From Nitrosopumilus sp. (lineage in GTDB: Archaea > Thermoproteota > Nitrososphaeria > Nitrososphaerales > Nitrosopumilaceae), in NCBI GenBank assembly GCA_965223425.1, contig OZ245003.1:2048001-2112000 (forward strand): a stretch of 64,000 nt of DNA, read 5' to 3'. Each line of letters starts with the position of its first letter. Within the stretch, counting starts at the first letter, position 1. This document shows, piece by piece, positions 1 through 64,000 of this stretch. The notes under the pieces were generated by a model. It saw only the letters and a list, made by a program, of their open reading frames with translations, did no database searches and was not told the origin of the DNA. Both the position numbers and the translations under genes were made by a program.

Positions 1-2
1 TT

Positions 3-185
3 GAGACCAAACGGGAACTATACAATCTATTGCCCAAAGGAATGCAGTATCCGTCATTTAACTTTATTTTAGATGTTTTGGAAAAACAAAACAAAATCGT
101 ATTTGATAAAGACGGTTCTTTTTTCTGGATTGGCAATGCAAGCCAAAAGCTAGAAAAGAGTATTAAAAACGCAAAGGAATACTAG
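3..185 (+). CDS. 3' end of small hypothetical protein (possible winged helix), partial at window edge
   Basis: Open frame ETKRELYNLLPKGMQYPSFNFILDVLEKQNKIVFDKDGSFFWIG...EY* read manually. Confidence 0.55.
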   Translation, partial: ETKRELYNLLPKGMQYPSFNFILDVLEKQNKIVFDKDGSFFWIGNASQKLEKSIKNAKEY

Positions 186-339
186 ATTCTTTAAAAGAGC
201 AAAATGAGCAAAGAAAAGTTATCTGGCTTTCAAGATTTGGGTTGATCAAGCCCAACGAGTAATTGTACTCAATTCCGCATGAACCTGAGTTCAATGGTTC
301 ACGTTATTTTTAAGTAGGGCGCAAAACGGAGATCAACGC

Positions 340-1122
340 ATGGTATCAGGCAACCAAATCAGACTCAACCGAATTCTCAAAAAAGGGAAAATGCTTTGCA
401 TTCCAATGGACCACGGCATTTCAAATGGGCCCATCGAGGGTCTTGAAAATCCCGCCGATACAATCTACAAATGTGAGGGACATGGCCTCACCAGTGTAAT
501 TATCAACAAAGGGATTCTCAAAACACTGCCTAAACCAACTAGGGTTGGCATTTTAGTTCATTTTTCAAGTAGTACTGCATTATCATTATCACCTAATCGC
601 AAGATGTTGACTGGAACCGTAAAAGAAGCTGCGGCGATGGGAGCAGATGGCGTTTCATTACACATCAACGTTGGAGGTAAAGAAGAACCAGAGATGTTAG
701 AGCAGCTTGGCATGACTGCAGATCAATGCCACAAGTGGGGAATGCCGCTTTTGGCGATGATGTATCCGAGGGGGGAGAACATAAAAGATCCTCATGATCC
801 TGAGATTGTCGGACATGTCGCAAGGATTGGTGCAGAGTGTGGTGCAGATATTGTTAAAACATTATACACTGGCGATGTAGATTCCTTTGCAAGAATTGTA
901 AAGAGCACACCAGTTCCAATTGTCATTGCCGGCGGACCTAAAGCAAAAACAGATTTAGATATTCTTCAAATGACTGAAGATGCTATGACTGCAGGAGCTA
1001 AAGGTGTCACATACGGCAGAAACATCTTTGCACACAAAAATCCTGAAAAAATGGTAGAGGCACTAGCTGAAATAATTTTCAGAAATAAAACTGCAAAGGA
1101 AGCATTGAAGAAAATTGAGTAA
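340..1122 (+). CDS. aroA': 2-amino-3,7-dideoxy-D-threo-hept-6-ulosonate (ADH) synthase, DhnA-type class I aldolase
   Basis: PMDHG, AMMYPRG, GADIVKT, AGGPK motifs; first gene of archaeal shikimate operon. Confidence 0.9.
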   Translation: MVSGNQIRLNRILKKGKMLCIPMDHGISNGPIEGLENPADTIYKCEGHGLTSVIINKGILKTLPKPTRVGILVHFSSSTALSLSPNRKMLTGTVKEAAAMGADGVSLHINVGGKEEPEMLEQLGMTADQCHKWGMPLLAMMYPRGENIKDPHDPEIVGHVARIGAECGADIVKTLYTGDVDSFARIVKSTPVPIVIAGGPKAKTDLDILQMTEDAMTAGAKGVTYGRNIFAHKNPEKMVEALAEIIFRNKTAKEALKKIE

Positions 1123-2176
1123 GACAAGAGAGCTGATAATTGCACCCAAAATGTCTCAGGCACAACTAGCTAAATTTCTTCCTCAATTAGAAGACGAGGG
1201 AATCAAAATGGTATATCTTGATCCTAGAAAAATAGGCAAGAAAAAGACAAAACTAGAGACAGTTTTCCCCTCAAATGCTGCAAAATACGTAGTACTTGAA
1301 AAAGAGGCAGCATCAAAGCCCAAAGGAAGAAAATCTGGAAGAAAATTCCAGGTATTATCAAATTCAGATATTGAAGATATTCTTTCTGTCGCTAGGAAGG
1401 GGTTAGACTTTGTCATAGTAGAAGTAAAAGACTGGAAGATTATTCCCCTAGAGAACATTATTGCCAAACTTCACAAAGTCCATACCAAAATTTTTGCAAT
1501 TGCAAGAACTCCTGAAGAAGTAAGAAAGATGTTCTCAATTTTAGAGGTCGGAGTAGATGGGGTAATTTTCAGTACATCGTCAATTAATGAGGTAAGGGAG
1601 GCCATGGTGTATCTGGGTACCAGGAGTTTTGACATGAAACCTGCAAGGATCATCGACATTAAGGAAGTGGGGGATGGAGAACGGGTTTGTGTAGATACAG
1701 CTTCGATGCTTCACAAGGGGGAAGGAATGCTAATTGGAAGCAGATCAAATTTTTTGTTTTTAGTCCATAATGAATCAGTGGGATCATCATTTACATCCCC
1801 AAGGCCATTTCGAGTAAACGCAGGTGCTGTTCATTGTTACACGCTTTCACCAGATGGCACAACTAGTTATCTCTCAGAAGTCGAAACAGGCTCTGAGGTA
1901 TTGATTCTTAATTCTAAAGGAAAGGCAAGAAGGGCAACGGTTGGAAGATCAAAGATAGAACGGAGACCGATGTTAATGATTAAAGCATCCGCAGGAGGGG
2001 AGGTAGGAGGAATAATCGCACAGGATGCAGAAACGATTCGTTTTGTAAAACCAAACGGACAGCTAGTATCAGTCACCCACTTGAAGAAAGGGGATACAGT
2101 AATGGTTCATGCAAAGCCTGCTGCCGGAAGACATTTTGGAATGGAAGTTTCAGACGAATACATATTAGAAAAATAA
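1115..2176 (+). CDS. aroB': 3-dehydroquinate synthase II
   Basis: WKIIPLEN, RVCVDT, RPFRVNAG, GRHFG motifs. Confidence 0.93.
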   Translation: MSKTRELIIAPKMSQAQLAKFLPQLEDEGIKMVYLDPRKIGKKKTKLETVFPSNAAKYVVLEKEAASKPKGRKSGRKFQVLSNSDIEDILSVARKGLDFVIVEVKDWKIIPLENIIAKLHKVHTKIFAIARTPEEVRKMFSILEVGVDGVIFSTSSINEVREAMVYLGTRSFDMKPARIIDIKEVGDGERVCVDTASMLHKGEGMLIGSRSNFLFLVHNESVGSSFTSPRPFRVNAGAVHCYTLSPDGTTSYLSEVETGSEVLILNSKGKARRATVGRSKIERRPMLMIKASAGGEVGGIIAQDAETIRFVKPNGQLVSVTHLKKGDTVMVHAKPAAGRHFGMEVSDEYILEK

Positions 2177-2177
2177 A

Positions 2178-2849
2178 ATGAAATACAAAACTTGCGTATC
2201 GATTGCAGAAAAAACACCGTCCAAAATAAAAAAAGTGCTAAAAATTGCGTTAAAGAAATCAGACTATGTCGAAGTCAGGTTTGATTTTTTAAAGATTGAG
2301 CACATTCCTGAAGCATTAGAGTTAGTCAAAAAAGATCTAAACAAAACTGTCTGTACACTAAGACCAAAAACAGAAGGAGGAAAATTTCCAGGGACTGAAA
2401 AAGAACGAATTGCAGTTCTAAAGTTGATTGCAGAGTATAATCCGTTTTTACTAGATGTGGAATATAACACGTTAAAGAAGAGCACAGCGTTGAGAAAATA
2501 TCTAAGATCAACAAAGACGAAACTGCTAGTATCATGGCATGACTTTAAAAAAACACCAGATTCAGCAGGCCTAAAAAAGAAGCTGAACCAGATGAGCAAA
2601 TTCTCATCAAACGTAAAAATTGTAGGTACTGCAAAGACAGCAAATGATTCAAACAGAATGCTAGAGTTGTACAGCAAAAAAGGGAAGAATAACCTGATAT
2701 CATTTGCAATGGGGGATTTGGGCAGGATTTCAAGGATTTTGTGCCTGTATTTGGGCAGCCCATACACCTATGTCTCATTAGGAAAGGCAGTTGCTCCAGG
2801 CCAATTCAGTGTCGATGAAGTAAAGAAAATTACAAGTCTGAAAAAATAA
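2178..2849 (+). CDS. aroD: 3-dehydroquinate dehydratase type I
   Basis: EVRFD, TLRPKTEGG, SWHDF, AMG, APGQ motifs. Confidence 0.93.
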   Translation: MKYKTCVSIAEKTPSKIKKVLKIALKKSDYVEVRFDFLKIEHIPEALELVKKDLNKTVCTLRPKTEGGKFPGTEKERIAVLKLIAEYNPFLLDVEYNTLKKSTALRKYLRSTKTKLLVSWHDFKKTPDSAGLKKKLNQMSKFSSNVKIVGTAKTANDSNRMLELYSKKGKNNLISFAMGDLGRISRILCLYLGSPYTYVSLGKAVAPGQFSVDEVKKITSLKK

Positions 2850-2892
2850 ACAGTTGAGAGTTTAAATCAATCATATAGCTCAGAAAAATAAG

Positions 2893-3714
2893 ATGGGAAG
2901 AACATTTGCAGTTATAGGAGATCCAATTGATCATTCACTGTCTCCAAATATCCATAGTGCAGTGTTTAGAGAACTGGATTTGGATTGCTCATACATCGCT
3001 TATAGAATTCCAAAAGGGGAATTGAAAGAAGGAATCGAGGGGTTAAAGAAAATCAATATCGACGGATTCAACATAACAATACCTCATAAAGTTGAGATGA
3101 TGAAATATTTGGATAAAATTGACGAATCATGTAGTTTGATTGGCGCAGTCAACACAGTTGTGAACAAAGAAGGGACACTCAAGGGATACAACACAGACAT
3201 GGACGGTTTTCTAGAGCCGTTTAAGAAAAGGGAATTAAACATCGGAAATTCCAGAGTTCTACTGCTTGGGGCAGGGGGGGCTGCAAGGGCAATAGTTGCA
3301 GGACTGGCAAAAGAAAAAGCAAAGAGCATAACTGTTGCAAACAGAACACTAGAAAACGCAAACAGTCTTGCAGAGTTTGCAAAAAAAATTGGGCTAGGTT
3401 GCAACACGATGAAAATTGAAGATGTGGGGGGTTCTGCCAAAGACTATGACATCATTGTCAATGCAACATCAGTGGGGTTAAAGAACGAGTCAAGCCCAAT
3501 TTCTTTAGAAGGGATTAGTGAAAAAACAGTCGCTTATGACATCATATACATGCCAATGAACACGGATTTTGTCAAACAGGCAAAGGATAAAGGAGCAACT
3601 GTCATTTTCGGTTATGAGATGCTTTTAGGTCAGGCCGTCAGGGCATTTGAGATCTGGCACGGTATGGAAGCACCTTATAATGTAATGAAAAAAGCATTGC
3701 TAGGGGGATTTTGA
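2893..3714 (+). CDS. aroE: shikimate dehydrogenase
   Basis: HSLSP, NITIPHK, GAVNT, NTDMDG, GAGGAA. Confidence 0.95.
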   Translation: MGRTFAVIGDPIDHSLSPNIHSAVFRELDLDCSYIAYRIPKGELKEGIEGLKKINIDGFNITIPHKVEMMKYLDKIDESCSLIGAVNTVVNKEGTLKGYNTDMDGFLEPFKKRELNIGNSRVLLLGAGGAARAIVAGLAKEKAKSITVANRTLENANSLAEFAKKIGLGCNTMKIEDVGGSAKDYDIIVNATSVGLKNESSPISLEGISEKTVAYDIIYMPMNTDFVKQAKDKGATVIFGYEMLLGQAVRAFEIWHGMEAPYNVMKKALLGGF

Positions 3715-4568
3715 TGGCAAAAGCAAAGGCTACAGTGCACGGGGCAATCTCTCTTGTAAATGCGATTGCAAACCAGAAAGGCGCCACATTAGGAATTTCA
3801 TTAAAGGTGGAGGCAGTAGTCAAAACGGCCCCAGGAAGAGGGATTGTACTTCAATCCAAAAACAAAAGCCTCAGTTCCCGCTTGATCAACAAAACCGTAG
3901 AGAAGATTGCTCTAAAAAAAGGCTTGGAGCAGAACAAAATAACAGTTACGCTTGATTCAGAAATTCCAACAGGGTTCGGACTAAAAAGTTCAAGTTCAAT
4001 TTCATCAGCAGTGGCGCTGGCATGTGCAAAAATATTCAAGCCAAAGCTAACTGATCAGCAAATTTTACTTGCGGGGGTTGATGCATCAATTGAATCAAGA
4101 GTGAGCATTACAGGGGCATACGATGATGCGTGCTCCTGTTATTATGGAGGATTCAATGTAACAGATAATGCAAGAAGAAAAAGAGTTCACTTTGAAAAAG
4201 GCCCAACTAATTTAATCGCAGTAATATTTATCCCTAAGAACAGAAAAAGAGGCAACCTGAAGGAACTCAAAATTCTTTCATCCGTATTTGAAAACGCATG
4301 GGAGTTGGCAAGAAAAGCAAACTATTGGGAGGCAATGAACATTAATGGATTGGCCACTGCTTCAATTTTAAACTCAGATTCTAAAATAATTACAAGTTTG
4401 ATCGACAAAGGTGCACTTGGAGCATCAGTTTCTGGAAATGGGCCTGCAGTTGCAGCAATAACAAAAAAAGGAAATGAATCAAGCATCAAAAGGGTGTTCT
4501 CAACGCTAGAAGGAAACGTTATTGTCTCTAAAGTAAGTAACAAAAAGGCTGAAGTTCATGAATTGTAA
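3714..4568 (+). CDS. aroK: archaeal shikimate kinase (GHMP family)
   Basis: PTGFGLKSSS, SITGAYDDA, SGNGP. Confidence 0.92.
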   Translation: MAKAKATVHGAISLVNAIANQKGATLGISLKVEAVVKTAPGRGIVLQSKNKSLSSRLINKTVEKIALKKGLEQNKITVTLDSEIPTGFGLKSSSSISSAVALACAKIFKPKLTDQQILLAGVDASIESRVSITGAYDDACSCYYGGFNVTDNARRKRVHFEKGPTNLIAVIFIPKNRKRGNLKELKILSSVFENAWELARKANYWEAMNINGLATASILNSDSKIITSLIDKGALGASVSGNGPAVAAITKKGNESSIKRVFSTLEGNVIVSKVSNKKAEVHEL

Positions 4569-5832
4569 AGTTGAAAAATCAAAAATTTCCGGACAAATAG
4601 TTTGCCCTCCAAACAAGAGTTACACGCACAGAGCAATTTTTCTTGCATCACTTGCAGGAAATAACAGCAGGGTGGATAACGTATTGCTGTCAGCTGATAC
4701 TATGGCAACAATTGATGCTTGCAGGAAATTTGGCGCAGGGATAGAAATCAGGGATTCATCAATTATTGTCAAAAATCCCATAAAACTAGGCACAAATGTG
4801 CCTGAAATTAACACAGAAAACTCTGGAACTACAATTAGAATTGCATCAGGAATTGCAAGCCTATTTTCTGAAGAGATTACTCTAACGGGGGATAAAAGCC
4901 TACAAAAAAGACCGATGCAGCCTCTCCTAGACGCGCTATCAAGCATGGGTGCGCAATGCAGCTCATCAGGCGGGAGTCCACCAATAAAAATCAAGGGGAA
5001 AATTTCAGGGGGCAGCGTAACAATTCCAGGAAGTTTCTCCAGTCAATTTATTTCTGCATTATTAATCAGCGCACCACTGACAGAAAACGGAATCAATCTT
5101 ACCATAGAGGGAAGTTTGGTGTCAAAACCATATCTTGATGCAACGATTGCAACAATGAGAAAGTTTGGGGTGTCTGTACAGACGTTAATCCCTTACAAAA
5201 AATACAACATACCACCACAAGTTTACAAAAATGCCGTATTTACAGTTCCAATTGATTTTTCAAGTCTGGCACTACTTCTCTCAGCTGCAGTGCTTAACGG
5301 AGAAGAAGTTATCATCAAAGGAAACATTGGGAACTTGCCACAAGGTGATGAAGCCTTTATTGATATTTTAGAACGGTTGGGAGTAAGTGTTAGTGTCAAT
5401 GATGATGATGATGAAGTCAAAATCAAATCGCCTGAAAAATTGAAAGGTGGGAAATTTGATTTAAGTAATTCGCCAGACTTGCTTCCACCTCTTGCAATTT
5501 TGGCATTAAATACATCAAATCCAATTGAGATAGTTAACGTAAAACATGCAAGATTAAAGGAAACAGATAGAATTGCAATCACAGCTAGAGAAATGGCAAA
5601 ACTTGGAATAAAAGTTGAAGAAAAAGACGACGGATTAATTTTAGAATCATCAGAAAGTCTAAAGGGGGCAGAACTAAACTCTGAAAATGATCATAGATTG
5701 TTTATGGCATTTTGTATAGCTGGAATGTATGTAGGGGATTGCACCATAACAGATCCAGAATCAGTAAGAGTTTCGTATCCAAACTTTGTAGATGAGATGA
5801 ACAGTCTTGGAGCTAAAATTCAAAACCAATAG
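4558..5832 (+). CDS. aroA: EPSP synthase
   Basis: KSYTHRA, NSGTTIR, SSQFISA, KETDRI, DHRL. Confidence 0.95.
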   Translation: MNCKVEKSKISGQIVCPPNKSYTHRAIFLASLAGNNSRVDNVLLSADTMATIDACRKFGAGIEIRDSSIIVKNPIKLGTNVPEINTENSGTTIRIASGIASLFSEEITLTGDKSLQKRPMQPLLDALSSMGAQCSSSGGSPPIKIKGKISGGSVTIPGSFSSQFISALLISAPLTENGINLTIEGSLVSKPYLDATIATMRKFGVSVQTLIPYKKYNIPPQVYKNAVFTVPIDFSSLALLLSAAVLNGEEVIIKGNIGNLPQGDEAFIDILERLGVSVSVNDDDDEVKIKSPEKLKGGKFDLSNSPDLLPPLAILALNTSNPIEIVNVKHARLKETDRIAITAREMAKLGIKVEEKDDGLILESSESLKGAELNSENDHRLFMAFCIAGMYVGDCTITDPESVRVSYPNFVDEMNSLGAKIQNQ

Positions 5833-5867
5833 AATTATTTTCAAAAAAAATCAACTAGAGAGGCTAA

Positions 5868-5953
5868 TGGCGCGACCCTGTATAGAGTGAAAAGCATTCT
5901 CCTCACCCACAACGCTTTGGCGCAGATAACATGTATTTTTCGCAGGGCCGCAC
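5868..5953 (-). ncRNA. candidate structured small RNA (three-way junction) between aroA and aroC
   Basis: Minus strand GUGCGGCCCUG/CAGGGUCGCGC 11-bp stem and GGGUGAGGAG/CUUUUCACUC hairpin pair fully only with G-U on minus; AT-rich upstream region; oligo-U tract downstream (5843-5850). Confidence 0.4.
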
Positions 5954-6162
5954 AAATTATGCGTTAAAATTTGCATGTTTTTCCATATAATGTATACATT
6001 ATTATGATATTTAATAAGATATTGTAATTATTTCATATAATTATCGATAACGGTATAATTTTCATCTGTTCGTAGTCTGTTCCCCAAAACGAGTCACAAA
6101 GACAATGGAATTTTTTCCAAAAACAGAATGAGGAATTATAAGCACCGCTTAGCTTTGATATT

Positions 6163-7260
6163 GTGTTGCCGGGAAGTTCTATTGGTCAGCGTCTTGTTTT
6201 AACAAGTTTTGGTGAAAGTCATGGAAAAGCCATTGGTGCAGTCCTAGACGGCTGTCCTGCAGGATTGGAGATTGATGAAAAAGAGATACAAAAGATGATG
6301 GATCTAAGAAAGCCAGGACAAAGCCTTATTTCAACCCAAAGAAAAGAAGGAGACGCAGTAGAAATTGTGTCAGGAGTTTTCAGAGGACATACAACCGGCG
6401 CGCCAATCACAATGATAGTTTGGAACAGCAATCAAAAATCAAAAGATTATGATAATTTAAGGACAAAACTAAGACCGGGGCATTCAGATTATACTGCCAT
6501 GATAAAGTACAGTCACTATAATGATTATAGGGGGGGCGGAAGATTCTCCGGCAGGTTAACTGCAACGCATGTCATGGGTGGCGCTATTGCAAGAAAATTA
6601 CTCAAAGTAACACTAGGGGTTGAAACAAACTCGTACACCTCACAGATTGGAAAGATAAAGATGGAGAGGGGGTTTAGTGAAAAGATGGTTGGCTCAATTT
6701 ATAAAAATGAGGTAAGGTGTCCTGAAAATAAAACTGCAAAAATGATGAGGGCAAGTATTTTGAATGCAAGAAAGAAAGGGGATTCTCTTGGAGGAATAAT
6801 TGAGTCAGTTACAACAAAGGTTCCAGTAGGATTAGGTGAACCAATCTTTAGTTCGCTAGAATCAGAGCTGAGCAAGGCAATTTTTTCAATACCATCAGTA
6901 AAGGGAATAGAGTTTGGTTCAGGGTTTGGAGGTTCAGAACTTCATGGCTCTGAAAATAACGACTTGTACACAATTAAGAAAGGAAGGATAGTAACAAAAA
7001 CAAACAATTCTGGAGGAATTTTAGGAGGCATCTCAAACGGAATGCCAGTTACCATTAGAATTGCATTCAAGCCAGCATCGTCAATTGCGCAGAAGCAAAG
7101 CACTGTAGATATTAAGACTAAAAAAGAAACGACTCTTCAAGTTAAGGGAAGGCACGACCCATGTGTTGTGCCCAGGGCGCCTCCTGTAGTAGATTCACTT
7201 GTAGCCTTGACTCTTGCAGATCATGCACTTCTTGCAGGGGCCATCAAGCCTGTTTTGTAA
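6163..7260 (+). CDS. aroC: chorismate synthase
   Basis: GESHG, RPGHSD, GGGRFSGR, GRHDPC. Confidence 0.95.
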   Translation: MLPGSSIGQRLVLTSFGESHGKAIGAVLDGCPAGLEIDEKEIQKMMDLRKPGQSLISTQRKEGDAVEIVSGVFRGHTTGAPITMIVWNSNQKSKDYDNLRTKLRPGHSDYTAMIKYSHYNDYRGGGRFSGRLTATHVMGGAIARKLLKVTLGVETNSYTSQIGKIKMERGFSEKMVGSIYKNEVRCPENKTAKMMRASILNARKKGDSLGGIIESVTTKVPVGLGEPIFSSLESELSKAIFSIPSVKGIEFGSGFGGSELHGSENNDLYTIKKGRIVTKTNNSGGILGGISNGMPVTIRIAFKPASSIAQKQSTVDIKTKKETTLQVKGRHDPCVVPRAPPVVDSLVALTLADHALLAGAIKPVL

Positions 7261-7264
7261 GAAA

Positions 7265-8635
7265 ATGTCAGATATCAATGATCTTCGGAATAGGATGAAC
7301 GAAGTCACTTTAGAGATGATAAGGCTTCTAAAAACTAGAACAGATATTGCAAAAGAAATCGGTAACGTCAAAAAAAATATCGGCATGGGAGTAACTGATG
7401 AAACACGCGAAGACAACCTACGCGAAAAAGTGATTTCACTATGCGAGGAAATAGGGTTGGACAAAACAATTGCAACAAAATATTTGAATTTTCTCTTAAA
7501 CGAATCAATAAAAGTTCAATCAGCAAACAAACAGACACATCTCTCAATTTTTCTAAAGGCCAAGTCGCTTGAACAGCAAGGAAAGAAAATTATTCATATG
7601 GAGGTAGGAGAACCAGATTTTCTTCCGCCAACTGTTGTAAAAAATGCATTAGAAGAAGTGTTTGACAAAGGATTTCTAAAATACGGTCAGGCAAAAGGAA
7701 TGCCAGCATTTAGAGAAGCACTTGCAAAATACGTCTCCAGCAAGTTTAGCACAGATGTTTCAGAGGATAACATAATAGTTAGTCCGGGTGCAAGATTCTC
7801 AGTTTTTACAGCAATTACAACACTTCTCAATCCAGGTGACGAAATGGTTGCAATAGAGCCGGCATGGCCTGCATACAAAGAATGCGCATTAAATTCCGGA
7901 ATCAAAGTTAGAACGATTAATACAACTTTGGAAAACAAGTGGGAGCCATCAATGGAACAGATTGAAAATACAATCAATTCAAACACAAAAATGATTGTGC
8001 TAAACTATCCAAATAACCCAACAGGAAAAATTCTTTCCGAAAAATTACAAGACAGCATAATGGAAACAGCTAAAAGAAATGATCTCTATGTGCTAAGTGA
8101 TGAGATTTATTCACAGTATGCAAAAACTCGTTGGAAAAGCGCTCTAAGCTACAGTTACGAGAAAAGTGTTGTCACTCAATCATTCTCAAAATCTCATGCA
8201 ATGACAGGATTTAGAATTGGGTATGGAATAGCAGATGCAAAGATTGTTGAAAAAATGGCAAAATTAGAGGCATTATGCCTAACAAATGTCCCAGAGCCAA
8301 TCCAATACATTGCCATGAAGGCACTTGAGGCAGATACGTCTGATAATACTAATACAGTACAACACAGACTGTATGTATTGACACAGAAAGCAAACGAGAT
8401 GGGGTTAGATTTTGTGATTCCAGATGGGGCAATGTACATTTTTGCACGAATCAACCAAGAAGGTTTTGACGGGGTTCAGTTTGCAAACAAAGCACTCGAG
8501 AAAGGCTTGGCAGTGGCACCAGGGGAGGGGTTTGGAGATTACAAAAATTTCATTAGAATTTCTGCGTGTCAGGACGAAAAAATACTAATTGACGGGATGA
8601 ATATATTGAGTGATATCATGAGGGATAAACAATGA
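7265..8635 (+). CDS. chorismate mutase (AroQ) fused to class I/II aminotransferase
   Basis: N-terminal LRNRM..RTDIA..IG..K..DETRE; NYPNNPTG, SDEIY, SFSKS..MTGFRIG; start taken at ATG 7265. Confidence 0.85.
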   Translation: MSDINDLRNRMNEVTLEMIRLLKTRTDIAKEIGNVKKNIGMGVTDETREDNLREKVISLCEEIGLDKTIATKYLNFLLNESIKVQSANKQTHLSIFLKAKSLEQQGKKIIHMEVGEPDFLPPTVVKNALEEVFDKGFLKYGQAKGMPAFREALAKYVSSKFSTDVSEDNIIVSPGARFSVFTAITTLLNPGDEMVAIEPAWPAYKECALNSGIKVRTINTTLENKWEPSMEQIENTINSNTKMIVLNYPNNPTGKILSEKLQDSIMETAKRNDLYVLSDEIYSQYAKTRWKSALSYSYEKSVVTQSFSKSHAMTGFRIGYGIADAKIVEKMAKLEALCLTNVPEPIQYIAMKALEADTSDNTNTVQHRLYVLTQKANEMGLDFVIPDGAMYIFARINQEGFDGVQFANKALEKGLAVAPGEGFGDYKNFIRISACQDEKILIDGMNILSDIMRDKQ

Positions 8636-9486
8636 AGAAGAAAATAACAGTTGTTGGTGCCGGGGGTCAAATGGGACAATGGTTTACAAAATATTTTGCA
8701 GATAAGAATTACGAGGTGACAGGCTATGATACAGAAAATAAAGTTTCAGGAAAAGGCGTCATAGAATCAGATTCGCTGGTAGGGGCAATTTTGAAGGCAG
8801 ACTATGTTGTTTTGTGTACTCCAACTAGAAGAACACCTGAGATCATCAGACTGATTGCAAAGGAAATGAAGCGCGGGACATATCTTATTGAAATTTCATC
8901 TGAAAAATCCAAAGTTGCATCGTCGTTAGCAAAGATGCCATCTAAAATTAATCCAATCTGCATCCATCCAATGTTTGGACCAGGGGTAAAAACAATTAAA
9001 GGCCAAAATATAATTTCAGTTCCAATCAAAGATGCCAAAAAAGAATTAACTGTTGCAAAATCATTATTTGAAGGTGCAAATTTTGTAACAATTGATGCCG
9101 TTGAGCATGATAAAAAAATAGCAGTGATTTTAGGATTAACTCATTTGATGAATCTTGTTTTTGCAAAGATTATCTCAAAGGATGAAAAGATGGTGTTGAC
9201 AGAAAAAATGTCAGGAACTACCTTTAGAGTGCAAAAAACATTAGCAGAGAGCATATTGACAGAATCCCCAGAATTAATTGAAACCATTATTGCAAATCCA
9301 GAGATTCGAAGAGTTGCCGAAGAGCTTTGGAAAGATATTGGAAGACTGCTCACTGCTGTTCAGGAATCAAAGACAGAAGAGGTGGTCAACTACATCAAAG
9401 AATGCCAAGACAGACTTGCAAAACACACAGACATCAATGAATCCTACAAAAAACTGACAAAAATGGTCAAAGCCGTTGAAAAATAA
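8632..9486 (+). CDS. tyrA: prephenate/arogenate dehydrogenase
   Basis: GAGGQMG, HPMFGP, EHDK..LGLTH. Confidence 0.9.
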   Translation: MKKKITVVGAGGQMGQWFTKYFADKNYEVTGYDTENKVSGKGVIESDSLVGAILKADYVVLCTPTRRTPEIIRLIAKEMKRGTYLIEISSEKSKVASSLAKMPSKINPICIHPMFGPGVKTIKGQNIISVPIKDAKKELTVAKSLFEGANFVTIDAVEHDKKIAVILGLTHLMNLVFAKIISKDEKMVLTEKMSGTTFRVQKTLAESILTESPELIETIIANPEIRRVAEELWKDIGRLLTAVQESKTEEVVNYIKECQDRLAKHTDINESYKKLTKMVKAVEK

Positions 9487-9491
9487 CGGAT

Positions 9492-9896
9492 ATGCGCTCG
9501 ACTAAGATAGTTACGTCGTTTATTAGAGATAATGAGAAAATATTGATTCTAAAGAGAAGTGACAAAGTAAAATCAATGAAGGGGTTGTGGGCAGGGATTA
9601 GCGGAATCATTGAAAAAGATGAAGAGCCCCTAAAAAGAGCAAAAATTGAAATTTTTGAAGAAGCCGGGATTGCAGAAGACAGGATCACACTTGTCAAATC
9701 TTCAGGGGAGATGAGAATCAACTCGCCCCAATACGAAAATCATGAATGGAATGTATTCCCGTTTTTGTTTGAAGCAAAAAACCCAGAAATCAAACTCAAT
9801 TGGGAAAACTCGGAGTTTAAATGGGTAAGCGTAGGCGATCTAGAAAACTATGAAACAGTTCCCAGTCTTCAAAAAGTCTTACTCAACCTGTTGTAG
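9492..9896 (+). CDS. NUDIX hydrolase
   Basis: G-x5-E-x7-xEIFEEAG Nudix-like box; LNWENSE. Confidence 0.85.
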   Translation: MRSTKIVTSFIRDNEKILILKRSDKVKSMKGLWAGISGIIEKDEEPLKRAKIEIFEEAGIAEDRITLVKSSGEMRINSPQYENHEWNVFPFLFEAKNPEIKLNWENSEFKWVSVGDLENYETVPSLQKVLLNLL

Positions 9897-11207
9897 GTTC
9901 TCATTCTTATTTTCATAATTTTTTTGTTGCGGCAGCATCATGTAGACACATGCGCCTCCACACATAGTACATGGAACGTTGTTTCCAGGGTGCTGTCCAG
10001 TACGGCTATGAATTTTAGCTGCCTCTTCAGGATCAATAGATAACGCCAACTGTTTTTCCCAATCCAATGTACGCCTAGCTTCAGTCATTTCCATGTCCCA
10101 TTTGATCACTTTGTCACGAATCTTTACAAGATCGCCTGCATGAGCTGCGATTCTATAAGCAATCAATCCTGCCTTTACTTCTTCAGCATTTGGCAAAGCC
10201 AGATGTTCAGATGGGGTAAGATAGCATAAAAGATCAACGCCTTCACTTGCTGAAACTGCAGCGCCTATGGCACTTGCAATATGATCATGTCCAGAAGCAA
10301 TATCAGTTACCAAAGGACCTAAAACATAGTATGGCACATCGCCAATTAGTGATTTTGCCAACCGAACATTTGCTGCAACCTCGTTGAGTGGAACGTGTCC
10401 CGGACCTTCCACCATAACTTGAACATCTTGCTCATGCGCGCGTTTAGTTAACTGGGAAATGTTGATCATCTCTTGAACTTGTAATTCATCATGGGAATCC
10501 AAAATGGAGCCCGGTCTAAGTGCGTCTCCGAGGCTAAATGTGACATCGTATTTTTTGGCAATTTCAACAAGATAGTCATAATGAGTCAAGTATGGGTTTT
10601 CTTTGTCATGCTTTAGCATCCATGCAGCAGTGATTGTTCCTCCCTTACTTACGACTCCGCCATATCTCTGAACTTTGAGAATTCTTTTTGCAATGTCTTT
10701 GGTAATGCCACAATGAATTGTTGTATAATCAACCCCATCTTTTGCATTGTTTTCAAATGCGTTGAGATAGTCATCTTCAGTCAGATTCAAAGGATTTTTA
10801 TGAACTTCAACACCATAGTTGTACGCTTCATAAATTGGAACTGTTCCAAAAGTAATTGGTGCAGCATCTAAGAGGGTTTGCCTTATTTTTTTAACATCCC
10901 CACCATCACTTAGATCCATCATTGTATCGGCATGGTACTTTACGGCAACCTTAGCTTTCTCAATTTCTGCTTCCAAGTCTACATTTAATGTGGAGGTTCC
11001 AATGTTGACATTTACTTTAGTTTTAAGGCCCTTACCAATTCCAACATTGTGAATTTTCTGGGGCCTAGCATTGTTACTTGGAATTATTATAGAGCCATGT
11101 GCAATTTTCGGAATTAACCAATCAAGAGAAACATCCTCATCTTTTGCTACTTGTTTCATTTCATCAGTAGCAACACCGCGTCGTGCAACAGTCATTTGAG
11201 TTGCCAT
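9879..11207 (-). CDS. thiC: phosphomethylpyrimidine synthase
   Basis: KVNVNIGTS, SLGDALRPG, EGPGH, CTMCGGAC; start taken at MATQ. Confidence 0.96.
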   Translation of the reverse strand: MATQMTVARRGVATDEMKQVAKDEDVSLDWLIPKIAHGSIIIPSNNARPQKIHNVGIGKGLKTKVNVNIGTSTLNVDLEAEIEKAKVAVKYHADTMMDLSDGGDVKKIRQTLLDAAPITFGTVPIYEAYNYGVEVHKNPLNLTEDDYLNAFENNAKDGVDYTTIHCGITKDIAKRILKVQRYGGVVSKGGTITAAWMLKHDKENPYLTHYDYLVEIAKKYDVTFSLGDALRPGSILDSHDELQVQEMINISQLTKRAHEQDVQVMVEGPGHVPLNEVAANVRLAKSLIGDVPYYVLGPLVTDIASGHDHIASAIGAAVSASEGVDLLCYLTPSEHLALPNAEEVKAGLIAYRIAAHAGDLVKIRDKVIKWDMEMTEARRTLDWEKQLALSIDPEEAAKIHSRTGQHPGNNVPCTMCGGACVYMMLPQQKNYENKNENLQQVE

Positions 11208-11341
11208 AAAGTAATCTATGTTATTACCTGATTTAAACAATCATGAAAATCACAAAAAATTCTTGATCGCTTGAAAATTTCATAGCGCCGCATTAAGAAA
11301 ATAGATCGATCTTATATGTCAGAATCAGCATATGGATCATT

Positions 11342-11440
11342 ATGAGAGCCATCAGGGAATGCAGACATTGTGGGAGGGAGTTTTACAGCATGAGAGACGA
11401 ATTTTGTTCTTTTGATTGTGTATCCCAAGCATCTTCCTAG
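11342..11440 (+). CDS. 32-aa zinc-finger microprotein (CxxC-x11-CSxxC)
   Basis: MRAIRECRHCGREFYSMRDEFCSFDCVSQASS*, below ORF-track cutoff. Confidence 0.55.
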   Translation: MRAIRECRHCGREFYSMRDEFCSFDCVSQASS

Positions 11441-11666
11441 CATTCTAAATTAACTCAAATCCGGTTCTTTGTGCAAAGGTAATTTTTCTGATTGAATTTG
11501 AGATCCCGTTCAAAATAGGCGTGACTAGCAGTTTAGAGCCGGGAGAATTTGAAACATTTTGTTTAATCTCAGTTACTTGTTGTGTTAATTCAATTTCAGC
11601 TGGAACTAGCAAAATATAATTTCAAAGTTTTTGGTTTTCAGATTTGAGGCTACCTCAGACATTTTG

Positions 11667-11858
11667 TCATCTAGGCGGGCTCCAACTCTCTTCAACATGA
11701 TCATCAGAATTGTTTGAAATAAGATATTGCTTCCCACATTTGAAACATTGCCACAGAAATTTACCATCTTTTTTTGTTTGATATTGCATAGGTAACAAAC
11801 AAGTTGTACATCGTAGTTCTTCAGCAGGGGAGTCATCTACAAGAGGAATTTTAGCCAT
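11667..11858 (-). CDS. small zinc-ribbon protein
   Basis: CTTC...WQCFKCG. Confidence 0.6.
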   Translation of the reverse strand: MAKIPLVDDSPAEELRCTTCLLPMQYQTKKDGKFLWQCFKCGKQYLISNNSDDHVEESWSPPR

Positions 11859-11975
11859 TAAAATAAAATGGGTGTCTAACTATAAAACAGCTATCAGAAA
11901 AATTCACTGCCCATGTGAAAAGGTTTGAGACTTAAAGGAAAAATAGATTAGGACTAACAACAACAACAAAACAGT

Positions 11976-13271
11976 GTGAATTTACTTTCTATTGGTGGTT
12001 CAGATCCTTCATCAGGGGCAGGCATTCAAAGTGATGTCAAAACATTTTCTATGCTTGATGCACATTGCTTAACTGTAATTACTGCAATTACTAGCCAAAA
12101 CACTACAAAGTTTGGTAAGAGTGAGCCAGTCTCACAAAATGCCCTAAAAAACCAACTAGATTCAGTATTGTCAGATTTTAAAATTGATGGAATAAAAATT
12201 GGGATGGTGTATGATTCACAAATCATCAAAACATTACATCATAAATTAAAAAAATTAAAAATTCCCATAGTTGTTGATCCTGTAATAAAATCAACAACAG
12301 GCGGGTCACTAATCAAAAATTCAGCCATCAAAGATTTTCAAAAATTCATCATTCCCCTTGCTGCGGTAATTACGCCAAACAAATTTGAGGCCGAAACTCT
12401 ATCAAAAACCAAAAATAATACAAAAAATTCGCCAAAAAAAATTGCAAAAATAATTCAGAAAATGGGGGCAAAAAACGTAGTAATTACCGGAGTTGATCAA
12501 AAAAATAACCAGATATCAGATTTTGTATTAGAGAAAAACAAAGAATACGTTATTTCCGGAGACAGAGTTCCTAAAACGAACCATGGAAGTGGATGCAACT
12601 ACTCTGCGGCCATACTTTTTGCACTTGTAAAAAAGAAAAACATGCTAGAGTCGATGAAATTTGCAAAACAATTCACTTACAATTCCATAAAAAACGCAAA
12701 AAAGATTGGAAAAGGGGTTGCCATAACAGGTATTCAAGGAGACAGTATCAATTCACACCTATCAGATGCAGTTAACAAATTTGTCGAGATTAAAAATATC
12801 TATAAAAATATTCCAGAATGTCAAACAAATTTTGTAAATTCCAAACAAAAACCAAAATCAATAAAAGACGTTTTAGGTATTTCTGGAAGAATTGTAAAAG
12901 CTGGAAAACAAGTAATGGTTGCAGGCGATTTAAGATATGGAGGCTCAAAACATGTTGCAACAGCATTACTTGCAGTTAATAAAAAATTTCCACAAGTATG
13001 CTCAGCAATAAACCTCAAGTATCAAAATTCCACCATATCAAAAATTAAAAAAACAAAATTAGTTGTTTCGAGTTATGATAGAAGTCAAGAACCCAAAAGT
13101 GTGAAAGGCAAACGTTCCACCATAAAATGGGGAATGAAAAATTCAATTAAAAATTTAAACAAAGCACCTGACATTGTGTTTCACAAAGGAGATTTTGGAA
13201 AGGAGCCCATGATCATAGTTTTCGGCGAGACTCCAAATAGTGTAATCAAAAAAATTTTAAAGATTGTTTGA
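11976..13271 (+). CDS. thiDN: bifunctional HMP/HMP-P kinase - thiamine-phosphate synthase ThiN
   Basis: GSDPSSGAGIQSD, TPNKFEA, HGSGC; C-terminal IPECQTN, GGSKHVA, GKEPM. Confidence 0.92.
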   Translation: MNLLSIGGSDPSSGAGIQSDVKTFSMLDAHCLTVITAITSQNTTKFGKSEPVSQNALKNQLDSVLSDFKIDGIKIGMVYDSQIIKTLHHKLKKLKIPIVVDPVIKSTTGGSLIKNSAIKDFQKFIIPLAAVITPNKFEAETLSKTKNNTKNSPKKIAKIIQKMGAKNVVITGVDQKNNQISDFVLEKNKEYVISGDRVPKTNHGSGCNYSAAILFALVKKKNMLESMKFAKQFTYNSIKNAKKIGKGVAITGIQGDSINSHLSDAVNKFVEIKNIYKNIPECQTNFVNSKQKPKSIKDVLGISGRIVKAGKQVMVAGDLRYGGSKHVATALLAVNKKFPQVCSAINLKYQNSTISKIKKTKLVVSSYDRSQEPKSVKGKRSTIKWGMKNSIKNLNKAPDIVFHKGDFGKEPMIIVFGETPNSVIKKILKIV

Positions 13272-13382
13272 TTCCAGTCACCCAGAACAGCATATGCAGT
13301 TAAACTCATGTAAGCCTTGGGTTCTCCCATACGAAATCACCCCTTATCCTACTGCGGACCATTCTCAGTGTGCTTTGCTGAA

Positions 13383-14457
13383 TCAGGATGTTTCTGATTT
13401 GTCTTGCATCTTCTTATACTTTCTTTGCGTCAACTCATGATTCTGTGTGCGGTATTCCTCCATGTTTGTTAGCATGTGCCAGATTATCTCAAGCATCATC
13501 TGCCTTGCAGCTGCTATTCTTGCCTTTTGTTTTCTTCTTCTCTTTGCGATTCTTGAATAAAATGATTCCATCCTTGGATCAAATCGTATCGTGGTGTTTG
13601 CAGCCTCCACCTGCATTGCGCAGCCATGCAGAACCACGTTTTGTTATTCCGCCGCCTCCTTTTTGCGTCTCTCCGCTGTCCCTGTGCGATGGTGCAAGTC
13701 CCGCATATGAGACGAGTTTCTCTGCTGTTGCAAATCTGTTAATGTCAACTATCTCGGATATTATTGTCAGTGCCGTGACATAGCTTATTCCAGGCATTGT
13801 CATGACTAGTCTTGCCCTTTCATCCTCGTTGCTAATTGCAGCAATCTTTGTCTCAAATGTGTCAATCTGTTTTTGATTCATCTCAATGTTTTCAAGATAT
13901 GCGTCCATTGCCATCCTGTCAACTTCTGTCAGACTGATTTCATGCAGCCATCTGATTCCCTTCTGTGAGAATGTCTTTATTGTCGGTTGGGTGTAGTCGT
14001 ATTTTGCAAGTATTGCATAAATCATGTTTTTGTGTTTTGAGACACTGTGTACGCGATTCAGTCTTGTTCTTACCAGACTGCGCAGGTCCCGATAGTATTT
14101 TTCTGGTACAAATGACTCGTACACCATGTCAGATCTTAGCAGGTCTGCCAACACGTCTGAATCGAGCTTGTCGTTTTTGAGTTTTGCCTGTGCTATTATC
14201 TTGGTCTTTGCAGGGTGTGCAAGAACAGTATCAATGCCGTTATCCTCCAGTGTGTCATGCAGTCTAATCCAGTAGTTGGCAGTTGATTCGCACACTGCTT
14301 GCATGTCTTTGCCGTATGTCTTTTTGACGTGTCTGATAAAACCCGTTATTCCACGTGTGGTGTTCTCAAAGCTTGACTGTTCCAGCTTTTTTCTGGTATC
14401 TTTTTTTACTGTTGCAACGCACCTGTTTTTGTGAACGTCAATTCCTATGCTGATCAT
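13383..14457 (-). pseudogene. IS110 recombinase, frameshifted near 13610
   Basis: GIDVHK, CESTA, KNDKLD, PGIS, YAGLAPS..SG; C-terminus (VEAAN...ARIAAAR) in another frame. Confidence 0.88.
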
Positions 14458-14493
14458 ATTATCACCTCCTTTCTGATCAAATTGCCTGATTCT

Positions 14494-14596
14494 GCGGAAT
14501 GCTCCCATTCACCATCATCTGTGTGGTATTTTGTTTTCCGCTCACTTTGAGTTAGTCTGTGAAACGCCCTTGTACATGGCAGTAACCCTTCAACTC
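14494..14596 (+). ncRNA. candidate bridge RNA of IS110 element 1 (antisense to recombinase)
   Basis: Loop closed by GCGGAA/TTCCGC holds CTCCCA (= target flank 13324-29); loop closed by GAGTT/AACTC holds GTCTGTGAA (GTCTGT = element end 14650-55). Confidence 0.6.
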
Positions 14597-14714
14597 TCAG
14601 GCCCAACAGTAACGATACATCACAGGATATAGAAAAGATTTCGTATAACGTCTGTCAAGTTATCGGGCGTTTAGTCTAAATCTTTTACCTGTAAAGGGTC
14701 GGGACATGGGTTCT

Positions 14715-15367
14715 GTAACAAATTGGGGACATGAATACGGATCTTCTCTGAATTGAAAATTTTCTCTTTCTCCACGTTAACTGTCGGGTGTTTTTGAGGC
14801 TATGATTCCTATTTTGATCAGTTTTGCCTTTAGTTCAGTTGTTGTCATTTTATTTCCCTTCATGGAATTACATGATTGGCATAATAGTTGTTTGGTACGT
14901 GTTCACCTGATTTAGCTCAGTTTTACATATATTTTACAATCTCGGCCACATAGCCAATATTCTTGTTCTTCCAAGTGGTGACACACGAGAATAGATTCCC
15001 CATCCATTCCATGGTATCCACAGATCTCAGCCCGCCACGGATCTTTCTGTGCACTACAATCTCGCGCAATCCGCGCTCGGCGGCATTGTTGGTAGGCGGG
15101 ATGCCGGGGTCTGATACGAACCGGAACATGTCAGGCGCCGCCCTGCTCAGCTTTTTCATGAAACGCTCCAATATGGGATTATCCGAATATTTCATGATCA
15201 GCTGCCTTATCCGCCGCAACAGTCTGCAGCAGAGATCCGTTCTGTTTCCGGCCGCACCGCATCCGTCCCTGTACATTCTTTTTAGCACATCCCGTACGCA
15301 CCTGCATTGCGGGTCGTCATATTTGACGCACAGGTCACGTGCCTCGCGCAGTATGTGCGACCAGCAC
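14715..15367 (-). pseudogene. IS66-family transposase, 3' remnant with probable terminal repeat
   Basis: CWSHILRE...PPTNNAAERGLR...RKI; GTAACAAATT at 14715 resembles the IS66 end at 34597. Confidence 0.8.
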
Positions 15368-15414
15368 TAGCTTGAACACATGATAACCACCTCGTCGTAG
15401 ATGTAGTGATGAAT

Positions 15415-15515
15415 CGACCCCTGTATGCATATGGGCCTTGCGCCCTTGAGCTTGAATGGGGCAGTCCGAGCTGCTGTGTGACTGGGCCTTGCGCCCTGAT
15501 AGGTGTATGCAGCTT
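15415..15515 (-). ncRNA. candidate bridge RNA of IS110 element 2 (antisense to recombinase)
   Basis: Two loops, each with the identical hairpin TGGGCCTTGCGCCCT (15432-46, 15483-97), followed by AGCTTGAA (= left junction 15369-76) and TAGGTGT (= right junction 16772-78). Confidence 0.65.
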
Positions 15516-15553
15516 CCGATCCGTCAAAGATCCGAAAGGAGGTGATAGAAAGG

Positions 15554-16648
15554 ATGAGCAAAGGAACAATCAGCATAGGAATAGACATTGGAAAGAGAAA
15601 ATGTGACGTATGCGTCATGGACTGGAAGGGAAAGGTTTTGCATACTGGCCAGTATCAAAACACCGTCTCAGATGCAGACAGATTCGCAGAACAGACGGCA
15701 CTCAGGTATTCTGCCAGAAGATGTCAGGCAGCATGCGAGACGACGGGCAACATGTGGAACATCACATACGGCGCCTTTGAGAGACATGGAATCGACATAA
15801 AGCTTGCCAACACCTACAAGATGGCAATAATTGCAAAGACGGGAAAGAAGACAGACAAGATTGACGCACAAAAGATAGCAAGCGTATTGAGGATGGATTC
15901 AATACCAGAGTGTTATGTGCCGTCAGCTGACACAAGAGGAGTCCGGGCCATGGTCAGACAGAGGATCAGGACCGTACAGGACAGGACACGCGTGATAAAC
16001 CGCGTCCACAGCCTGCTTGACAGATACGATGTGAAAATCGATGCCTCTGAGATGTATGCCATAAAGGCCGTAGAACAGATGGAGTCTGCAAGCCTGGGAT
16101 CCGTACATGACGAAATAGTACCGAGTCAGTGTGCCCGGCAGATAAGGAGCCTTACCGAGGAGATAAGACACATGGATGAACACCTGGAAAAGGAGGCATC
16201 GCTAAACGAGGATGCAAAACTTCTTGCCAGCATGACTGGCATGGGAATCTACTCTGCACTGCTGCTTGCCGTCAAGATAGCCGACATTGTCAGATTCGAG
16301 ACCCCAAAGAATCTCGTCTCATGGGCAGGCCTGTGTCCGGCGATACGCCAGTCAGGCGACAAAATCTACATGGGCAGAATCAAAAAGCTTGACACCAACA
16401 GTCTGGTCAACTGGGTCATGTGCGAGGCTGCAAACACGGCGGTAATTCATGATACTAGAATGAAGGCAGTTTACGAGTCTTCCAAGAGAAGACATGCAGG
16501 CAAGCATGCACTTGCCATAGTGACTGTCGCCAACAAGATGATAACCATAGCGTGGCACATACTCAAGACCAGGACACCATACGAGTCCCGAAACGAGGGA
16601 CTGTACAAACGCAAGCTTGCCAAGATGGAAAAGGCACGCCAGAGGTGA
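15554..16648 (+). CDS. IS110 recombinase, apparently intact
   Basis: GIDIG, CETTG, KTDKID (DEDD) and RQSG catalytic Ser; AGGAGGTGA upstream. Confidence 0.9.
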   Translation: MSKGTISIGIDIGKRKCDVCVMDWKGKVLHTGQYQNTVSDADRFAEQTALRYSARRCQAACETTGNMWNITYGAFERHGIDIKLANTYKMAIIAKTGKKTDKIDAQKIASVLRMDSIPECYVPSADTRGVRAMVRQRIRTVQDRTRVINRVHSLLDRYDVKIDASEMYAIKAVEQMESASLGSVHDEIVPSQCARQIRSLTEEIRHMDEHLEKEASLNEDAKLLASMTGMGIYSALLLAVKIADIVRFETPKNLVSWAGLCPAIRQSGDKIYMGRIKKLDTNSLVNWVMCEAANTAVIHDTRMKAVYESSKRRHAGKHALAIVTVANKMITIAWHILKTRTPYESRNEGLYKRKLAKMEKARQR

Positions 16649-16774
16649 TTGGTATGTGTCATCCCACCAAATTATCTCTCCAGCGTTAGCTATAAATCTT
16701 GTACCGTACAAGTAGGCACGGATCGGAAATACAACTGGGATGCGTTGCCGCAACACGTCCGGTGGTTAACATAG

Positions 16775-17988
16775 GTGTTGCATAACACGCCTAAAATCTA
16801 CCACGCAGTTTAAACTGACCAACAAACACACATGTTTCTGACCGAAAAAGCTTTAGATCATGACAGCATGCTCAAAGTGTTGACCGACAATGCAAAGTAC
16901 GTCCGGCGGGGTGCAGAGCTGGCAGTACAGTACAACCCTGACTGGAACTGCGAGGTAAGGCAGGCCAACTGCGGCAAGGAGGAGGGGGCACCGTTCCAGT
17001 ATGCAGACACCATGATCATATGACAGCCGCACTGAGAACCGCCCTCGGCGTTCCATTCAGGCAGCTGTCCGGGATGGCAGATAAGATGCTTGAGGGACAC
17101 GACTCGCCGCACCATACCACGCTGTGCAGAAGAATGGAGAAATTTGACATTAGCATTCACGGCAACACCATACACGTTCATGACGCATCCCGGCACGTAA
17201 CCCTGATGGCCGATGCCACCGGACTCAGACAGTGGAACCGCGGAGAATGGATACGCGACAAGTGGAAGGCGGTGGTGTTGCGCAAGGGATATGTCAAGAT
17301 GCACCTGCTGGCAGATGCGGACACCGGCATGATACTTGCTGCAGTAGTCACAGACGACAGAACCGGCGACTCGCCGGTACCGCAGGATCTGCTGGATCAG
17401 GCAGTGGCAGAGCCGTTTGCCAAGGCCGGGAAGGACGATGCGAGAAAGAGGCCAAACATGCTTGCAGACGGAGTCTCTCCGCTTGCCGGTTCGGCAGGCG
17501 GCAAGGAGGAGGAAGAAGAAGAAGAAGTGCCAAGTGCCAGCCTGCTTGCAGACGGCGCATATGCATCCAAGAAAAACATGAATGCGTGCAGGAAGAAGGG
17601 CATCAAGCCGCTTGTGCCACTCAAACCATGCTTTGCTGAGAGCGGCAGGGGCGATGACGGCAAGGAGTGGAACCTGGCCGTGAAAGAGCAGCTTGGGGGC
17701 AGCGCAGACATGCACGTCAAGGGACTGACAGTGGAACAGAAAAAGGAGAACAGAAGATACTGGAAGTCTACTGTAGGGTACGACAAAAGGTGGAGAATAG
17801 AGGTAATCATCTCCGCATTCAAGCGAATGTTCGGAGAGCATCTGTTCTCACGCAAGTGGGAGAGCATGGTAAGAGAGGTAAGGATGAGGATTGCCATGTA
17901 CAACCGGTGGGTGGCAGCAACAATGTAGGGGAGCAGGTGCATGGATCCTGGAATGAACGGGATGTGGTCAGGCCGAGTTATGCAACAC
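16775..17988 (+). mobile_element. IS5-family element (IS903-like) with frameshifted transposase (16832-17023 + 17020-17928)
   Basis: TIR GTGTTGCATAAC/GTTATGCAACAC; DATG, LADGAY, RWRIE..FKRMFG. Confidence 0.85.
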
Positions 17989-18004
17989 ACTACCGGCTAA
18001 CGGA

Positions 18005-19351
18005 TTAGTCTGTCAGTGACGGATCAGACACCCTTCCCATGAACAGGATGGTGCCGCTCTCGTCGTCCTGTATGATAAAGATGAATGGGTGGTCTGCGGT
18101 AAATTTTGGTGGTGGTGGAGGCATCGACTCCATTCCTATTACTATTGTAGTCACGGCTGCAGCCTCTGTCCCCTCTTCGTTTACGTTCACATATGCGTCC
18201 TGAACCGCCTTTGAGACAAACAGGTTTCTTCCAGATACGTCTGCAATGCCTGAGAGGTCTGCTATTTTTTTCTTAAAAGCATCTGTCATTCCAAGGCTTG
18301 TCAAGCTGGGTTCTAGATCATAATGTGTCTTCATCTCAAACTTTGGAATAGACACTATCACCTCAGATTCTGTCATACCTTGCTGCCATTTCTGCAAGAG
18401 TTTGGTCGAAAGCATCTCCTGTAATCGTTTTATGCCGTCCCTCTCAGAGGGCAGTACCACCAGCATGGAGAGTCTGTCGCCCTTGTAGGGCATCTTTAAC
18501 ACCTGCACGCCATCGCCTTCGGCATAGTTGAATGTTCCACGCACGTTCATAAAGTCAGTCCTGATGCTGTTACTGTTTGTCCAAAAATCCGACTCGCGTG
18601 TATCCTCTGCCGGGAACTGCGTCACCCAAGTTCCCTTAAAGTATATGGCATTTGCCAGAACCATCGCAGTAAGGTAACTTACAGCATCAGGTGCTAACAC
18701 CTTCTTTATCTTGCCGTGCGTTTTCTCAGACGCCCATGCGTTTATCTTCCCTACACCATCGCCCAAAAAATTGACGCGTTCGGCTTTGGCAAGGTACGTC
18801 TTGCGTATTATGTCCATGTATGAGTCATACGGAGAAAACCAGTCGGCAATCCAGACGGAGTTTGCAAGCTCCAGTGTGGCGTGCGGATCATCACGGTTCA
18901 AGGACGGCATAATGTGGGCAGTGGCGTTGTGACGCAGGGCCACGTCTGAGTCAAACCCGAAGACCTGCTGAATCTGCTGTGCCGTGTTTTCACGCGCCCC
19001 CTCGTACAGCATGGAGAATGCCACATACATGCTAAGAGGCGAGAAGAAGATGTTGTCATCATCATTGCCTGATACCTGTCCGTAAAAGTCCATGGCAAAG
19101 TCGTTGTTTGCCATGGCTATGCTTTGCGGGATCTCTGAGGGCTCCCCCTGAAGGCTGAAAGATATGTTATTTGGGATGTCAATGAGTGTTGAAACAAGAG
19201 GGGCCATGTATGTCCCAAAGTCAGACACGTAGACCTGTACAATATGGAGAGAAGGAATGATAATCTTAACTAAGAATTCATTATCAAGCATCATCACAAA
19301 AAAGGCCACTATGGCTACAAATATCAGGATTGTAACATATCTTTTCTTCAT
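18005..19351 (-). CDS. serpin with N-terminal membrane anchor/signal
   Basis: NIFFSPLS, NAIYFKGTW, hinge EEGTEAAAVT, FTADHPFIF..ILFMGRV; hydrophobic N-terminus. Confidence 0.95.
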   Translation of the reverse strand: MKKRYVTILIFVAIVAFFVMMLDNEFLVKIIIPSLHIVQVYVSDFGTYMAPLVSTLIDIPNNISFSLQGEPSEIPQSIAMANNDFAMDFYGQVSGNDDDNIFFSPLSMYVAFSMLYEGARENTAQQIQQVFGFDSDVALRHNATAHIMPSLNRDDPHATLELANSVWIADWFSPYDSYMDIIRKTYLAKAERVNFLGDGVGKINAWASEKTHGKIKKVLAPDAVSYLTAMVLANAIYFKGTWVTQFPAEDTRESDFWTNSNSIRTDFMNVRGTFNYAEGDGVQVLKMPYKGDRLSMLVVLPSERDGIKRLQEMLSTKLLQKWQQGMTESEVIVSIPKFEMKTHYDLEPSLTSLGMTDAFKKKIADLSGIADVSGRNLFVSKAVQDAYVNVNEEGTEAAAVTTIVIGMESMPPPPPKFTADHPFIFIIQDDESGTILFMGRVSDPSLTD

Positions 19352-19444
19352 GAGACTTTATGCGTATCCATGTGAATTCTTTATAAACATTCCTTGCAAA
19401 CTGTCACAGTGTTGAATGGCTCACGCTGGGGTTGATCCAAATTC

Positions 19445-19570
19445 CAAAAGATGAGCGGACAAGTATCCATTCGGGATCTTACTCCCAGTGCCATTCTTCA
19501 TCCATTTGTTAGATTGAACCGCAGTTAATTGCCCGAGGTGTAACCTCAACGCATAAAACGCAGACAGACT
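19445..19570 (-). ncRNA. bridge/seek RNA of IS110 element 3
   Basis: Minus strand TTTATGCGT-[GAGGT..ACCTC hairpin]-CAATTA matches target CTTTATGCG-TA-ATTG; second loop ATGGATA is complementary to element end TATCCAT. Confidence 0.75.
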
Positions 19571-19584
19571 CTAACCGTAATAAA

Positions 19585-20574
19585 TTATTTTTGGGCAACA
19601 TACTCTTTTTTCTCCTTTAGCATCCAATATATTACACGTATCAGCTTTGATGCCGCTGCAACCTTTGCCTTTGATCTTCCTCTCTTTTTTGCAAGACGGT
19701 TGCAGAATCTTGTAATGTCGCTGTCAGGCGCGTGTCTTGTATGGGTCTGGATTGCCTCCACTGCTATCCATCGCAGCATACGGCTTCCCCTCTTTGTTAT
19801 CCTGCCGTGGTGTACCGTCTCAGCAGAGTTTCTCACGGACGGAACAATGCCCGCGTATGCACACAGTTTGTGCGAGTCTGAAAATCTTTTGACATTGCCA
19901 ATCTCCGAATATATTGCAAGCGCAGAATAATACCCTATTCCAGGAACGGTGGTCAGCAGACTGATGTTCTGATCCCTTTTGACTATCCGGCGGGTTTTTA
20001 CATCCATTTTGTAGATCTGCCCGTCTAGAAACGCTATGGAATCAAGGAACGAATCTATGCGATAGTTCCTCAGTTTTCTCAATTCCCTTACGTGGCCGGA
20101 TCCGAATCCGCCGGATTTTGTCTTGATTCCGTTTTGCAAGAGTATCCCATGTATGGAATTCTTCATGACTGTTCTTGTCTTGACCAGTTTGTTTCTGTGT
20201 CTTGCAAGGTGTCTTAGCTCTACTATGTCATTGTCGGGCACGTGGCACTGTGCAATGTAGCCCCCTCTCAATAGATTTGCCAGCGCCTGCGCGTCCACCT
20301 TGTCTGTTTTTTTGAGCGACGTTGCAATTACCTTGGTGCTAAACGGATTGGATACGATTACATTTAATCCCAGCGTATCTGTGAGAAACCGGTATAGGCC
20401 GTACCAGACAGATGATGATTCCAGCACGTATTTTGAGTCCCTTGGGATCATGGCAAATGTTTTCCTGATCTCCGCATGATTGTTCTTTATCTTCATGTTG
20501 GACTGCAGTGTCCCGCCGCCATCCAGTACTGCAACTTGAATCGTCTCCTTGTGCACGTCTAGTCCAACATACAT
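19585..20574 (-). CDS. IS110 recombinase, intact
   Basis: GLDVHK, LESS, KTDKVDA, PGIG, YAGIVPSVRNSA. Confidence 0.92.
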   Translation of the reverse strand: MYVGLDVHKETIQVAVLDGGGTLQSNMKIKNNHAEIRKTFAMIPRDSKYVLESSSVWYGLYRFLTDTLGLNVIVSNPFSTKVIATSLKKTDKVDAQALANLLRGGYIAQCHVPDNDIVELRHLARHRNKLVKTRTVMKNSIHGILLQNGIKTKSGGFGSGHVRELRKLRNYRIDSFLDSIAFLDGQIYKMDVKTRRIVKRDQNISLLTTVPGIGYYSALAIYSEIGNVKRFSDSHKLCAYAGIVPSVRNSAETVHHGRITKRGSRMLRWIAVEAIQTHTRHAPDSDITRFCNRLAKKRGRSKAKVAAASKLIRVIYWMLKEKKEYVAQK

Positions 20575-20741
20575 GATCTTGTCAGAACCACGGGTAATCT
20601 GTTTCTTTGTTTTTTTCTTTTTAAAGGACTTGATGCCAGTGTCATCTAAAATTCCTTTTCTCCGAGCCTTCACATATGGTTAATTGAATCATAAAAATTT
20701 TTCCGAAAGATTTAGATCCATTTTGATCGCCGCAACAGGTA

Positions 20742-22001
20742 ATGGAATCTTCAGAACAGACTATACGCAGGCTGCAAAGGGAGCTCAAGCAGAAGGACAC
20801 AGCAATCAAGCAAAAGGACACAGCAATCAAGCAAAAGGACACAGCAATCAAGCAGAACAACAGAGCAATCAAGCAGAACAACAGAGCAATCAGGCAAAAG
20901 GACGCAGCAATCAGCAGGCGCGAGAAGACAATTGGCCTGCTGCGCGAGCAGCTGCTGCTGCGCGAGGACGGCCTGTGGGCCGTTACAGATGCAGGCCGCT
21001 CTGATACGGACACGTCGCTGCTGCACATCAGGGAGGTGATCCACGGCATACTGCACAACAGCGCAAAGCTTGCGGGAATTACCTCGTATGACCTTGACCA
21101 GTTTGACTACATCTGCAATGACTTTGTGGCAGAGTCAAAGAGGCACAACAAAGACGCGCCGCTCTTTTCAGAGGACGAAACACCGGATCCCGGAAACCGC
21201 TGCCTGCCTGGCCGCAGATCTGTTCTGCTCATGGCGCTGTTCCGCAAGCGCTCAAACGTGACGCAGGATGCACTGGGAGTGCTGTTTGATGTTGACCAGT
21301 CCACCGTGTGCAGGTACCTCAAGTTCGCAGATTCCGTGCTGGCAGGGATCCTGCCTACTGCAGACAGGATGACCCGTCTGGTAAAAAAGGCCGAGACATC
21401 AGAGCAGCTAGAGCAGCTAATGCCGGACAGAACCATCATAATTGACGGCACCGAGGCGGTGCCAAGGCAGCGTCCGCAGGACAGGGATAAAAGAAAAAAC
21501 ACGTACTCTGGCAAAAAGAAGCGCTTTACGATTAACACCGCCATAACAACAAACAGGGCAGGGCCTGATACCTGCAGCAGGCAGGTCCTTTGAGGGCGGG
21601 ACGCATGACCTTACCATGATAAGAGAGGATCCGACAGACTGGCAGGCGGTCTAAATCCATGTACAAAAAGGACACTCCGGAAAAGGACAGGATACGGGTA
21701 CTTGCAGACAAGGGGTACCAGGGATGCCAATCACTACACGGGAATAGCACTTGAGATGCCGGAAAAAAAGAGGCCGCGGACGGAGCTGACGCAGCAGCAA
21801 AAGGACTCGAACAAAAGGATCAGCGCCAAGAGGGTAAAGGCGGGGCACGCCATCGGAAGAATAAAGCAGTGGGCGAGGATGACAGACCCGTACGACGGCA
21901 CGGTAGAGGAGTTTCGCGAGGAGCTGGCTGTGTGTACCGGCCTTGCGAACTTTCAACTGCTGTGGGATGCAAAGAAAAAGCGGCCGTCACTTGGTTATTG
22001 A
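20742..22001 (+). pseudogene. ISL2-like transposase, frameshifted near 21560-21720, catalytic Glu apparently lost
   Basis: HTH (LFDVDQSTVCRY), IIDGTE, YSGKKK, LADKGYQG, RVKAGHAIGRIK (G in place of E). Confidence 0.85.
20786..20915 (+). repeat. 21-bp tandem repeat (about 6 copies) encoding KQKDTAI/KQNNRAI heptads
   Basis: AAGCAAAAGGACACAGCAATC-like units. Confidence 0.9.
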
Positions 22002-22154
22002 CGGCACAGCACAGGGTGCATGAGGCACTGCAAGAGTGCGCACGGGTTTTGAATTTCTGCGAATTTACAATGATCTTTTGCATCAAAATTAAATAATTTT
22101 CTGGACTGGCTTTGTGTGTCTTGGTAGTGTGTGCTGCAGAAAAAATTTGACGGG

Positions 22155-22415
22155 TCAATTATGCATAAAGTCTACAGTATCAAATGGTTCACTTTTAATT
22201 ATGGCTTGAATTTGTTGTCCCTTCTCTGAAAAATTTAATGTGTAATAAGGAACAGGATTATTTCTGTATTCTTCAATGATCTTATCTGCTCTCAATTCTT
22301 CATAAGCAGTTTGAGTATTTCTTTCAAAATTACTGGCAAATGTTTTGAACACTTCTTCCTCATTCCTAATTCTATAATGTGTACCTGCCATCTTTCTATA
22401 CATGAAAAATTTCAC
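22155..22415 (-). CDS. hypothetical protein, C-terminus (DFMHN*) supplied by IS TIR, probably truncated
   Basis: Stop codon lies inside TIR 22155-22173. Confidence 0.5.
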   Translation of the reverse strand: MKFFMYRKMAGTHYRIRNEEEVFKTFASNFERNTQTAYEELRADKIIEEYRNNPVPYYTLNFSEKGQQIQAIIKSEPFDTVDFMHN

Positions 22416-22480
22416 AATTCTTCGTTTTCATTCTTCAACAGTAATCATAGATTTAAGCTTCATAATATGGTATATATAAA

Positions 22481-22539
22481 TTGCCAATTTTGGCAATATA
22501 CAACGCCATTTTACGAAGCTTAAACTGCCAGTTTTGGCA
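22481..22539. promoter_or_regulatory. palindromic operator pair TGCCA-N4-TGGCA
   Basis: TTGCCAATTTTGGCAA 22481-96 and TGCCAGTTTTGGCA 22526-39 upstream of a wHTH gene. Confidence 0.6.
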
Positions 22540-22557
22540 AATTATATATAACTCCAA

Positions 22558-22902
22558 GTGTTATACAATAACATGGAAATATTAGAAAAGGAAGATAACA
22601 TACAACTTCCACTAACTCGTTTATTTCCTACTGCAAATGCAAAAGTTTTGGATTTTCTTTTGACAAATGAAGGACTGCAATATACAGAAGATGAAATTTC
22701 AGATCTAACTACAATCCCTTCAAGGACACTTCAAAGAAGTATCCAAAGTCTTCTTTCGGAAAAAGTAATAAAACGTGTGAAAAAAACTGGGCGTACATAT
22801 TACTACACAGCAAATCTTTCAGCACCACGAGTTAGCAGTTTGTTAAGTTACATCAATTCAACAATGATGGACAATTTGAATGAAGCATTACAAAACAAAT
22901 AA
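22558..22902 (+). CDS. winged-helix transcription regulator
   Basis: YTEDEISDLTTIPSRTLQRSIQSLL..VIKR..GRTYYY. Confidence 0.75.
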   Translation: MLYNNMEILEKEDNIQLPLTRLFPTANAKVLDFLLTNEGLQYTEDEISDLTTIPSRTLQRSIQSLLSEKVIKRVKKTGRTYYYTANLSAPRVSSLLSYINSTMMDNLNEALQNK

Positions 22903-23124
22903 TCAACGAAACTGCTTGAGCTCCTTTTCAACTTCTGTAACTTTCTCAACAATATTCTTTTTTTGTTCTTTCAGGTAAGAAACTTCCAATTCAAGTGCTT
23001 TTTGTTTTGATTCTTTTTTTGTGGCTAATCCACAATACAACTCTTTCTTTTTTGAAATTTTTTGATCATAATATGTAAAATACAGATATTCTCTTCCCTT
23101 GACTTTTTTAGTTGTAATTGCCAA
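22903..23124 (-). CDS. small basic hypothetical protein of the kind found in mobile elements
   Basis: KKVKGREYLYF..YCG followed by coiled coil. Confidence 0.55.
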   Translation of the reverse strand: MAITTKKVKGREYLYFTYYDQKISKKKELYCGLATKKESKQKALELEVSYLKEQKKNIVEKVTEVEKELKQFR

Positions 23125-23208
23125 TAATTTAAAATATTTTCAATACTCATAAACTTATCTCTTAAAGGGTATAACTTTATAATGTGGTTATACCATAGAA
23201 GGTATAAC

Positions 23209-23301
23209 ATGACGCCAAGAGGAGAAAAAGGAAAACAAATATCACTAAAATCAGATTTAATCAGAGTTTCAGATATTCAATACAGGGTACCTGTATCTTG
23301 A
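23209..23301 (+). pseudogene. truncated 5' end of a SWIM/IS6-type transposase
   Basis: MTPRGEKGKQISLKSDLIRVSDIQYRV resembles the leader of the relic at 39030. Confidence 0.4.
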
Positions 23302-23524
23302 CAGAATCAAGTCCTGGTCGCTTTTGATGATCTAGATAGCTAGTTGTCCAAAAGTGGGCAACACCAGATCCCAGACAGCCCTGCTGTTTGATTTTGGTGA
23401 TCTGGATCGCCTAAATCAACCAGAGCCCGTGCAAAAATCACGGAACATTCAATTGAAATCAGTCAATTTGAACAGCACCGAGTAATATCCTTGAACATAA
23501 ATAATCATCAATCAAATCGGATTT

Positions 23525-24226
23525 GTGAAGGCAGTAATTCTTGCTGGAGGATTAGGTACAAGGCTCCAGCCCTACACCACATTTCTTCCAAAGCCAATGC
23601 TACCGTTAGGTGAAAAACCAATATTAGAACATTTAATTGATTGGACAAGAAAAAACGGCGTAAAGTCAGTTGTTTTGTGTGTTAGTTATCTCAGAAAGAC
23701 AATTGAAGATTACTTTGAAGACGGAAAAAGATTTGGAGTAAATATCGAATACGCAGTTTCAAACAAGCCGCTAGCAACGGCAGGTCAACTTAAAACTGCA
23801 GAGGATTTCATAGATGGCACTTTTGTGTGCGTGTATGGGGATTCGGTTTTTGATTTTAGTCTTAGAAACATGATAAAGCAGCACCAAAAGAAAAAAGCAT
23901 TTGTCACAATGGGTCTTGATGAATACAAAACAAATTTGCCATATGGAGTGATTGAAACTTCTAAAACTGGAAAGGTTTTGAGTTGGAATGAAAAGCCAGA
24001 GATCAAAGTTGATGTAAACATGGGTTGTTATGTCATGGAGCCTAAAGTTTTGAGTTTTATTCCAAAAAACAAGCCATATGGAATGGATGATGTTATCAAG
24101 AAAGCAGTGAATAGAAAAAAATTAGTTAGTAGTTTTAAAACAAAGAAGGGGTTTACAGATATTGGTAACAAATCATCTTACAAAAAAGCATATCAAGACT
24201 ATATTCAAAAACTTGGAAAGATCTGA
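23525..24226 (+). CDS. sugar-phosphate nucleotidyltransferase
   Basis: ILAGGLGTRL..PKPM, VYGD, EKP. Confidence 0.9.
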   Translation: MKAVILAGGLGTRLQPYTTFLPKPMLPLGEKPILEHLIDWTRKNGVKSVVLCVSYLRKTIEDYFEDGKRFGVNIEYAVSNKPLATAGQLKTAEDFIDGTFVCVYGDSVFDFSLRNMIKQHQKKKAFVTMGLDEYKTNLPYGVIETSKTGKVLSWNEKPEIKVDVNMGCYVMEPKVLSFIPKNKPYGMDDVIKKAVNRKKLVSSFKTKKGFTDIGNKSSYKKAYQDYIQKLGKI

Positions 24227-24234
24227 AAATAAAA

Positions 24235-24675
24235 ATGAGTGAACTAATTATCAGAAAATTAAAAAACGAGGATCTTCAAAATGGTTTCCTAACAACGCTT
24301 GATTCACTAAGACAGACAAGCGACGATATTGATAAAAACAAGGCAGGTAAAATTTTTAAAAAGATTAACGCAAATCCAGATCATGTTATAGCAGTTGCAG
24401 AATCAGATGGAAAGATAGTAGGCGCTGCGACGCTGATAATTGAACAAAAATTCATTCATAACGGAGGACTGGTAGGCCATATCGAAGATGTTGTGGTGGA
24501 CAAGCGATTCCAAGGACAAAAAATTGGAGAAAAAATTATGAAGTATCTTCTTGAAATTGCAAAAAAACGAGGCTGCTACAAGACAATTTTAGATTGCACG
24601 GAGGATGTAAAATCATTTTATGAAAAACTCGGCTTCAAACATGTTGCAAGCGAGTTAAGATACGATTACGTCTAG
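24235..24675 (+). CDS. GNAT acetyltransferase, glucosamine-6-phosphate N-acetyltransferase-like
   Basis: EQKFIH..GHIEDVVV..QGQKIG..CYKTILDC..FYEK. Confidence 0.88.
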   Translation: MSELIIRKLKNEDLQNGFLTTLDSLRQTSDDIDKNKAGKIFKKINANPDHVIAVAESDGKIVGAATLIIEQKFIHNGGLVGHIEDVVVDKRFQGQKIGEKIMKYLLEIAKKRGCYKTILDCTEDVKSFYEKLGFKHVASELRYDYV

Positions 24676-25112
24676 AAAAATTCTTTTTTGGGACGCTTCT
24701 TTTTCTCCTTGAACAGATATGCGCCAACAGCAATTACAGGAGCAGAGAGGGCCATAAACAAAATCGGCACATGCTGGACTGCATCTGTAAGGTATGTTTC
24801 GTCAATTTTGTCTAGCAATGAATGACAAACAAACATTCCTACTAACAAAATTATTCCGCCTGCAACAATCATTCCGCCAATTGGTTTTGAACCGTATTGT
24901 CTTGACATAATGAAGGCCACAGCAGCTAAAATTCCAGCAGGTGCAACACCAATTGAAATGAATTGAAGTATTTTTGGATCTGCTGAGAAGGATCCTAGAA
25001 ACTCAAAATCTTCTGGAACGTTGATCATAAAATTATAGACTGAAATCATTTCGCCTGCAAACATTGCAAACAAACCGACGCAGGTAATTGCAAGCCATTT
25101 CTCAACTGCCAT
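24672..25112 (-). CDS. membrane hypothetical protein
   Basis: About four hydrophobic segments. Confidence 0.75.
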   Translation of the reverse strand: MAVEKWLAITCVGLFAMFAGEMISVYNFMINVPEDFEFLGSFSADPKILQFISIGVAPAGILAAVAFIMSRQYGSKPIGGMIVAGGIILLVGMFVCHSLLDKIDETYLTDAVQHVPILFMALSAPVIAVGAYLFKEKKKRPKKEFF

Positions 25113-25154
25113 AATTCTAACAAATTTTAGTTGATAAATAAACCATTCAAAAAA

Positions 25155-26171
25155 TCAAACAATGCCAACAAGATTTGCTAATTCTTTTCTGCACGCTGCT
25201 CCAAGTTTTTCAGCGGCCTGTTCAGGGGACACGTCATTTAAGAAAATGCCATATCCACGTTCTAGCCCAGACCAAGCCTTGGTAATTGGGTAAATTTCAA
25301 TATGCCAATGAATTTGTCTGCTGTTTTTCTTTTCAGGGGAAAGATGGAATACCAGATTATACGAAACATTTTTGATTGTTTTGGAAAGACCGCCCAAAGT
25401 AGACCTTAGAATTAGGGACAAGTCATTAATTTCTTTTTGAGTAATTTTTGAGAAACTTGTGGTGTGCTTCTTTGGGGAAATCCAAAACTCGTAAGGATAT
25501 GAAGGGGACCACGGACAAAATGCAATAAATCCTTCTGTTTGAAGTACCTGTCTTTTACCGCCGGTCTCTTCATTTACTATTTGACACATGGGGCAAACGC
25601 CCTTTTCATTCAGAATTTTGTGCGAAGCCTCGGCCTCTTCTTCAATTATTGGTGGGATCGTAGAAAATGTAAGAATGTGAAGGTGCGGATGGGGGTTTTC
25701 ATTGCCAGCCAGTTGGCCTTGATCAGCATAAATTGAAACGTATGTAACCCCTTTTTGGGTATAAAGCCATCTTAATCTATCCTGAACAACTACAAGAACA
25801 TTTGACCATTGCTCAGCGTCAATTGTTGCAAACGTGTCTGTTTTGTTAGGAGATGCAACCACAATGTAGTGATATCCATATGCAGGTTCGCTATAGAAAG
25901 GTCGATCGCTGTAGGAGTTTTCAGTCTCTGTTGACACTATAGGATTTTTACTTTCAAAAACCCTAATTGACCATCCTTCCACATACTCGTCTTCATTGTC
26001 TTGAAGGCGCTGTAGCATCCCATCTTTTGCAACAAGAGACAAAACAGAAGGATTTGTCATAGATTCATTCCCAGGGGCATAGGGGGATTTTTTTGGGTCA
26101 GTGACTTTATCATGTTTTTTTGAAACTATCATAAAACGCTCAGAAACATAATCTTTGCGCATATCCCCCAT
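25155..26171 (-). CDS. galT: galactose-1-phosphate uridylyltransferase-like protein
   Basis: HPHLH HIT motif, CPMC, HWHIEIYP. Confidence 0.85.
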   Translation of the reverse strand: MGDMRKDYVSERFMIVSKKHDKVTDPKKSPYAPGNESMTNPSVLSLVAKDGMLQRLQDNEDEYVEGWSIRVFESKNPIVSTETENSYSDRPFYSEPAYGYHYIVVASPNKTDTFATIDAEQWSNVLVVVQDRLRWLYTQKGVTYVSIYADQGQLAGNENPHPHLHILTFSTIPPIIEEEAEASHKILNEKGVCPMCQIVNEETGGKRQVLQTEGFIAFCPWSPSYPYEFWISPKKHTTSFSKITQKEINDLSLILRSTLGGLSKTIKNVSYNLVFHLSPEKKNSRQIHWHIEIYPITKAWSGLERGYGIFLNDVSPEQAAEKLGAACRKELANLVGIV

Positions 26172-26411
26172 GATTGTTATTTGAAGTAAGCGTCTGTTAA
26201 AATGTTTACTAAGATCTGATTAAAACCAAAATAAAAAAAATTCCAGCAAAATTTTCATAAAGTTAGGACAATATTGCTTTCATCAATACATTATGTTTTA
26301 AAAAAATAAAATAACGAAGAAAAATTTCCCAAATACTGTATTTTGTTTTGATCGCATGTTTTGATGTAAGCTTTAAAGGAAAGCATCAGATCTTGGATAA
26401 GCAGGGGTATT

Positions 26412-27698
26412 TTGGATAATTCAGATGTTCATATGATTTACGTACTTTTAGATGGTGTTGGGGACTTGCCACATCCAGATTTGGATGGGAAAACACCATT
26501 AGAGGCCGCAAACACTTCAATTTTAGACAAAATTGCAAGCAACGGCGCAATTGGAGAAGTAATTTCTGTTGGAAAAGGAATAGCACCTGAATCAGATATT
26601 GCCGTGTTCAATATGTTGGGATACAAATTCAGTCATAGAGATTATGCCGGAAGAGGAGTGATTGAGGCCATAGGGATTGGCATTGATTTTAAAGATGGTG
26701 ATCTGGCTTTGCGAGGAAATTATTCCACACTAGATGATGAAGGCGTGATTACAGATCGAAGAGCTGGAAGACATATTGAAAAAGAAGATGCAGTTGGAGT
26801 GGCAAAAGAAATTGAACAAAAGATCAAATTCTCACATCCAGACACATCAGTTGTGGTGTCTCCAACAGTTGGACACAGGGTGACAGTCAGAATCAGAACA
26901 AACTCCAAAAAATTATCATCAAAAATCACCAATACGGATCCAGCATACAGTAACATTGGAGGCATGGGAGTGGCAAAAGCAGTCGGTGACTACTTGAAAA
27001 TTGAAAAATGTTTGCCGCTAGAAGAGACCGAAGATTCAAAGCTTACTGCAAACTTGGTAAACGAGTTTTCAGAGCAGTCAATTAGCATCATGAAGGAAGC
27101 AGAGATTAACAAAAGACGAAAAGAACAAAATAAAAAACAGCTTAGCTGTATTTTACTAAGAGACGCAGGCAACAAATATCCGGATGTCACTTCAATTAAT
27201 GAGAAATACGCAATGAATTTTTCGTGTATAGTAGATATGCCTGTTGAGCTTGGCATTTCAAAAGTTCTAGAAATGAAAGCATTCGAGGCGGGAGGGTTGA
27301 CAGATTATGAAGAAAAAGCGAGAGTGGCCGCAAAGGCCATGGAGACACAAAATGCAATATACGTTCACCTTAAAGGACCAGATGAATTTGGCCATGATGG
27401 AGATGCAATCGGCAAAATGAAAAACATAGAGGAAATTGATCAAAGATTCTTCAAAACTCTTGTTGAAAATATTGATTCAAGCAGAGTTGCAATTATCATA
27501 TCAGCTGATCATTCTACGCCTTGTATTAACAAAGGACATAGTGATGATCCTGTTCCGGTTTTAGTTTCAGGAGATTTTATTAAAAATGACGGAACAACAA
27601 GAATGACTGAGGAACAGGCCAAGAAAGGAAATATTGGTTTGCTTCAAGGCGCAGAAGTAGTTTCAAAATCCCTAGAATTAATTAAATCTCAAATCTAG
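26412..27698 (+). CDS. apgM: 2,3-BPG-independent phosphoglycerate mutase
   Basis: LDGVGD..TPLEAA, PESD, GRG..EA, HLKGPDEFGHDG, ADHSTP. Confidence 0.92.
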   Translation: MDNSDVHMIYVLLDGVGDLPHPDLDGKTPLEAANTSILDKIASNGAIGEVISVGKGIAPESDIAVFNMLGYKFSHRDYAGRGVIEAIGIGIDFKDGDLALRGNYSTLDDEGVITDRRAGRHIEKEDAVGVAKEIEQKIKFSHPDTSVVVSPTVGHRVTVRIRTNSKKLSSKITNTDPAYSNIGGMGVAKAVGDYLKIEKCLPLEETEDSKLTANLVNEFSEQSISIMKEAEINKRRKEQNKKQLSCILLRDAGNKYPDVTSINEKYAMNFSCIVDMPVELGISKVLEMKAFEAGGLTDYEEKARVAAKAMETQNAIYVHLKGPDEFGHDGDAIGKMKNIEEIDQRFFKTLVENIDSSRVAIIISADHSTPCINKGHSDDPVPVLVSGDFIKNDGTTRMTEEQAKKGNIGLLQGAEVVSKSLELIKSQI

Positions 27699-28287
27699 TC
27701 AATTTGTTTGCTTGTTGCATTTCAATCGATTTATTTCTAATTCTATCAACGTCGATTGAATGATACTCAGAAGGAGAAGATCCCAGTTTCTCTAAAGCCC
27801 TACTTAACATCCCAATTCCAATACTTTCTTCATTTTCTTGTTCATGAGCAAATGCGACAGCTACCAGAATAATACCCTGAACCAGCTCTTTTTCTCGCCC
27901 ATAACACTGATTCCACACTCCTTCAAATGCCTCATGGCATTCCCAAAATCTCTCGTTGTTAAAGTAAAATATCCCGTCATTGATTCCCTGTTCTTTCTCT
28001 ATATGCTCCTCAACAACATGTCTGACATTGTCAATAGTCCCAATTGGGGCCAAGGTGTCAACAAGTGTGTCTAGATCTTCTTTTTGAGCAGCTACATCAA
28101 ATTCAATAAATTTAGTGGCCACTCTGGCAAGCCTTATTGATACATTCATGGCAGACACAAGATCTCTTGCTTTGTATGCCAATTCTCTGCATTGTTGAGG
28201 GACGTATCCTTCATTTTTAAAATGAAGCAAATATCGTTCCATGGAGTTATTTGACATGAATTTCTTAAATTTCTTCGCTAATTTCAA
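27682..28287 (-). CDS. DUF309-domain protein
   Basis: FNNERFWECHEAFEGVW..QGII. Confidence 0.8.
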   Translation of the reverse strand: MKLAKKFKKFMSNNSMERYLLHFKNEGYVPQQCRELAYKARDLVSAMNVSIRLARVATKFIEFDVAAQKEDLDTLVDTLAPIGTIDNVRHVVEEHIEKEQGINDGIFYFNNERFWECHEAFEGVWNQCYGREKELVQGIILVAVAFAHEQENEESIGIGMLSRALEKLGSSPSEYHSIDVDRIRNKSIEMQQANKLTRFEI

Positions 28288-28325
28288 TCAAGGTTTATAT
28301 GAAATATCCAAAGGATTTGGGATAC

Positions 28326-28781
28326 ATGTCTATTATCGAGACCATCACAGATGTGGATAATACTTTCTTATCTAGAAGAGAGCTGACGTGCAATTTTGCA
28401 GGATTAGCCGGCAAACTCAAAAAGACTGAAGCAGTAGATATGATTACTAAGGAATTCAAACTAGATGGCAAAGTGATAATTCCAATGAGATTAAAAACAC
28501 ATGTAGGAAAACCAACAATTACAGGTACTTTCTATGTTTATGATGATGAAGGACTGGCAAAAAAACATGTAGACCCAACAATTTTCTCAAGATTAGAAAA
28601 GGCCAAAGCTAAACTTGCAGAAGCCGAAGCAGTAACAAAGGAAGCTGCTGCTGCTGAAGAGAAGCCAGCTGAAGGGGCAGAGGATGCAACAAAAGAAGTT
28701 CCTGCAGAAGAGAAACCAGCTGAAGCGGCAGGGGTAAAAACAGATGATGTGGCAGATAAAAAAGAGGAGAAACCTGAGTAA
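28326..28781 (+). CDS. rps24e: 30S ribosomal protein S24e with acidic C-terminal tail
   Basis: NTFLSRRE..; adjacent to rps27ae. Confidence 0.85.
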
Positions 28782-28957
28782 TGGCAGGCAAAAAAGGTTC
28801 TAGCCCAAATGTTTATGCATACTACAAAGTCGACGGAGACAAAGTATCAAGAATTAGAAAGATTTGTTCTAGATGCGGAAAGGGTGTGTTTATGTCAGAA
28901 CACAAAGATAGACACACGTGCGGAAAATGTGGGTTAACTGAATTTAATCAACAATAA
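28781..28957 (+). CDS. rps27ae: 30S ribosomal protein S27ae (absent from ORF track)
   Basis: [29 protein letters not shown]. Confidence 0.93.
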
Positions 28958-28967
28958 ATTAATTAAT

Positions 28968-29675
28968 TTAATATAACCTTTTTTTACGAATTTTAGAACT
29001 CTTTTCTTCTAATTGTTCAATTTTCGAAATAAATTTAGGCTCTAATTTAATTTTAGAAAGAGATTCTGCAGATAGTTTTACAGTATTGCTATCTAAAGAT
29101 ATGTTCGTTTTAGGAAGATTTTTGTCAGCCCAAAATTTCATGACTTTGTCCTCAAGTTTGTAATCACGAAAACCCGCAGGAAATTTTTTTGTGATATGGT
29201 TTAGCAAAGTGCGGTCTTTAAAGACAACTCTGGGTTCGAACAATCGAGTTTCATCGCTGTAAACGTTTTCAAATAAATTGCCAGAGATTTCATCAGACAG
29301 TAGTTCCATTTTTGAAATTTTTCTTATTAATTCTAGAAAATGTAAAAATTCATGTGCTAGAATTGCATGAACTGTTCCTTTGAGCCCATAAGCAACCAAG
29401 GGAGCTGAAATCTGAATTACAACCTGAAATTGCTCTTCAAACATCACAGGAATTGTTCTTGCAAACAAGATTCCATATTCATAAGAGTTTGGATTTGGGG
29501 AAGAAAGTACAAGGGATGGTTCAACGTATGCAACAGGATATTGAATTCCAGATGCTTTTTCAATTCGGTTTATCCCCTCAACAGTAATAGGAAAACGCTT
29601 TATGGCAAGATCATACACGCTGTCGGGAATTATTCCTTTAGTGTGTGCATCTTTGAGACGTATTAGCGGATTCAA
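28968..29675 (-). CDS. hypothetical protein with HExxH (possible zincin)
   Basis: ILAHEFLH. Confidence 0.7.
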   Translation of the reverse strand: MNPLIRLKDAHTKGIIPDSVYDLAIKRFPITVEGINRIEKASGIQYPVAYVEPSLVLSSPNPNSYEYGILFARTIPVMFEEQFQVVIQISAPLVAYGLKGTVHAILAHEFLHFLELIRKISKMELLSDEISGNLFENVYSDETRLFEPRVVFKDRTLLNHITKKFPAGFRDYKLEDKVMKFWADKNLPKTNISLDSNTVKLSAESLSKIKLEPKFISKIEQLEEKSSKIRKKRLY

Positions 29676-29717
29676 TGGTCTTCCTCGACAATTATGAATG
29701 TAAAAAGGTTGATTTAA

Positions 29718-29810
29718 TTAAGATCTTGGTTTTCCAGATTTCTTTTTTTTGCGAGTTTCAGCCCTTTGATCAGCATGTCTTTGATGCTTACCTTTCTTTC
29801 TCATTGGCAT
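29718..29810 (-). CDS. 30-aa highly basic microprotein
   Basis: MPMRKKGKHQRHADQRAETRKKKKSGKPRS*, co-oriented downstream of pus10. Confidence 0.45.
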   Translation of the reverse strand: MPMRKKGKHQRHADQRAETRKKKKSGKPRS

Positions 29811-29845
29811 GCTGGTCTTGAGTATTCAGCGATAGTTAATTGTTA

Positions 29846-30991
29846 TCATTTTGTCTCAATATCAAGAAAATCAAACTCTTGACACTTGCAAGGAACATTA
29901 AGGATCTGAGAAACCCCTGGTGATACATCATCACTGTTCACAAATCGCTTTATGGGAAGACCTCCTTCAGTTTCGATAAACATGGTAAATTTATTATCAG
30001 AATTCCTTTTGTATTTTATAGAAAAAATTTTCTTTTCAGAACGCTTTCCAGACTTTTCATATACTACAATAGGGCATTTATGAAGATCTTTTAATTTTTT
30101 TAGGTTTTTTGAATAAACTTTAGATTCTGTAGATATTTTTACCTCTATTGACGAATTAAATTTGAGAGGTTTTTTTGGAGATTCTAAAACTAGCTTAGGA
30201 CTAATAATTTTTAGAAAGTCAAATTTTTTAGAAGTCAGTTTTGAATTTCTTCTTAGTGGGTTTTGAATCTTGACAAAAAACGGTCTTCCCTTGCCTAAAA
30301 CTAGACTGGATTTATCTTCACCGCCAATCCATGTGAATTTAGCAGTTGTTCCACCAAATTTTTCAAAAAGAAATTGAGAGATAGTCCCTTCAACACTATC
30401 AAATTCTGATATTCCATGGAAATTGCAAACTCTGCATCCTTTTCCAGAACAGTTGGAGCAAGATTTTTGTTTTTGTGGCATTCCCCTCAAAGTTTTGATA
30501 TATCGTCCAGAAAGAGTTATTGATTTTGAACGTAATTCGCAAGATTCATCTTTTAGATTTACGGTAAAAGTCAAATCCGGATCCAAAAAATCAACTGTCC
30601 GTTTTGTTTTTCTGGAAAATAGTTTTCCCAATTCTCTTGTTATATCGGTCTTCACACTGTCAGTTCCTTTTAATTTGTATTTTGAGCGGATATAATCATC
30701 CCTATCAACAATGGAGGGTTTGATGATAGCACCTACGCTAAATGATGAAAAAGAATAGTTTGACGAAACATCGAGCATTAGTTTCAAAAAATGGTTTAGA
30801 TTATCAAACAGGTTTTTACATATATGACATTTCTGGGCTGAGTTTAGGTTTTTCCCAAGTTTTTTACCAAGAATCTTATTTGATGAAAGATGTAATTGTT
30901 TTGAAAATAATCTGCCTAAACATTGCTCACACAATTCATGGTTTTGTAAGATTTGGTTTGCAATAACAAGAATTTTTTGATAATCAGACAT
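29846..30991 (-). CDS. pus10: tRNA pseudouridine synthase Pus10-like
   Basis: CxxCLGR, CHIC, GRYIK..RGMPQ, GRPF, GGLPIKRFV. Confidence 0.82.
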   Translation of the reverse strand: MSDYQKILVIANQILQNHELCEQCLGRLFSKQLHLSSNKILGKKLGKNLNSAQKCHICKNLFDNLNHFLKLMLDVSSNYSFSSFSVGAIIKPSIVDRDDYIRSKYKLKGTDSVKTDITRELGKLFSRKTKRTVDFLDPDLTFTVNLKDESCELRSKSITLSGRYIKTLRGMPQKQKSCSNCSGKGCRVCNFHGISEFDSVEGTISQFLFEKFGGTTAKFTWIGGEDKSSLVLGKGRPFFVKIQNPLRRNSKLTSKKFDFLKIISPKLVLESPKKPLKFNSSIEVKISTESKVYSKNLKKLKDLHKCPIVVYEKSGKRSEKKIFSIKYKRNSDNKFTMFIETEGGLPIKRFVNSDDVSPGVSQILNVPCKCQEFDFLDIETK

Positions 30992-31015
30992 GTTAGAAAA
31001 TAATTGTGTGTAAGA

Positions 31016-32341
31016 TTATCCCAAACCCATTCTTCTAAGCGTGCCCTGCATTTGGCGGCCTTTGGAGGCCTTCATCATATTCTTAGAATTCTTGTAATTT
31101 TTGAGCAGTTCTTTAACTTCACCTTCCGACCAACCAGAACCTCGAGCAATTCTTTTGATTCGTGAGGGATTAAGTAACTCAGGACTTGCTTTTTCATCTT
31201 TGGTCATACTCTGAATGATATAGCGCCATTTCTCTACTCTACCTTCCATTTGATCTAGCTGATCATCTTTTACCATTCCTGAAAGACCAGGCATACTTTC
31301 AAGAAAACCTTTCAATGAACCAACTTTAGTGACTTCTTCTAATTGATAAAAGAAATCATCCATATTCATTTTTCCACTAGAGATTCTTTTCATTCTTACA
31401 TCATCCCCTACATCTTCCAATCGTTTGGCCAAATCTAGCACTGCTTGAACATCACCCATTCCAAGTAATCGTCCAACGAATCGCGTTGGAGAAAATTTTT
31501 CTAAATCATCAATTCGTTCGCCAGTACCAATGTACATTATTTGTGCACCAGTAGCTGCAGATGCAGCAAGCGCACCACCACCTTTTGCAGAACTATCCAA
31601 TTTTGTAATGACAACACCACCAACGGGAATGGTTTTATGAAACGCCTCTGCTTGATTGTAGCATTGTTGTCCTATAGTTCCATCAATAACAAGTAATGCC
31701 AAATCTGGCTCTGCAACTATGTTTATTCGAGACATTTCTTCTAATAGATCGTGTTCTTCTTTGTGACGACCGGCTGTATCAATTAAAATTATATCCAGAG
31801 GCTGGCCGCCAAAATGTTTCAGTCCATTTTTAACAATACTGGGAGAATCTTTGTTGTTTTCTTCGCCGTACACTTCAACGTTTGATTTTTCACACATAGT
31901 TTTGAGTTGAACTAATGCACCAGGTCTGTAGGTATCAGCACCTACAACTCCAACTGCATATCCTTGCCTTGTCAAAAACTTGGCAAGTTTTGATGTAACA
32001 GTGGTTTTACCACTGCCCTGAATTCCAAGTAAAATTATTTTATTTTGTCTTCCAGGTTTAAAATCAAAATCAGACTCATTTCCTAATAATTTTGAGAGTT
32101 GATCATAAAGTATCTTTACGATATGATCCTTTCGTGAAAGACCGGGAGGAGGAGTCTCATTTAATGCCCGTTCTTCAAGTTGCTTTGTAATCTCTAGGAC
32201 TAGTCTAACATTTACATCAGACTGTAATAATGCCCTTTGAACGTCTTTAGAGAGATCTTTGATTAGTTCTTCATCTATACCTGAAGATTTGACAATTTTT
32301 TTGATTGCAGCACCCAAGCTGTCCTTTAATCCATCAAGCAT
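31016..32341 (-). CDS. srp54: signal recognition particle protein SRP54
   Basis: GIQGSGKTT, DTAGRH, TKLD, M domain SRIKRIARGSG. Confidence 0.96.
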   Translation of the reverse strand: MLDGLKDSLGAAIKKIVKSSGIDEELIKDLSKDVQRALLQSDVNVRLVLEITKQLEERALNETPPPGLSRKDHIVKILYDQLSKLLGNESDFDFKPGRQNKIILLGIQGSGKTTVTSKLAKFLTRQGYAVGVVGADTYRPGALVQLKTMCEKSNVEVYGEENNKDSPSIVKNGLKHFGGQPLDIILIDTAGRHKEEHDLLEEMSRINIVAEPDLALLVIDGTIGQQCYNQAEAFHKTIPVGGVVITKLDSSAKGGGALAASAATGAQIMYIGTGERIDDLEKFSPTRFVGRLLGMGDVQAVLDLAKRLEDVGDDVRMKRISSGKMNMDDFFYQLEEVTKVGSLKGFLESMPGLSGMVKDDQLDQMEGRVEKWRYIIQSMTKDEKASPELLNPSRIKRIARGSGWSEGEVKELLKNYKNSKNMMKASKGRQMQGTLRRMGLG

Positions 32342-33023
32342 TGTAGTTCAACTCCGCATCCACTATTTCAAACCTTCCTCTATACCCATCCCATGTTTTA
32401 TTGGCACGGTTAATTTTGATCGGGGTTGAAAAGAGAGGACAGTCAATCACAAACGTTTCTGCTTCACCTCCTTCAAAATTTAAGTTAAAACCAAATTTAT
32501 CAGATAGGGATTGCAAAGTATCAAGATCAGGTTTTGTAACAGATCTGCCAAGCCAAGTGCCATCTAAACCATCAGAAGACACAGTTATCATTATAAAATC
32601 AAAATTTGAATCAAGTAGATCATTCATGTATTGCTTTGGCTCGGCATTCCACAATGGAGAGACTGCAGCTAAATTTAATTTCGAGCAAAGAGTTTCAAAT
32701 TTTTCTTTTTGAAATTGGCTTTTGATTCCACCATGAACCAATCCCTCAATATGGAATTGTTCTTTAGCATTTTGGATCAAAGTTTCCAGCACAGATAATT
32801 CATCATCAGTGTCATCAGAATCAGAACTGATGGTAAGTTGGGGGATCTTCATAGATTCTGATTGTAATTTTGTCCAATGTAAATTTGGATGATGCAGCAA
32901 ATGACTTTCCTCAGATTTTGTAAACACACTTAGGAGACACGTTACTTCATGTCCTAGTTTTTGTGCCATATGTATTGCATATGTGCTATCTTTTCCGCCT
33001 GAAAAAAGAGAACCTAATTTCAT
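32334..33023 (-). CDS. dph6: diphthine-ammonia ligase
   Basis: SGGKDS, PLW, EGGEAETFV. Confidence 0.88.
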   Translation of the reverse strand: MKLGSLFSGGKDSTYAIHMAQKLGHEVTCLLSVFTKSEESHLLHHPNLHWTKLQSESMKIPQLTISSDSDDTDDELSVLETLIQNAKEQFHIEGLVHGGIKSQFQKEKFETLCSKLNLAAVSPLWNAEPKQYMNDLLDSNFDFIMITVSSDGLDGTWLGRSVTKPDLDTLQSLSDKFGFNLNFEGGEAETFVIDCPLFSTPIKINRANKTWDGYRGRFEIVDAELNYNA

Positions 33024-33137
33024 GATCTAAAATGTTTGATTCAACAAACCTTTGAAATTTGTTGAAAAAGGATGCCTCATCACTCATAATCCTCATCAAA
33101 AATCAGACGGCTTTTCCGCTCATCATCAGCATCCACA

Positions 33138-33548
33138 TCAGTTCTTAATGCGCATGATTTTAGTTTTATCCATTACAACCCAATATTCTACATTTTGTCC
33201 ATTTTCCAATTTACCGCTAACTTCGTCATCAGTCATGGATACGTCAATTGTTTCAAAAGTTTCAGAGTCCATAACTTGAACTGTGTCACCGTTTATGGAG
33301 ATTATTTGGCCTACTTTTTTGTTAATCATCGGAACATGGATTTGCATGCTGACAGGCCCCACATGAGGTCTTTTTTGACCATCAAAAATTCCTTCTCCAA
33401 CAATTCTGGCTTTTGCTGCACCATGCTTTCCTGGTTTTGATGTATCATATTCAGTGATTCTGCATGGTTCACCACTTGGTTGATCAGAATGTGGTAATAG
33501 AATGTAAGAACCTATCTTCAAAGAACCAAGGTCCGATGGTTTGCTCAT
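33138..33548 (-). CDS. eif5a: translation factor aIF5A
   Basis: SKPGKHGAAK hypusine motif. Confidence 0.96.
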   Translation of the reverse strand: MSKPSDLGSLKIGSYILLPHSDQPSGEPCRITEYDTSKPGKHGAAKARIVGEGIFDGQKRPHVGPVSMQIHVPMINKKVGQIISINGDTVQVMDSETFETIDVSMTDDEVSGKLENGQNVEYWVVMDKTKIMRIKN

Positions 33549-33582
33549 GAAAAAACAGTTTTTCGTCGAATATTTAACTTTT

Positions 33583-34284
33583 CTATTTTAGTTGATCAAG
33601 AATTGAAAGGCTCATCAAGTTAGTCATTATCAATCCTTTCCTGTTTACATCACGTCGTGTTTGCTCACAGTATTTCTTTACGCTTTGATGACTCTTTTCG
33701 CTTGCAACTTCAATGACTACAATATCTTCAGAGTATGGAAACGTGAATTTTGAAGGAGTTAAGCAAAACGTATTCATGTTTCCAAGTCCTGCCTTTTCAA
33801 CTTTTTCTCTTTTTAGTAAAAGATTTGCAATTTCTTGCAGATCTTCATCGTTTTCCCCGTATTCTATGTAGTATATTGAGACAAAATTTGTTTCTCCTTG
33901 GACTTCTCTTTGGAAGAGGTCGTCTTGTATGTTAAACACAAAAGATGTTTTGTCTTGATTATGTTTAGAAAGATCTTTGGATGTCTCCTCGTTGTCCTTG
34001 AATTTGGCTAGAAGATAATGGTTAGTAGAATCAGAAAAGTACGGCTTGCTTTCACTAGAAAATGTACCTGTGACAAAAAATAATTTTTCAATGTTTTTTG
34101 AATTAATCCAAGACTCTTTTAGCTCAACGGATTCATGTGTATGCAAATATGGGGCACAAACATAACCAGAATAGGAGAGTTTTAGCTCAGACACAAAGCT
34201 ACAAAAACTTTTGAGGGTATTTATGCTTATAGAGATCCTACGATCAAGTGTGGGAATGCATCTACGATAGTTTTTTAATAGCAT
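33583..34284 (-). CDS. hypothetical protein (true start probably near 34194)
   Basis: Long ORF with typical composition. Confidence 0.65.
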   Translation of the reverse strand: MLLKNYRRCIPTLDRRISISINTLKSFCSFVSELKLSYSGYVCAPYLHTHESVELKESWINSKNIEKLFFVTGTFSSESKPYFSDSTNHYLLAKFKDNEETSKDLSKHNQDKTSFVFNIQDDLFQREVQGETNFVSIYYIEYGENDEDLQEIANLLLKREKVEKAGLGNMNTFCLTPSKFTFPYSEDIVVIEVASEKSHQSVKKYCEQTRRDVNRKGLIMTNLMSLSILDQLK

Positions 34285-34303
34285 AGATCTTCGTTTTCCT
34301 TGT

Positions 34304-34427
34304 CCCGTGGTAGCTCAGCCTGGTAGAGCTTCCGGCTGTAGTTGTTGGCTTTAGATGGCTGACCAAATAACAGCATATCAGGCATACAGAAACCGGGTTG
34401 TCGGTGGTTCAACTCCGCCCCGCGGGA
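34304..34427 (+). tRNA. tRNA-Tyr(GTA) with about 49-nt canonical intron (34342-34390)
   Basis: Acceptor CCCGTGG/CCGCGGG, D-arm AGCTCAGCCTGGTAGAGC, anticodon GTA 34338-40, T-arm GGTTCAACTCC. Confidence 0.93.
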
Positions 34428-34596
34428 CTCACAATCTGGTCTAAAATAGCCCGTTATCGTTCTTCGAATTCTGGGCGGACTGACTTTCCGTACAATAAAG
34501 CATACCAATAAAGGAACAAACAGGCTCGATGCCACATGGAACAGGGTGGATTGTGTTTTTTGTGACACCAAGTCCTGGTCGGATAGTATTTACTTT

Positions 34597-36276
34597 GTAA
34601 CAATTCGGATTTCTGGAGTGAATTTTGGGGTGCCGAAAGAGATAAAGATCACGGCTAGAACACACATGTGATGCCGGCGGAGTTTGATCCTACCCGCGTA
34701 GACTGGGACAACCAAGACACAAACTATCTCTTTAAGCATTTCAAATCAGTGTTTGATCAGGAGAGAAGAGAGAGAAAGTCGTTGGAAGAAAAAGTCAAGC
34801 AGCAAAATGATACAATCAAGCAGCAAAATGACACAATCAGGCAGCTGGAAGAAGAGAACAGGCAGCTAAGGACAGGATCCGCAACCCAAAAGCCGGCCAG
34901 GAAGGCAAGAAGCTACAATGTGAGAAAATTCAAGGAATATCCGCGGCCAAAAAGCGACAAAAATACCGGGATGCGCGACAGGGAACAGAAGACTGACATC
35001 CCAGTCACAGATCACAGGGACGCAGACATTTCATATTGTCCCGGATGCGGTCTCAGACTTGCAGACAGCAGTACCGATTACGACCGTGACATAACAGACA
35101 TACAGGACGGCAGGGCGCGCCGCATCAGATGGAGCGTGGCGCGCCGCTACTGCAGGAACTGTAAAACGTCACACTCCGCACGCATACCCGGCACCCTGTC
35201 CGGCTCTCAGTATGGAATCACGATAATCTCCCAGGTAGTGCTGATGCGTTGCATGGGCATACCGTTTGAAAGGATAACTGACCTATTTGACATGATATAC
35301 GGGATACAAATCCCGGGTTCAACGCTGGTCTCCATGTGCGAAAAGGCGGCATGCCAGATGAGGCCCGTCTACGACGGACTGCTTGCAGGGATGATTCACA
35401 GGGCTCGCGCCATATACGGGGACGAGACCGGATGGTTTCTCAACGGACTGCATTACTGGGTATGGGTTCTAGTCTCCACGCACGGCGTGATATACCACAT
35501 ATCATCGACGCGCAGCAAGCAGGTGGCAGAGGCACTGGCAGGTGAGTTTGACGGAATTGTAATATCGGACTCGTATCTGGCATGGAGTGGAGTAGGCCTG
35601 CTACACCAAAAGTGCCTGCTGCACTATTTCAGGGACATGTACAAGACCCTGGAGGAGAGCTGCAGTAACGAGTTTGCCACATTCTTCAAGAGACTGCACG
35701 GCATACTCAAGGATGCCATAGACGCACGGGAAAAGTACGACAGTAATGCGGTTCCAGCAGACGTCACACAAAGGCTGCAGGACAGGATAGACGCGCTGGC
35801 ACGGCAGTCATACGACGATGCGGACTGCCGGAGGTACGCAAAAAGGCTCAAAAGGGAGGGGGATCAGCTGCTGACGTTTCTAGAGCACGGCGTGGAATAC
35901 CACAACAACAAAAGCGAGAGGGCCCTGAGGATGTTTGCCACCATGCGCAAGGTCAGCTACGGCAGCAGATCCGAGAAGGGCATGTACATCACAGAGACGC
36001 TGGCAAGCATATACGCCACATGCAGGATGCGCGGTGCAAACCCGTACAGTTTTATCCTGGAATGCCTTGACGGCCGCAGAACCGACGGGATTCCCATGGC
36101 TTGTCCGGACAAAGCTGCGGCAGTAAAGTGTGTCTGTGCCTAAAACGCCGCAACATCGCGCACACATGTATGGGGCTGAGCGGCGTTTTTGCCGATTTTG
36201 AACTGTCACTATATAACGGGGCGTGATTTGTCTGTCAAAATAAATCCCCCACAACTCCACAAATCCGAATAGTTAC
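34597..36276 (+). mobile_element. IS66-family element, complete
   Basis: TIR GTAACAATTCGGATTT/AAATCCGAATAGTTAC; 8-bp TSD TTTACTTT (34589-96, 36277-84). Confidence 0.92.
34668..36143 (+). CDS. IS66 transposase (TnpC, single-ORF type)
   Basis: Coiled coil, CPGC..CRNC, GDETGW, ISDSY, QKCLLH, NNKSERALR. Confidence 0.92.
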   Translation: MMPAEFDPTRVDWDNQDTNYLFKHFKSVFDQERRERKSLEEKVKQQNDTIKQQNDTIRQLEEENRQLRTGSATQKPARKARSYNVRKFKEYPRPKSDKNTGMRDREQKTDIPVTDHRDADISYCPGCGLRLADSSTDYDRDITDIQDGRARRIRWSVARRYCRNCKTSHSARIPGTLSGSQYGITIISQVVLMRCMGIPFERITDLFDMIYGIQIPGSTLVSMCEKAACQMRPVYDGLLAGMIHRARAIYGDETGWFLNGLHYWVWVLVSTHGVIYHISSTRSKQVAEALAGEFDGIVISDSYLAWSGVGLLHQKCLLHYFRDMYKTLEESCSNEFATFFKRLHGILKDAIDAREKYDSNAVPADVTQRLQDRIDALARQSYDDADCRRYAKRLKREGDQLLTFLEHGVEYHNNKSERALRMFATMRKVSYGSRSEKGMYITETLASIYATCRMRGANPYSFILECLDGRRTDGIPMACPDKAAAVKCVCA

Positions 36277-36581
36277 TTTACTTTAAAACAAGTTGTTAAT
36301 TAATTGGATCCTTTTTTTAATATGCGTGAACTGATTTTTTGTGCAGTCGTATATCTTTGAGCGAGTCGCCCTCATAATCACATCCAGGTACGCTACATTT
36401 TGACTTGAAATATTTCAATGAAAAAATAACAAAATGCTAAAATAAAAATCCTGTTTTGTAGGTGCTGTGTAATCTACGGTAGCTGTTTTCTAGTGTGTGG
36501 TGTAGGCAGCTGTGATTTTCTGGCATTTTGAATGTATTTAACCCAATAACCTTTTAAATAAAAAATACAATCAGAATAGAA

Positions 36582-37265
36582 ATGGATTTTATTGATGGAT
36601 TAAAAGAATCAAGAAATATTTATGCTGAATGTCCTCATTGTAATTTTATTTTTTCTTTGTTTAATGCTAGATTAATGCATGGAAAAAATCCACCTAAAGA
36701 CCTATTAGCAAAATCAGAAAAACAAACAAAGATAGCATTAGAGAAATTAGAACAATTCAAAGAAAAATATGAATTTGATTTAGAGGAACTAAACCAAAAA
36801 ATGAATGAATCTACATATAGATTAAAAGATAAAATTAATCTAATGAATGAGGAATACAAAAACAATAAGAGAATGCTTTCTGAAAAAATAAGACATATGA
36901 AATCAGATATTGCATACTCACAAAAAGAAATAATTAAAGAAAAGACACAGTTAGCTTTACTTCGGTCAAGAAGTGTAATAGAGGGTCACATTGCAGAATT
37001 ATTTCCATTTTTCAATAAAACAAACTATAATCCAGCTGATCTATGTGCATTAATGCCAACCCAACCTATCGATTTTATTGTATTTGATGGACTGTTCAAA
37101 AAAGATGTTTCATCCATAACTTTTCTTGATGTGAAAAAAGGTAGATCTCAATTAAATTCAACTCAAAAACAGATTAAAGATGTAATCAAAAATGGAAATG
37201 TTCACATGAAAAAACTTAGAGTGAATTTTGACAATGTTAAAGGAAATGCTAAGGAAGAATCATAA
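36582..37265 (+). CDS. Holliday-junction-resolvase-like PD-(D/E)xK endonuclease with Zn knuckle and coiled coil
   Basis: CPHC; SRSVIEGHIAE..P..PIDFIVFDGL..FLDVKKG..L..Q. Confidence 0.75.
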   Translation: MDFIDGLKESRNIYAECPHCNFIFSLFNARLMHGKNPPKDLLAKSEKQTKIALEKLEQFKEKYEFDLEELNQKMNESTYRLKDKINLMNEEYKNNKRMLSEKIRHMKSDIAYSQKEIIKEKTQLALLRSRSVIEGHIAELFPFFNKTNYNPADLCALMPTQPIDFIVFDGLFKKDVSSITFLDVKKGRSQLNSTQKQIKDVIKNGNVHMKKLRVNFDNVKGNAKEES

Positions 37266-37332
37266 ATTTATCATCCTAGAATCTGATGATCTACCAGAAT
37301 CAACCCTATAACGAAACATTTTTGATCAAGAA

Positions 37333-37842
37333 GTGTATTTCTACAACCATAATATGAGAAAAATATTTACCAAGACAGCTTCAAAGCGCAATCAAATGAT
37401 CAGAACAAAATCAATCTACAAACAAGCGGATGAAGAAGATGGACTTAGAGTTTTGATCACACGTTTTTATCCAAGAGGTGTTAAGCGAGAAAAATACGAT
37501 ATTTGGGTAAGGTCATTAGCTCCCAGTACTGAACTTCTAAAGAGATACAAAAATACTGAAATAGATTGGGATGATTTTAAAACTACGTTATTTTATGAGT
37601 TAAGAGACAACATAGATAGTGTTGAAGCAATTTACACATTGCAGACAAAAAACATGATGCAAAATGTAACTTTACTGTGTTATGAAAAGGATGGATGTCC
37701 ATGTCATAGACACATGGTTAGGGATTTGATAGAAGACCCTAGATTGTTAGATACCAAGTTTATACCTAAAAACACTGATTATCATAAACCTACTCCTGTG
37801 AAGATTCATGTTACCAACAAGAAACGATTGATCATATCCTAA
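37333..37842 (+). CDS. DUF488 (YeaO-like) protein
   Basis: DGLRVLITRFYPRGV, W..LAPSTEL, LLCYE..CHR. Confidence 0.85.
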   Translation: MYFYNHNMRKIFTKTASKRNQMIRTKSIYKQADEEDGLRVLITRFYPRGVKREKYDIWVRSLAPSTELLKRYKNTEIDWDDFKTTLFYELRDNIDSVEAIYTLQTKNMMQNVTLLCYEKDGCPCHRHMVRDLIEDPRLLDTKFIPKNTDYHKPTPVKIHVTNKKRLIIS

Positions 37843-38556
37843 TTCATCAATGTGAAGATTCTTCCACATCTGCTCTTTATTGTCATAATCATTGCGTAAC
37901 CATTCATACACACCCCATTCTAAAATTCCTTGCTTGTGGTATTGTTTTTTTGTTCTACATTTTGGACAACTATAAGATACAACAGGACGCACACCATAAT
38001 TTCGTATGGTCATAAACAAATCGTCATTAACTAATGTGGATTGGACAGTGGAATCTACATCTTTTCTCTCTTCAAATTTTTTATCAATTATTTTTGGTAT
38101 GATTATACCTAAACTGATTTTCTGATCATTCATGTCTTCAATACAATCATAACTGTAATTTGTTTTTAGATATTCAACAAGTTCGACCCATTCTTTTCTT
38201 GACAATTTTCTTTTTACTTTGATTTTATCGGATAGTGTATTCCACTCTGCCTTTGAACCTTGAATTTTCCAGCTCTCTGCTCTGCTGTCTCTAGAATTAC
38301 GTTCTAAAGGAATATCAATTACATTCCATCTCTTCATGGGTGAGTTTGGCGGTACTGGATAAATTCTAATCATTCCATGTTCTTTTGAAAAAGCTACTGT
38401 GCATACTGTTTTTCTATTATCGCTAATTTCATCAGGTACAGCATTTCCCAAGACTATAAGATCCTCAAAATATCTTTTCTCTATTTCTTGCTTGGATTCA
38501 GTATCATCATATTGTTTTAACCCATCAGACATGATTGACTCTCCAAATAACGCCAT
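37747..38556 (-). CDS. hypothetical, probable OB-fold nucleic-acid-binding protein
   Basis: TVCT..MIRIYPVP..RW..D.RAES..SLGII; CPKC..H; FLVGN. Confidence 0.6.
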   Translation of the reverse strand: MALFGESIMSDGLKQYDDTESKQEIEKRYFEDLIVLGNAVPDEISDNRKTVCTVAFSKEHGMIRIYPVPPNSPMKRWNVIDIPLERNSRDSRAESWKIQGSKAEWNTLSDKIKVKRKLSRKEWVELVEYLKTNYSYDCIEDMNDQKISLGIIIPKIIDKKFEERKDVDSTVQSTLVNDDLFMTIRNYGVRPVVSYSCPKCRTKKQYHKQGILEWGVYEWLRNDYDNKEQMWKNLHIDELGYDQSFLVGNMNLHRSRFMIISVFRYKLGI

Positions 38557-38932
38557 TTGTGTCTCTAATTCGTTTTAATCCAATATCTTTCTCTAGCTGT
38601 CTAACCCATTTGTTGTTTGGTACTATTTGCTCTAATTCCAGTAATTCCTTTAATTCTGTCCATGTCATACCGTTATCTTTATGTTCTAATGCACTCTTGA
38701 TTTTATCTCTAAATTCTGAATAAGGCATCTTCGGTTCTAATGATTTTGGTGTTTTATTTTTGACAGGTTTTGAAATAAAACTAATTTGGATTCCATTACC
38801 TTTTATCATAGCCTCTAATTCACTCCCAGATTCCCATTTTAACTGATTAATCAAATCTTCTTGTAAAGTTACAATATGCTTGAATTGTGGCCTGTCACCA
38901 TAATTATAGGCATGAACTTTTTGCAATTTCAT
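38525..38932 (-). CDS. AbrB/MazE-like plus winged-helix DNA-binding protein
   Basis: VTLQEDLINQLKWESGSEL; GMTWTELK..WVRQLE..GL. Confidence 0.6.
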   Translation of the reverse strand: MKLQKVHAYNYGDRPQFKHIVTLQEDLINQLKWESGSELEAMIKGNGIQISFISKPVKNKTPKSLEPKMPYSEFRDKIKSALEHKDNGMTWTELKELLELEQIVPNNKWVRQLEKDIGLKRIRDTNGVIWRVNHV

Positions 38933-38960
38933 AACATCACTCTTTCTTCCATGTATTTTA

Positions 38961-39003
38961 AATTATGGTATCACAATGTATATACAATTATGATATCATA
39001 ATT
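38961..39003. promoter_or_regulatory. 18-bp palindrome plus degenerate copy in a divergent promoter
   Basis: AATTATGATATCATAATT 38986-39003; AATTATGGTATCACAAT 38961-77. Confidence 0.55.
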
Positions 39004-39031
39004 ATAACTACAATGAATAAACAAAATTTAC

Positions 39032-39850
39032 GTGAGTAATGAAGCAAAGAAATAACACAAAAGAATAATCAAATTCGTAGAACTACTACATATTACAAAG
39101 TAAATTCCCAATCAAGAGACAAACAGCATGATGTTATTGCTTTGGAATCTGGTTGGTTTTGCTCCTGCGAAGATCATTATTTCAGAAAGACATGCTGTAA
39201 GCACATTCATGCAGTAGAGATTTCAATAGAGATCAGAAAAACAGCAAAACGATAAACAACAATCAGGCCAGTAAATGTAAGCATTTGTCCAAGATGTAAT
39301 TCTAACAACATCAAAAAGATAAGCGTAAGGCACAACAAGAACTATGATATTCAGATGGATGATTACAAGTATTACAACAGAAAATTCTCGATGAATCTAG
39401 GATTTGAGGGGCTAAAGGCAACGCTGAACGGTTACTACATCAATGAATCTGTACTTCAATGGCGAATCACTACGTCATGTTGCAGATTCGAGATTGTTTG
39501 GTGTTGATATCACACACAAGATCATTGAAAACTGGATAAAAAAATACATTAGATTAATAGAGCGGCATATCGAATCCATTACGCTCCAAGTTTCAGAAAA
39601 ATGGAGAACCGACAAGATGTATCTCAAAATTAAGGATAACCGAAAATATCTCTATGCATTGGTTGATGATGAAGCTCGTTACTGGGTATCTAAACAGGTT
39701 TCAGATCACAAGTACACTCAGGATGTAAGACTAATGTTCAAAAATGGCGTTAAAGTTGCAAAAAAGAAACCTGCAATTCTGATTTCAAACGGAGTTCAAA
39801 ACTTTCATGGAGCTTGATGTGATGAAGTGCACTGGCAGAAAACCTATCGC
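39032..39850 (+). pseudogene. SWIM-zinc-finger/IS6-type DDE transposase, degraded
   Basis: WFCSCEDH..CKHIHAV; CPRCNS; WRTDKMY..YLYALVD; several stops and frameshifts. Confidence 0.75.
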
Positions 39851-39890
39851 GGTAAAAGACTCTTGATTCACACTATAGTCATCATTTTGG

Positions 39891-40574
39891 TCAAAGACGG
39901 AATGATGATTTGAAATTACAGTAAAAATTCTCCATGTTTGATTTTACAATTGAAATATTTTCATCAATATCAGAACGGATTTTTTGTGGGTCGATGTATG
40001 GGATTTTTTCTAGTTTTTCTTCTGTGTTGTCAAGCCAAAGATTAGCCATTTCCTCATTTACCTCCAGATGGAATTGTAATCCGACTGCACTTTTGTATTG
40101 AAACGCCTGATTCAGATAATGTTCAGATGAGGCCAATCTGACGGCTCCGTCAGGTAAATCAAACGTATCTCCATGCCAGTGAAAAACAGTGAACGGGTTC
40201 TTGAAGCCAGAAAAAAATGAAGAGTCATCATAAATGGCCAAATCACTGTAAAACCCAATTTCCTTTTGTGATCCAGCGTACACTTTGGCGCCAAAAGTTT
40301 TTGCAATTAGTTGAGAGCCTAAACAAATTCCAAGAACAGGAACACCTGCATCAACACAGCTTTTGATTAATTGCTGCTCTGCTTTGAGATAAGGCAGATC
40401 ATCGTTTGCACTTTCAGGGGCCCCCAGTATTACAACCAGAGAAAAGTCTTTCTCGGGAAGTTGTTCATGTTTTGCATTTATTGATGTGATCTCAAATCCA
40501 TCGTCATTTAGTAACTCGCCTAAATATCCCGAGCCCTCGATGCGAGCGTTTTGTACAAGTAAAACACCAGACAT
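39891..40574 (-). CDS. type 1 glutamine amidotransferase
   Basis: GICLGSQ, HWHGD, QFHLE. Confidence 0.9.
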   Translation of the reverse strand: MSGVLLVQNARIEGSGYLGELLNDDGFEITSINAKHEQLPEKDFSLVVILGAPESANDDLPYLKAEQQLIKSCVDAGVPVLGICLGSQLIAKTFGAKVYAGSQKEIGFYSDLAIYDDSSFFSGFKNPFTVFHWHGDTFDLPDGAVRLASSEHYLNQAFQYKSAVGLQFHLEVNEEMANLWLDNTEEKLEKIPYIDPQKIRSDIDENISIVKSNMENFYCNFKSSFRL

Positions 40575-40623
40575 TGTTTTCCATATGCAAAAGATCTTAA
40601 TATGTTAAGATACATCACAAAGT

Positions 40624-41001
40624 GTGGTTATCTCCGAACAAGAAATTTCCGAGATCAAGAATTTTGTTGTTCAGTTGAACTCTGCAGAAGACAGTGTCAT
40701 TGTAGTTGAAGGAAAAAGAGATTCAGCTGCACTAAAAAAACTAGGATGCTCAGGAAAAATTTTAGAATTTCATAAATTTGGAGGAATGATAAAATTTGCC
40801 GACTCGGTTGCAAAATATAAAAGAATCATCATACTTTTTGACAGGGATAAAAAAGGAAGACATCTCACAGACAAAACAATTCAGTTATTGCAAAGAAGAA
40901 CAAGAGTGGATCTTTCTTTCAAGAGAAAGCTTCGAGAAATAACAAAGGGGAAAATAATTTTTATTGAACAACTAGTTTGCTATGAATCGTATCTGGTCTA
41001 G
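40624..41001 (+). CDS. small Toprim-domain protein
   Basis: VVEGKRD, FDRDKKG. Confidence 0.85.
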   Translation: MVISEQEISEIKNFVVQLNSAEDSVIVVEGKRDSAALKKLGCSGKILEFHKFGGMIKFADSVAKYKRIIILFDRDKKGRHLTDKTIQLLQRRTRVDLSFKRKLREITKGKIIFIEQLVCYESYLV

Positions 41002-41003
41002 GT

Positions 41004-42302
41004 TTATGGCCAGATTCCTTTTTGGTTAAAGGCCTCTACCACTCTGTCAACAGCTAAAGCCATGGTTGCCTTTCTCATGTCAATTTTGTGTTTCTTGGAG
41101 AGAGCATAGGCATCTTTGAATCCTTTGGTGATATTTTTCTCCATCTTGTTTGCAACCTCATCAAATGACCAATAGTAACCCATATTGTTTTGTACCCATT
41201 CCAGGTATGAAATACAAACACCGCCAGAGTTTGCCAGAATATCAGGAATAACCAAAATGTCCTTTTTGTAGATAATTGGATCTGCTTCGGGTAATGTCGG
41301 ACCGTTTGCAGCTTCTGCAATAATTTTACATTTGAGGTTTTTGGCAACCTTTGCATTGATTTGATTCTCTAATGCACCGGGAACTAGAACATCGCATTTG
41401 GTGGTAAGCAGCTGTTCAGTTGAGATTTTTTTGCTTTCAGGAAACCCAACAACGGAGCCTTTCTTTTGTTTGTGTTCTAAGATTTTACTAACCTTGGCGC
41501 CTTTTGGAATTGAAACAGAGCCTTTAGAGTCACTTGCGCCAATAACTTTTGCGCCCATCTTTTCAAGATACTCGCCTGCAAATGTTGATGCGTTTCCAAA
41601 TCCTTGTAAAACAACTTTGGCACCTTTTAGACTTGCTTTCAATGTCTTTGCGGCCTCTCTTACAGTATATGCTACTCCTAAACCTGTTGCAACATTTCTT
41701 GCAAGAGAGCCTCCCATTGAAATTGGTTTTCCAGTAATTACTCCCGGAGAATATTTGTTATCGTTAAGTTTGCTAAACGTATCCATGATTTGAGTCATTT
41801 CTCGTCCTGTTGTGTAAACGTCAGGAGCTGGAACATCTTTTTGAGGTCCGATAACTTCAGCAATTTTGTATGCAAATCCTCTGGTTAATCTTTCTAATTC
41901 CCCATCACTGAGTTTCTCAGTTTTTGGATTAACATAGATTCCGCCTTTGCCTCCACCTAATGGGATGTCTACTATGGCACATTTCCATGTCATCCAAGAT
42001 GAAAGTGCCATGACTTCGCGTTCCATGTATTCCACTCCGCCTTCGGGGTTGAAGTAACGAATACCGCCTTTGTATGGGCCCCTGTCGTTGTTGTGCTGGC
42101 TTCTAAAACCCATAAAGACCCTAATTTTTCCATTATCCATTTTTACTGGAATCTTAACTCTCAAAACTCTATTTGGTATTGCCAAATATTCACGCAATCC
42201 CTTGTCTTTAATTCCCAGAACATCGCATGCATCATTTACTTGCTTTGTTGCGTTTGCAAAAGGATCATTCTTTACCAAGGGCAATTTTTTCAATGGGCTC
42301 AT
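41004..42302 (-). CDS. gdhA: glutamate dehydrogenase
   Basis: GPYKGGIR, GGGKGG, PAPD, QGFGN, EAANGP. Confidence 0.95.
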   Translation of the reverse strand: MSPLKKLPLVKNDPFANATKQVNDACDVLGIKDKGLREYLAIPNRVLRVKIPVKMDNGKIRVFMGFRSQHNNDRGPYKGGIRYFNPEGGVEYMEREVMALSSWMTWKCAIVDIPLGGGKGGIYVNPKTEKLSDGELERLTRGFAYKIAEVIGPQKDVPAPDVYTTGREMTQIMDTFSKLNDNKYSPGVITGKPISMGGSLARNVATGLGVAYTVREAAKTLKASLKGAKVVLQGFGNASTFAGEYLEKMGAKVIGASDSKGSVSIPKGAKVSKILEHKQKKGSVVGFPESKKISTEQLLTTKCDVLVPGALENQINAKVAKNLKCKIIAEAANGPTLPEADPIIYKKDILVIPDILANSGGVCISYLEWVQNNMGYYWSFDEVANKMEKNITKGFKDAYALSKKHKIDMRKATMALAVDRVVEAFNQKGIWP

Positions 42303-42343
42303 TAATTTAAGTTTAATGAAAAAACTCAGATCGCAAAAATTGT

Positions 42344-42733
42344 TTACAGGTAGACTTTTTTGTGATTCAGCTTCCTGTCTAGTTTTTCAATCGCTTCATC
42401 TAGTGCGCCAATATTTATTTCAAGGAAATTTGACAGGTGGAAAATTGCACCATATTTTTCTCCAATTTTTGAAACCATATTATTTCTCCCCAATACTTTC
42501 AGGTGATGTTGAACGGCTTTGTAATCAAGACCAAGCTCCTTTGCCAATTGATGGGTATTGTACGGTTGATCAAGCAAGTGCATAATAATACGCAACCTGG
42601 TGAATCCACCTCTGGTACTTGTAAACAAGTACAACAGCAATTTTCTTGTCTGCTTGTCTGGTTTTCTTTGTTCTGAAACTTGCCTTGATCTAATAATTTC
42701 CTTGAATTCTAAGAGTTGGTTGGACATCTTCAA
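42344..42733 (-). CDS. ArsR-like winged-helix regulator
   Basis: TRGGFTR..NTHQLAKELGLDYKAVQHHL. Confidence 0.85.
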   Translation of the reverse strand: MKMSNQLLEFKEIIRSRQVSEQRKPDKQTRKLLLYLFTSTRGGFTRLRIIMHLLDQPYNTHQLAKELGLDYKAVQHHLKVLGRNNMVSKIGEKYGAIFHLSNFLEINIGALDEAIEKLDRKLNHKKVYL

Positions 42734-42814
42734 CAGTAAAAAAGCTGATTTTGCTTAAAACTCTATTTCCAGATCATGCCCATATTCAGGCAAGACAATT
42801 ACCCTTAAATTGAC

Positions 42815-43561
42815 TTGGTACAGACTCGTGATATCATGATGGCATCACGCGGTTACGATATGACTCCTACCATGTATTCTCCAGATGGCAGAATATACCA
42901 AGTAGAATATGCCATGGAGACTGTAAAAAGAGGAACCATAGCAATAGGCATTTGCACCAAACAAGGAGTCATTATGGCAGTAGAAGAAAAACCTCGAACA
43001 CTACAAACAACAAGCGTAACACAGAAAATTTTCCAAGTGGATTACCACATTGGAGTTGCCGCAGCAGGGTATATCCCGGATGCACGCGTTCAAGTAGATA
43101 GTGCAAGATTCTTTTCACAAGGAACTAAAATGACATATGATGAATCAGTTGAAGTTTCAACAGTTGCCAAACACTTGGCAGATCAATCTCATCAGTTTAC
43201 TCAATATTCAGGGGTACGTCCAAACGGAGTTTCCTTGATAATTGCAGGAATTGATCAAAAAGGAGAATCAATCTATGTGACAGATCCAAGTGGAACTTAT
43301 GTTCAATATGCAGCTGTTGCAATTGGAGCAAGCTCTGAGGATGTAAATGCATTTTTGGAAAAACATTACAATGCAGATATGAGCTTGGAGGATGCAGCGG
43401 CATTAGCTATTGCATCTATCAATCTAAAAGCTGAAGAAAAAAACGGAGTCAGCAATGTCAAAATGGCAAAAATTACAGCTGAAGAAAAGGTTTTCGAGAA
43501 AGTTTCTGAATCTGATTTACAGAATTATTCTCAGAACACATCAAAGTTTGCTACAGTATAG
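42815..43561 (+). CDS. psmA: proteasome alpha subunit
   Basis: GYD..TMYSPDGRIYQVEYA, TDPSG. Confidence 0.95.
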   Translation: MVQTRDIMMASRGYDMTPTMYSPDGRIYQVEYAMETVKRGTIAIGICTKQGVIMAVEEKPRTLQTTSVTQKIFQVDYHIGVAAAGYIPDARVQVDSARFFSQGTKMTYDESVEVSTVAKHLADQSHQFTQYSGVRPNGVSLIIAGIDQKGESIYVTDPSGTYVQYAAVAIGASSEDVNAFLEKHYNADMSLEDAAALAIASINLKAEEKNGVSNVKMAKITAEEKVFEKVSESDLQNYSQNTSKFATV

Positions 43562-43613
43562 AAGTTTTTGATTTGAAAACTATTCAAACAGGTATATACA
43601 GAGACAATAGATT

Positions 43614-44306
43614 ATGAGTGGTTTAGGAAGTTATTGGGGCGAAGTAATGGAAGTACTTCGAGAGATTATTCCTGTTTATGACAAAGTAAATTCTATAATT
43701 TCACTAGGCAAAGATGTAGAGCATAGAAATCGTGGAATTTTGCAAAGAGTAGTTCCAGGAAATAAAATTCTAGATGCAGGTTCTGGTTTTGGCAACATGT
43801 CAAAGACTGCACTGAAATTAACTGATGGAAAAATTTCAGTTACGCTTTATGATCCTCTTGTGCCCATGCTAAAAAATACTAGCACATATTTTGAAAAATC
43901 CCCAGATATGGCAAACGGAGTTTTTGAACACATTCCATTTAGAGATGAAGAGTTTGATGCAGTTTTGTGTGGATATTCATTAAGAGACGCAATCAATTTG
44001 AGAATTGCAATTTCTGAGATTTACAGAGTGTTGAAAAAGGAAGGCAGATTTGTTATTGTTGATTTAGGAAAACCGGATAATGCATTCAGCAGGGCAGGGG
44101 TTTCATTTTATCTAAGATGTATACTTCCAATTCTTGCATTTATTGCTGGAGGAAGATTAGGATTAAAGTTTGGAACTTTGTACGGTACATTCAAAAGATG
44201 GCCTCAAAACAAAAGACTAGAAGCATTACTATTAGAAAAATTTTCCAGAGTAGAATTTGAGAAAGATCTTATGGGTGGGGCAATAATGGTTGCCGCATAC
44301 AAATGA
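43614..44306 (+). CDS. UbiE/MenG-like SAM methyltransferase
   Basis: YDKVN, LDAGSGFG, PFRDEEFD, RVLKKEG. Confidence 0.88.
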   Translation: MSGLGSYWGEVMEVLREIIPVYDKVNSIISLGKDVEHRNRGILQRVVPGNKILDAGSGFGNMSKTALKLTDGKISVTLYDPLVPMLKNTSTYFEKSPDMANGVFEHIPFRDEEFDAVLCGYSLRDAINLRIAISEIYRVLKKEGRFVIVDLGKPDNAFSRAGVSFYLRCILPILAFIAGGRLGLKFGTLYGTFKRWPQNKRLEALLLEKFSRVEFEKDLMGGAIMVAAYK

Positions 44307-44625
44307 ATAGAATTCTGATACTAGTCAACATTACTGATTTAGTCATTGGAATTTCATATGGATTGCATGCATCAATCAAGCCAGCATCAGAATGGAGAAC
44401 AAAACGAATACCACCAATTGCAAACTTGCCGCTTACTGCTGCATACGCAATGGGTTCTCCTGATTTTTAATTAGGATACGAGCATCCCTGTCAAACTCGG
44501 CAATTGCTATCCAGTCACCCGTCCATTGATGCCAAGAAAACATCACCCAAAAGTCATGTAGATTCAATCGACCTTGTAGATGACCACACATGGATAAAGG
44601 CCAAATGGCAGATACGTGGAACAAA

Positions 44626-45997
44626 CATGTCAGTAGTTCCCAGATGTAGATTTGTGCCCAGATGTATGCTTGTGCCCAGATACTGATGCGTTACCGCATA
44701 TTGCAATGCAAAGATCCAGATTAGGTTACGGTGTGCAAGACGTCATGAGCATCCAAACACACGACGATCTGATCGCACACCAGTACGACATAGCATCAAA
44801 CCGGTTTAAAATCCTGCGCTCGTCGTTTCAAAAGCTTGGCATGCCAATGTCTGAGAGGCACAACGCCGTATACGGATGCGGCGACATACTGGACGTGCCA
44901 ATCAGGGCGTCTGAGAGAAACACGTTTGTAGAATCCCCTGTACGGCGCAACAGGCTTCAAGACACGGGCGCACGTACGCCTGACGCAGACCTGGTCATGT
45001 CTGCAGTCCGTGGCGTCGAACCGGCAGACGTGCAGGACTGGTGTGCAAAGACATTGGCACGCACGGTACGGCACGCCGGCCGTGCAGGAATGCTGCAGGA
45101 CATCGACGCCATTGCAATAGACGTTACGGACACGCCATACCATGGGGAGCAGCTGCAGGAGCATACAAGAAAGTCGCGTCCAAAGGCAGGAACATCCACG
45201 TTTCTCTCGTATGTCGCAGTACACGGAGTCGGCAGGGACTCTTCGCAGGTTGTCCCAGAGTCGAAGCTGCTGCCGGCAAAGGAGAAACTGGCCGATTTTA
45301 TCGCCAAAACACGCACAAAAATCCTCAGAGGAGGCGCATATTCAAAGACTGTGTTCCTGTACGGCCGCGCCTTTTACAACGTTGACTGCATGACAGAGGC
45401 AGGAAAGGGCGGGTGCCGCTACATCATGCCCGTCATCATGAACTCCAAGATCAAGAGGACAGTCAAGATGTACAAGGACGGAAAGGCAAGCCAGGTATCG
45501 CAGCAGTCAATGACTGACAAGGACGGCGTAACTGACCTACAACCTTGTAATTGTCAAAAGAGACAGGAAGAAGAAGGAGAAGAAAAAAGAGGAGGAAGAG
45601 GAGCAATACATTGCGTTTGCAACAAACATTCCCATCAGGAGTGCCACAGAGCCATGACAGACATCATACCGGAGCAGTACCGCAAGATGGGGCATCGAGA
45701 CGGGGTTTCGCGTCATAAAGAAAATCATGGGCAGGACATGCAGCAACTCCCTGTCTGTGAGGCTGCTGATGTTTTATCTGCCGCCGCTGCTGCTGTACAA
45801 CCTGTGGAGGGTTGCCAGGTTCTGCCTTGATGCAGGAAAGATGTATGGAAGAGTGTCTTCTGCGGGGAAAAACTTACCATGGCGTTGTTTATCGTGTACA
45901 TTACAGGCAGGAACGAGCTGTTTGTCAATGATCGAGGCAAGTAGAACCGATGCCAGTTGCGGTTGCGGTAAATCTACATCTGGGAACTACTGACATG
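44626..45997 (+). mobile_element. ISH3-type (IS4-like) element with degraded transposase 44652-45950
   Basis: 28-bp perfect IR CATGTCAGTAGTTCCCAGATGTAGATTT (44626-53/45970-97); AIDVT..PYHG, GRAFY, W-GIE-GF in a shifted frame. Confidence 0.8.
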
Positions 45998-46267
45998 CCG
46001 TTTCTGCTCATGTACAAAAGAAGCATGGCAGCATCTGCTGAATCATACAGGCCGTTGTATCTGTCTGAGAACCTCATGCCTGTCCTCTTTAATGCGGCTT
46101 GCAAGAAGTTAAATCCGTGCCGTCCATACTCTTTTTGGAGTGCCCCGTTTTGTTGTTTGTAATTCATTGACAGGGCTGGTACTCCTTGCTTTTAGATCAG
46201 AGTGTTGGCAAAATCAGAAGTTATGGGTAATTGTCTTCCAAGACAGGCACACAATCGGAACTACTGA
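45998..46267 (-). pseudogene. left end and N-terminus of a second ISH3-type element
   Basis: GGAACTACTGA end at 46257-67; FLQAALKRTGMRFSDRYNGLY is similar to ILRSSFQKLGMPMSERHNAVY. Confidence 0.6.
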
Positions 46268-46276
46268 TAATGCAAC

Positions 46277-46330
46277 CCTAGCGTTACACTTTACCTGCCT
46301 AGCGTTACACTTTACCTGCCTAGCGTTACA
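46277..46330 (+). repeat. 21-bp tandem repeat, 2.6 copies
   Basis: CCTAGCGTTACACTTTACCTG. Confidence 0.9.
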
Positions 46331-46419
46331 GTCAGGTAGAGTCGGGAGAAGCCACCTCATTTACATCAGTGTAGAAAATTAAAAAGTTATTTTTATGATG
46401 ATTTTTAACTAAGAATAGT

Positions 46420-47904
46420 TTGAAATACGTAGGATTTTTTGTAATGATTTTAGTTTTACTGATTGGTTTGCACGCCAACAGCCTAACATATGCAGAAATA
46501 TCATGTGATGATCATGGAGCAGATTTGTATCCTTACCAATCAATCACACCACTTGATTATTCAATTACAAATGGCAAATTTGTTAGCTTATGTGCAAATC
46601 CTGATTATCTATATTATACCATCAATCTTGATACAACAGCAGCAGGAAGTCTAATTATTGAGATACCAAAAGAATCACTTGACTTGAAACAATTTGATTA
46701 TGAATCATGTTTTCCTAACGATTTGAGCACGAATATTGATTTTGATAGAACCACAACAGTAACACAAATTGCACAAACTGACATTTCACGCACTTTGGAA
46801 TTTACTTGGAACGAACCAATAATTCACATAGTATATTTTGGAACATATGCAATTATTGATGGAGTTGATTATTCAGAGCCTAACTATTGTATTGGTTTAG
46901 TTGAGAGTGGAGAGAAAAGTGAAGTAATTGAAAAGGCTACTGATTGGAGAGAAGATAATTATTGTCCAGAAGAACTGAATTATGATTATGAAATTACTAA
47001 TGGCAAAGTTAAAAAAATTTGCTATATTGAAGGCATTTATGAAATTGTTTATTATTTAGACAATGTAACATCACCAAGTATATTGACTATTGATATGCCA
47101 TACACGCATTTTCCAAGAATAACTAAGGATAATTTTTATGATTTTATCATAATGATTGATGGTGAAGAACATAGTTATTTGTCAGAAAATTTACAAAATG
47201 AAAATTCTGACTATCAAACTTATGAAATTAAATTACCAATTAACAGTGAAATTTTAGAAATTATAGGTTTTGTATATACATCTGCTGGTTTAGTTGAGAG
47301 TGAAGAGAAAAGTGCCGAAATTAAAAAAAATACTTGGCAGAATTATGATGATGATTGTATTCCAGAAATAATAACTGATTATACTCTAAATTATGGTAAA
47401 TTAGCAAGAATATGTGAACCAACTAATCAATCTATAATGATAATCACATCAGATATTATTTTTAACAGTATTCTCACTATTGATATTCCATATACTAAAT
47501 TACCTTTAATGACAACCGAGAATTATAAAGATTTTATATTGCTATTTGATGGGATACAAACTGATAATTTTAAAGTAATATATCAATACCCAGAATATCA
47601 AACTTTTGAGATAGACTTGATTTCTGATGTTATTTCCATTGAATTATTTTACAATATGAGTAGATTTTTGGTAGAACATAATTCTAATGAAATAGATCAT
47701 GAATACAATCTAACTACACCATTATTAGATATTGAAAAACCAAAAACAGAATTCAAGATTAAAATTGAAAAACCATCCTGCAAATCTAATCTTGTAGAAA
47801 TTATGAAGCCTGATAGTAGTAAATATGTATGTATAAAACCAACTACTGCAGAGAAATTAATCTTACGTGGTTGGATTAATCCATTAGACTTTATGCACAA
47901 TTGA
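46420..47904 (+). CDS. secreted thaumarchaeal surface protein with three repeated beta domains
   Basis: Signal peptide; 3x Y.ITNGK..IC..L.IDIP; C-terminal C..K...CIKPTTAEKL..RGW motif; low GC. Confidence 0.75.
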   Translation: MKYVGFFVMILVLLIGLHANSLTYAEISCDDHGADLYPYQSITPLDYSITNGKFVSLCANPDYLYYTINLDTTAAGSLIIEIPKESLDLKQFDYESCFPNDLSTNIDFDRTTTVTQIAQTDISRTLEFTWNEPIIHIVYFGTYAIIDGVDYSEPNYCIGLVESGEKSEVIEKATDWREDNYCPEELNYDYEITNGKVKKICYIEGIYEIVYYLDNVTSPSILTIDMPYTHFPRITKDNFYDFIIMIDGEEHSYLSENLQNENSDYQTYEIKLPINSEILEIIGFVYTSAGLVESEEKSAEIKKNTWQNYDDDCIPEIITDYTLNYGKLARICEPTNQSIMIITSDIIFNSILTIDIPYTKLPLMTTENYKDFILLFDGIQTDNFKVIYQYPEYQTFEIDLISDVISIELFYNMSRFLVEHNSNEIDHEYNLTTPLLDIEKPKTEFKIKIEKPSCKSNLVEIMKPDSSKYVCIKPTTAEKLILRGWINPLDFMHN

Positions 47905-48205
47905 ATCGTCAAAATTTTTCCGAAAGATTTAGATCCATTTTGATCGCCGCAACAGGTAATGGAATCTCCAGAACAGACTATACGCAGGCTGCAAAAAGAG
48001 CTCAAGCAAAAGGACACAGCAATCAGCAAGCGCGAGAAGACAATTGGCCTGCTGCGCGAGCAGCTGTTGCGCGAGGACAGCCTTGTGGAACGTGACAGGA
48101 GATGCGGACCGCCTCGAGACTGAGACGGCACTGCTTCACAGCAGGGAGGCAATCCATACCATACTGCACAACGACGCAAAGCTTGCAGGCATTACGTCAT
48201 TTGGA
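47886..48205 (+). mobile_element. truncated left end of the ISL2-like element (copy of 19353/20683-21080)
   Basis: Near-identical to 20683-20800 and 20910-21080; only one 21-bp heptad unit. Confidence 0.85.
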
Positions 48206-48211
48206 ACAGAC

Positions 48212-48574
48212 GGTGCTGTCCAAATTTTTCCCGGAAATTTCCAGAAAAGCTTATAGATCATGACGAAATCCTGCTGCAAGGCTTTTGGATCACGGGCTTG
48301 GCACCACGTCAATGTCAAAACGACGAAAAAAGGGCAGGAAAAACGGACAGCATGACGCCCACGTCCGAAGGTACAGGATCCAGATGTGCCGGAACTATTC
48401 AGCATACGAGAAGAAGTGGAGGGGCGAGGGCAACAAGATAGTGACGAGGATCAAAAAACTCAAAGAAATGATCCCCGCCGTCTTGGAGGGCGCCTCCAAG
48501 GACGAGACATCGGCACTATTGTGCGTGCTGGACATGGTGTTCCGTAACCACTCGTACAGGGTTCACGTCACGTA
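48212..48574 (+). pseudogene. probable transposase N-terminal fragment interrupted by IS630
   Basis: GC-rich basic ORF MSKRRKKG..RNYSAYE; ends at the TA insertion site. Confidence 0.4.
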
Positions 48575-49703
48575 GTGAATTGGATTAACAATCGCTCACA
48601 AAACAGACAACATTATTCAACCACAAGATCTAGATCCCAGTGTATGGCAGAATCCGCATGAAATACAACGATTCCATAGTAATACCGGCAGACAAAAGAT
48701 TCCTGTCCGGCGTCTCCAGTGTGCGCCTGCGCAGCATGCAAAAAAAGGAGACAGATCCCAGGGCCGCAGCAAGGCTGCTGGCATATGCCATGCGCAAGGA
48801 GGGCATGTCCATACGCCGGATATGCATGGCCCTCAACAGGTCATATTCCACAGTACGGGGCTGGCTTGTGCGCGCCGCACAGCTTGGCACCGACGGCAGA
48901 TACGACATCAAAAATGAAGGCGCGCCAAACAAGCTCGATCCGGAACAGATAGAACAGCTGCGCGCAGACCTGCTGGCAGGCCCGCGCAGTTGCGGCTTTG
49001 AGTCCGGAGTGTGGACGGCACCGCTGCTGGCCGCACACATCAGAAAAAAGTTCGGCGTGCAGTATGCCACTGTCAGCATATATGACATACTGCACAGGAT
49101 GGGCTTTTCGTGCAGAAAGCCGCGTCCAAAGCACCCAAGTCAGCCTCAGAATCAGAGAAAAAAAAGTTTAAAAAAAAGCAGGGGAGGTAATCCGGAGCCA
49201 TCCAGACCATACGGTGATTACAGTTGATGAGGCCTCCTTTATCATTGGGTGGAATACCAAGAACGGGTGGTACCCCAAGGGCAGGCCCGTCACCACTCCA
49301 GTCAGCCTGTCGCGCAAAAGGTTCTACTCGTTTGGGGCGCTGTACGACGGCGGCTTTGACTGCAGGTTCTATGCCAAGGCCAACAGCTACAGCTTTGTGG
49401 ACATGCTCGGACACCTGCATCTCAAGCACGGCAAGATCATCGTCTTTCTTGATAACGCATCGTACCACAAGTCAAAGATGGTCAATGATTTTGTCGACTC
49501 GTATGACGGCGACATAGTCCTTGTTTACTTGCCCGTGTACACCCCGGAGCTGAATACCACGGAGGGGCAGTGGAGGCTGTTAAGAAGGGCCACTGCAAAC
49601 GTGATGTATGAAAGTACAAAGGTGATGAAGGAATCCATATGGACAATGCTGGATAGACGTGAGGTCAGGATAACAAGGATGAGCGGTTATTTATCCTAGT
49701 CAC
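48575..49703 (+). mobile_element. IS630-family element; transposase 48658-49699 with slippery site and an extra frameshift
   Basis: TA duplication 48573-74/49704-05; imperfect TIR; WT..L HTH, VDEA, LDNASYH, YTPELN..E; TTTAAAAAAAAG at about 49167. Confidence 0.88.
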
Positions 49704-50310
49704 TACGCCAGACACAGGAATCTTCGCCAAGCAGGTGGAGATCGGACTGTTCGTGATTGGTGGTTCATTGCTACTCCCACAGTTGATTGGCAACCAATCC
49801 ATCCGTGCCAGATACACGTGGTGGTACCTGATACCGATAGGTTTAGGGATACTGATTCTGGCATGAAAACTAATTTAACCGAGAAAAGACATGCCAAATA
49901 TATGAAACCTGATGATGATTCTGACATACTGGAGCTTTACGGGTGCGATGACAATCCGCTCTCCTACATGATAGAGCCAAAGGGTTCAGTCAGAATAACA
50001 AGCAAGGACGACAAGACCACAAAAGAGGATTTGGAGAACATATTATAAAAACCGAGAATCAAACGTTTTGTAAATTTTTGTAGCCAAAAAGCGTTCTGTA
50101 GCTCATATTCCTCGGAATGTAAGGTCATCCTCGGCATCCCTGTACATTGACAGCATTTCGTCAACAGTGTACTGGTTGTACTGCTTCATGTAAAAGTCAT
50201 GTCCGGCCAAGATATGCCCCAACCCGAACTGTATCTTGTTTGTCTTGGTTATGAAGTACGAGCGCAGGCCATGGACGTGAACCTTGTACCTGTTTTGCTT
50301 GCAGTGATCA

Positions 50311-50390
50311 TAGTTTGTTGCATAACTTGGATCCTAGGCACGAAACTTGCCCAACTTTTGACTGGCTTAGGCGTGTTATGCAACAAACTA
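50311..50390. mobile_element. 80-bp MITE related to the IS5 element at 16775
   Basis: Perfect 16-bp IR TAGTTTGTTGCATAAC; TTAGGCGTGTTATGCAACA is the reverse complement of that element's left end. Confidence 0.8.
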
Positions 50391-50533
50391 AAAGGCAAGC
50401 CAGGTATCGCAGCAGTCAATGACCAACAAAGACGGTGTAACTGTGACCTACAACCTTGTAATTGTCAAAAGAGACAAGAAGAAGAAGAAGAAAAAAGGGG
50501 AGGGGGGAGCAATACATTGCGTTTGCAACAAAC
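50391..50533 (+). pseudogene. internal fragment of ISH3 transposase
   Basis: Near-identical to 45482-45627. Confidence 0.75.
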
Positions 50534-50632
50534 AGACCTTATGCATAATCGATCAAACTAATATTGCGAGATGATTTTTGCCTTAGTAAACCAATTTGAT
50601 TTTGAATTTTTAGTCGATTACGCATAAGGTCT
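50534..50632. mobile_element. 99-bp MITE related to the ISL2-like element
   Basis: IR AGACCTTATGCATAATCGA/TCGATTACGCATAAGGTCT (18/19). Confidence 0.8.
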
Positions 50633-50765
50633 AATACGAAAAATATGCTCCTCGCATGACAAGGACGCATGTGAACCGCGGTGCCGGAATGCTGTTTTCA
50701 AGAATAGACAGGCCAGAAGACTGAAAGACTCTTAAAATCAAACATGGTACAAGAGGTTAGTTCAA

Positions 50766-51479
50766 TTGAAGATTAAGACAATCACAAACAAGCTGGACAA
50801 CTATCAAATCAAACTATCTACTAGTAATACAAAAAATCTTAACTTTATACTTGATGATTCTGGTGCAGGCTCTACATTGTTTGACAAACTCCATTCGTAT
50901 TTTTCCACAGGTCGCAACGATGTCTTGGATCTGGATCTGATTGAGAGAAAAAGATATGACATCAACCTTATGTTTGTAGAAGAATATCTGGATTACCATG
51001 ATCTTTTGGACTATTTTGTCACGATGGGATTTACAGATGAATTTTTGGAAATTTCTGAGAGTGCCAACCAGATATACACTAAAATGCTCTCCGAACACAA
51101 GACCGCAGGATGCGGCGGCTTTCTAAAACTGGAGAACAGCCAGATTATGGTTCCCAGATACCTCTCGGCACCAGAGGCAACACTGGCCTACTATGCACTG
51201 CTAATTGCAATAAGGAAAAGGTACAGAGTTGATCTGCCGTTGATAATTAACAGGTTTGGGCGCTGGGGTCTAAAGTATTGTCCGCTTGTAGTACGCACTC
51301 TTGCAGAGATTTCTCCCCAAACATTGATTTTTACAAGCGAGGGAAATTTTGGCGTATCCATGCATAACTATCGTACAGACAAAAAAATACCCTCGATACA
51401 TCAGACTATCAAAAATAAAACACTGGGTATGGCATATAGGTTGGACAAAGATGGAGTCTCAGAATACGTTCCGTTCTAG
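50766..51479 (+). CDS. hypothetical; resembles a degenerate C-terminal half of a Rad50/DndD-type ABC ATPase
   Basis: LSAPE (signature-like), LPLIINRFGRW (Walker B/D-loop-like), QTLIFTS. Confidence 0.4.
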   Translation: MKIKTITNKLDNYQIKLSTSNTKNLNFILDDSGAGSTLFDKLHSYFSTGRNDVLDLDLIERKRYDINLMFVEEYLDYHDLLDYFVTMGFTDEFLEISESANQIYTKMLSEHKTAGCGGFLKLENSQIMVPRYLSAPEATLAYYALLIAIRKRYRVDLPLIINRFGRWGLKYCPLVVRTLAEISPQTLIFTSEGNFGVSMHNYRTDKKIPSIHQTIKNKTLGMAYRLDKDGVSEYVPF

Positions 51480-51780
51480 GTCTCCGATATATCTTGATCA
51501 TCATGCAACAACTCCACGAGATCCACGTGCATTAGATGCAGTGATGCCGTCCTTACAGAAAAATTCGGTAATGCGTCAGGCATGGATCATCCTTTTGGAT
51601 ATGACGCATCAGGGGCAGTGGAATCTGCACGAGAAAAGATTACATGTGCAATCAATGCAAGACATGGTGGGATTGTTTTTACGTCAAGTGCCACAGAGTC
51701 AGACAGCATTGCGCTGATTGGGACGATGGAAAATGCAGGTATTGCGGGAATCATCCAACCACATGTGCCACAGAATAGTC
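51480..51780 (+). pseudogene. cysteine desulfurase (IscS/DndA) N-terminal remnant
   Basis: PIYLDHHATTP.DPR; FGNAS..H..G; IVFTSSATES across frameshifts. Confidence 0.75.
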
Positions 51781-51991
51781 AGCTCCTTGTTAAATCGGCC
51801 TATAGCCATTTTGAGCATGTTTTTTGGCCAAGGGATAGATCGCGCCGTACCGGAGAACCCATGAAAAGAAAAACCAACCCGGACAGGGGATCCAAGTTTC
51901 TGCCCGGCACAAGCATGCCCAGTGAAATTGAAAAATTATCAGGTTTGGCGATTTTAGTTGGAAAAAAATAGGGGAATAGCCCCAAGGGCTA

Positions 51992-52825
51992 TTAATTGTC
52001 ATCGACAGGTTTCTGGTCAGATTCGAACTCTTCTTCTAGAATCAGATATTGCTCTTCTAAAGGTGCCAACAGCCGTTCAAGTTCCATCTCTTGTTCTTCT
52101 GTTAATACCGGTTCTGCAATACCGAATTCTTGGAGAATTTTACTGTATTTTGAATCAAGTTCCTCCAGCTCTGCTTCTAGCTTCTGTTTCAGTTGGCCTG
52201 AAGGATCATTGAGAGTCATTTCTGCAGATATTTTTTCATACTGCTCATCAAGTGGAACAAGTCTTTGTGCAAGTTCGGCTTCTTGTTGCTCAGTTAGTTC
52301 CGGAGACGAGAATCCAAATTGCTCTAGAATTGCATGGTATTGCATGTCTAGTTCTTCAAATTTTGCTTCTAGTTCCGGCGGAATCCCATAGTGCTCAAAC
52401 CCGTCTGCTATCTCCCGGTATTGCTCATCTAATGAAGCAAGTTTGGCATCTAGCTGTCTTTCTTGCTCTCCGGTAAGCTCCGGCGTTACAAAGCCATACT
52501 TTTCAAAAATGGCGTCGTATTGAGCATCGAGTTTCTCATATTCTTGGTCCAGCTCCCAATACTTTTCATCTAATGAAGCAAGTTCTGCATCTAGCTGTCT
52601 TTCTTGCTCTCCGGTAAGCTCCGGCGTTACAAAGCCATACTTTTCAAGAATGGCGTCGTATTGAGCATCGAGTTTCTCATACAGTTTGTAAGTGCCAGGT
52701 TCTTCTGTTTCCTGTGCCTGTACTAGCTGTCCTGTTGCTACTGCAACTGCTACAAAAGCAAGCATTACGGCAAGGACAGGAAAGACAAATCGTTTGTTTT
52801 TGGAATATGTTGTGGTCATTTCCAA
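51992..52825 (-). CDS. secreted acidic helical repeat protein
   Basis: Signal peptide ending VQA; repeats KLDAQYDAILEKYGFVTPELTGEQERQLDAELASLDEQY; about 116-bp DNA duplication with 141-bp period. Confidence 0.8.
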   Translation of the reverse strand: MEMTTTYSKNKRFVFPVLAVMLAFVAVAVATGQLVQAQETEEPGTYKLYEKLDAQYDAILEKYGFVTPELTGEQERQLDAELASLDEKYWELDQEYEKLDAQYDAIFEKYGFVTPELTGEQERQLDAKLASLDEQYREIADGFEHYGIPPELEAKFEELDMQYHAILEQFGFSSPELTEQQEAELAQRLVPLDEQYEKISAEMTLNDPSGQLKQKLEAELEELDSKYSKILQEFGIAEPVLTEEQEMELERLLAPLEEQYLILEEEFESDQKPVDDN

Positions 52826-52872
52826 AGTCTCTTAGATTAGGTTTTATATGGCCTTGCCAATCCTGTTGCGGT

Positions 52873-53730
52873 ATGGCAATTGTTGATCAGGGTACGCATT
52901 ACGGAAATTTGCTGTCTTACAAATTTTACGTGCTTCCTACTGCAAAGAAGCTTTATGGCACTCTGAAACCAAAAACAAGGCACCACCAAAATATACAACA
53001 GCTGTTACAGGTGCTAGCGTTGCTTGGAACCTCCACTACTTGGGAGATGACAAAGAAAAGATTTCCTAACGATAACTCCAAGGTGCGCGAAAAAGAGAAA
53101 GAGTATCGCAGGCTGCTAGTCGGCAGGACAGACAGAGGAAGGCACTCTTCTGGCATTTTGGAGTTTGGGTTGGTTGTAAAAGACGGCAAAGTTCTGAGAT
53201 ATCCAGTATCTGACAGGTACAGACTATCACTTCACGGGGTGCTGTATTGTCTCAACATTTTTGATCTAAACAAAAAAGACGTTGACATTATTGCAGAAAA
53301 CTATGCCAGTGTGCTGCCCAAAGTTTTTGGCAAATGGAAATTTCTCAAATCAGTGATCGGGGACGACGTTTACAAGATTGGAATTCTGGCCAAAGGACTG
53401 CTTCTTGATAATCCAACGATTGTAAATAATGCAAGTAATCCACTTTACGAGCTGATGTCATATATTCACGTAAAATATCGCAGATATTTTGAGTCTATTT
53501 CAGAAAAGGATCTTGCAGATCAGATATCACTGTGGTTTTACACATACTTTCTTTATTATTCCCCAACGAGCACGAGGGCAAAAAAAGTCCCGCCGGGAAT
53601 TAAAGAATTGCAAGAGGTTTTGAATCGTGATTTTGAACTCAAAGAATGGTACATGAAATTTGTAGAAGAGGCAGGCAAATATTACAGAGACAGGGCAAGC
53701 ACAATCAAAAATTTCGGATTAATGCGATGA
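52873..53730 (+). CDS. thaumarchaeal hypothetical, probable winged-helix transcription regulator
   Basis: LQVLALLG..TTWEM..EYRRLL..GLV...YRLSLHG; start taken at ATG 52873. Confidence 0.6.
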   Translation: MAIVDQGTHYGNLLSYKFYVLPTAKKLYGTLKPKTRHHQNIQQLLQVLALLGTSTTWEMTKKRFPNDNSKVREKEKEYRRLLVGRTDRGRHSSGILEFGLVVKDGKVLRYPVSDRYRLSLHGVLYCLNIFDLNKKDVDIIAENYASVLPKVFGKWKFLKSVIGDDVYKIGILAKGLLLDNPTIVNNASNPLYELMSYIHVKYRRYFESISEKDLADQISLWFYTYFLYYSPTSTRAKKVPPGIKELQEVLNRDFELKEWYMKFVEEAGKYYRDRASTIKNFGLMR

Positions 53731-54144
53731 CTATCTGGCATGCCTTTTTATCATCTTTTCAAGACTCTTAAATTCAAGAGGCTTGTTCAGTAAACCTCTT
53801 AGCGATGTCTCTTTTGCATCACTGTACTTTTTGTCGTTTAACGCGTAACTGGACGTAAATACCACCCTTGCGTCTGGATCAAACTTGACTATTCTTGAAA
53901 AGGCCTCATAGCCGTCAATCTCAGGCATCTTTATGTCCATAAACATGATATCAGGCATGATTTCTCGATATCTTTCTACTGCCATTATCCCATCAGATGC
54001 AGTTTCCACATCAAAGCCCTTGTCAAGAAGCATTAGCTGGGTGGCCTCCAAAAAATCCACATCGTCGTCTGCAAAGAGAATCTTCTTGCCAGAATACACT
54101 AACTGCATCTCGCATCTTTTTTTGAGATAAATGTATCGTTGCAT
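53731..54144 (-). CDS. single-domain response regulator
   Basis: ADDD, MDIKMP, FTS, NKP. Confidence 0.92.
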   Translation of the reverse strand: MQRYIYLKKRCEMQLVYSGKKILFADDDVDFLEATQLMLLDKGFDVETASDGIMAVERYREIMPDIMFMDIKMPEIDGYEAFSRIVKFDPDARVVFTSSYALNDKKYSDAKETSLRGLLNKPLEFKSLEKMIKRHAR

Positions 54145-54146
54145 GT

Positions 54147-56177
54147 TTAGCCGTGCTGTCTTTTTGGGATACGTACCGTAAACGTTGCAGGATCTTGTCC
54201 CACAGTTATTTTTCCACGGTGCTGTTCTATGATGTTTTTGCAGCTAGACAATCCAAGGCCTGTTCCCTTTAGATGTGTAGTAAACAATGGCTCGAACAAT
54301 TTTGGCATCACATCATCTGGTATGCTTGGACCGTTGTTTTCAAAGATTATACGGATGTCTTGCTCTGCTTCTGCGATTCTGATGCTTACTGTTCCGTCTT
54401 TGCTGTTTCCGATTGCCTGAATTGCATTTAGCATCAGGTTTACAAAGGTAATCTCTAGTTTTTCCTGATCGCATTCTACTGTTATGTCATTTTTTGGAAG
54501 AATAACCTTGATGTTTCTTGGCACATCCACTGAGCCTCTGGCATAGTTTAGCATCTCTAGAATTGAGAACTCGTCAGTAATGAGAGGAGTTGTACGGACA
54601 TAGTTTAGCACTCCCTCCACTTGATGAGACATTCTTTTTACAGAGCGATTAATTCTTTTTATTTCGTCTGAAATTGCTTTATTTTGGCCTTTATTCTGAT
54701 CATGTATTCTTTCAGCCGAGCTTCTAATTGCGCCCAATGGATTTCTCATATCATGTGCGATGTTGGAGGACAAGTGTCCTATTGTGGACATTTGTTTGCT
54801 TTCGCTGATCTTTTGAGACTGCCTGTAGAATATTCTAGAGAACAGCACTCCAAGAATCGCAGCTGCGCCAGTCATTGCTATTGTGAGAAACAATAGCGAA
54901 TCTCTTTGAGAGTTGACGTCTTGCAAAATTTCGTCCATTTCAGTATGAACTGCCAAGATCCAGTCAGAGCCTGCAAAATCATGGTAGCCCCTCTGCCTGG
55001 AATATGAATACAGTATCTCATTTTCTTGATCCGAGTCTACTATTGAGAATCCCTTTTCCCCAAATGTAAAATCTAGATCATATTTTTCGTAGATCTCTTC
55101 ATATTTTGACTCGATCTCAGCTATCTTCTCGTCAAATTCTAGCTGTTTTCCCCCTGATAGTGTCGGCACTACAAACCCATACTCTTGCAAAATCTCATCA
55201 TACTGCAAGTCCAGTCCTAGCATCTGTTCTTCCAGCTGCCTTTCTTGGTTTTCAGCAGTCTCTCCAAATTCGTATTCTTTTAAGATATCTTCATATTGTC
55301 GGTCAAGTGGAAGGAATCTTTCTTCAATCTCTTCCAATTGCTTCTCTGATAGTTCCGGTTCTATGTATCCATATTCGCGTATTGTTGCATCATACTGTTC
55401 ATCTAGTTTCTCCAGTTCTTCCTCAATGTCATGATGAACCCCCCCGAACCCAAACATAAAATCCGAAATGGCATGATCTTCTTGCCCATCTGTTGTAGAA
55501 TAAAGCAAGAATCCCCCATTATCAAAAAGATCAAACTCAGATGAGGCAAATTGTGACTGTTCCTTTGACTCTTCTATCAGCATAATTATCTCTTGGAAGC
55601 TGACTAGAGCATGAAGGGAGCCAATTGCCTGTCCTTTTGTATCTGTGACTAAAATTCCAAGATGATAATTGTCTTCATCAAGCATTGGATCATAGTAAAC
55701 GTCACTCAGAGACATTTCAGACTCTTTGATTTCTTCTATTGGCATCTCTCTGAAAAAACTGGCAACATTATTGTTACCAGACGAGGCAATCGTCTTGCCA
55801 TCAAGATTTAGCAATGTTATGTTTTCATAAGTCCCATAGTCAGATTCTTTATTGTCAATGGAAATCTTTTCGCTTAGTCTGTTTGAAATTATTTTGTTTT
55901 CGGAAGGTTGCTCAGTCCTGTTTGCTAAAATCAGGGCATTTTGAATCACAGGTTCTTTTCCAATCTTGTTCAAGTCAGAGATTTTATTTGCAATTGAGAT
56001 ATCTATCTTGTTTAGTGCATTAAATGCAACAGTAGTGGATTGCCGTCCTACCAACTGGTTGATGGTGTCTTTTGAAATATTTGCCGAAACGTATCCTATA
56101 ATTCCCGTAAACGATGCCATGACAATAAACGAAATCAGCAAGGAAACGATCAGTTTTTTATTTTCTTTGATTTGCAT
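54147..56177 (-). CDS. membrane sensor histidine kinase (Cache-like sensor with acidic repeat insertion)
   Basis: Two TM helices; AHDMRNPL H-box, NLMLNAIQA, NNGP, FEPLFTT, GTGLGL. Confidence 0.92.
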   Translation of the reverse strand: MQIKENKKLIVSLLISFIVMASFTGIIGYVSANISKDTINQLVGRQSTTVAFNALNKIDISIANKISDLNKIGKEPVIQNALILANRTEQPSENKIISNRLSEKISIDNKESDYGTYENITLLNLDGKTIASSGNNNVASFFREMPIEEIKESEMSLSDVYYDPMLDEDNYHLGILVTDTKGQAIGSLHALVSFQEIIMLIEESKEQSQFASSEFDLFDNGGFLLYSTTDGQEDHAISDFMFGFGGVHHDIEEELEKLDEQYDATIREYGYIEPELSEKQLEEIEERFLPLDRQYEDILKEYEFGETAENQERQLEEQMLGLDLQYDEILQEYGFVVPTLSGGKQLEFDEKIAEIESKYEEIYEKYDLDFTFGEKGFSIVDSDQENEILYSYSRQRGYHDFAGSDWILAVHTEMDEILQDVNSQRDSLLFLTIAMTGAAAILGVLFSRIFYRQSQKISESKQMSTIGHLSSNIAHDMRNPLGAIRSSAERIHDQNKGQNKAISDEIKRINRSVKRMSHQVEGVLNYVRTTPLITDEFSILEMLNYARGSVDVPRNIKVILPKNDITVECDQEKLEITFVNLMLNAIQAIGNSKDGTVSIRIAEAEQDIRIIFENNGPSIPDDVMPKLFEPLFTTHLKGTGLGLSSCKNIIEQHRGKITVGQDPATFTVRIPKRQHG

Positions 56178-56507
56178 CTCTAATCAACATCGACAGTCTT
56201 GGGTTATGCCTCAACGAAAAATGGCAGTTTTGCAAATTCGTTCAACTAAATTTATCTTTGAGAGTAATATATCAATTAATGATTCCTCTTGCGGTATGGC
56301 AGTTTTTTATTTACAAAACACAAGGGATGCACAGAGGGCTGGACTGATGTGCGTGCTGCTACCAGTTGGCAGTGTATTTCAACTGCATGACTGACAGCGA
56401 CATCCAAGAAGCGCCAAGATAATGGTTTGCAGTTAGAGATATTTTTTGGAAGGAATTATGCCCAATCCTCAGATATCTACAAATATTACCTTTTTTTTTG
56501 GTAGTAT

Positions 56508-56987
56508 ATGGGCGCGCTCAAGAAGGTTGGAATCATACTAGCTGTGATTGTGGCAGTGATAATATCAATTGCAGCTACTGCGTTTTACCTGGCAGTAGAG
56601 GAGGTTAAGAACGTCATGGATCACGTTCCTGCCAATGACGAGCTAGAGCGCACCAGCCTGAAAAGCGTGCCTCACATGGAGCTGCTCGAAAACGTCGACT
56701 TGTACCTTGGGGAGACAGTCCGGTACCAAGGAACCGTCATGCAGTCAACTAGCATCGATGATGACACGTACGCGGTACTTGTGGAGGTCGACGGAGGACT
56801 AGTAGAGCTGATTGTTCAGGGCCAACCGCTGGATAAATACAGTCATGTTGACTTTTTTGGCAGAATCATCGGGAGCAACCAAAGATCCTCATCAATCGAT
56901 CCTGCAGTAGACACACTCAACCTTGACTTGCTGAGCATGATCCGGTACGCAGCACCATTGGAGATGCAGACAGTCCCAGATACATGA
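56508..56987 (+). CDS. membrane-anchored, probable OB-fold protein
   Basis: N-terminal TM; YLGETVRYQGTV..VDFFGRIIG. Confidence 0.6.
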   Translation: MGALKKVGIILAVIVAVIISIAATAFYLAVEEVKNVMDHVPANDELERTSLKSVPHMELLENVDLYLGETVRYQGTVMQSTSIDDDTYAVLVEVDGGLVELIVQGQPLDKYSHVDFFGRIIGSNQRSSSIDPAVDTLNLDLLSMIRYAAPLEMQTVPDT

Positions 56988-57157
56988 TGCAACCATACAA
57001 CAAGCCTCTGTCAGCAGACGACAAGATTTAGTCGTAACTGATAACATCTAAGAGTGTCGATATGCCGCTAACTGCAAAGTAAGTTAAGGCATATGATATA
57101 GGTTTCATACTGTGTAGATCTTGAGTCCTATTTTTTACATTTTGGTATTCTGAAGAG

Positions 57158-57910
57158 TATCCGTGTGCCGTCTTTATAAGAATTCCCAACATTTTTCATC
57201 CTGACAGGTACGGCACAAGCTAGAATTATTTCCAGACCGCAAAGGCCCAAGACAGCAAAGAAGTGAACAGTTATCCATCCGAGGCTATCGCCGGGGCAAT
57301 CCCTCCTCAGCATCATTCTCCATTCTTTTATCAGGTATAATGCAATTACAAGGCAAGGCATACAGCTAGGTCTGTCCCTCAATGACTTCATCGCAATTGA
57401 CATCCTGACTGTAACTTGTAACAAACGCTCTTCTTTCCTTGAGCATCCAATAAATGACTCGCGGCAGTTTTGAGGCAGCAGCTACTGCTACACGTCCCTT
57501 GCCCCTCTTCTTTGCAAGCCTCTTGTAGAATACCGAAATGTCAGACTTGGTGCATACCTGACATGTGACAAAATGCACTCTGTCAGAACCCACCTGCATA
57601 TGTCGCTTCCATGTGCGTTATGTGTCCATAATGTAGACTCGCCGGAGGATCTCACAGACGGGACAACGCCGACATAAGAGCATAGTTTGTGTGAGTTGAC
57701 GAATCTTTCTATGCCGTTATGGTGCATGCAAGACCAGTGCAGAGTATGCCCCGACGCCCGGAATGGTCTGCAGTAGTGCTGCATCCTTGTTCTCTTTTGC
57801 TGCCTGACGTACTCTTGCATCTGACTGGAATCTTGTCGTTTATGCTGTTTATCGTGTCCAGGTACTAGTCTATCCTATAGTCGCTTATCTTTCGAACCTG
57901 TGCAATCCAT
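57158..57910 (-). pseudogene. degraded IS1111-like IS110 element with retained end and non-coding region
   Basis: KLCSYVGVVPSVRSSG, KRGKGRVAVAAASKL fragments; end TATCCGTGTG..TCTTTATAA is homologous to 19365. Confidence 0.8.
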
Positions 57911-58124
57911 GCTGTGTGTTTGTTTGCATTTCTGATCCTTTTAGCAGTGGATCTTTTTGAACCAGAACTGTTCTTATCATCATCTAATTTCCTTGATCGG
58001 CACATAAGATTACTTCTGGAAAGACTGATCATGCAAAAAAGTGGAAATATGAAGAAATTTTATGATGTCCGTTTGCCGGCTTGGACATTTCAATCCATAC
58101 GGCAGGTTTCAGGTAGTGAAGAAT

Positions 58125-61100
58125 CTATCTGTCTCCGTGCACGTTCCCGTATCTTGCATCCCGCAGCTGCTCCATGAGCCTCGTGTGCTCTGCCATATTC
58201 CTGTCAAACGCGTCGCACAGCCTGTTCTCCACGTCGGTACACGCAGTACTTACTATAAATTCGGGGCCGTCCACGTAATACCACGTACCAAATCCGTTCT
58301 TGGTCCAGGTGTACCCGAACTGGTCGATCCACATGTCGTTTATCTTGTCGGTCCTTACAAGCTCGTAGGGTTCTACATCAGACTGGGATGCGAACTTTGT
58401 TATCAGTGTTACAGTCGGTGCCGGGTTCATCGAGTCACCGGCTATTGTTATGCCATCGTTCATGTAGTGGTTTGTGACGCGTCTCTTCGTGTCTACGGCC
58501 TGTATGACAAACGGCTCGTTGTGCATCTGCTCCCGGAATAGTACGCCTGCTATGTCAAGCTGGACACATCTCTCCAGTGTGGAATCAGGCATGCATTTTA
58601 CGGCAGAGACTGCAAACGTCGCGTTCTGGCCTATGACCATGTCTTCGTTCTGGTACGACACGGAATCTATGACATATGTTGATGTGGTGTTATAGTCCCT
58701 TGTCAGATACACCCTGATCAACGCCTCGGCATCATTAAGAGGACTGCCTACGTCAGGCACGCCAAAGCCGATTGAGAAGAACTTCATTCCCTTTGGTGCA
58801 AACGTCTTTAATGTAAAGTTGTGTACAAAGCCAGTTTGTAGCTCTTGTAGTGGATTATCTACAACGTACGATAATACGTCCTTGCATATTCCATCCATAG
58901 AGTAGCCACATGAGACTATCTGTGCATAAGTATTCCAAGACTTGCCAAAAGTTGGGCGAGTTTTGTGCTCATCAGAATTGCCAGATTTGCCTCTAGGAAC
59001 ATCTGACACTGGAACACCATCATCCGAAGGATCTTCTAGATTCTCATTTGGGTTCTCAGGTAAGTTTGGGTCAGATGGATTCTCATTTGGGTTCTCAGGT
59101 AAGTTTGGGTCAGGTGGATTCTCATTTGGGTTCTCAGGTAAGTTTGGGTCAGGTGGATTCTCATTTGGGTTCTCAGGTAAGTTTGGGTCAGGTGGATTCT
59201 CATTTGGGTTCTCAGGTAAGTTTGGGTCAGGTGGATTGTCGACTACGTGGTAGGTTCTGCTCTTTTGCATGGCAGGGTTTGTGCCGTCAGTGGAGTTGTA
59301 GCCGATGACGTAATCGCCCACGACATTAGTGTCGACCGTGCCAGTGGTGGTGACTGCAGAACCGTCGTCAGTTGTGACGCCATCAAGGAGGTCAGGCGAG
59401 TCAGCACCAAGCTCCAGCGTTATCTCGTCTGGAATCACGGTGATCACGGGGGCTGTGGTGTCGACTACGTGGTAGGTTCTGCTCTTTTGCATGGCAGGGT
59501 TTGTGCCGTCAGTGGAGTTGTAGCCGATGACGTAATCGCCCACGACATTAGTGTCGACCGTGCCAGTGGTGGTGACTGCAGAATTATCGTCAGTTGTGAC
59601 GCCATCAAGGAGGTCAGGCGAGTCAGCACCAAGCTCCAGCGTTATCTCGTCTGGAATCACGGTGATCACGGGGGCTGTGGTGTCGACTACGTGGTAGGTT
59701 CTGCTCTTTTGCATGGCAGGGTTTGTGCCGTCAGTGGAGTTGTAGCCGATGACGTAATCGCCCACGACATTAGTGTCGACCGTGCCAGTGGTGGTGACTG
59801 CAGAATTATCGTCAGTTGTGACGCCATCAAGGAGGTCAGGCGAGTCAGCACCAAGCTCCAGCGTTATCTCGTCTGGAATCACGGTGATCACGGGGGCTGT
59901 GGTGTCGACTACGTGGTAGGTTCTGCTCTTTTGCATGGCAGGGTTTGTGCCGTCAGTGGAGTTGTAGCCGATGACGTAATCGCCCACGACATTAGTGTCG
60001 ACCGTGCCAGTGGTGGTGACTGCAGAATTATCGCTAGTTGTGACGCCATCAAGGAGGTCAGGCGAGTCAGCACCAAGCTCCAGCGTTATCTCGTCTGGAA
60101 TCACGGTGATCACGGGGGCTGTGGTGTCGACTACGTGGTAGGTTCTGCTCTTTTGCATGGCAGGGTTTGTGCCGTCAGTGGAGTTGTAGCCGATGACGTA
60201 ATCGCCCACGACATTAGTGTCGACCGTGCCAGTGGTGGTGACTGCAGAATTATCGCTAGTTGTGACGCCATCAAGGAGGTCAGGCGAGTCAGCACCAAGC
60301 TCCAGCGTTATCTCGTCTGGAATCACGGTGATCACGGGGGCTGTGGTGTCGACTACGTGGTAGGTTCTGCTCTTTTGCATGGCAGGGTTTGTGCCGTCAG
60401 TGGAGTTGTAGCCGATGACGTAATCGCCCACGACATTAGTGTCGACCGTGCCAGTGGTGGTGACTGCAGAACCGTCGTCAGTTGTGACGCCATCAAGGAG
60501 GTCAGGCGAGTCAGCACCAAGCTCCAGCGTTATCTCGTCTGGAATCACGGTGATCACGGGGGCTGTGGTGTCGACTACGTGGTAGGTTCTGCTCTTTTGC
60601 ATGGCAGGGTTTGTGCCGTCAGTGGAGTCGTAACGTATGATATATTCACCTACGGTGCCGGTGTCGACCGTGCCAGTGGTGGTGACTGCAGAACCGTCGT
60701 CAGTTGTGACGCCATCAAGGAGGTCAGGCGAGTCAGCACCAAGCTCCAGCGTTATCTCGTCTGGAATCACGGTGATCACGGGGGCTGTGGTGTCGACTAC
60801 GTGGTAGGTTCTGCTCTTTTGCATGGCAGGGTTTGTGCCGTCAGTGGAGTCGTAACGTATGATATATTCACCTACGGTGCCGGTGTCGACCGTGCCAGTG
60901 GTGGTGACTGCAGAATTATCGTCAGTTGTGACGCCATCAAGGAGGTCAGGCGAGTCAGCACCAAGCTCCAGCGTTATCTCGTCTGGAATCACGGTGATCA
61001 CGGGGGCTGTGGTGTCGACTACGTGGTAGGTTCTGCTCTTTTGCATGGCAGGGTTTGTGCCGTCAGTGGAGTCGTAACGTATGATATATTCACCTACGGT

Positions 61101-64000
61101 GCCGGTGTCGACCGTGCCAGTGGTGGTGACTGCAGAATTATCGTCAGTTGTGACGCCATCAAGGAGGTCAGGCGAGTCAGCACCAAGCTCCAGCGTTATC
61201 TCGTCTGGAATCACGGTGATCACGGGGGCTGTGGTGTCGACTACGTGGTAGGTTCTGCTCTTTTGCATGGCAGGGTTTGTGCCGTCAGTGGAGTTGTAGC
61301 CGATGACGTAATCGCCCACGACATTAGTGTCGACCGTGCCAGTGGTGGTGACTGCAGAATTATCGTCAGTTGTGACGCCATCAAGGAGGTCAGGCGAGTC
61401 AGCACCAAGCTCCAGCGTTATCTCGTCTGGAATCACGGTGATCACGGGGGCTGTGGTGTCGACTACGTGGTAGGTTCTGCTCTTTTGCATGGCAGGGTTT
61501 GTGCCGTCAGTGGAGTTGTAGCCGATGACGTAATCGCCCACGACATTAGTGTCGACCGTGCCAGTGGTGGTGACTGCAGAATTATCGTCAGTTGTGACGC
61601 CATCAAGGAGGTCAGGCGAGTCAGCACCAAGCTCCAGCGTTATCTCGTCTGGAATCACGGTGATCACGGGGGCTGTGGTGTCGACTACGTGGTAGGTTCT
61701 GCTCTTTTGCATGGCAGGGTTTGTGCCGTCAGTGGAGTCGTAACGTATGATATATTCACCTACGGTGCCGGTGTCGACCGTGCCAGTGGTGGTGACTGCA
61801 GAACCGTCGTCAGTTGTGACGCCATCAAGGAGGTCAGGCGAGTCAGCACCAAGCTCCAGCGTTATCTCGTCTGGAATCACGGTGATCACGGGGGCTGTGG
61901 TGTCGACTACGTGGTAGGTTCTGCTCTTTTGCATGGCAGGGTTTGTGCCGTCAGTGGAGTTGTAGCCGATGACGTAATCGCCCACGACATTAGTGTCGAC
62001 CGTGCCAGTGGTGGTGACTGCAGAATTATCGTCAGTTGTGACGCCATCAAGGAGGTCAGGCGAGTCAGCACCAAGCTCCAGCGTTATCTCGTCTGGAATC
62101 ACGGTGATCACGGGGGCTGTGGTGTCGACTACGTGGTAGGTTCTGCTCTTTTGCATGGCAGGGTTTGTGCCGTCAGTGGAGTCGTAACGTATGATATATT
62201 CACCTACGGTGCCGGTGTCGACCGTGCCAGTGGTGGTGACTGCAGAATTATCGTCAGTTGTGACGCCATCAAGGAGGTCAGGCGAGTCAGCACCAAGCTC
62301 CAGCGTTATCTCGTCTGGAATCACGGTGATCACGGGGGCTGTGGTGTCGACTACGTGGTAGGTTCTGCTCTTTTGCATGGCAGGGTTTGTGCCGTCAGTG
62401 GAGTTGTAGCCGATGACGTAATCGCCCACGACATTAGTGTCGACCGTGCCAGTGGTGGTGACTGCAGAATTATCGTCAGTTGTGACGCCATCAAGGAGGT
62501 CAGGCGAGTCAGCACCAAGCTCCAGCGTTATCTCGTCTGGAATCACGGTGATCACGGGGGCTGTGGTGTCGACTACGTGGTAGGTTCTGCTCTTTTGCAT
62601 GGCAGGGTTTGTGCCGTCAGTGGAGTTGTAGCCGATGACGTAATCGCCCACGACATTAGTGTCGACCGTGCCAGTGGTGGTGACTGCAGAATTATCGTCA
62701 GTTGTGACGCCATCAAGGAGGTCAGGCGAGTCAGCACCAAGCTCCAGCGTTATCTCGTCTGGAATCACGGTGATCACGGGGGCTGTGGTGTCGACTACGT
62801 GGTAGGTTCTGCTCTTTTGCATGGCAGGGTTTGTGCCGTCAGTGGAGTCGTAACGTATGATATATTCACCTACGGTGCCGGTGTCGACCGTGCCAGTGGT
62901 GGTGACTGCAGAATTATCGTCAGTTGTGACGCCATCAAGGAGGTCAGGCGAGTCAGCACCAAGCTCCAGCGTTATCTCGTCTGGAATCACGGTGATCACG
63001 GGGGCTGTGGTGTCGACTACGTGGTAGGTTCTGCTCTTTTGCATGGCAGGGTTTGTGCCGTCAGTGGAGTTGTAGCCGATGACGTAATCGCCCACGACAT
63101 TAGTGTCGACCGTGCCAGTGGTGGTGACTGCAGAACCGTCGTCAGTTGTGACGCCATCAAGGAGGTCAGGCGAGTCAGCACCAAGCTCCAGCGTTATCTC
63201 GTCTGGAATCACGGTGATCACGGGGGCTGTGGTGTCGACTACGTGGTAGGTTCTGCTCTTTTGCATGGCAGGGTTTGTGCCGTCAGTGGAGTCGTAACGT
63301 ATGATATATTCACCTACGGTGCCGGTGTCGACCGTGCCAGTGGTGGTGACTGCAGAATTATCGTCAGTTGTGACGCCATCAAGGAGGTCAGGCGAGTCAG
63401 CACCAAGCTCCAGCGTTATCTCGTCTGGAATCACGGTGATCACGGGGGCTGTGGTGTCGACTACGTGGTAGGTTCTGCTCTTTTGCATGGCAGGGTTTGT
63501 GCCGTCAGTGGAGTTGTAGCCGATGACGTAATCGCCCACGACATTAGTGTCGACCGTGCCAGTGGTGGTGACTGCAGAACCGTCGTCAGTTGTGACGCCA
63601 TCAAGGAGGTCAGGCGAGTCAGCACCAAGCTCCAGCGTTATCTCGTCTGGAATCACGGTGATCACGGGGGCTGTGGTGTCGACTACGTGGTAGGTTCTGC
63701 TCTTTTGCATGGCAGGGTTTGTGCCGTCAGTGGAGTTGTAGCCGATGACGTAATCGCCCACGACATTAGTGTCGACCGTGCCAGTGGTGGTGACTGCAGA
63801 ACCGTCGTCAGTTGTGACGCCATCAAGGAGGTCAGGCGAGTCAGCACCAAGCTCCAGCGTTATCTCGTCTGGAATCACGGTGATCACGGGGGCTGTGGTG
63901 TCGACTACGTGGTAGGTTCTGCTCTTTTGCATGGCAGGGTTTGTGCCGTCAGTGGAGTCGTAACGTATGATATATTCACCTACGGTGCCGGTGTCGACCG
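58125..64000 (-). CDS. giant surface protein with Ig-like (DUF5011/HYR-like) tandem repeats; start lies beyond the window
   Basis: At least 21 copies of a 74-aa VDTTAPVIT..G.Y.I.Y..D repeat, a Pro/Asn linker and a C-terminal KTRPTFG domain. Confidence 0.9.
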   Translation of the reverse strand, partial: VDTGTVGEYIIRYDSTDGTNPAMQKSRTYHVVDTTAPVITVIPDEITLELGADSPDLLDGVTTDDGSAVTTTGTVDTNVVGDYVIGYNSTDGTNPAMQKSRTYHVVDTTAPVITVIPDEITLELGADSPDLLDGVTTDDGSAVTTTGTVDTNVVGDYVIGYNSTDGTNPAMQKSRTYHVVDTTAPVITVIPDEITLELGADSPDLLDGVTTDDNSAVTTTGTVDTGTVGEYIIRYDSTDGTNPAMQKSRTYHVVDTTAPVITVIPDEITLELGADSPDLLDGVTTDDGSAVTTTGTVDTNVVGDYVIGYNSTDGTNPAMQKSRTYHVVDTTAPVITVIPDEITLELGADSPDLLDGVTTDDNSAVTTTGTVDTGTVGEYIIRYDSTDGTNPAMQKSRTYHVVDTTAPVITVIPDEITLELGADSPDLLDGVTTDDNSAVTTTGTVDTNVVGDYVIGYNSTDGTNPAMQKSRTYHVVDTTAPVITVIPDEITLELGADSPDLLDGVTTDDNSAVTTTGTVDTNVVGDYVIGYNSTDGTNPAMQKSRTYHVVDTTAPVITVIPDEITLELGADSPDLLDGVTTDDNSAVTTTGTVDTGTVGEYIIRYDSTDGTNPAMQKSRTYHVVDTTAPVITVIPDEITLELGADSPDLLDGVTTDDNSAVTTTGTVDTNVVGDYVIGYNSTDGTNPAMQKSRTYHVVDTTAPVITVIPDEITLELGADSPDLLDGVTTDDGSAVTTTGTVDTGTVGEYIIRYDSTDGTNPAMQKSRTYHVVDTTAPVITVIPDEITLELGADSPDLLDGVTTDDNSAVTTTGTVDTNVVGDYVIGYNSTDGTNPAMQKSRTYHVVDTTAPVITVIPDEITLELGADSPDLLDGVTTDDNSAVTTTGTVDTNVVGDYVIGYNSTDGTNPAMQKSRTYHVVDTTAPVITVIPDEITLELGADSPDLLDGVTTDDNSAVTTTGTVDTGTVGEYIIRYDSTDGTNPAMQKSRTYHVVDTTAPVITVIPDEITLELGADSPDLLDGVTTDDNSAVTTTGTVDTGTVGEYIIRYDSTDGTNPAMQKSRTYHVVDTTAPVITVIPDEITLELGADSPDLLDGVTTDDGSAVTTTGTVDTGTVGEYIIRYDSTDGTNPAMQKSRTYHVVDTTAPVITVIPDEITLELGADSPDLLDGVTTDDGSAVTTTGTVDTNVVGDYVIGYNSTDGTNPAMQKSRTYHVVDTTAPVITVIPDEITLELGADSPDLLDGVTTSDNSAVTTTGTVDTNVVGDYVIGYNSTDGTNPAMQKSRTYHVVDTTAPVITVIPDEITLELGADSPDLLDGVTTSDNSAVTTTGTVDTNVVGDYVIGYNSTDGTNPAMQKSRTYHVVDTTAPVITVIPDEITLELGADSPDLLDGVTTDDNSAVTTTGTVDTNVVGDYVIGYNSTDGTNPAMQKSRTYHVVDTTAPVITVIPDEITLELGADSPDLLDGVTTDDNSAVTTTGTVDTNVVGDYVIGYNSTDGTNPAMQKSRTYHVVDTTAPVITVIPDEITLELGADSPDLLDGVTTDDGSAVTTTGTVDTNVVGDYVIGYNSTDGTNPAMQKSRTYHVVDNPPDPNLPENPNENPPDPNLPENPNENPPDPNLPENPNENPPDPNLPENPNENPSDPNLPENPNENLEDPSDDGVPVSDVPRGKSGNSDEHKTRPTFGKSWNTYAQIVSCGYSMDGICKDVLSYVVDNPLQELQTGFVHNFTLKTFAPKGMKFFSIGFGVPDVGSPLNDAEALIRVYLTRDYNTTSTYVIDSVSYQNEDMVIGQNATFAVSAVKCMPDSTLERCVQLDIAGVLFREQMHNEPFVIQAVDTKRRVTNHYMNDGITIAGDSMNPAPTVTLITKFASQSDVEPYELVRTDKINDMWIDQFGYTWTKNGFGTWYYVDGPEFIVSTACTDVENRLCDAFDRNMAEHTRLMEQLRDARYGNVHGDR
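59040..59237 (-). repeat. 39-bp tandem repeat x5 (NPPDPNLPENPNE)
   Basis: TTCTCATTTGGGTTCTCAGGTAAGTTTGGGTCAGGTGGA units. Confidence 0.95.
59239..64000 (-). repeat. 222-bp coding tandem repeat, about 21.4 copies in the window
   Basis: Near-identical units differing only at two short blocks. Confidence 0.97.

Follow-up and report, generated by a model that had tools for sequence, protein, structure and literature searches.

In IS621 and other IS110-type elements, the left end encodes the guide RNA ahead of the recombinase gene, and the target loop precedes the donor loop, with four guides and a core dinucleotide (Durrant 2024; Hiraizumi 2024). In IS621, pairing is with the bottom strand for the left guides and with the top strand for the right guides, and it includes the core (Durrant 2024). 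In the seekRNAs of the IS1111 family, the order is opposite to that of IS110: first the complement of the top strand, then, on its 3' side, the bottom-strand match (Siddiquee et al. 2024). IS1111 elements have subterminal inverted repeats (sTIRs), usually of 11-13 bp and perfect or nearly so, flanked by asymmetric terminal extensions, a left one of 7 (or 6) bp and a right one of 3 bp. Their long non-coding region (NCR) is 'usually' found downstream of the recombinase gene; exceptions are listed, and a few relatives have an upstream NCR (Siddiquee et al. 2024). In the available text of that study, ISMtsp17 (upstream NCR) as well as ISHvo10 and ISAcp5 (long NCRs on both sides) appear as IS1111 relatives, and their likeness to the elements treated here is one of description, by NCR position alone. 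The available part of bioRxiv 2026.10.21.760802 contains 86 bridge-RNA models, none of them named archaeal. On an antisense or archaeal guide-RNA arrangement, PMC13626964 gives reference-list matches only and bioRxiv 2026.08.14.744561 nothing relevant, and among the matches listed in the literature on IS110, bridge RNA and seekRNA, none contains both a guide-RNA and a thaumarchaeal term.

Two insertion sequences of a Nitrosopumilaceae archaeon, E1 and E2, are located in the window, i.e., the whole stretch of 64,000 nucleotides that was analysed (Table 1). With high confidence, both are considered IS1111-type members of the IS110 family with a guide RNA in recombinase sense, an assignment based on ends, guide order and a protein motif, with a hint from alignment extents. 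They share with ISEc11, ISPa11, ISKpn4 and ISPst6 a DEDD recombinase with the GL-P----SG motif, sTIRs extended by 7 bases on the left and 3 on the right, insertion at specific sites with no duplication, and a complement placed 5', a match placed 3' and an overlap at the core. Unlike in these seekRNA elements, the RNA is encoded upstream in the recombinase 5' UTR and not downstream, one outer stem closes both arms, and the host is archaeal. With IS621 and its kin, E1 and E2 have in common the RNA in the left end, the target loop before the donor loop, four guides with the core dinucleotide, and left guides that copy and right guides that complement the top strand; read in sense, the RNA keeps the left/right polarity stated for IS621. 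The guide sides are, however, swapped in each loop (right 5', left 3'), and the inverted repeats measure 10-12 bp, where IS621 has 2-3 bp and the IS110 group in general none or 2-3 bp.

Both recombinases contain PF01548 and PF02371 (E2: 2e-28 and 5.8e-18; E1: 7.4e-24 and 4.3e-21) and the C-terminal GL-P----S(t)G motif, as GLCPAIRQSG in E2 and GLAPSHRDSG in E1. The E2 protein, which a reading of the letters without database searches (the sequence-only reading) had rightly called intact, is somewhat longer at 364 aa than the 330-350 aa of IS1111 (Siddiquee et al. 2024). It aligns with an ISShdy1-family protein over 93% of its own length, whereas with the solved IS621 and ISCro4 proteins the N-terminal domain alone aligns (residues 7-176). 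A second copy of E1, 99% identical, is present at C1:785183-786537; both genome copies have the same 309-aa open frame, compared with 335-458 aa in full-length-matching relatives. The leader that the two elements share, as noted earlier, is at 15529 (+) and 14478 (-).

Table 1. Features of E1 and E2 in window coordinates; guides and other RNA parts are predictions for the recombinase-sense strand
Feature	Position	Strand	Basis or remark
Element E2, IS1111-type, 1401 bp	15375..16775	+	Other copies and empty sites
E2 left target: 5 bases opening the ISx terminal inverted repeat, plus core TG (15373-74)	15368..15374	+	ISx and MITE ends, ISx right terminus
E2 left sTIR, 12 bp	15380..15391	+	11/12 matching the right one; extension 15375-79 plus core = 7 bases
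E2 right sTIR	16761..16772	+	Followed by 3-base extension 16773-75
E2 core copy TG, RE side	16776..16777	+	ISx inverted repeat resumes at 16778
E2 guide RNA core, three-way junction	15407..15526	+	Covariation in relatives, RNAalifold
E2 helix P1	15407-16/15517-26	+	
E2 helix P2	15418-21/15458-61	+	
E2 helix P3	15433-36/15442-45	+	
E2 helix P4	15469-74/15509-14	+	
E2 helix P5	15484-87/15493-96	+	
E2 right-target guide box, target-loop 5' strand	15423..15431	+	Covaries with right flank across family
E2 left-target guide AGCTTG, target-loop 3' strand	15449..15454	+	Copies left target + core
E2 right-donor guide TGTGT, donor-loop 5' strand	15475..15479	+	Complements LE bases ACACA; covaries with LE
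E2 left-donor guide ATAGGTG, donor-loop 3' strand	15499..15505	+	Copies RE end + core
Shine-Dalgarno-like GGAGGTGA in shared leader	15538..15545	+	Sequence
E2 recombinase, 364 aa, intact ORF	15554..16648	+	ORF, Pfam
Element E1, IS1111-type, 1326 bp	13326..14651	-	Second copy, junctions, empty sites
E1 core copy, RE side, AG in element sense	13324..13325	-	Junctions vs 10 unoccupied target ends
E1 right sTIR, 10 bp	13329..13338	-	Reverse complement of 14637-14646; 3-base extension 13326-13328
E1 left sTIR, 10 bp	14637..14646	-	Extension 14647-14651 plus core 14652-14653 = 7 bases
E1 guide RNA core	14484..14602	-	P1 = 14597-14602/14484-14489, enclosing target and donor loops
E1 right-target guide, target-loop 5' strand	14581..14588	-	Complements AG+AACCC with one extra (bulged) RNA base
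E1 left-target guide, target-loop 3' strand	14557..14563	-	Copy of TTCAC+AG
E1 donor-loop 5' strand	14528..14535	-	Right-donor guide weak in E1 (3/5)
E1 left-donor guide, donor-loop 3' strand	14502..14508	-	Copies RE end ATGGG + core AG
E1 recombinase gene, frameshifted near 13580-13640; start codon 14455-14457	13383..14457	-	ORFs of 309 aa and 84 aa, Pfam

The ends and cores were placed by comparing junctions with unoccupied sites. E2 is the sole uninterrupted full copy in its own genome, and its core is TG according to four empty sites, one for the copy at C1:273-276 kb and three for the copy at C1:2133-2135 kb. The core of E1 is AG (or AGA), from its junctions and ten unoccupied ends of its target element; the core is followed by an A on either side, which leaves the E1 ends ambiguous by one base. 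A comparison of empty sites with junctions shows the short core as a single copy in the target and as one copy at each junction, with no other duplication. Counting one core copy on the left, the terminal extensions are TG+AACAC and AGG in E2, and AG+ACGTT and GGG in E1. The perfect inverted repeat of E1 is slightly short against the IS1111 norm. In three DNA runs (X1, X3, X6), loose ends finishing in TAGCT before 16776 agree with the right junction of E2, and its left target is supported by an IS66-like sequence that runs on past 15367 in contigs of the DNA runs. The contigs of four DNA runs are short pieces broken at repeats, and among them neither a contig spanning an empty site here nor a circle junction was found. 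Three joints in these contigs have short sides of 23-34 letters.

The natural targets are termini of other insertion sequences: for E2, those of archaeal IS5-like elements, to which ISx belongs, and of a MITE, and for E1, those of another insertion sequence. IS4321 and IS5075 of the IS1111 family are likewise described as using one fixed site within the terminal inverted repeats of other mobile elements as their target. Nested insertions are common in the region of E1 and E2.

In E1, E2 and every relative inspected, the putative guide region lies 5' of the recombinase gene. These relatives come from other Nitrososphaerota genomes; 135 were confirmed by tblastn in one scan, and the best 80 of 135 loci were used. 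In 21 relatives, a fold of five helices pairs in 93.7% of 584 cells, and both partners change in 18 of 28 pairs, values reached by 0/500 shuffles; slid controls pair at 33-48%. RNAalifold independently recovers the same five helices. Such compensatory changes point to selection on the RNA fold. The E1 helices, read from the predicted fold and E1-type relatives, have the same layout, and the sTIRs and two stem-closed loops seen earlier in both elements are real. An alternative fold, in which GCAG...CTGC caps a loop with AGCTTG on its 5' strand and GTGTGAC serves as right-target guide, was rejected because the GTGTGAC segment does not covary with right flanks (e.g., in G092); this segment behaves as a donor guide. 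In an Rfam scan (positions 12500-17500, E up to 1), no bridge-RNA family matched. The sole match, a sub-threshold CPEB3 ribozyme inside the E1 gene, was taken as chance.

With corrected ends, the sense strand has the target loop as loop 1 and the donor loop as loop 2, and each of the four guides runs 5'->3' into the core. In each loop, a complement of the right flank precedes the apical hairpin, and a copy of the left flank plus core follows it. The E2-family counts started from 84 sequences (80 loci and four own copies), of which 52 passed a strict pattern and 30 of these a first filter (right end found, at most 3 inverted-repeat mismatches). L111, L115, L153, L161 and L163, whose putative right end is not CAT plus three purines, were excluded; L160 and L165, with CAT plus three purines and 4 inverted-repeat mismatches, were added, and the L107 box was re-parsed. 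Both ends were parsed in 27-28 insertions. The right-target box matches the right flank at 4.60/7 positions (shuffled 2.75; 25 unique pairs), compared with 2.3-2.7/7 for three other readings, and the left-target guide matches the left flank at 4.45/6 (shuffled 2.52; 22 pairs). The covariation of guides and insertion sites in homologues, proposed earlier as a check, was hence found for both target guides, with 0/10,000 shuffles each. The right-donor guide follows LE at 5.08/7 (shuffled 4.26; 2/10,000 shuffles; 13 pairs). For the left-donor guide and RE, with 4 unique pairs only, 1,677/10,000 shuffles reach the observed value, which is not significant; this guide tracks the RE-end variants ATAGG, ATAGA and ATGGA. 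The match is not perfect everywhere: the right-target box of E2 itself has to be shifted by one base to fit the ISx end, and guides mismatch their own flanks in the same genome (copies at C1:276311, 1871987, 1969491 and 2135839) and in relatives (L097 group, L126, L190, L201). By a rough estimate, a single 6-mer match is not beyond chance; the family-wide covariation is.

The E1-type set comprised 21 loci, including E1 itself (L188), whose guides were read by hand; L196, L197 and L203 lacked a donor motif and L176 failed the LE pattern. Judged by eye, the left-target guide matches at least 5 of 6 bases in 14 of 16 parsed relatives, the first 4-5 bases of the right-donor guide covary with the LE start (five compensatory variants), and compensatory right-target guides occur in L178, L179, L183 and L194.

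The donor guides bear on whether the whole RNA is used. A sense RNA might act through its target arm alone, as a short seekRNA, while the protein reads the donor ends via the sTIRs and the donor-loop matches are incidental. RNAs of 70-100 nt with two target matches are the more abundant species (Siddiquee et al. 2024), the long inverted repeats are conserved, the left-donor test is not significant with its four pairs, and the right-donor guide of E1 is weak. We regard this reading as improbable, since in both families the LE start and the right-donor guide vary together, three RE variants are mirrored in the left-donor guide, and the donor arm (helices 4 and 5) has covariation support equal to that of the target arm.

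The second question is the strand. The guide RNA is most likely made from the recombinase-sense strand, as judged from sequence. The sequence-only reading had proposed a guide RNA that is antisense to the recombinase gene or transcribed divergently from it. The motif matches behind this proposal exist (CTCCCA at 14502-07 and 13324-29, GTCTGT at 14555-60 and 14650-55, TAGGTGT at 15500-06 and 16772-78, AGCTTGAA at 15449-56 and 15369-76), but its cores, CA and TAG, are replaced by those of the empty sites, and its element ends were off by 2-5 bases according to other copies and empty sites. Owing to these wrong cores and ends, the loop assignments were swapped, and the misplaced ends led to the antisense reading. 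Positions 13324-29 are core plus RE end and not target; 15369-76 hold the left target, the core and two LE bases and are not an element end; 16772-78 comprise the RE end, the core and one flank base. With ends from empty sites, an antisense RNA would have the donor loop first and all four guides reading 5'->3' away from the core. This polarity class matches neither IS621 nor an E. coli ISShdy1-family control, and flipping the DNA does not turn one class into the other. In the control, with ends from an empty site, the right-flank complement lies 5', followed by a hairpin and the left-flank copy plus core; its guide order is that of E1 and E2, which supports a sense-strand IS1111 layout. Moreover, the guide RNA region adjoins the recombinase leader, as in IS110-type elements.

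The antisense strand would also fold, with 91.95% of cells pairing against 93.66% in sense, because the helices are nearly all Watson-Crick. On the sense strand, 24 G-U pairs stand against 14 A-C cells of 584, a weak lean in sequences that are mutually related; in an antisense RNA, the 14 A-C cells become G-U pairs and the 24 G-U cells mismatches. Single-sequence folds of both strands gave z-scores (-1.83 and -1.59 for E2, +1.12 and +1.28 for E1) that do not discriminate between them. Taken together, an antisense RNA is very unlikely, and it is unneeded since the sense-strand layout is already described for IS1111 elements. The earlier fallback, a sense RNA with inverted pairing geometry, holds in so far as the right-flank complement lies 5' and the left-flank copy 3', but this arrangement was not new (Siddiquee et al. 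2024). The proposed subgroup, in which IS1111-like sTIRs occur together with a two-loop guide RNA encoded in upstream non-coding DNA, is supported. Hardly any credence is left for the repeated motifs acting as DNA, as recombinase-binding sites or remnants of nested ends, with no guide RNA involved: the motifs do copy junction sequences in a region rich in nested insertions, but compensatory changes affect 18 of 28 pairs across five helices, guides change with flanks across genomes, and RNA guidance was shown experimentally for the IS110 family (Durrant 2024; Siddiquee et al. 2024).

Ends, cores, helices and guide/flank covariation were observed in the present analysis, and a sense-strand guide RNA would act with them as follows. 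In each element, the recombinase 5' UTR would be the source of the guide RNA, also called bridge RNA or seekRNA. The RNA is predicted to fold as a three-way junction, in which stem P1 encloses the target-binding arm and then the donor-binding arm, each with an internal loop between its closing stem and its apical hairpin. The 5' strands of the loops would complement the right target flank (target arm) and the LE start (donor arm); the 3' strands would copy the top strand of the left half-site plus core, i.e., the left target flank and the RE end, respectively. Presumably bound by the recombinase, the RNA would pair the RE-core-LE junction of a circular element, itself a probable intermediate, with a target sharing the core dinucleotide (TG for E2, AG for E1), and recombination would leave one core copy at each element end.

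The mechanism is thus an ordinary one, and the elements belong to an IS1111-type clade that is atypical in its upstream RNA and has the ends of other insertion sequences as its targets. Placing the ends from empty sites removes the apparent antisense RNA, and therefore no new RNA-DNA pairing geometry is needed. It is possible, though we would lean against it, that the Nitrososphaerota elements form an undescribed architectural class, combining IS1111-type ends and guide order, an RNA in the left-end 5' UTR and a three-way junction closed by one stem. If so, guide order and RNA position would be separable traits, and the class would be an intermediate between the IS110 and IS1111 layouts, found in archaeal elements specialised on the terminal repeats of other insertion sequences. 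In this well-sampled archaeal clade, the sequence suffices to read the four guides, the cores and the natural targets. Its compact pairs of recombinase and RNA (364 aa and ~120 nt) from mesophilic archaea are of interest for surveys of bridge recombinases. As the clade pairs IS1111-type ends and guide order with an IS110-type RNA position, it is relevant to the evolution of one layout from the other.

The nest of insertion sequences spans 13.3-18 kb of the window and contains two elements of the IS110/IS1111 kind, E1 on the minus strand and E2 on the plus strand. Both proteins carry DEDD_Tnp_IS110 and Transposase_20 and share 31% identity. In the source genome (G000; 2.64 Mb, two contigs), both elements recur many times, as copies or as fragments. 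The E2 recombinase is intact, as the sequence-only reading had held. Three other full-length E2 copies (G000:C1:850532-853072, 2133301-2135839 and 273452-276311) each have 1.1-1.5 kb insertions within the recombinase gene. Therefore, the copy in the window is the only potentially autonomous E2. The E1 frameshift is common to the window copy and G000:C1:785397-786272, with 309 aa open vs 335-458 aa in relatives matching at full length; this lineage probably spread by being copied when already inactive or by mobilisation in trans. The IS66-family sequence (14923-15367) stops at 15367, where the IS5-like element ISx starts; ISx is split by E2, and its part beyond E2 covers 16776-about 18000. The genome has at least ten further ISx left ends, and the terminal repeat of ISx recurs in about ten MITE ends.

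Genes in and beside the two elements (window coordinates)
Feature	Position	Strand	State
E2 recombinase	15554-16648	+	intact, 364 aa
E1 recombinase homologue	13383-14457	-	broken into 309-aa and 84-aa ORFs
IS66-family transposase fragment	14923-15288	-	beside E1/E2
IS5-like DDE gene	17020-17928		beside E1/E2

The element ends were set by comparing occupied and empty sites. For E2, 11 copies or fragments bearing the left end and five bearing the right end were aligned, and four unoccupied target sites were found. The core is TG, of which an empty target has one copy and an occupied site one at each junction, so E2 extends from 15375 to 16775. It had been described as bounded by TAG; the observation behind that reading was real, but its ends were misplaced. 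A circular form of E2 would accordingly have base 16775 linked to base 15375 by one TG, in place of the TAG-centred junction proposed earlier. For E1, the comparison used a second copy (99% identical), several fragments and ten ends of its target element that carry no insertion. They give a core of AG, with a one-base ambiguity due to a shared AGA, and an element at 13326-14651. In three DNA runs, contig ends halt or run on precisely at 16776/16777, which is consistent with the right junction of E2.

Relatives were matched in 29 of the 201 genomes of the order searched. Scanning GTDB species genomes confirmed 135 relatives, and the best 80 loci were kept; by record title, nearly all belong to MAGs of Nitrosopumilaceae or other Nitrososphaerota. 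When 21 diverse upstream regions are aligned, five helices are supported. The outermost, P1, encloses the whole RNA core; the target arm has P2 as its closing stem and P3 as its apical hairpin, and in the donor arm P4 and P5 take these roles. Pairing is found in 93.7% of 584 cells, and 18 of the 28 pairs change on both sides. The observed pairing and covariation are reached in 0/500 shuffles, slid partners pair at 33-48%, and RNAalifold predicts the same helices unaided.

Every motif pair listed by the sequence-only reading, and the leader shared by both elements, was found where it had been placed. In E2, AGCTTG (15449-54) copies the left target and core, and ATAGGTG (15499-15505) copies the right end (RE) and core. 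Loop 1 is thus the target loop and loop 2 the donor loop on the recombinase-sense strand, each with a left and a right guide. The loop 1 variants among E2 copies (AGCTTG, ATCTTG, AGTTTG, TTTCTG) coincide with the set of variants at the left junction, and the variant fits the copy's own junction in five of nine copies. The right-target guide is a box of 9 bases, flanked by P2 and P3 and complementary to the top strand of the core and right flank, e.g., GTTATG+CA with TG+CATAAC (L160, L165) and TTAGG+TA with TG+CCTAA (G092).

Covariation of guides and targets, a check that the earlier reading had named, was found for both target guides. In register, the right-target guide matches the right flank at 4.60/7 vs 2.75 with shuffled flanks (25 unique pairs), three alternative readings of the box scoring 2.3-2.7, and the left-target guide scores 4.45/6 vs 2.52 (22 pairs). 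For each, 0/10,000 shuffles reach the observed value, counts that overstate independence since the relatives share ancestry. The right-donor guide, at the beginning of the donor-loop 5' strand, follows the start of the left end (TGTGT/ACACA, TGTAT/ATACA, TGTCT/AGACA, TATC/GATA) and scores 5.08/7 vs 4.26 (2/10,000; 13 pairs). For the left-donor guide, 1,677/10,000 shuffles reach the observed value with only four unique pairs; its three variants track the RE end.

The second guide of each loop had been said to match weakly, and these guides sit on the 5' strands of both loops. In the two elements themselves, the right-target box of E2 fits the ISx repeat only with one DNA base skipped, that of E1 needs one bulged RNA base, and the right-donor guide of E1 matches at 3/5. 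Across the family, the right guides covary with the flanks and the left end. Several copies carry guides unfit for their own site; such copies may have inserted off target, exchanged sequence with one another later, or decayed.

Relatives of the E1 type, matched in 12 of 121 family genomes at E <= 1e-40, have the same layout with core AG. In E1, TTCACAG corresponds to the left target and core, and ATGGGAG to the RE end and core. Read by eye, the left flank is matched at >=5/6 bases in 14 of 16 parsed loci. The right-target guides, also read by eye, covary: GTAAA+CT with AG+TTTAC (L179), GTAAC+CT with AG+GTTAC (L194), and likewise in L178, L183, L192 and L198; L190 and L201 show no fit.

The guide RNA had been proposed to be antisense, or divergent, to the recombinase. 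From the pairing described by Durrant et al. (left guides to the bottom strand, right guides to the top strand), it follows that each guide carries the sequence of the strand running 5'->3' into the core, a polarity unchanged by turning the DNA round. With the corrected ends, the left-target and left-donor loop motifs of both E1 and E2 run 5'->3' into the core on the sense strand. A sense RNA has the target loop first and all four guides keep this polarity, whereas in an antisense RNA the donor loop would precede the target loop and every guide would run out of the core. G-U pairs outnumber A-C cells by 24 to 14 of 584, which leans weakly towards sense. We infer that the guide RNA comes from the recombinase-sense strand. 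Compared to IS621, only the side of the loop differs, with right guides 5' and left guides 3', and this is the arrangement of the IS1111 seekRNA in Siddiquee et al. An ISShdy1-family element on an E. coli plasmid served as control (338-aa recombinase, long downstream non-coding region, subterminal repeats); another plasmid, in which the site is empty, served to set its ends. In its sense non-coding region, a small hairpin is flanked by the right-flank complement GCTATGC on the 5' side and by the left-flank and core copy TTTCGCGG on the 3' side.

Several further observations concern the left ends and cores. In L109 and L110, the right-junction core copy is AG and the left-junction core TG, suggesting that the core of the targets they entered was mismatched. 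L103 and L105 (G038:C1 about 1541281-1544751 and 1325758-1329228; also L079 and L080) lack the first 8 left-end bases of a third copy, L049. Their left junction falls at an internal TG, in which register the left-target guide fits the flank and the right-donor guide is without partner. At G000:C1:367312-367471, a decayed E2 left end passes into MITE-like sequence just after the left-target guide region; either a MITE inserted there or the target-mimicking DNA of E2 recombined with a MITE end. The bin at 15397-15537, coinciding with the E2 guide-RNA core, has a summed contig word depth of 701 vs 36 and 24 in adjoining bins in run X1, and 15,542 vs 10,170 and 5,388 in run X3, contig depths not being comparable. 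Extra left-end fragments, related elements of other organisms, or something else could account for it. A Shine-Dalgarno-like leader, AAGGAGGTGA (15529-15547 and 14460-14478), is conserved in both element families. The left-end CACCTC of E2 (15388-15393) might pair with it and mask translation in read-through transcripts.

E2 lies in the left terminal inverted repeat of the IS5-like element, 5 bases from the tip, and a related MITE is occupied at the equivalent position by another copy. E1 is inserted into another repeated element, four bases in from its end. Insertion into the ends of other elements recalls IS4321 and IS5075, as known from the title of a cited paper. The subterminal repeats (12 bp with 11/12 matching in E2, 10 bp in E1) and the terminal extensions (7 bases left and 3 right, one core copy counted on the left) fit the quoted IS1111 definition, and both proteins have the GL-P----SG motif. 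The single atypical trait is the upstream non-coding region, a known exception (ISMtsp17) in the consulted part of Siddiquee et al. (2024), where ISHvo10 and ISAcp5 have such regions on both sides and no guide orders are given. Of the subgroup proposed earlier, the IS1111-like repeats and the upstream region are real, but its antisense guide RNA is unsupported. Judged by their ends and guide order, E1 and E2 are IS1111-type RNA-guided insertion sequences and would work like them, with the RNA in a less common upstream position.

Follow-up and report, generated by a model that had tools for sequence, protein, structure and literature searches.

The question raised by this locus is whether the element lying in the window (the whole stretch of 64,000 nucleotides that was analysed) moves by itself, and whether an RNA of its own directs it into the TIR of another mobile element. 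We consider it very probable that the element, referred to here as E1, which comes from a Nitrosopumilaceae-like archaeon, is an autonomous, RNA-guided member of the IS1111 branch within the IS110 family of insertion sequences. It is a clear further example of the already known bridge/seekRNA mechanism, and the function proposed for it rests on comparative evidence. The parts of E1 are a DEDD recombinase, short sub-terminal repeats, extensions of 7 and 3 nt, and, following the recombinase on its downstream side, a structured RNA; the element sits at a TA within the TIR of an IS5-like (DDE_Tnp_4) element, ISx (Table 1; its length counts one TA with the left end). At the far junction, CATATGGT is followed by the second TA and then by ATTGAATC at 20683-20690. 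A unitig from a public sequencing run spans 19365-20687 of the locus, no RNA run is among those listed as containing it, and the rRNA operon of the genome is archaeal. The initial annotation had placed the key strings correctly, namely, TTTATGCGT (19557-19549), CAATTA (19531-19526), and ATGGATA (19470-19464) on the minus strand, the TIR halves, and the TAs.

Table 1. Coordinates of E1, its predicted RNA, and the surrounding ISx within the window.
Feature	Position	Strand	Remarks
E1, IS1111-type element, 1316 bp	19367..20682	-	3 copies with identical ends
DEDD recombinase, 362 aa	19585..20673	-	GTG start at 20673-20671, left-end positions 10-12
Outer 12 bp of ISx left TIR, AGACTTTATGCG	19353..19364		Right target half CGCATAAAGTCT in E1 orientation; compared with intact TIRs
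TA core copy, right-end junction	19365..19366		Followed by E1 end TCCATG from 19367; second copy 20681-20682; vacant site has a single TA
E1 right end, GAATTCACAT-GGA	19367..19379	-	Repeat TTCACAT 19376-19370 plus 3-nt extension GGA 19369-19367
TATA-like box TTTATAAA	19380..19387	-	Begins and ends 14-21 nt in from the right end, directed outward; candidate promoter of the circle junction
Bridge/seekRNA (predicted)	19428..19581	-	Covariance-model match, 124.8 bits
RNA structured core	19575-19457	-	U-tract next, 19449-19446
Target loop 5' strand, UUUUAUGCGU	19549..19558	-	9 nt complementary to A-CGCATAAA, comprising the A of the core and the outer TIR tip
Hairpin within target loop	19534..19548	-	UGAGG-UUACA-CCUCG
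Target loop 3' strand, GGCAAUUAAC	19524..19533	-	CAAUUA = left target CAAT plus TA core
Donor loop 5' strand, AAGAAUGGCAC	19488..19498	-	AUGG complementary to CCAT of left end TAACCAT
Donor loop 3' strand, AAUGGAUACU	19462..19471	-	AUGGAUA = right end ATGGA plus TA core
E1 left end, TAACCAT-ATGTGAA	20669..20682	-	7-nt extension plus sub-terminal repeat
Inner TIR part of ISx, ATTGA	20683-20687		
Rest of ISx, DDE_Tnp_4 and HTH_Tnp_4	20683..22173	+	Transposase frame broken in this copy
Right TIR of the same ISx copy	22152..22173	-	Vacant, fully cognate; same site type as E1 copy C occupies

Regarding the recombinase, Pfam returned PF01548 (86 bits; N-terminal, DEDD RuvC-like) and PF02371 (78.9 bits; C-terminal, Transposase_20), and the NCBIfam model NF033542, "IS110 family RNA-guided transposase", reached 239 bits, above its cut-off of 140. 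A DEDD RuvC-like domain combined with a Transposase_20 domain that carries the serine motif is the arrangement of the IS110 family. The motif, GIVPSVRNSA, fits G-L-x-P-x4-S/T-G with A replacing G; SA rather than SG was present in 34 of the 48 distinct relatives, and the published IS1111 motif description permits an occasional TA (PMC11187229). The AlphaFold model of the protein (pLDDT 81), the conserved core of which begins at ATG 20574, matched the IS621 and ISCro4 synaptic-complex chains over its full length (TM 0.66-0.72); by sequence, IS621 was matched in the C-terminal half only. By pairwise identity, the nearest named recombinase was that of ISHvo10 (37%), and those of IS4321 (20%) and ISKpn4 (22.5%) aligned at full length.

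The ends of E1 carry asymmetric extensions of 7 nt on the left and 3 nt on the right, CACAT[GA]G[AG] is kept across 42 right-end contexts, and the left end leaves only 9 nt ahead of the GTG. The perfect part of the sub-terminal repeat is 7 bp, which is at the low end of the 7-17 bp given in one report (PMC11208160) and shorter than the 11-13 bp described as usual in another (PMC11187229). With the ORF ending at 19585 and the RNA covering 19581-19428, the non-coding region follows the gene, as it does in the IS1111 group. E1 agrees with the IS1111 family description (PMC11187229) in this downstream region, in its 7/3-nt extensions, and in its G-x-x-P-x4-S motif.

The target takes the form GATTCAAT-TA-YGCATAAAGTCT. 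The intact ISx transposase, of 425 aa, was matched by DDE_Tnp_4 (76.6 bits) and HTH_Tnp_4, the NCBIfam IS5 models scored under their cut-offs (71.8 vs 140), and no consistent target duplication of ISx was found by eye in the flanks of TIR sites. Among the intact TIR forms of the genome, AGACTTTATGCATAATTGAATC, with 17 copies, and AGACTTTATGCATAATTGACCC, with 14, are the commonest. A genome-wide check of insertion sites, proposed in the initial annotation, revealed three full E1 copies and two truncated remnants at the same ISx TIR position, and all five insertion events share position and orientation. A vacant site contains a single TA and an occupied one carries TA at each junction, with no duplication beyond the shared TA. 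Vacant cognate TTTATGC[AG]TAATTG sites number 33 in the genome. The re-joined 22-mer matched 22152-22173 on the minus strand with three mismatches and 47886-47907 on the plus strand with two (any match in 0 of 100 shuffles), and both MITE ends, AGACCTTATGCATAATCGA at 50534 and AGACCTTATGCGTAATCGA at 50632 (genome coordinates 2098534 and 2098632), are near-cognate. The vacant near-cognate targets recognized earlier at 22155-22173, 47886, and the MITE ends were recovered; the copy at 47886 that had been described as intact departs from the target at the junction itself (GCA-CA vs GCG-TA).

The E1 copies are at least 99% alike, differing at 9 internal positions of approximately 1316, none of which is in a guide; the guides are identical across the three intact copies. 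The ISx copies that host them share only approximately 95-97% identity, and none has another of them as its nearest relative, which indicates that the E1 insertions were independent and recent. It had been suggested that E1 may ride on ISx, and these comparisons lend that view no support; an ISx::E1 composite moving as a unit was ruled out by the divergence of ISx. The transposase frames of ISx are broken in all three hosting copies. Since the 19-bp TIR is split by E1 into 12 and 5 bp around the TA, the insertion probably disables that ISx end, and the immobilisation of ISx by E1 is plausible.

The two strands of the predicted target loop match both target sides. UUUAUGCGU (19557-19549) complements the top strand on the right-hand side of the TA core and CAAUUA(A) corresponds to the top strand left of, and with, the core; the former lies 5' of the latter, they overlap at the A of the core, and the AC that follows CAAUUA corresponds to the first bases of the E1 left end. 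IS1111 seekRNAs are reported to have this order, in which the top-strand match precedes the bottom-strand match (PMC11187229). The predicted fold consists of P1, P2, and a target loop with a hairpin, followed by P3 and a donor loop with a hairpin. In the donor loop, no more than 4 nt of the 5' strand (AUGG) pair, and this strand reads AUGGC, in place of the AUGGU usual in relatives. ATGGATA on the 3' strand does match the end of the element, as was noticed earlier, but it was described as complementary; it is the same as the right end along the RNA and would pair with the bottom strand. Since the first helix overlaps the recombinase stop codon in many relatives, the RNA, of approximately 120-155 nt directly downstream of the gene, is probably a 3'-UTR product.

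For E1 by itself, a test that took the 30-nt re-joined target, left position unused, and asked for a complementary match of at least 9 together with a same-sense match of at least 7 was satisfied by 0.9% of shuffled versions of the non-coding region and by 1.6% of windows drawn at random from the genome (20,000 of each); this improbability is only suggestive of guiding. The single-sequence fold of 19353-19600 on the minus strand was no more stable than shuffles (z = -0.34), the thermodynamic optimum departs from the model structure (-39.2 vs -25.4 kcal/mol), and an Rfam 15 scan of 19000-21000 with E up to 10 returned no matching family, only chance snoRNA-like matches. An account in which the target is chosen by the protein or by homology between end and target, with the matches in the non-coding region being coincidence or leftover captured target DNA, may draw on the unconstrained match probability of approximately 1-2% for E1 alone, on the fold of the region, which is not unusually stable, and on a CATA that occurs in the same register in ACCATAT of the left end and in ACGCATAA of the right target. 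However, the target matches are on opposite strands around a conserved hairpin, and a captured TIR fragment would not yield such an arrangement.

The family-wide comparison is decisive for the predicted guides. A covariance model built on relatives (R1; 86 matches over 88 sources) located the RNA adjacent to the recombinase in the majority of related loci from archaea; with filters off, it returned no match on the ISHvo10 locus. Five helices have compensatory changes. Among 26 diverse relatives, paired cells amounted to 94.4%, against 33-47% when partners were slid, and compensatory changes in 14 of the 26 pairs were reached by none of 500 shuffles. The family has a two-loop structure with strands that co-vary with target flanks and donor ends. 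The 5' target guide matched its own flank exactly over at least 9 positions in 8/43 cases, against 0/1550 for the guides of other elements, and with the register constrained at least 8 of 9 positions matched in 13/38 against 1/1178; the 3' target guide matched over at least 8 in 20/43 against 35/1538. A strict single-register guide-to-flank test (at least 8 of 10) gave 8/39, with 1/1362 for the guides of other elements; the low yield reflects register shifts of 1-2 nt from one subfamily to another, and the strict register was replaced by a +/-2 register test. Guide-to-flank matches were below 7 of 9 in about half of the representative copies of relatives. In the donor loop, the 3' 7-mer was found again at the element's own right end in 39 of 48 (other classes, 8 of 432), and the 5' strand was complementary to the own left end in 47 of 56 contexts, with pairs that include ATAG/CTAT, ATGG/CCAT, ACGG/CCGT, ACTGT/ACAGT, and ATGAT/ATCAT. 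The possibility that relatives in general share the TIR motif of E1 was rejected, since no more than 4 of the 73 distinct contexts have TTATGC[AG]TAA close to the junction.

Against the choice of target by protein or homology, then, the same loop positions vary with the flanks in dozens of relatives with unrelated targets, the donor-loop strands co-vary with the element ends, and the helices change in a compensatory manner. An RNA-guided mechanism has also been experimentally established for family members, as described in two reports (PMC11187229; PMC11208160), and we regard the choice of target by protein or homology as highly improbable. The initial reading of a complete archaeal IS1111-type bridge/seekRNA element, the guides of which spell the ISx TIR where it lies, is supported by the family and fold of the recombinase, the compensatory changes in the RNA, the covariation, the five of five insertions, and the archaeal rRNA.

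By homology with IS621, ISEc11, and ISKpn4, E1 would be excised as a circle joined as CACATGGA-TA-ACCATATGTG, and a recombinase tetramer with the RNA would then pair the donor junction with the TIR and exchange strands at the TA. The element may instead be a genuine IS1111-type fossil, with its copies being relics, its RNA and recombinase inactive, and its guide matches a record of past targeting. Three full copies against 33 vacant cognate sites, which indicate low or recent activity, are consistent with such a fossil, as are the two truncated remnants, the 2 nt missing at the right junction of copy B, and the donor 5' strand AUGGC where relatives have AUGGU. The circle junction was also not seen: the assembly contained no junction-like 20-mer at up to two mismatches, and the contigs of four runs (X1, X3, X5, and X6) over 18800-21400, which drop rare forms, had neither joints nor the circle junction. 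All that appeared in these contigs were unitig breaks at the E1 ends and loose ends carrying intact TIR tips from other copies. Nevertheless, the recombinase frames of all three intact copies are stop-free over 364 codons, the 9 differences leave the guides untouched, the 3-5% divergence of the ISx hosts makes the insertions much younger than their targets, and most multi-copy relatives have SA instead of SG. We therefore consider a fossil unlikely and prefer an E1 that is still autonomous.

The element ends have a further conserved arrangement. The A/T content is at least 93% at -20..-15 in 42 distinct right-end contexts, GTG is present at left-end positions 10-12 in 42 of 42 left-end contexts, and the reading frame from this GTG is open for at least 300 codons in 31 of the 42. 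The right-end TATA-like box and left-end GTG suggest that a promoter may be assembled by circularisation. The TATA and leaderless reading leans on archaeal promoter spacing: at the circle junction, the box would be at -30..-23 from the GTG, and a leaderless recombinase-plus-RNA transcript would be made only after excision. This conserved arrangement appears to be a new feature. A scan for sigma-70 promoters and intrinsic terminators returned nothing above shuffles, with models that are bacterial and not relevant to an archaeon. The box in this window points at a serpin gene, the ATG of which, at 19351, is 15 nt beyond E1.

It is conceivable, at somewhat less than an even chance, that there is an archaeal IS1111-type clade, mostly in Nitrosopumilaceae, in which expression is gated by circularisation and which are hyperparasites of the ends of other mobile elements. 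Its members would have a BRE/TATA-type promoter wholly within the right end and the recombinase start codon 10 nt inside the left end, and the promoter of an integrated E1 would fire outward. Their targets would be IS5-like TIRs for E1, MITE tips for a second element (E2), and the left ends of sibling elements for some relatives, and they could act as natural disablers of the mobile elements whose ends they occupy.

The findings on E1 do not overturn current understanding. They provide a readable case of archaeal RNA-guided recombination, with target, donor, core, guide loops, and many vacant sites in one genome, and dozens of related archaeal elements with different targets form a natural guide-swap series. 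The system is compact and mesophilic; its recombinase has 329-362 aa and its RNA approximately 140 nt. If the right-end TATA and left-end GTG reading is true, the junction-promoter strategy of circle-forming IS would be realized by archaeal promoters and leaderless mRNAs. Neither this thaumarchaeal RNA family nor the targeting of IS5-like TIRs was found described in the papers searched, and the supplementary tables of two reports, with predicted RNAs and targets of ISfinder entries, may bear on novelty (PMC11208160; PMC11187229).

Among known systems, IS621 and ISCro4 of the IS110 group have a target loop and a donor loop, each with one top-pairing and one bottom-pairing strand, and a shared core dinucleotide (PMC11208160). 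E1 follows the same two-internal-loop logic besides the similarity in fold, whereas the RNA of IS621 and ISCro4 comes from the left end, on the upstream side of the gene, their guide order is reversed, their core is CT instead of TA, and in sequence they resemble E1 only weakly and only over the C-terminal half (E about 1e-8). ISEc11, ISKpn4, ISPa11, and ISPst6 are IS1111-family elements with experimentally shown seekRNAs; E1 resembles these four in its non-coding region downstream of tnp, the top-strand match 5' of the bottom-strand match, the overlap at the crossover, the 7-nt and 3-nt terminal extensions, and the lack of a target duplication (PMC11187229). E1 differs from them in being archaeal, in its perfect repeat of 7 bp vs 11-13, in SA vs SG/TG, and in an RNA that is predicted from sequence whereas theirs are experimentally shown, and the ISKpn4 recombinase is 22.5% identical to that of E1. 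ISHvo10, from Haloferax volcanii pHV4, is archaeal and has the nearest named recombinase, which is 37.4% identical to that of E1 across 99% of the length; it is reported to be a diverged IS1111 relative with long non-coding regions on both sides (PMC11187229). E1, in comparison with that description, has such a region downstream only, with 9 nt ahead of the GTG.

IS4321 and IS5075 of the IS1111 family are said, in work by Partridge and Hall from 2003, to target the 38-bp TIRs of Tn21-family transposons. E1 is similar to them in its DEDD recombinase, its sub-terminal repeats, and its one fixed position and orientation within the TIR of another transposon, and this known habit of IS1111 elements is now extended to archaea and to IS5-like hosts. 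Unlike E1, IS4321 and IS5075 are bacterial, with bacterial promoter logic, and are approximately 20% identical to it; their host is a Tn3-family transposon, whereas that of E1 is an IS5-like IS.

Both loops of the E1 RNA correspond to DNA sequences with which the element is in contact, as proposed in the initial annotation, in which the guides were read as spelling the terminal inverted repeat (TIR) of the host element ISx and the end of E1 itself. The target loop matches both sides of the TA core. On one side, UUUAUGCGU is the complement of A-CGCATAAA, formed by the core A and the outer TIR tip, with one G:T within the pairing of the 5' target strand to the consensus tip TGCATAAA; across the core, CAAUUA is identical to CAAT-TA. 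In the donor loop, AUGGAUA matches the right end (ATGGA-TA) and AUGG is the complement of CCAT in the left end. The two matches to the target are on different strands, an arrangement that fits a guide and not a captured piece of the TIR. For E1 alone, with position ignored, comparable matches were obtained by chance in 0.9-1.6% of controls.

The decisive support for the view that the guide loops would read DNA was provided by sequence tests across the family, for which one representative per distinct guide pair was picked by model score and not by flank. The reverse complement of the 5' target strand recurred exactly over at least 9 positions within 100 nt after the RNA in 8/43 cases with the element's own guide and in 0/1550 with those of other elements; when the right end was placed by the donor strand and a register of +/-2 nt was allowed, at least 8 of 9 positions matched in 13/38 own and 1/1178 control comparisons. 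The 3' target strand matched the upstream flank over at least 8 positions in 20/43 (control, 35/1538), and its variable part only over at least 4 in 19/34 (control, 63/1060). The donor 3' 7-mer recurred at the right end in 39/48, in comparison with 8/432 for 7-mers of other classes, and the donor 5' strand held the complement of its own left end in 47/56, a raw count without a control, these complements switching among ATAG/CTAT, ATGG/CCAT, ACGG/CCGT, ACTGT/ACAGT, and ATGAT/ATCAT. Approximately half of the representatives match their flanks less well, which is expected for decayed or off-target copies, yet is a real limit on the evidence.

The RNA was modeled on relatives of the E1 recombinase, which were found in 7/41 related genomes (the genome under study included) in one search and as 489 confirmed loci in a second search of genome contigs; the best 80 of these 489 were almost all from Nitrosopumilus, Nitrosopumilaceae, or Cenarchaeum MAGs, with a few from Thermoplasmata, Methanomassiliicoccales, or Archaeoglobus at 37-40% identity. 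RNAalifold on aligned 155-nt stretches downstream of the recombinase gene from 26 diverse elements gave helices P1, P2, and P3 and the donor-loop hairpin, to which the evident target-loop hairpin was added. In this five-helix structure, 94.4% of 664 cells were paired versus 33-47% when partners were slid by 1-3 columns, and both-sided changes occurred in 14/26 pairs, a number matched by 0/500 shuffles. The covariance model R1 built on these relatives found 86 matches at E <=0.001 over 88 sources and 12 in the whole genome. The second match in the window adjoins a recombinase fragment and belongs to an E2-like remnant, the flank and guide of which do not match. The stop codon of the recombinase lies within P1 in many relatives, which suggests that the RNA is probably made from the recombinase transcript, and a CUUUUGG tract 3' of the helices is a possible archaeal terminator. 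A conserved YAGCGNRAGCYAUNC motif, outside R1 coverage, lies between the modeled RNA and a TATA-like box in E1 (CCAGCGUGAGCCAUUC) and its relatives, and may either fold into a small hairpin of the GNRA type or bind a protein at the right end. Rfam contained no family for the E1 RNA, and R1 had no match on ISHvo10.

Features of E1, its RNA, and related loci (unprefixed positions, window; C1, genome coordinates)
Feature	Position	Strand	Remark
E1 recombinase frame	19585-20673	-	362 codons
R1 match, E1 RNA	19428-19581	-	124.8 bits
P1	19575-70 with 19513-08	-	
P2	19563-59 with 19523-19	-	
Target loop, 5' strand	19558-49	-	UUUUAUGCGU
Target-loop hairpin	19548-34	-	
Target loop, 3' strand	19533-24	-	GGCAAUUAAC
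P3	19503-499 with 19461-57	-	
Donor loop, 5' strand	19498-88	-	AAGAAUGGCAC
Donor-loop hairpin	19487-72	-	
Donor loop, 3' strand	19471-62	-	AAUGGAUACU
YAGCGNRAGCYAUNC motif	19411-19427	-	
Outward TATA-like box	19387-19380	-	
Serpin gene	18005-19351	-	ATG, 19351-19349
A/T run in inner ISx TIR region	20691-20702		AAAAATTTTT
ISx transposase (DDE_Tnp_4/HTH_Tnp_4) frames	20742-21593 and 21702-22001		right of E1
Repeat in ISx transposase	20790-20900		
E2-like remnant	57236-57830	-	
R1 match in remnant	57236-57415	-	65 bits
Recombinase fragment in remnant	~57420-57830	-	34% identity to E1
E1 copy A	in window		ISx TIR, left-type
E1 copy B	C1:~323146-324460		ISx TIR, left-type
E1 copy C	C1:2046227-2047577	inverted	ISx TIR, right-type
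E1 right-end remnant	C1:66866-66923	-	40 nt
E1 right-end remnant	C1:2260257-2260287	+	17 nt
Altered ISx right TIR	C1:31727-31748	-	AGACTTTATGGTTAATTGACCC
E2 sites (L041-L047)	G000:C1:1500638-1503201 and five others		

The plus strand of 19353-20690 reads AGACTTTATGCG-TA-TCCATGTGAATTC ... CTTCACATATGGT-TA-ATTGAATC. In the element orientation, the junctions of copy A are GATTCAAT-TA-ACCATATGTG on the left and CACATGGA-TA-CGCATAAAGTCT on the right, and those of copy C are GGGTCAAT-TA-ACC... and ...GGA-TA-TGCATAAAGTCT; copy B has the left junction of copy A and a right junction without two bases (GGAT--GCATAAAGTCT). The bases missing there, at ...CACATGGAT-GCATAAAGTCT, belong to the core TATA/TATG run, and copy B is probably no longer able to excise precisely. 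The three full copies use the same TA and share one orientation with respect to the TIR, and in two truncated remnants a TIR tip adjoins the terminal 40 or 17 nt of the E1 right end; therefore, all 5 of the 5 insertion events in the genome lie at the same TIR position. TA is present once at vacant sites and at both junctions of occupied ones, which indicates no duplication beyond the shared core, as in IS110/IS1111. The junction of the 17-nt remnant is CA, not TA, and equals the CA-core TIR variant AGACTTTATGCACAATTG, of which there are 6 vacant copies; this hints that a mismatched core is usable.

Near-cognate vacant targets had also been noted, and the re-joined 22-mer indeed has 2 near matches in the window versus 0 expected, its 19-nt version giving 110 genome matches at <=4 mismatches. 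The commonest forms are AGACTTTATGCATAATTGAATC at the left end of the ~1.5-kb ISx (17 copies), AGACTTTATGCATAATTGACCC at its right end (14 copies), and AGACCTTATGC[G/A]TAATCGA... at the ends of a 99-bp MITE (~40 copies); 33 TTTATGC[AG]TAATTG and 39 MITE-type CTTATGC[AG]TAATCG sites are vacant. An intact ISx transposase (425 aa) scored 76.6 bits for DDE_Tnp_4 and 71.8 with NCBIfam IS5 models, below their cut-off of 140, and we accordingly call ISx IS5-like and leave the name ISL2 unproven. An intact frame (~425 aa) is present in only 2/16 ISx copies examined. Splitting of the TIR by E1 may disable ISx, and the frames of all three copies hosting E1 are broken in any case. A variable tandem 7-residue repeat (KQKDTAI / KQNNRAI) occurs in the N-terminal part of the transposase in the window ISx copy and in others.

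Copies A, B, and C differ at 9 internal positions, 0 of which are in the guides, and their recombinase frames are open (3/3). The ISx copies hosting B and C are 95.4% and ~94-97% identical, respectively, to that hosting A, and closer matches (97.2% and 97.0%) exist among other ISx copies, which argues that E1 inserted recently, and in separate events, into three diverged copies of ISx; the suggestion that it spread by riding on ISx is thus not upheld. One ISx right TIR (C1:31727-31748) has GT for CA, exactly the terminal bases of the E1 left end. It resembles the scar left behind when an E1 copy disappears through a deletion across the shared TATG, an outcome that a pair of adjacent substitutions would equally produce.

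The same relationship between loop and target is supported by eye in E2, a second IS1111-type family in the genome that shares its RNA scaffold with E1 and whose recombinase is 49% identical to the E1 protein. The E2 target loop has the sequence UGAACUCGU ... UUGUAAU, and E2 copies lie directly against TA[C/T]GAGTTCAC, which forms the tip of a ~76-nt MITE; E2 occupies 6/14 such tips, and one MITE carries it at both ends in inverted orientation. Among the relatives at loci L056, L057, L114, L117, and L079, some flanks read ...GTAACCA-TA-TGTGAATAAG, a sibling IS1111-type left end that the guides match (ATGTGAAAA), one family member being inserted into the end of another, and palindromic repeats such as TTTGGTGATCGGATCACCAAA are the targets of others.

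Regarding the recombinase, it scored 86 bits for DEDD_Tnp_IS110, 78.9 bits for Transposase_20, and 239 bits against a cut-off of 140 for NCBIfam NF033542 (IS110 family RNA-guided transposase). Its AlphaFold model (5-sequence alignment, mean pLDDT 81.3, pTM 0.72) aligned along its entire length with IS621 and ISCro4 chains from their synaptic complexes (TM 0.66-0.72); by sequence alone, both are weak matches (E ~1e-8). In the available text of Siddiquee et al. (PMC11187229), IS1111 is defined by extension asymmetry, a downstream non-coding region, and a G-x-x-P-x4-S/T-G motif, and in that of Durrant et al. (PMC11208160), sub-terminal repeats are 7-17 bp and a right-end bridge RNA is predicted for 93% of IS1111 entries. 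E1 ends in TAACCAT|ATGTGAA ... TTCACAT|GGA, with a 7-bp sub-terminal repeat and extensions of 7 nt (left) and 3 nt (right), and its motif is GIVPSVRNSA, SA in place of SG being common to 34/48 distinct relatives.

By homology with IS621 and ISEc11/ISKpn4, E1 would be excised as a circle in which the ends join as CACATGGA-TA-ACCATATGTG, and a recombinase tetramer would hold the RNA, the donor loop binding this junction and the target loop the TIR, with strand exchange at TA. The expected junction was not recovered: the assembly contained no junction-like 20-mer and the contigs of four runs no joints, with unitig breaks at the E1 ends. Among sequencing runs, no RNA run covering the locus was found. 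Across 42 distinct right-end contexts, the sequence at -21 to -14 from the end is Y-T-T-A-W-A-A-A, with an A/T share of at least 93% over -20 to -15, and an A-rich stretch lies 5' of this TATA-like box. The left end conforms to TAAC[C/T]ATATGTG, with at most one base changed, in 42/42 contexts; positions 10-12 are an in-frame GTG, and starting there the frame is open for at least 300 codons in 31/42. With only 9 nt before this GTG, the left end cannot accommodate a promoter. In the circle, the joined ends would bring the box to -30 to -23 relative to the first base of the GTG, where archaeal TATA boxes usually lie with respect to a start site. We therefore propose a circularisation-dependent promoter that would yield a leaderless transcript carrying both recombinase and RNA.

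When E1 is integrated, the box faces outward, and in copy A it faces the serpin gene, whose start codon (ATG) is located 1 nt from the tip of the ISx TIR and 15 nt beyond the E1 right end; transcription would start a few nt upstream of this ATG, and serpin expression may now depend on the IS. The palindrome-like A/T run in the inner ISx TIR region, present at the corresponding position in copies B and C, lies ~-29 to -21 from the E1 GTG start in the integrated state. It could conceivably act as a chromosomal TATA box for E1, which might even explain the choice of this TIR position.

The genome is archaeal by its rRNA operon (SSU and LSU after clan competition), and available parts of earlier reports count 662 archaeal IS110-family recombinases (bioRxiv 10.1101/2024.06.21.599552) and rank a Nitrosopumilus genome top for archaeal IS content (PMC13343696). 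Our literature search found no description of the E1-type RNA family, of the targeting of IS5-like TIRs, or of the right-end TATA/left-end GTG arrangement; supplementary material may list predictions for archaeal ISfinder entries. The closest named IS is ISHvo10 of Haloferax (37.4% identity). In its behavior, E1 parallels IS4321/IS5075 in Tn21-family TIRs, as far as the available accounts describe them, at 20% identity to IS4321, and its RNA follows the logic of IS1111 seekRNAs and IS110 bridge RNAs. E1 is a very clean example of a known mechanism, unsurprising to a specialist, and its family is useful as a natural guide-swap series.
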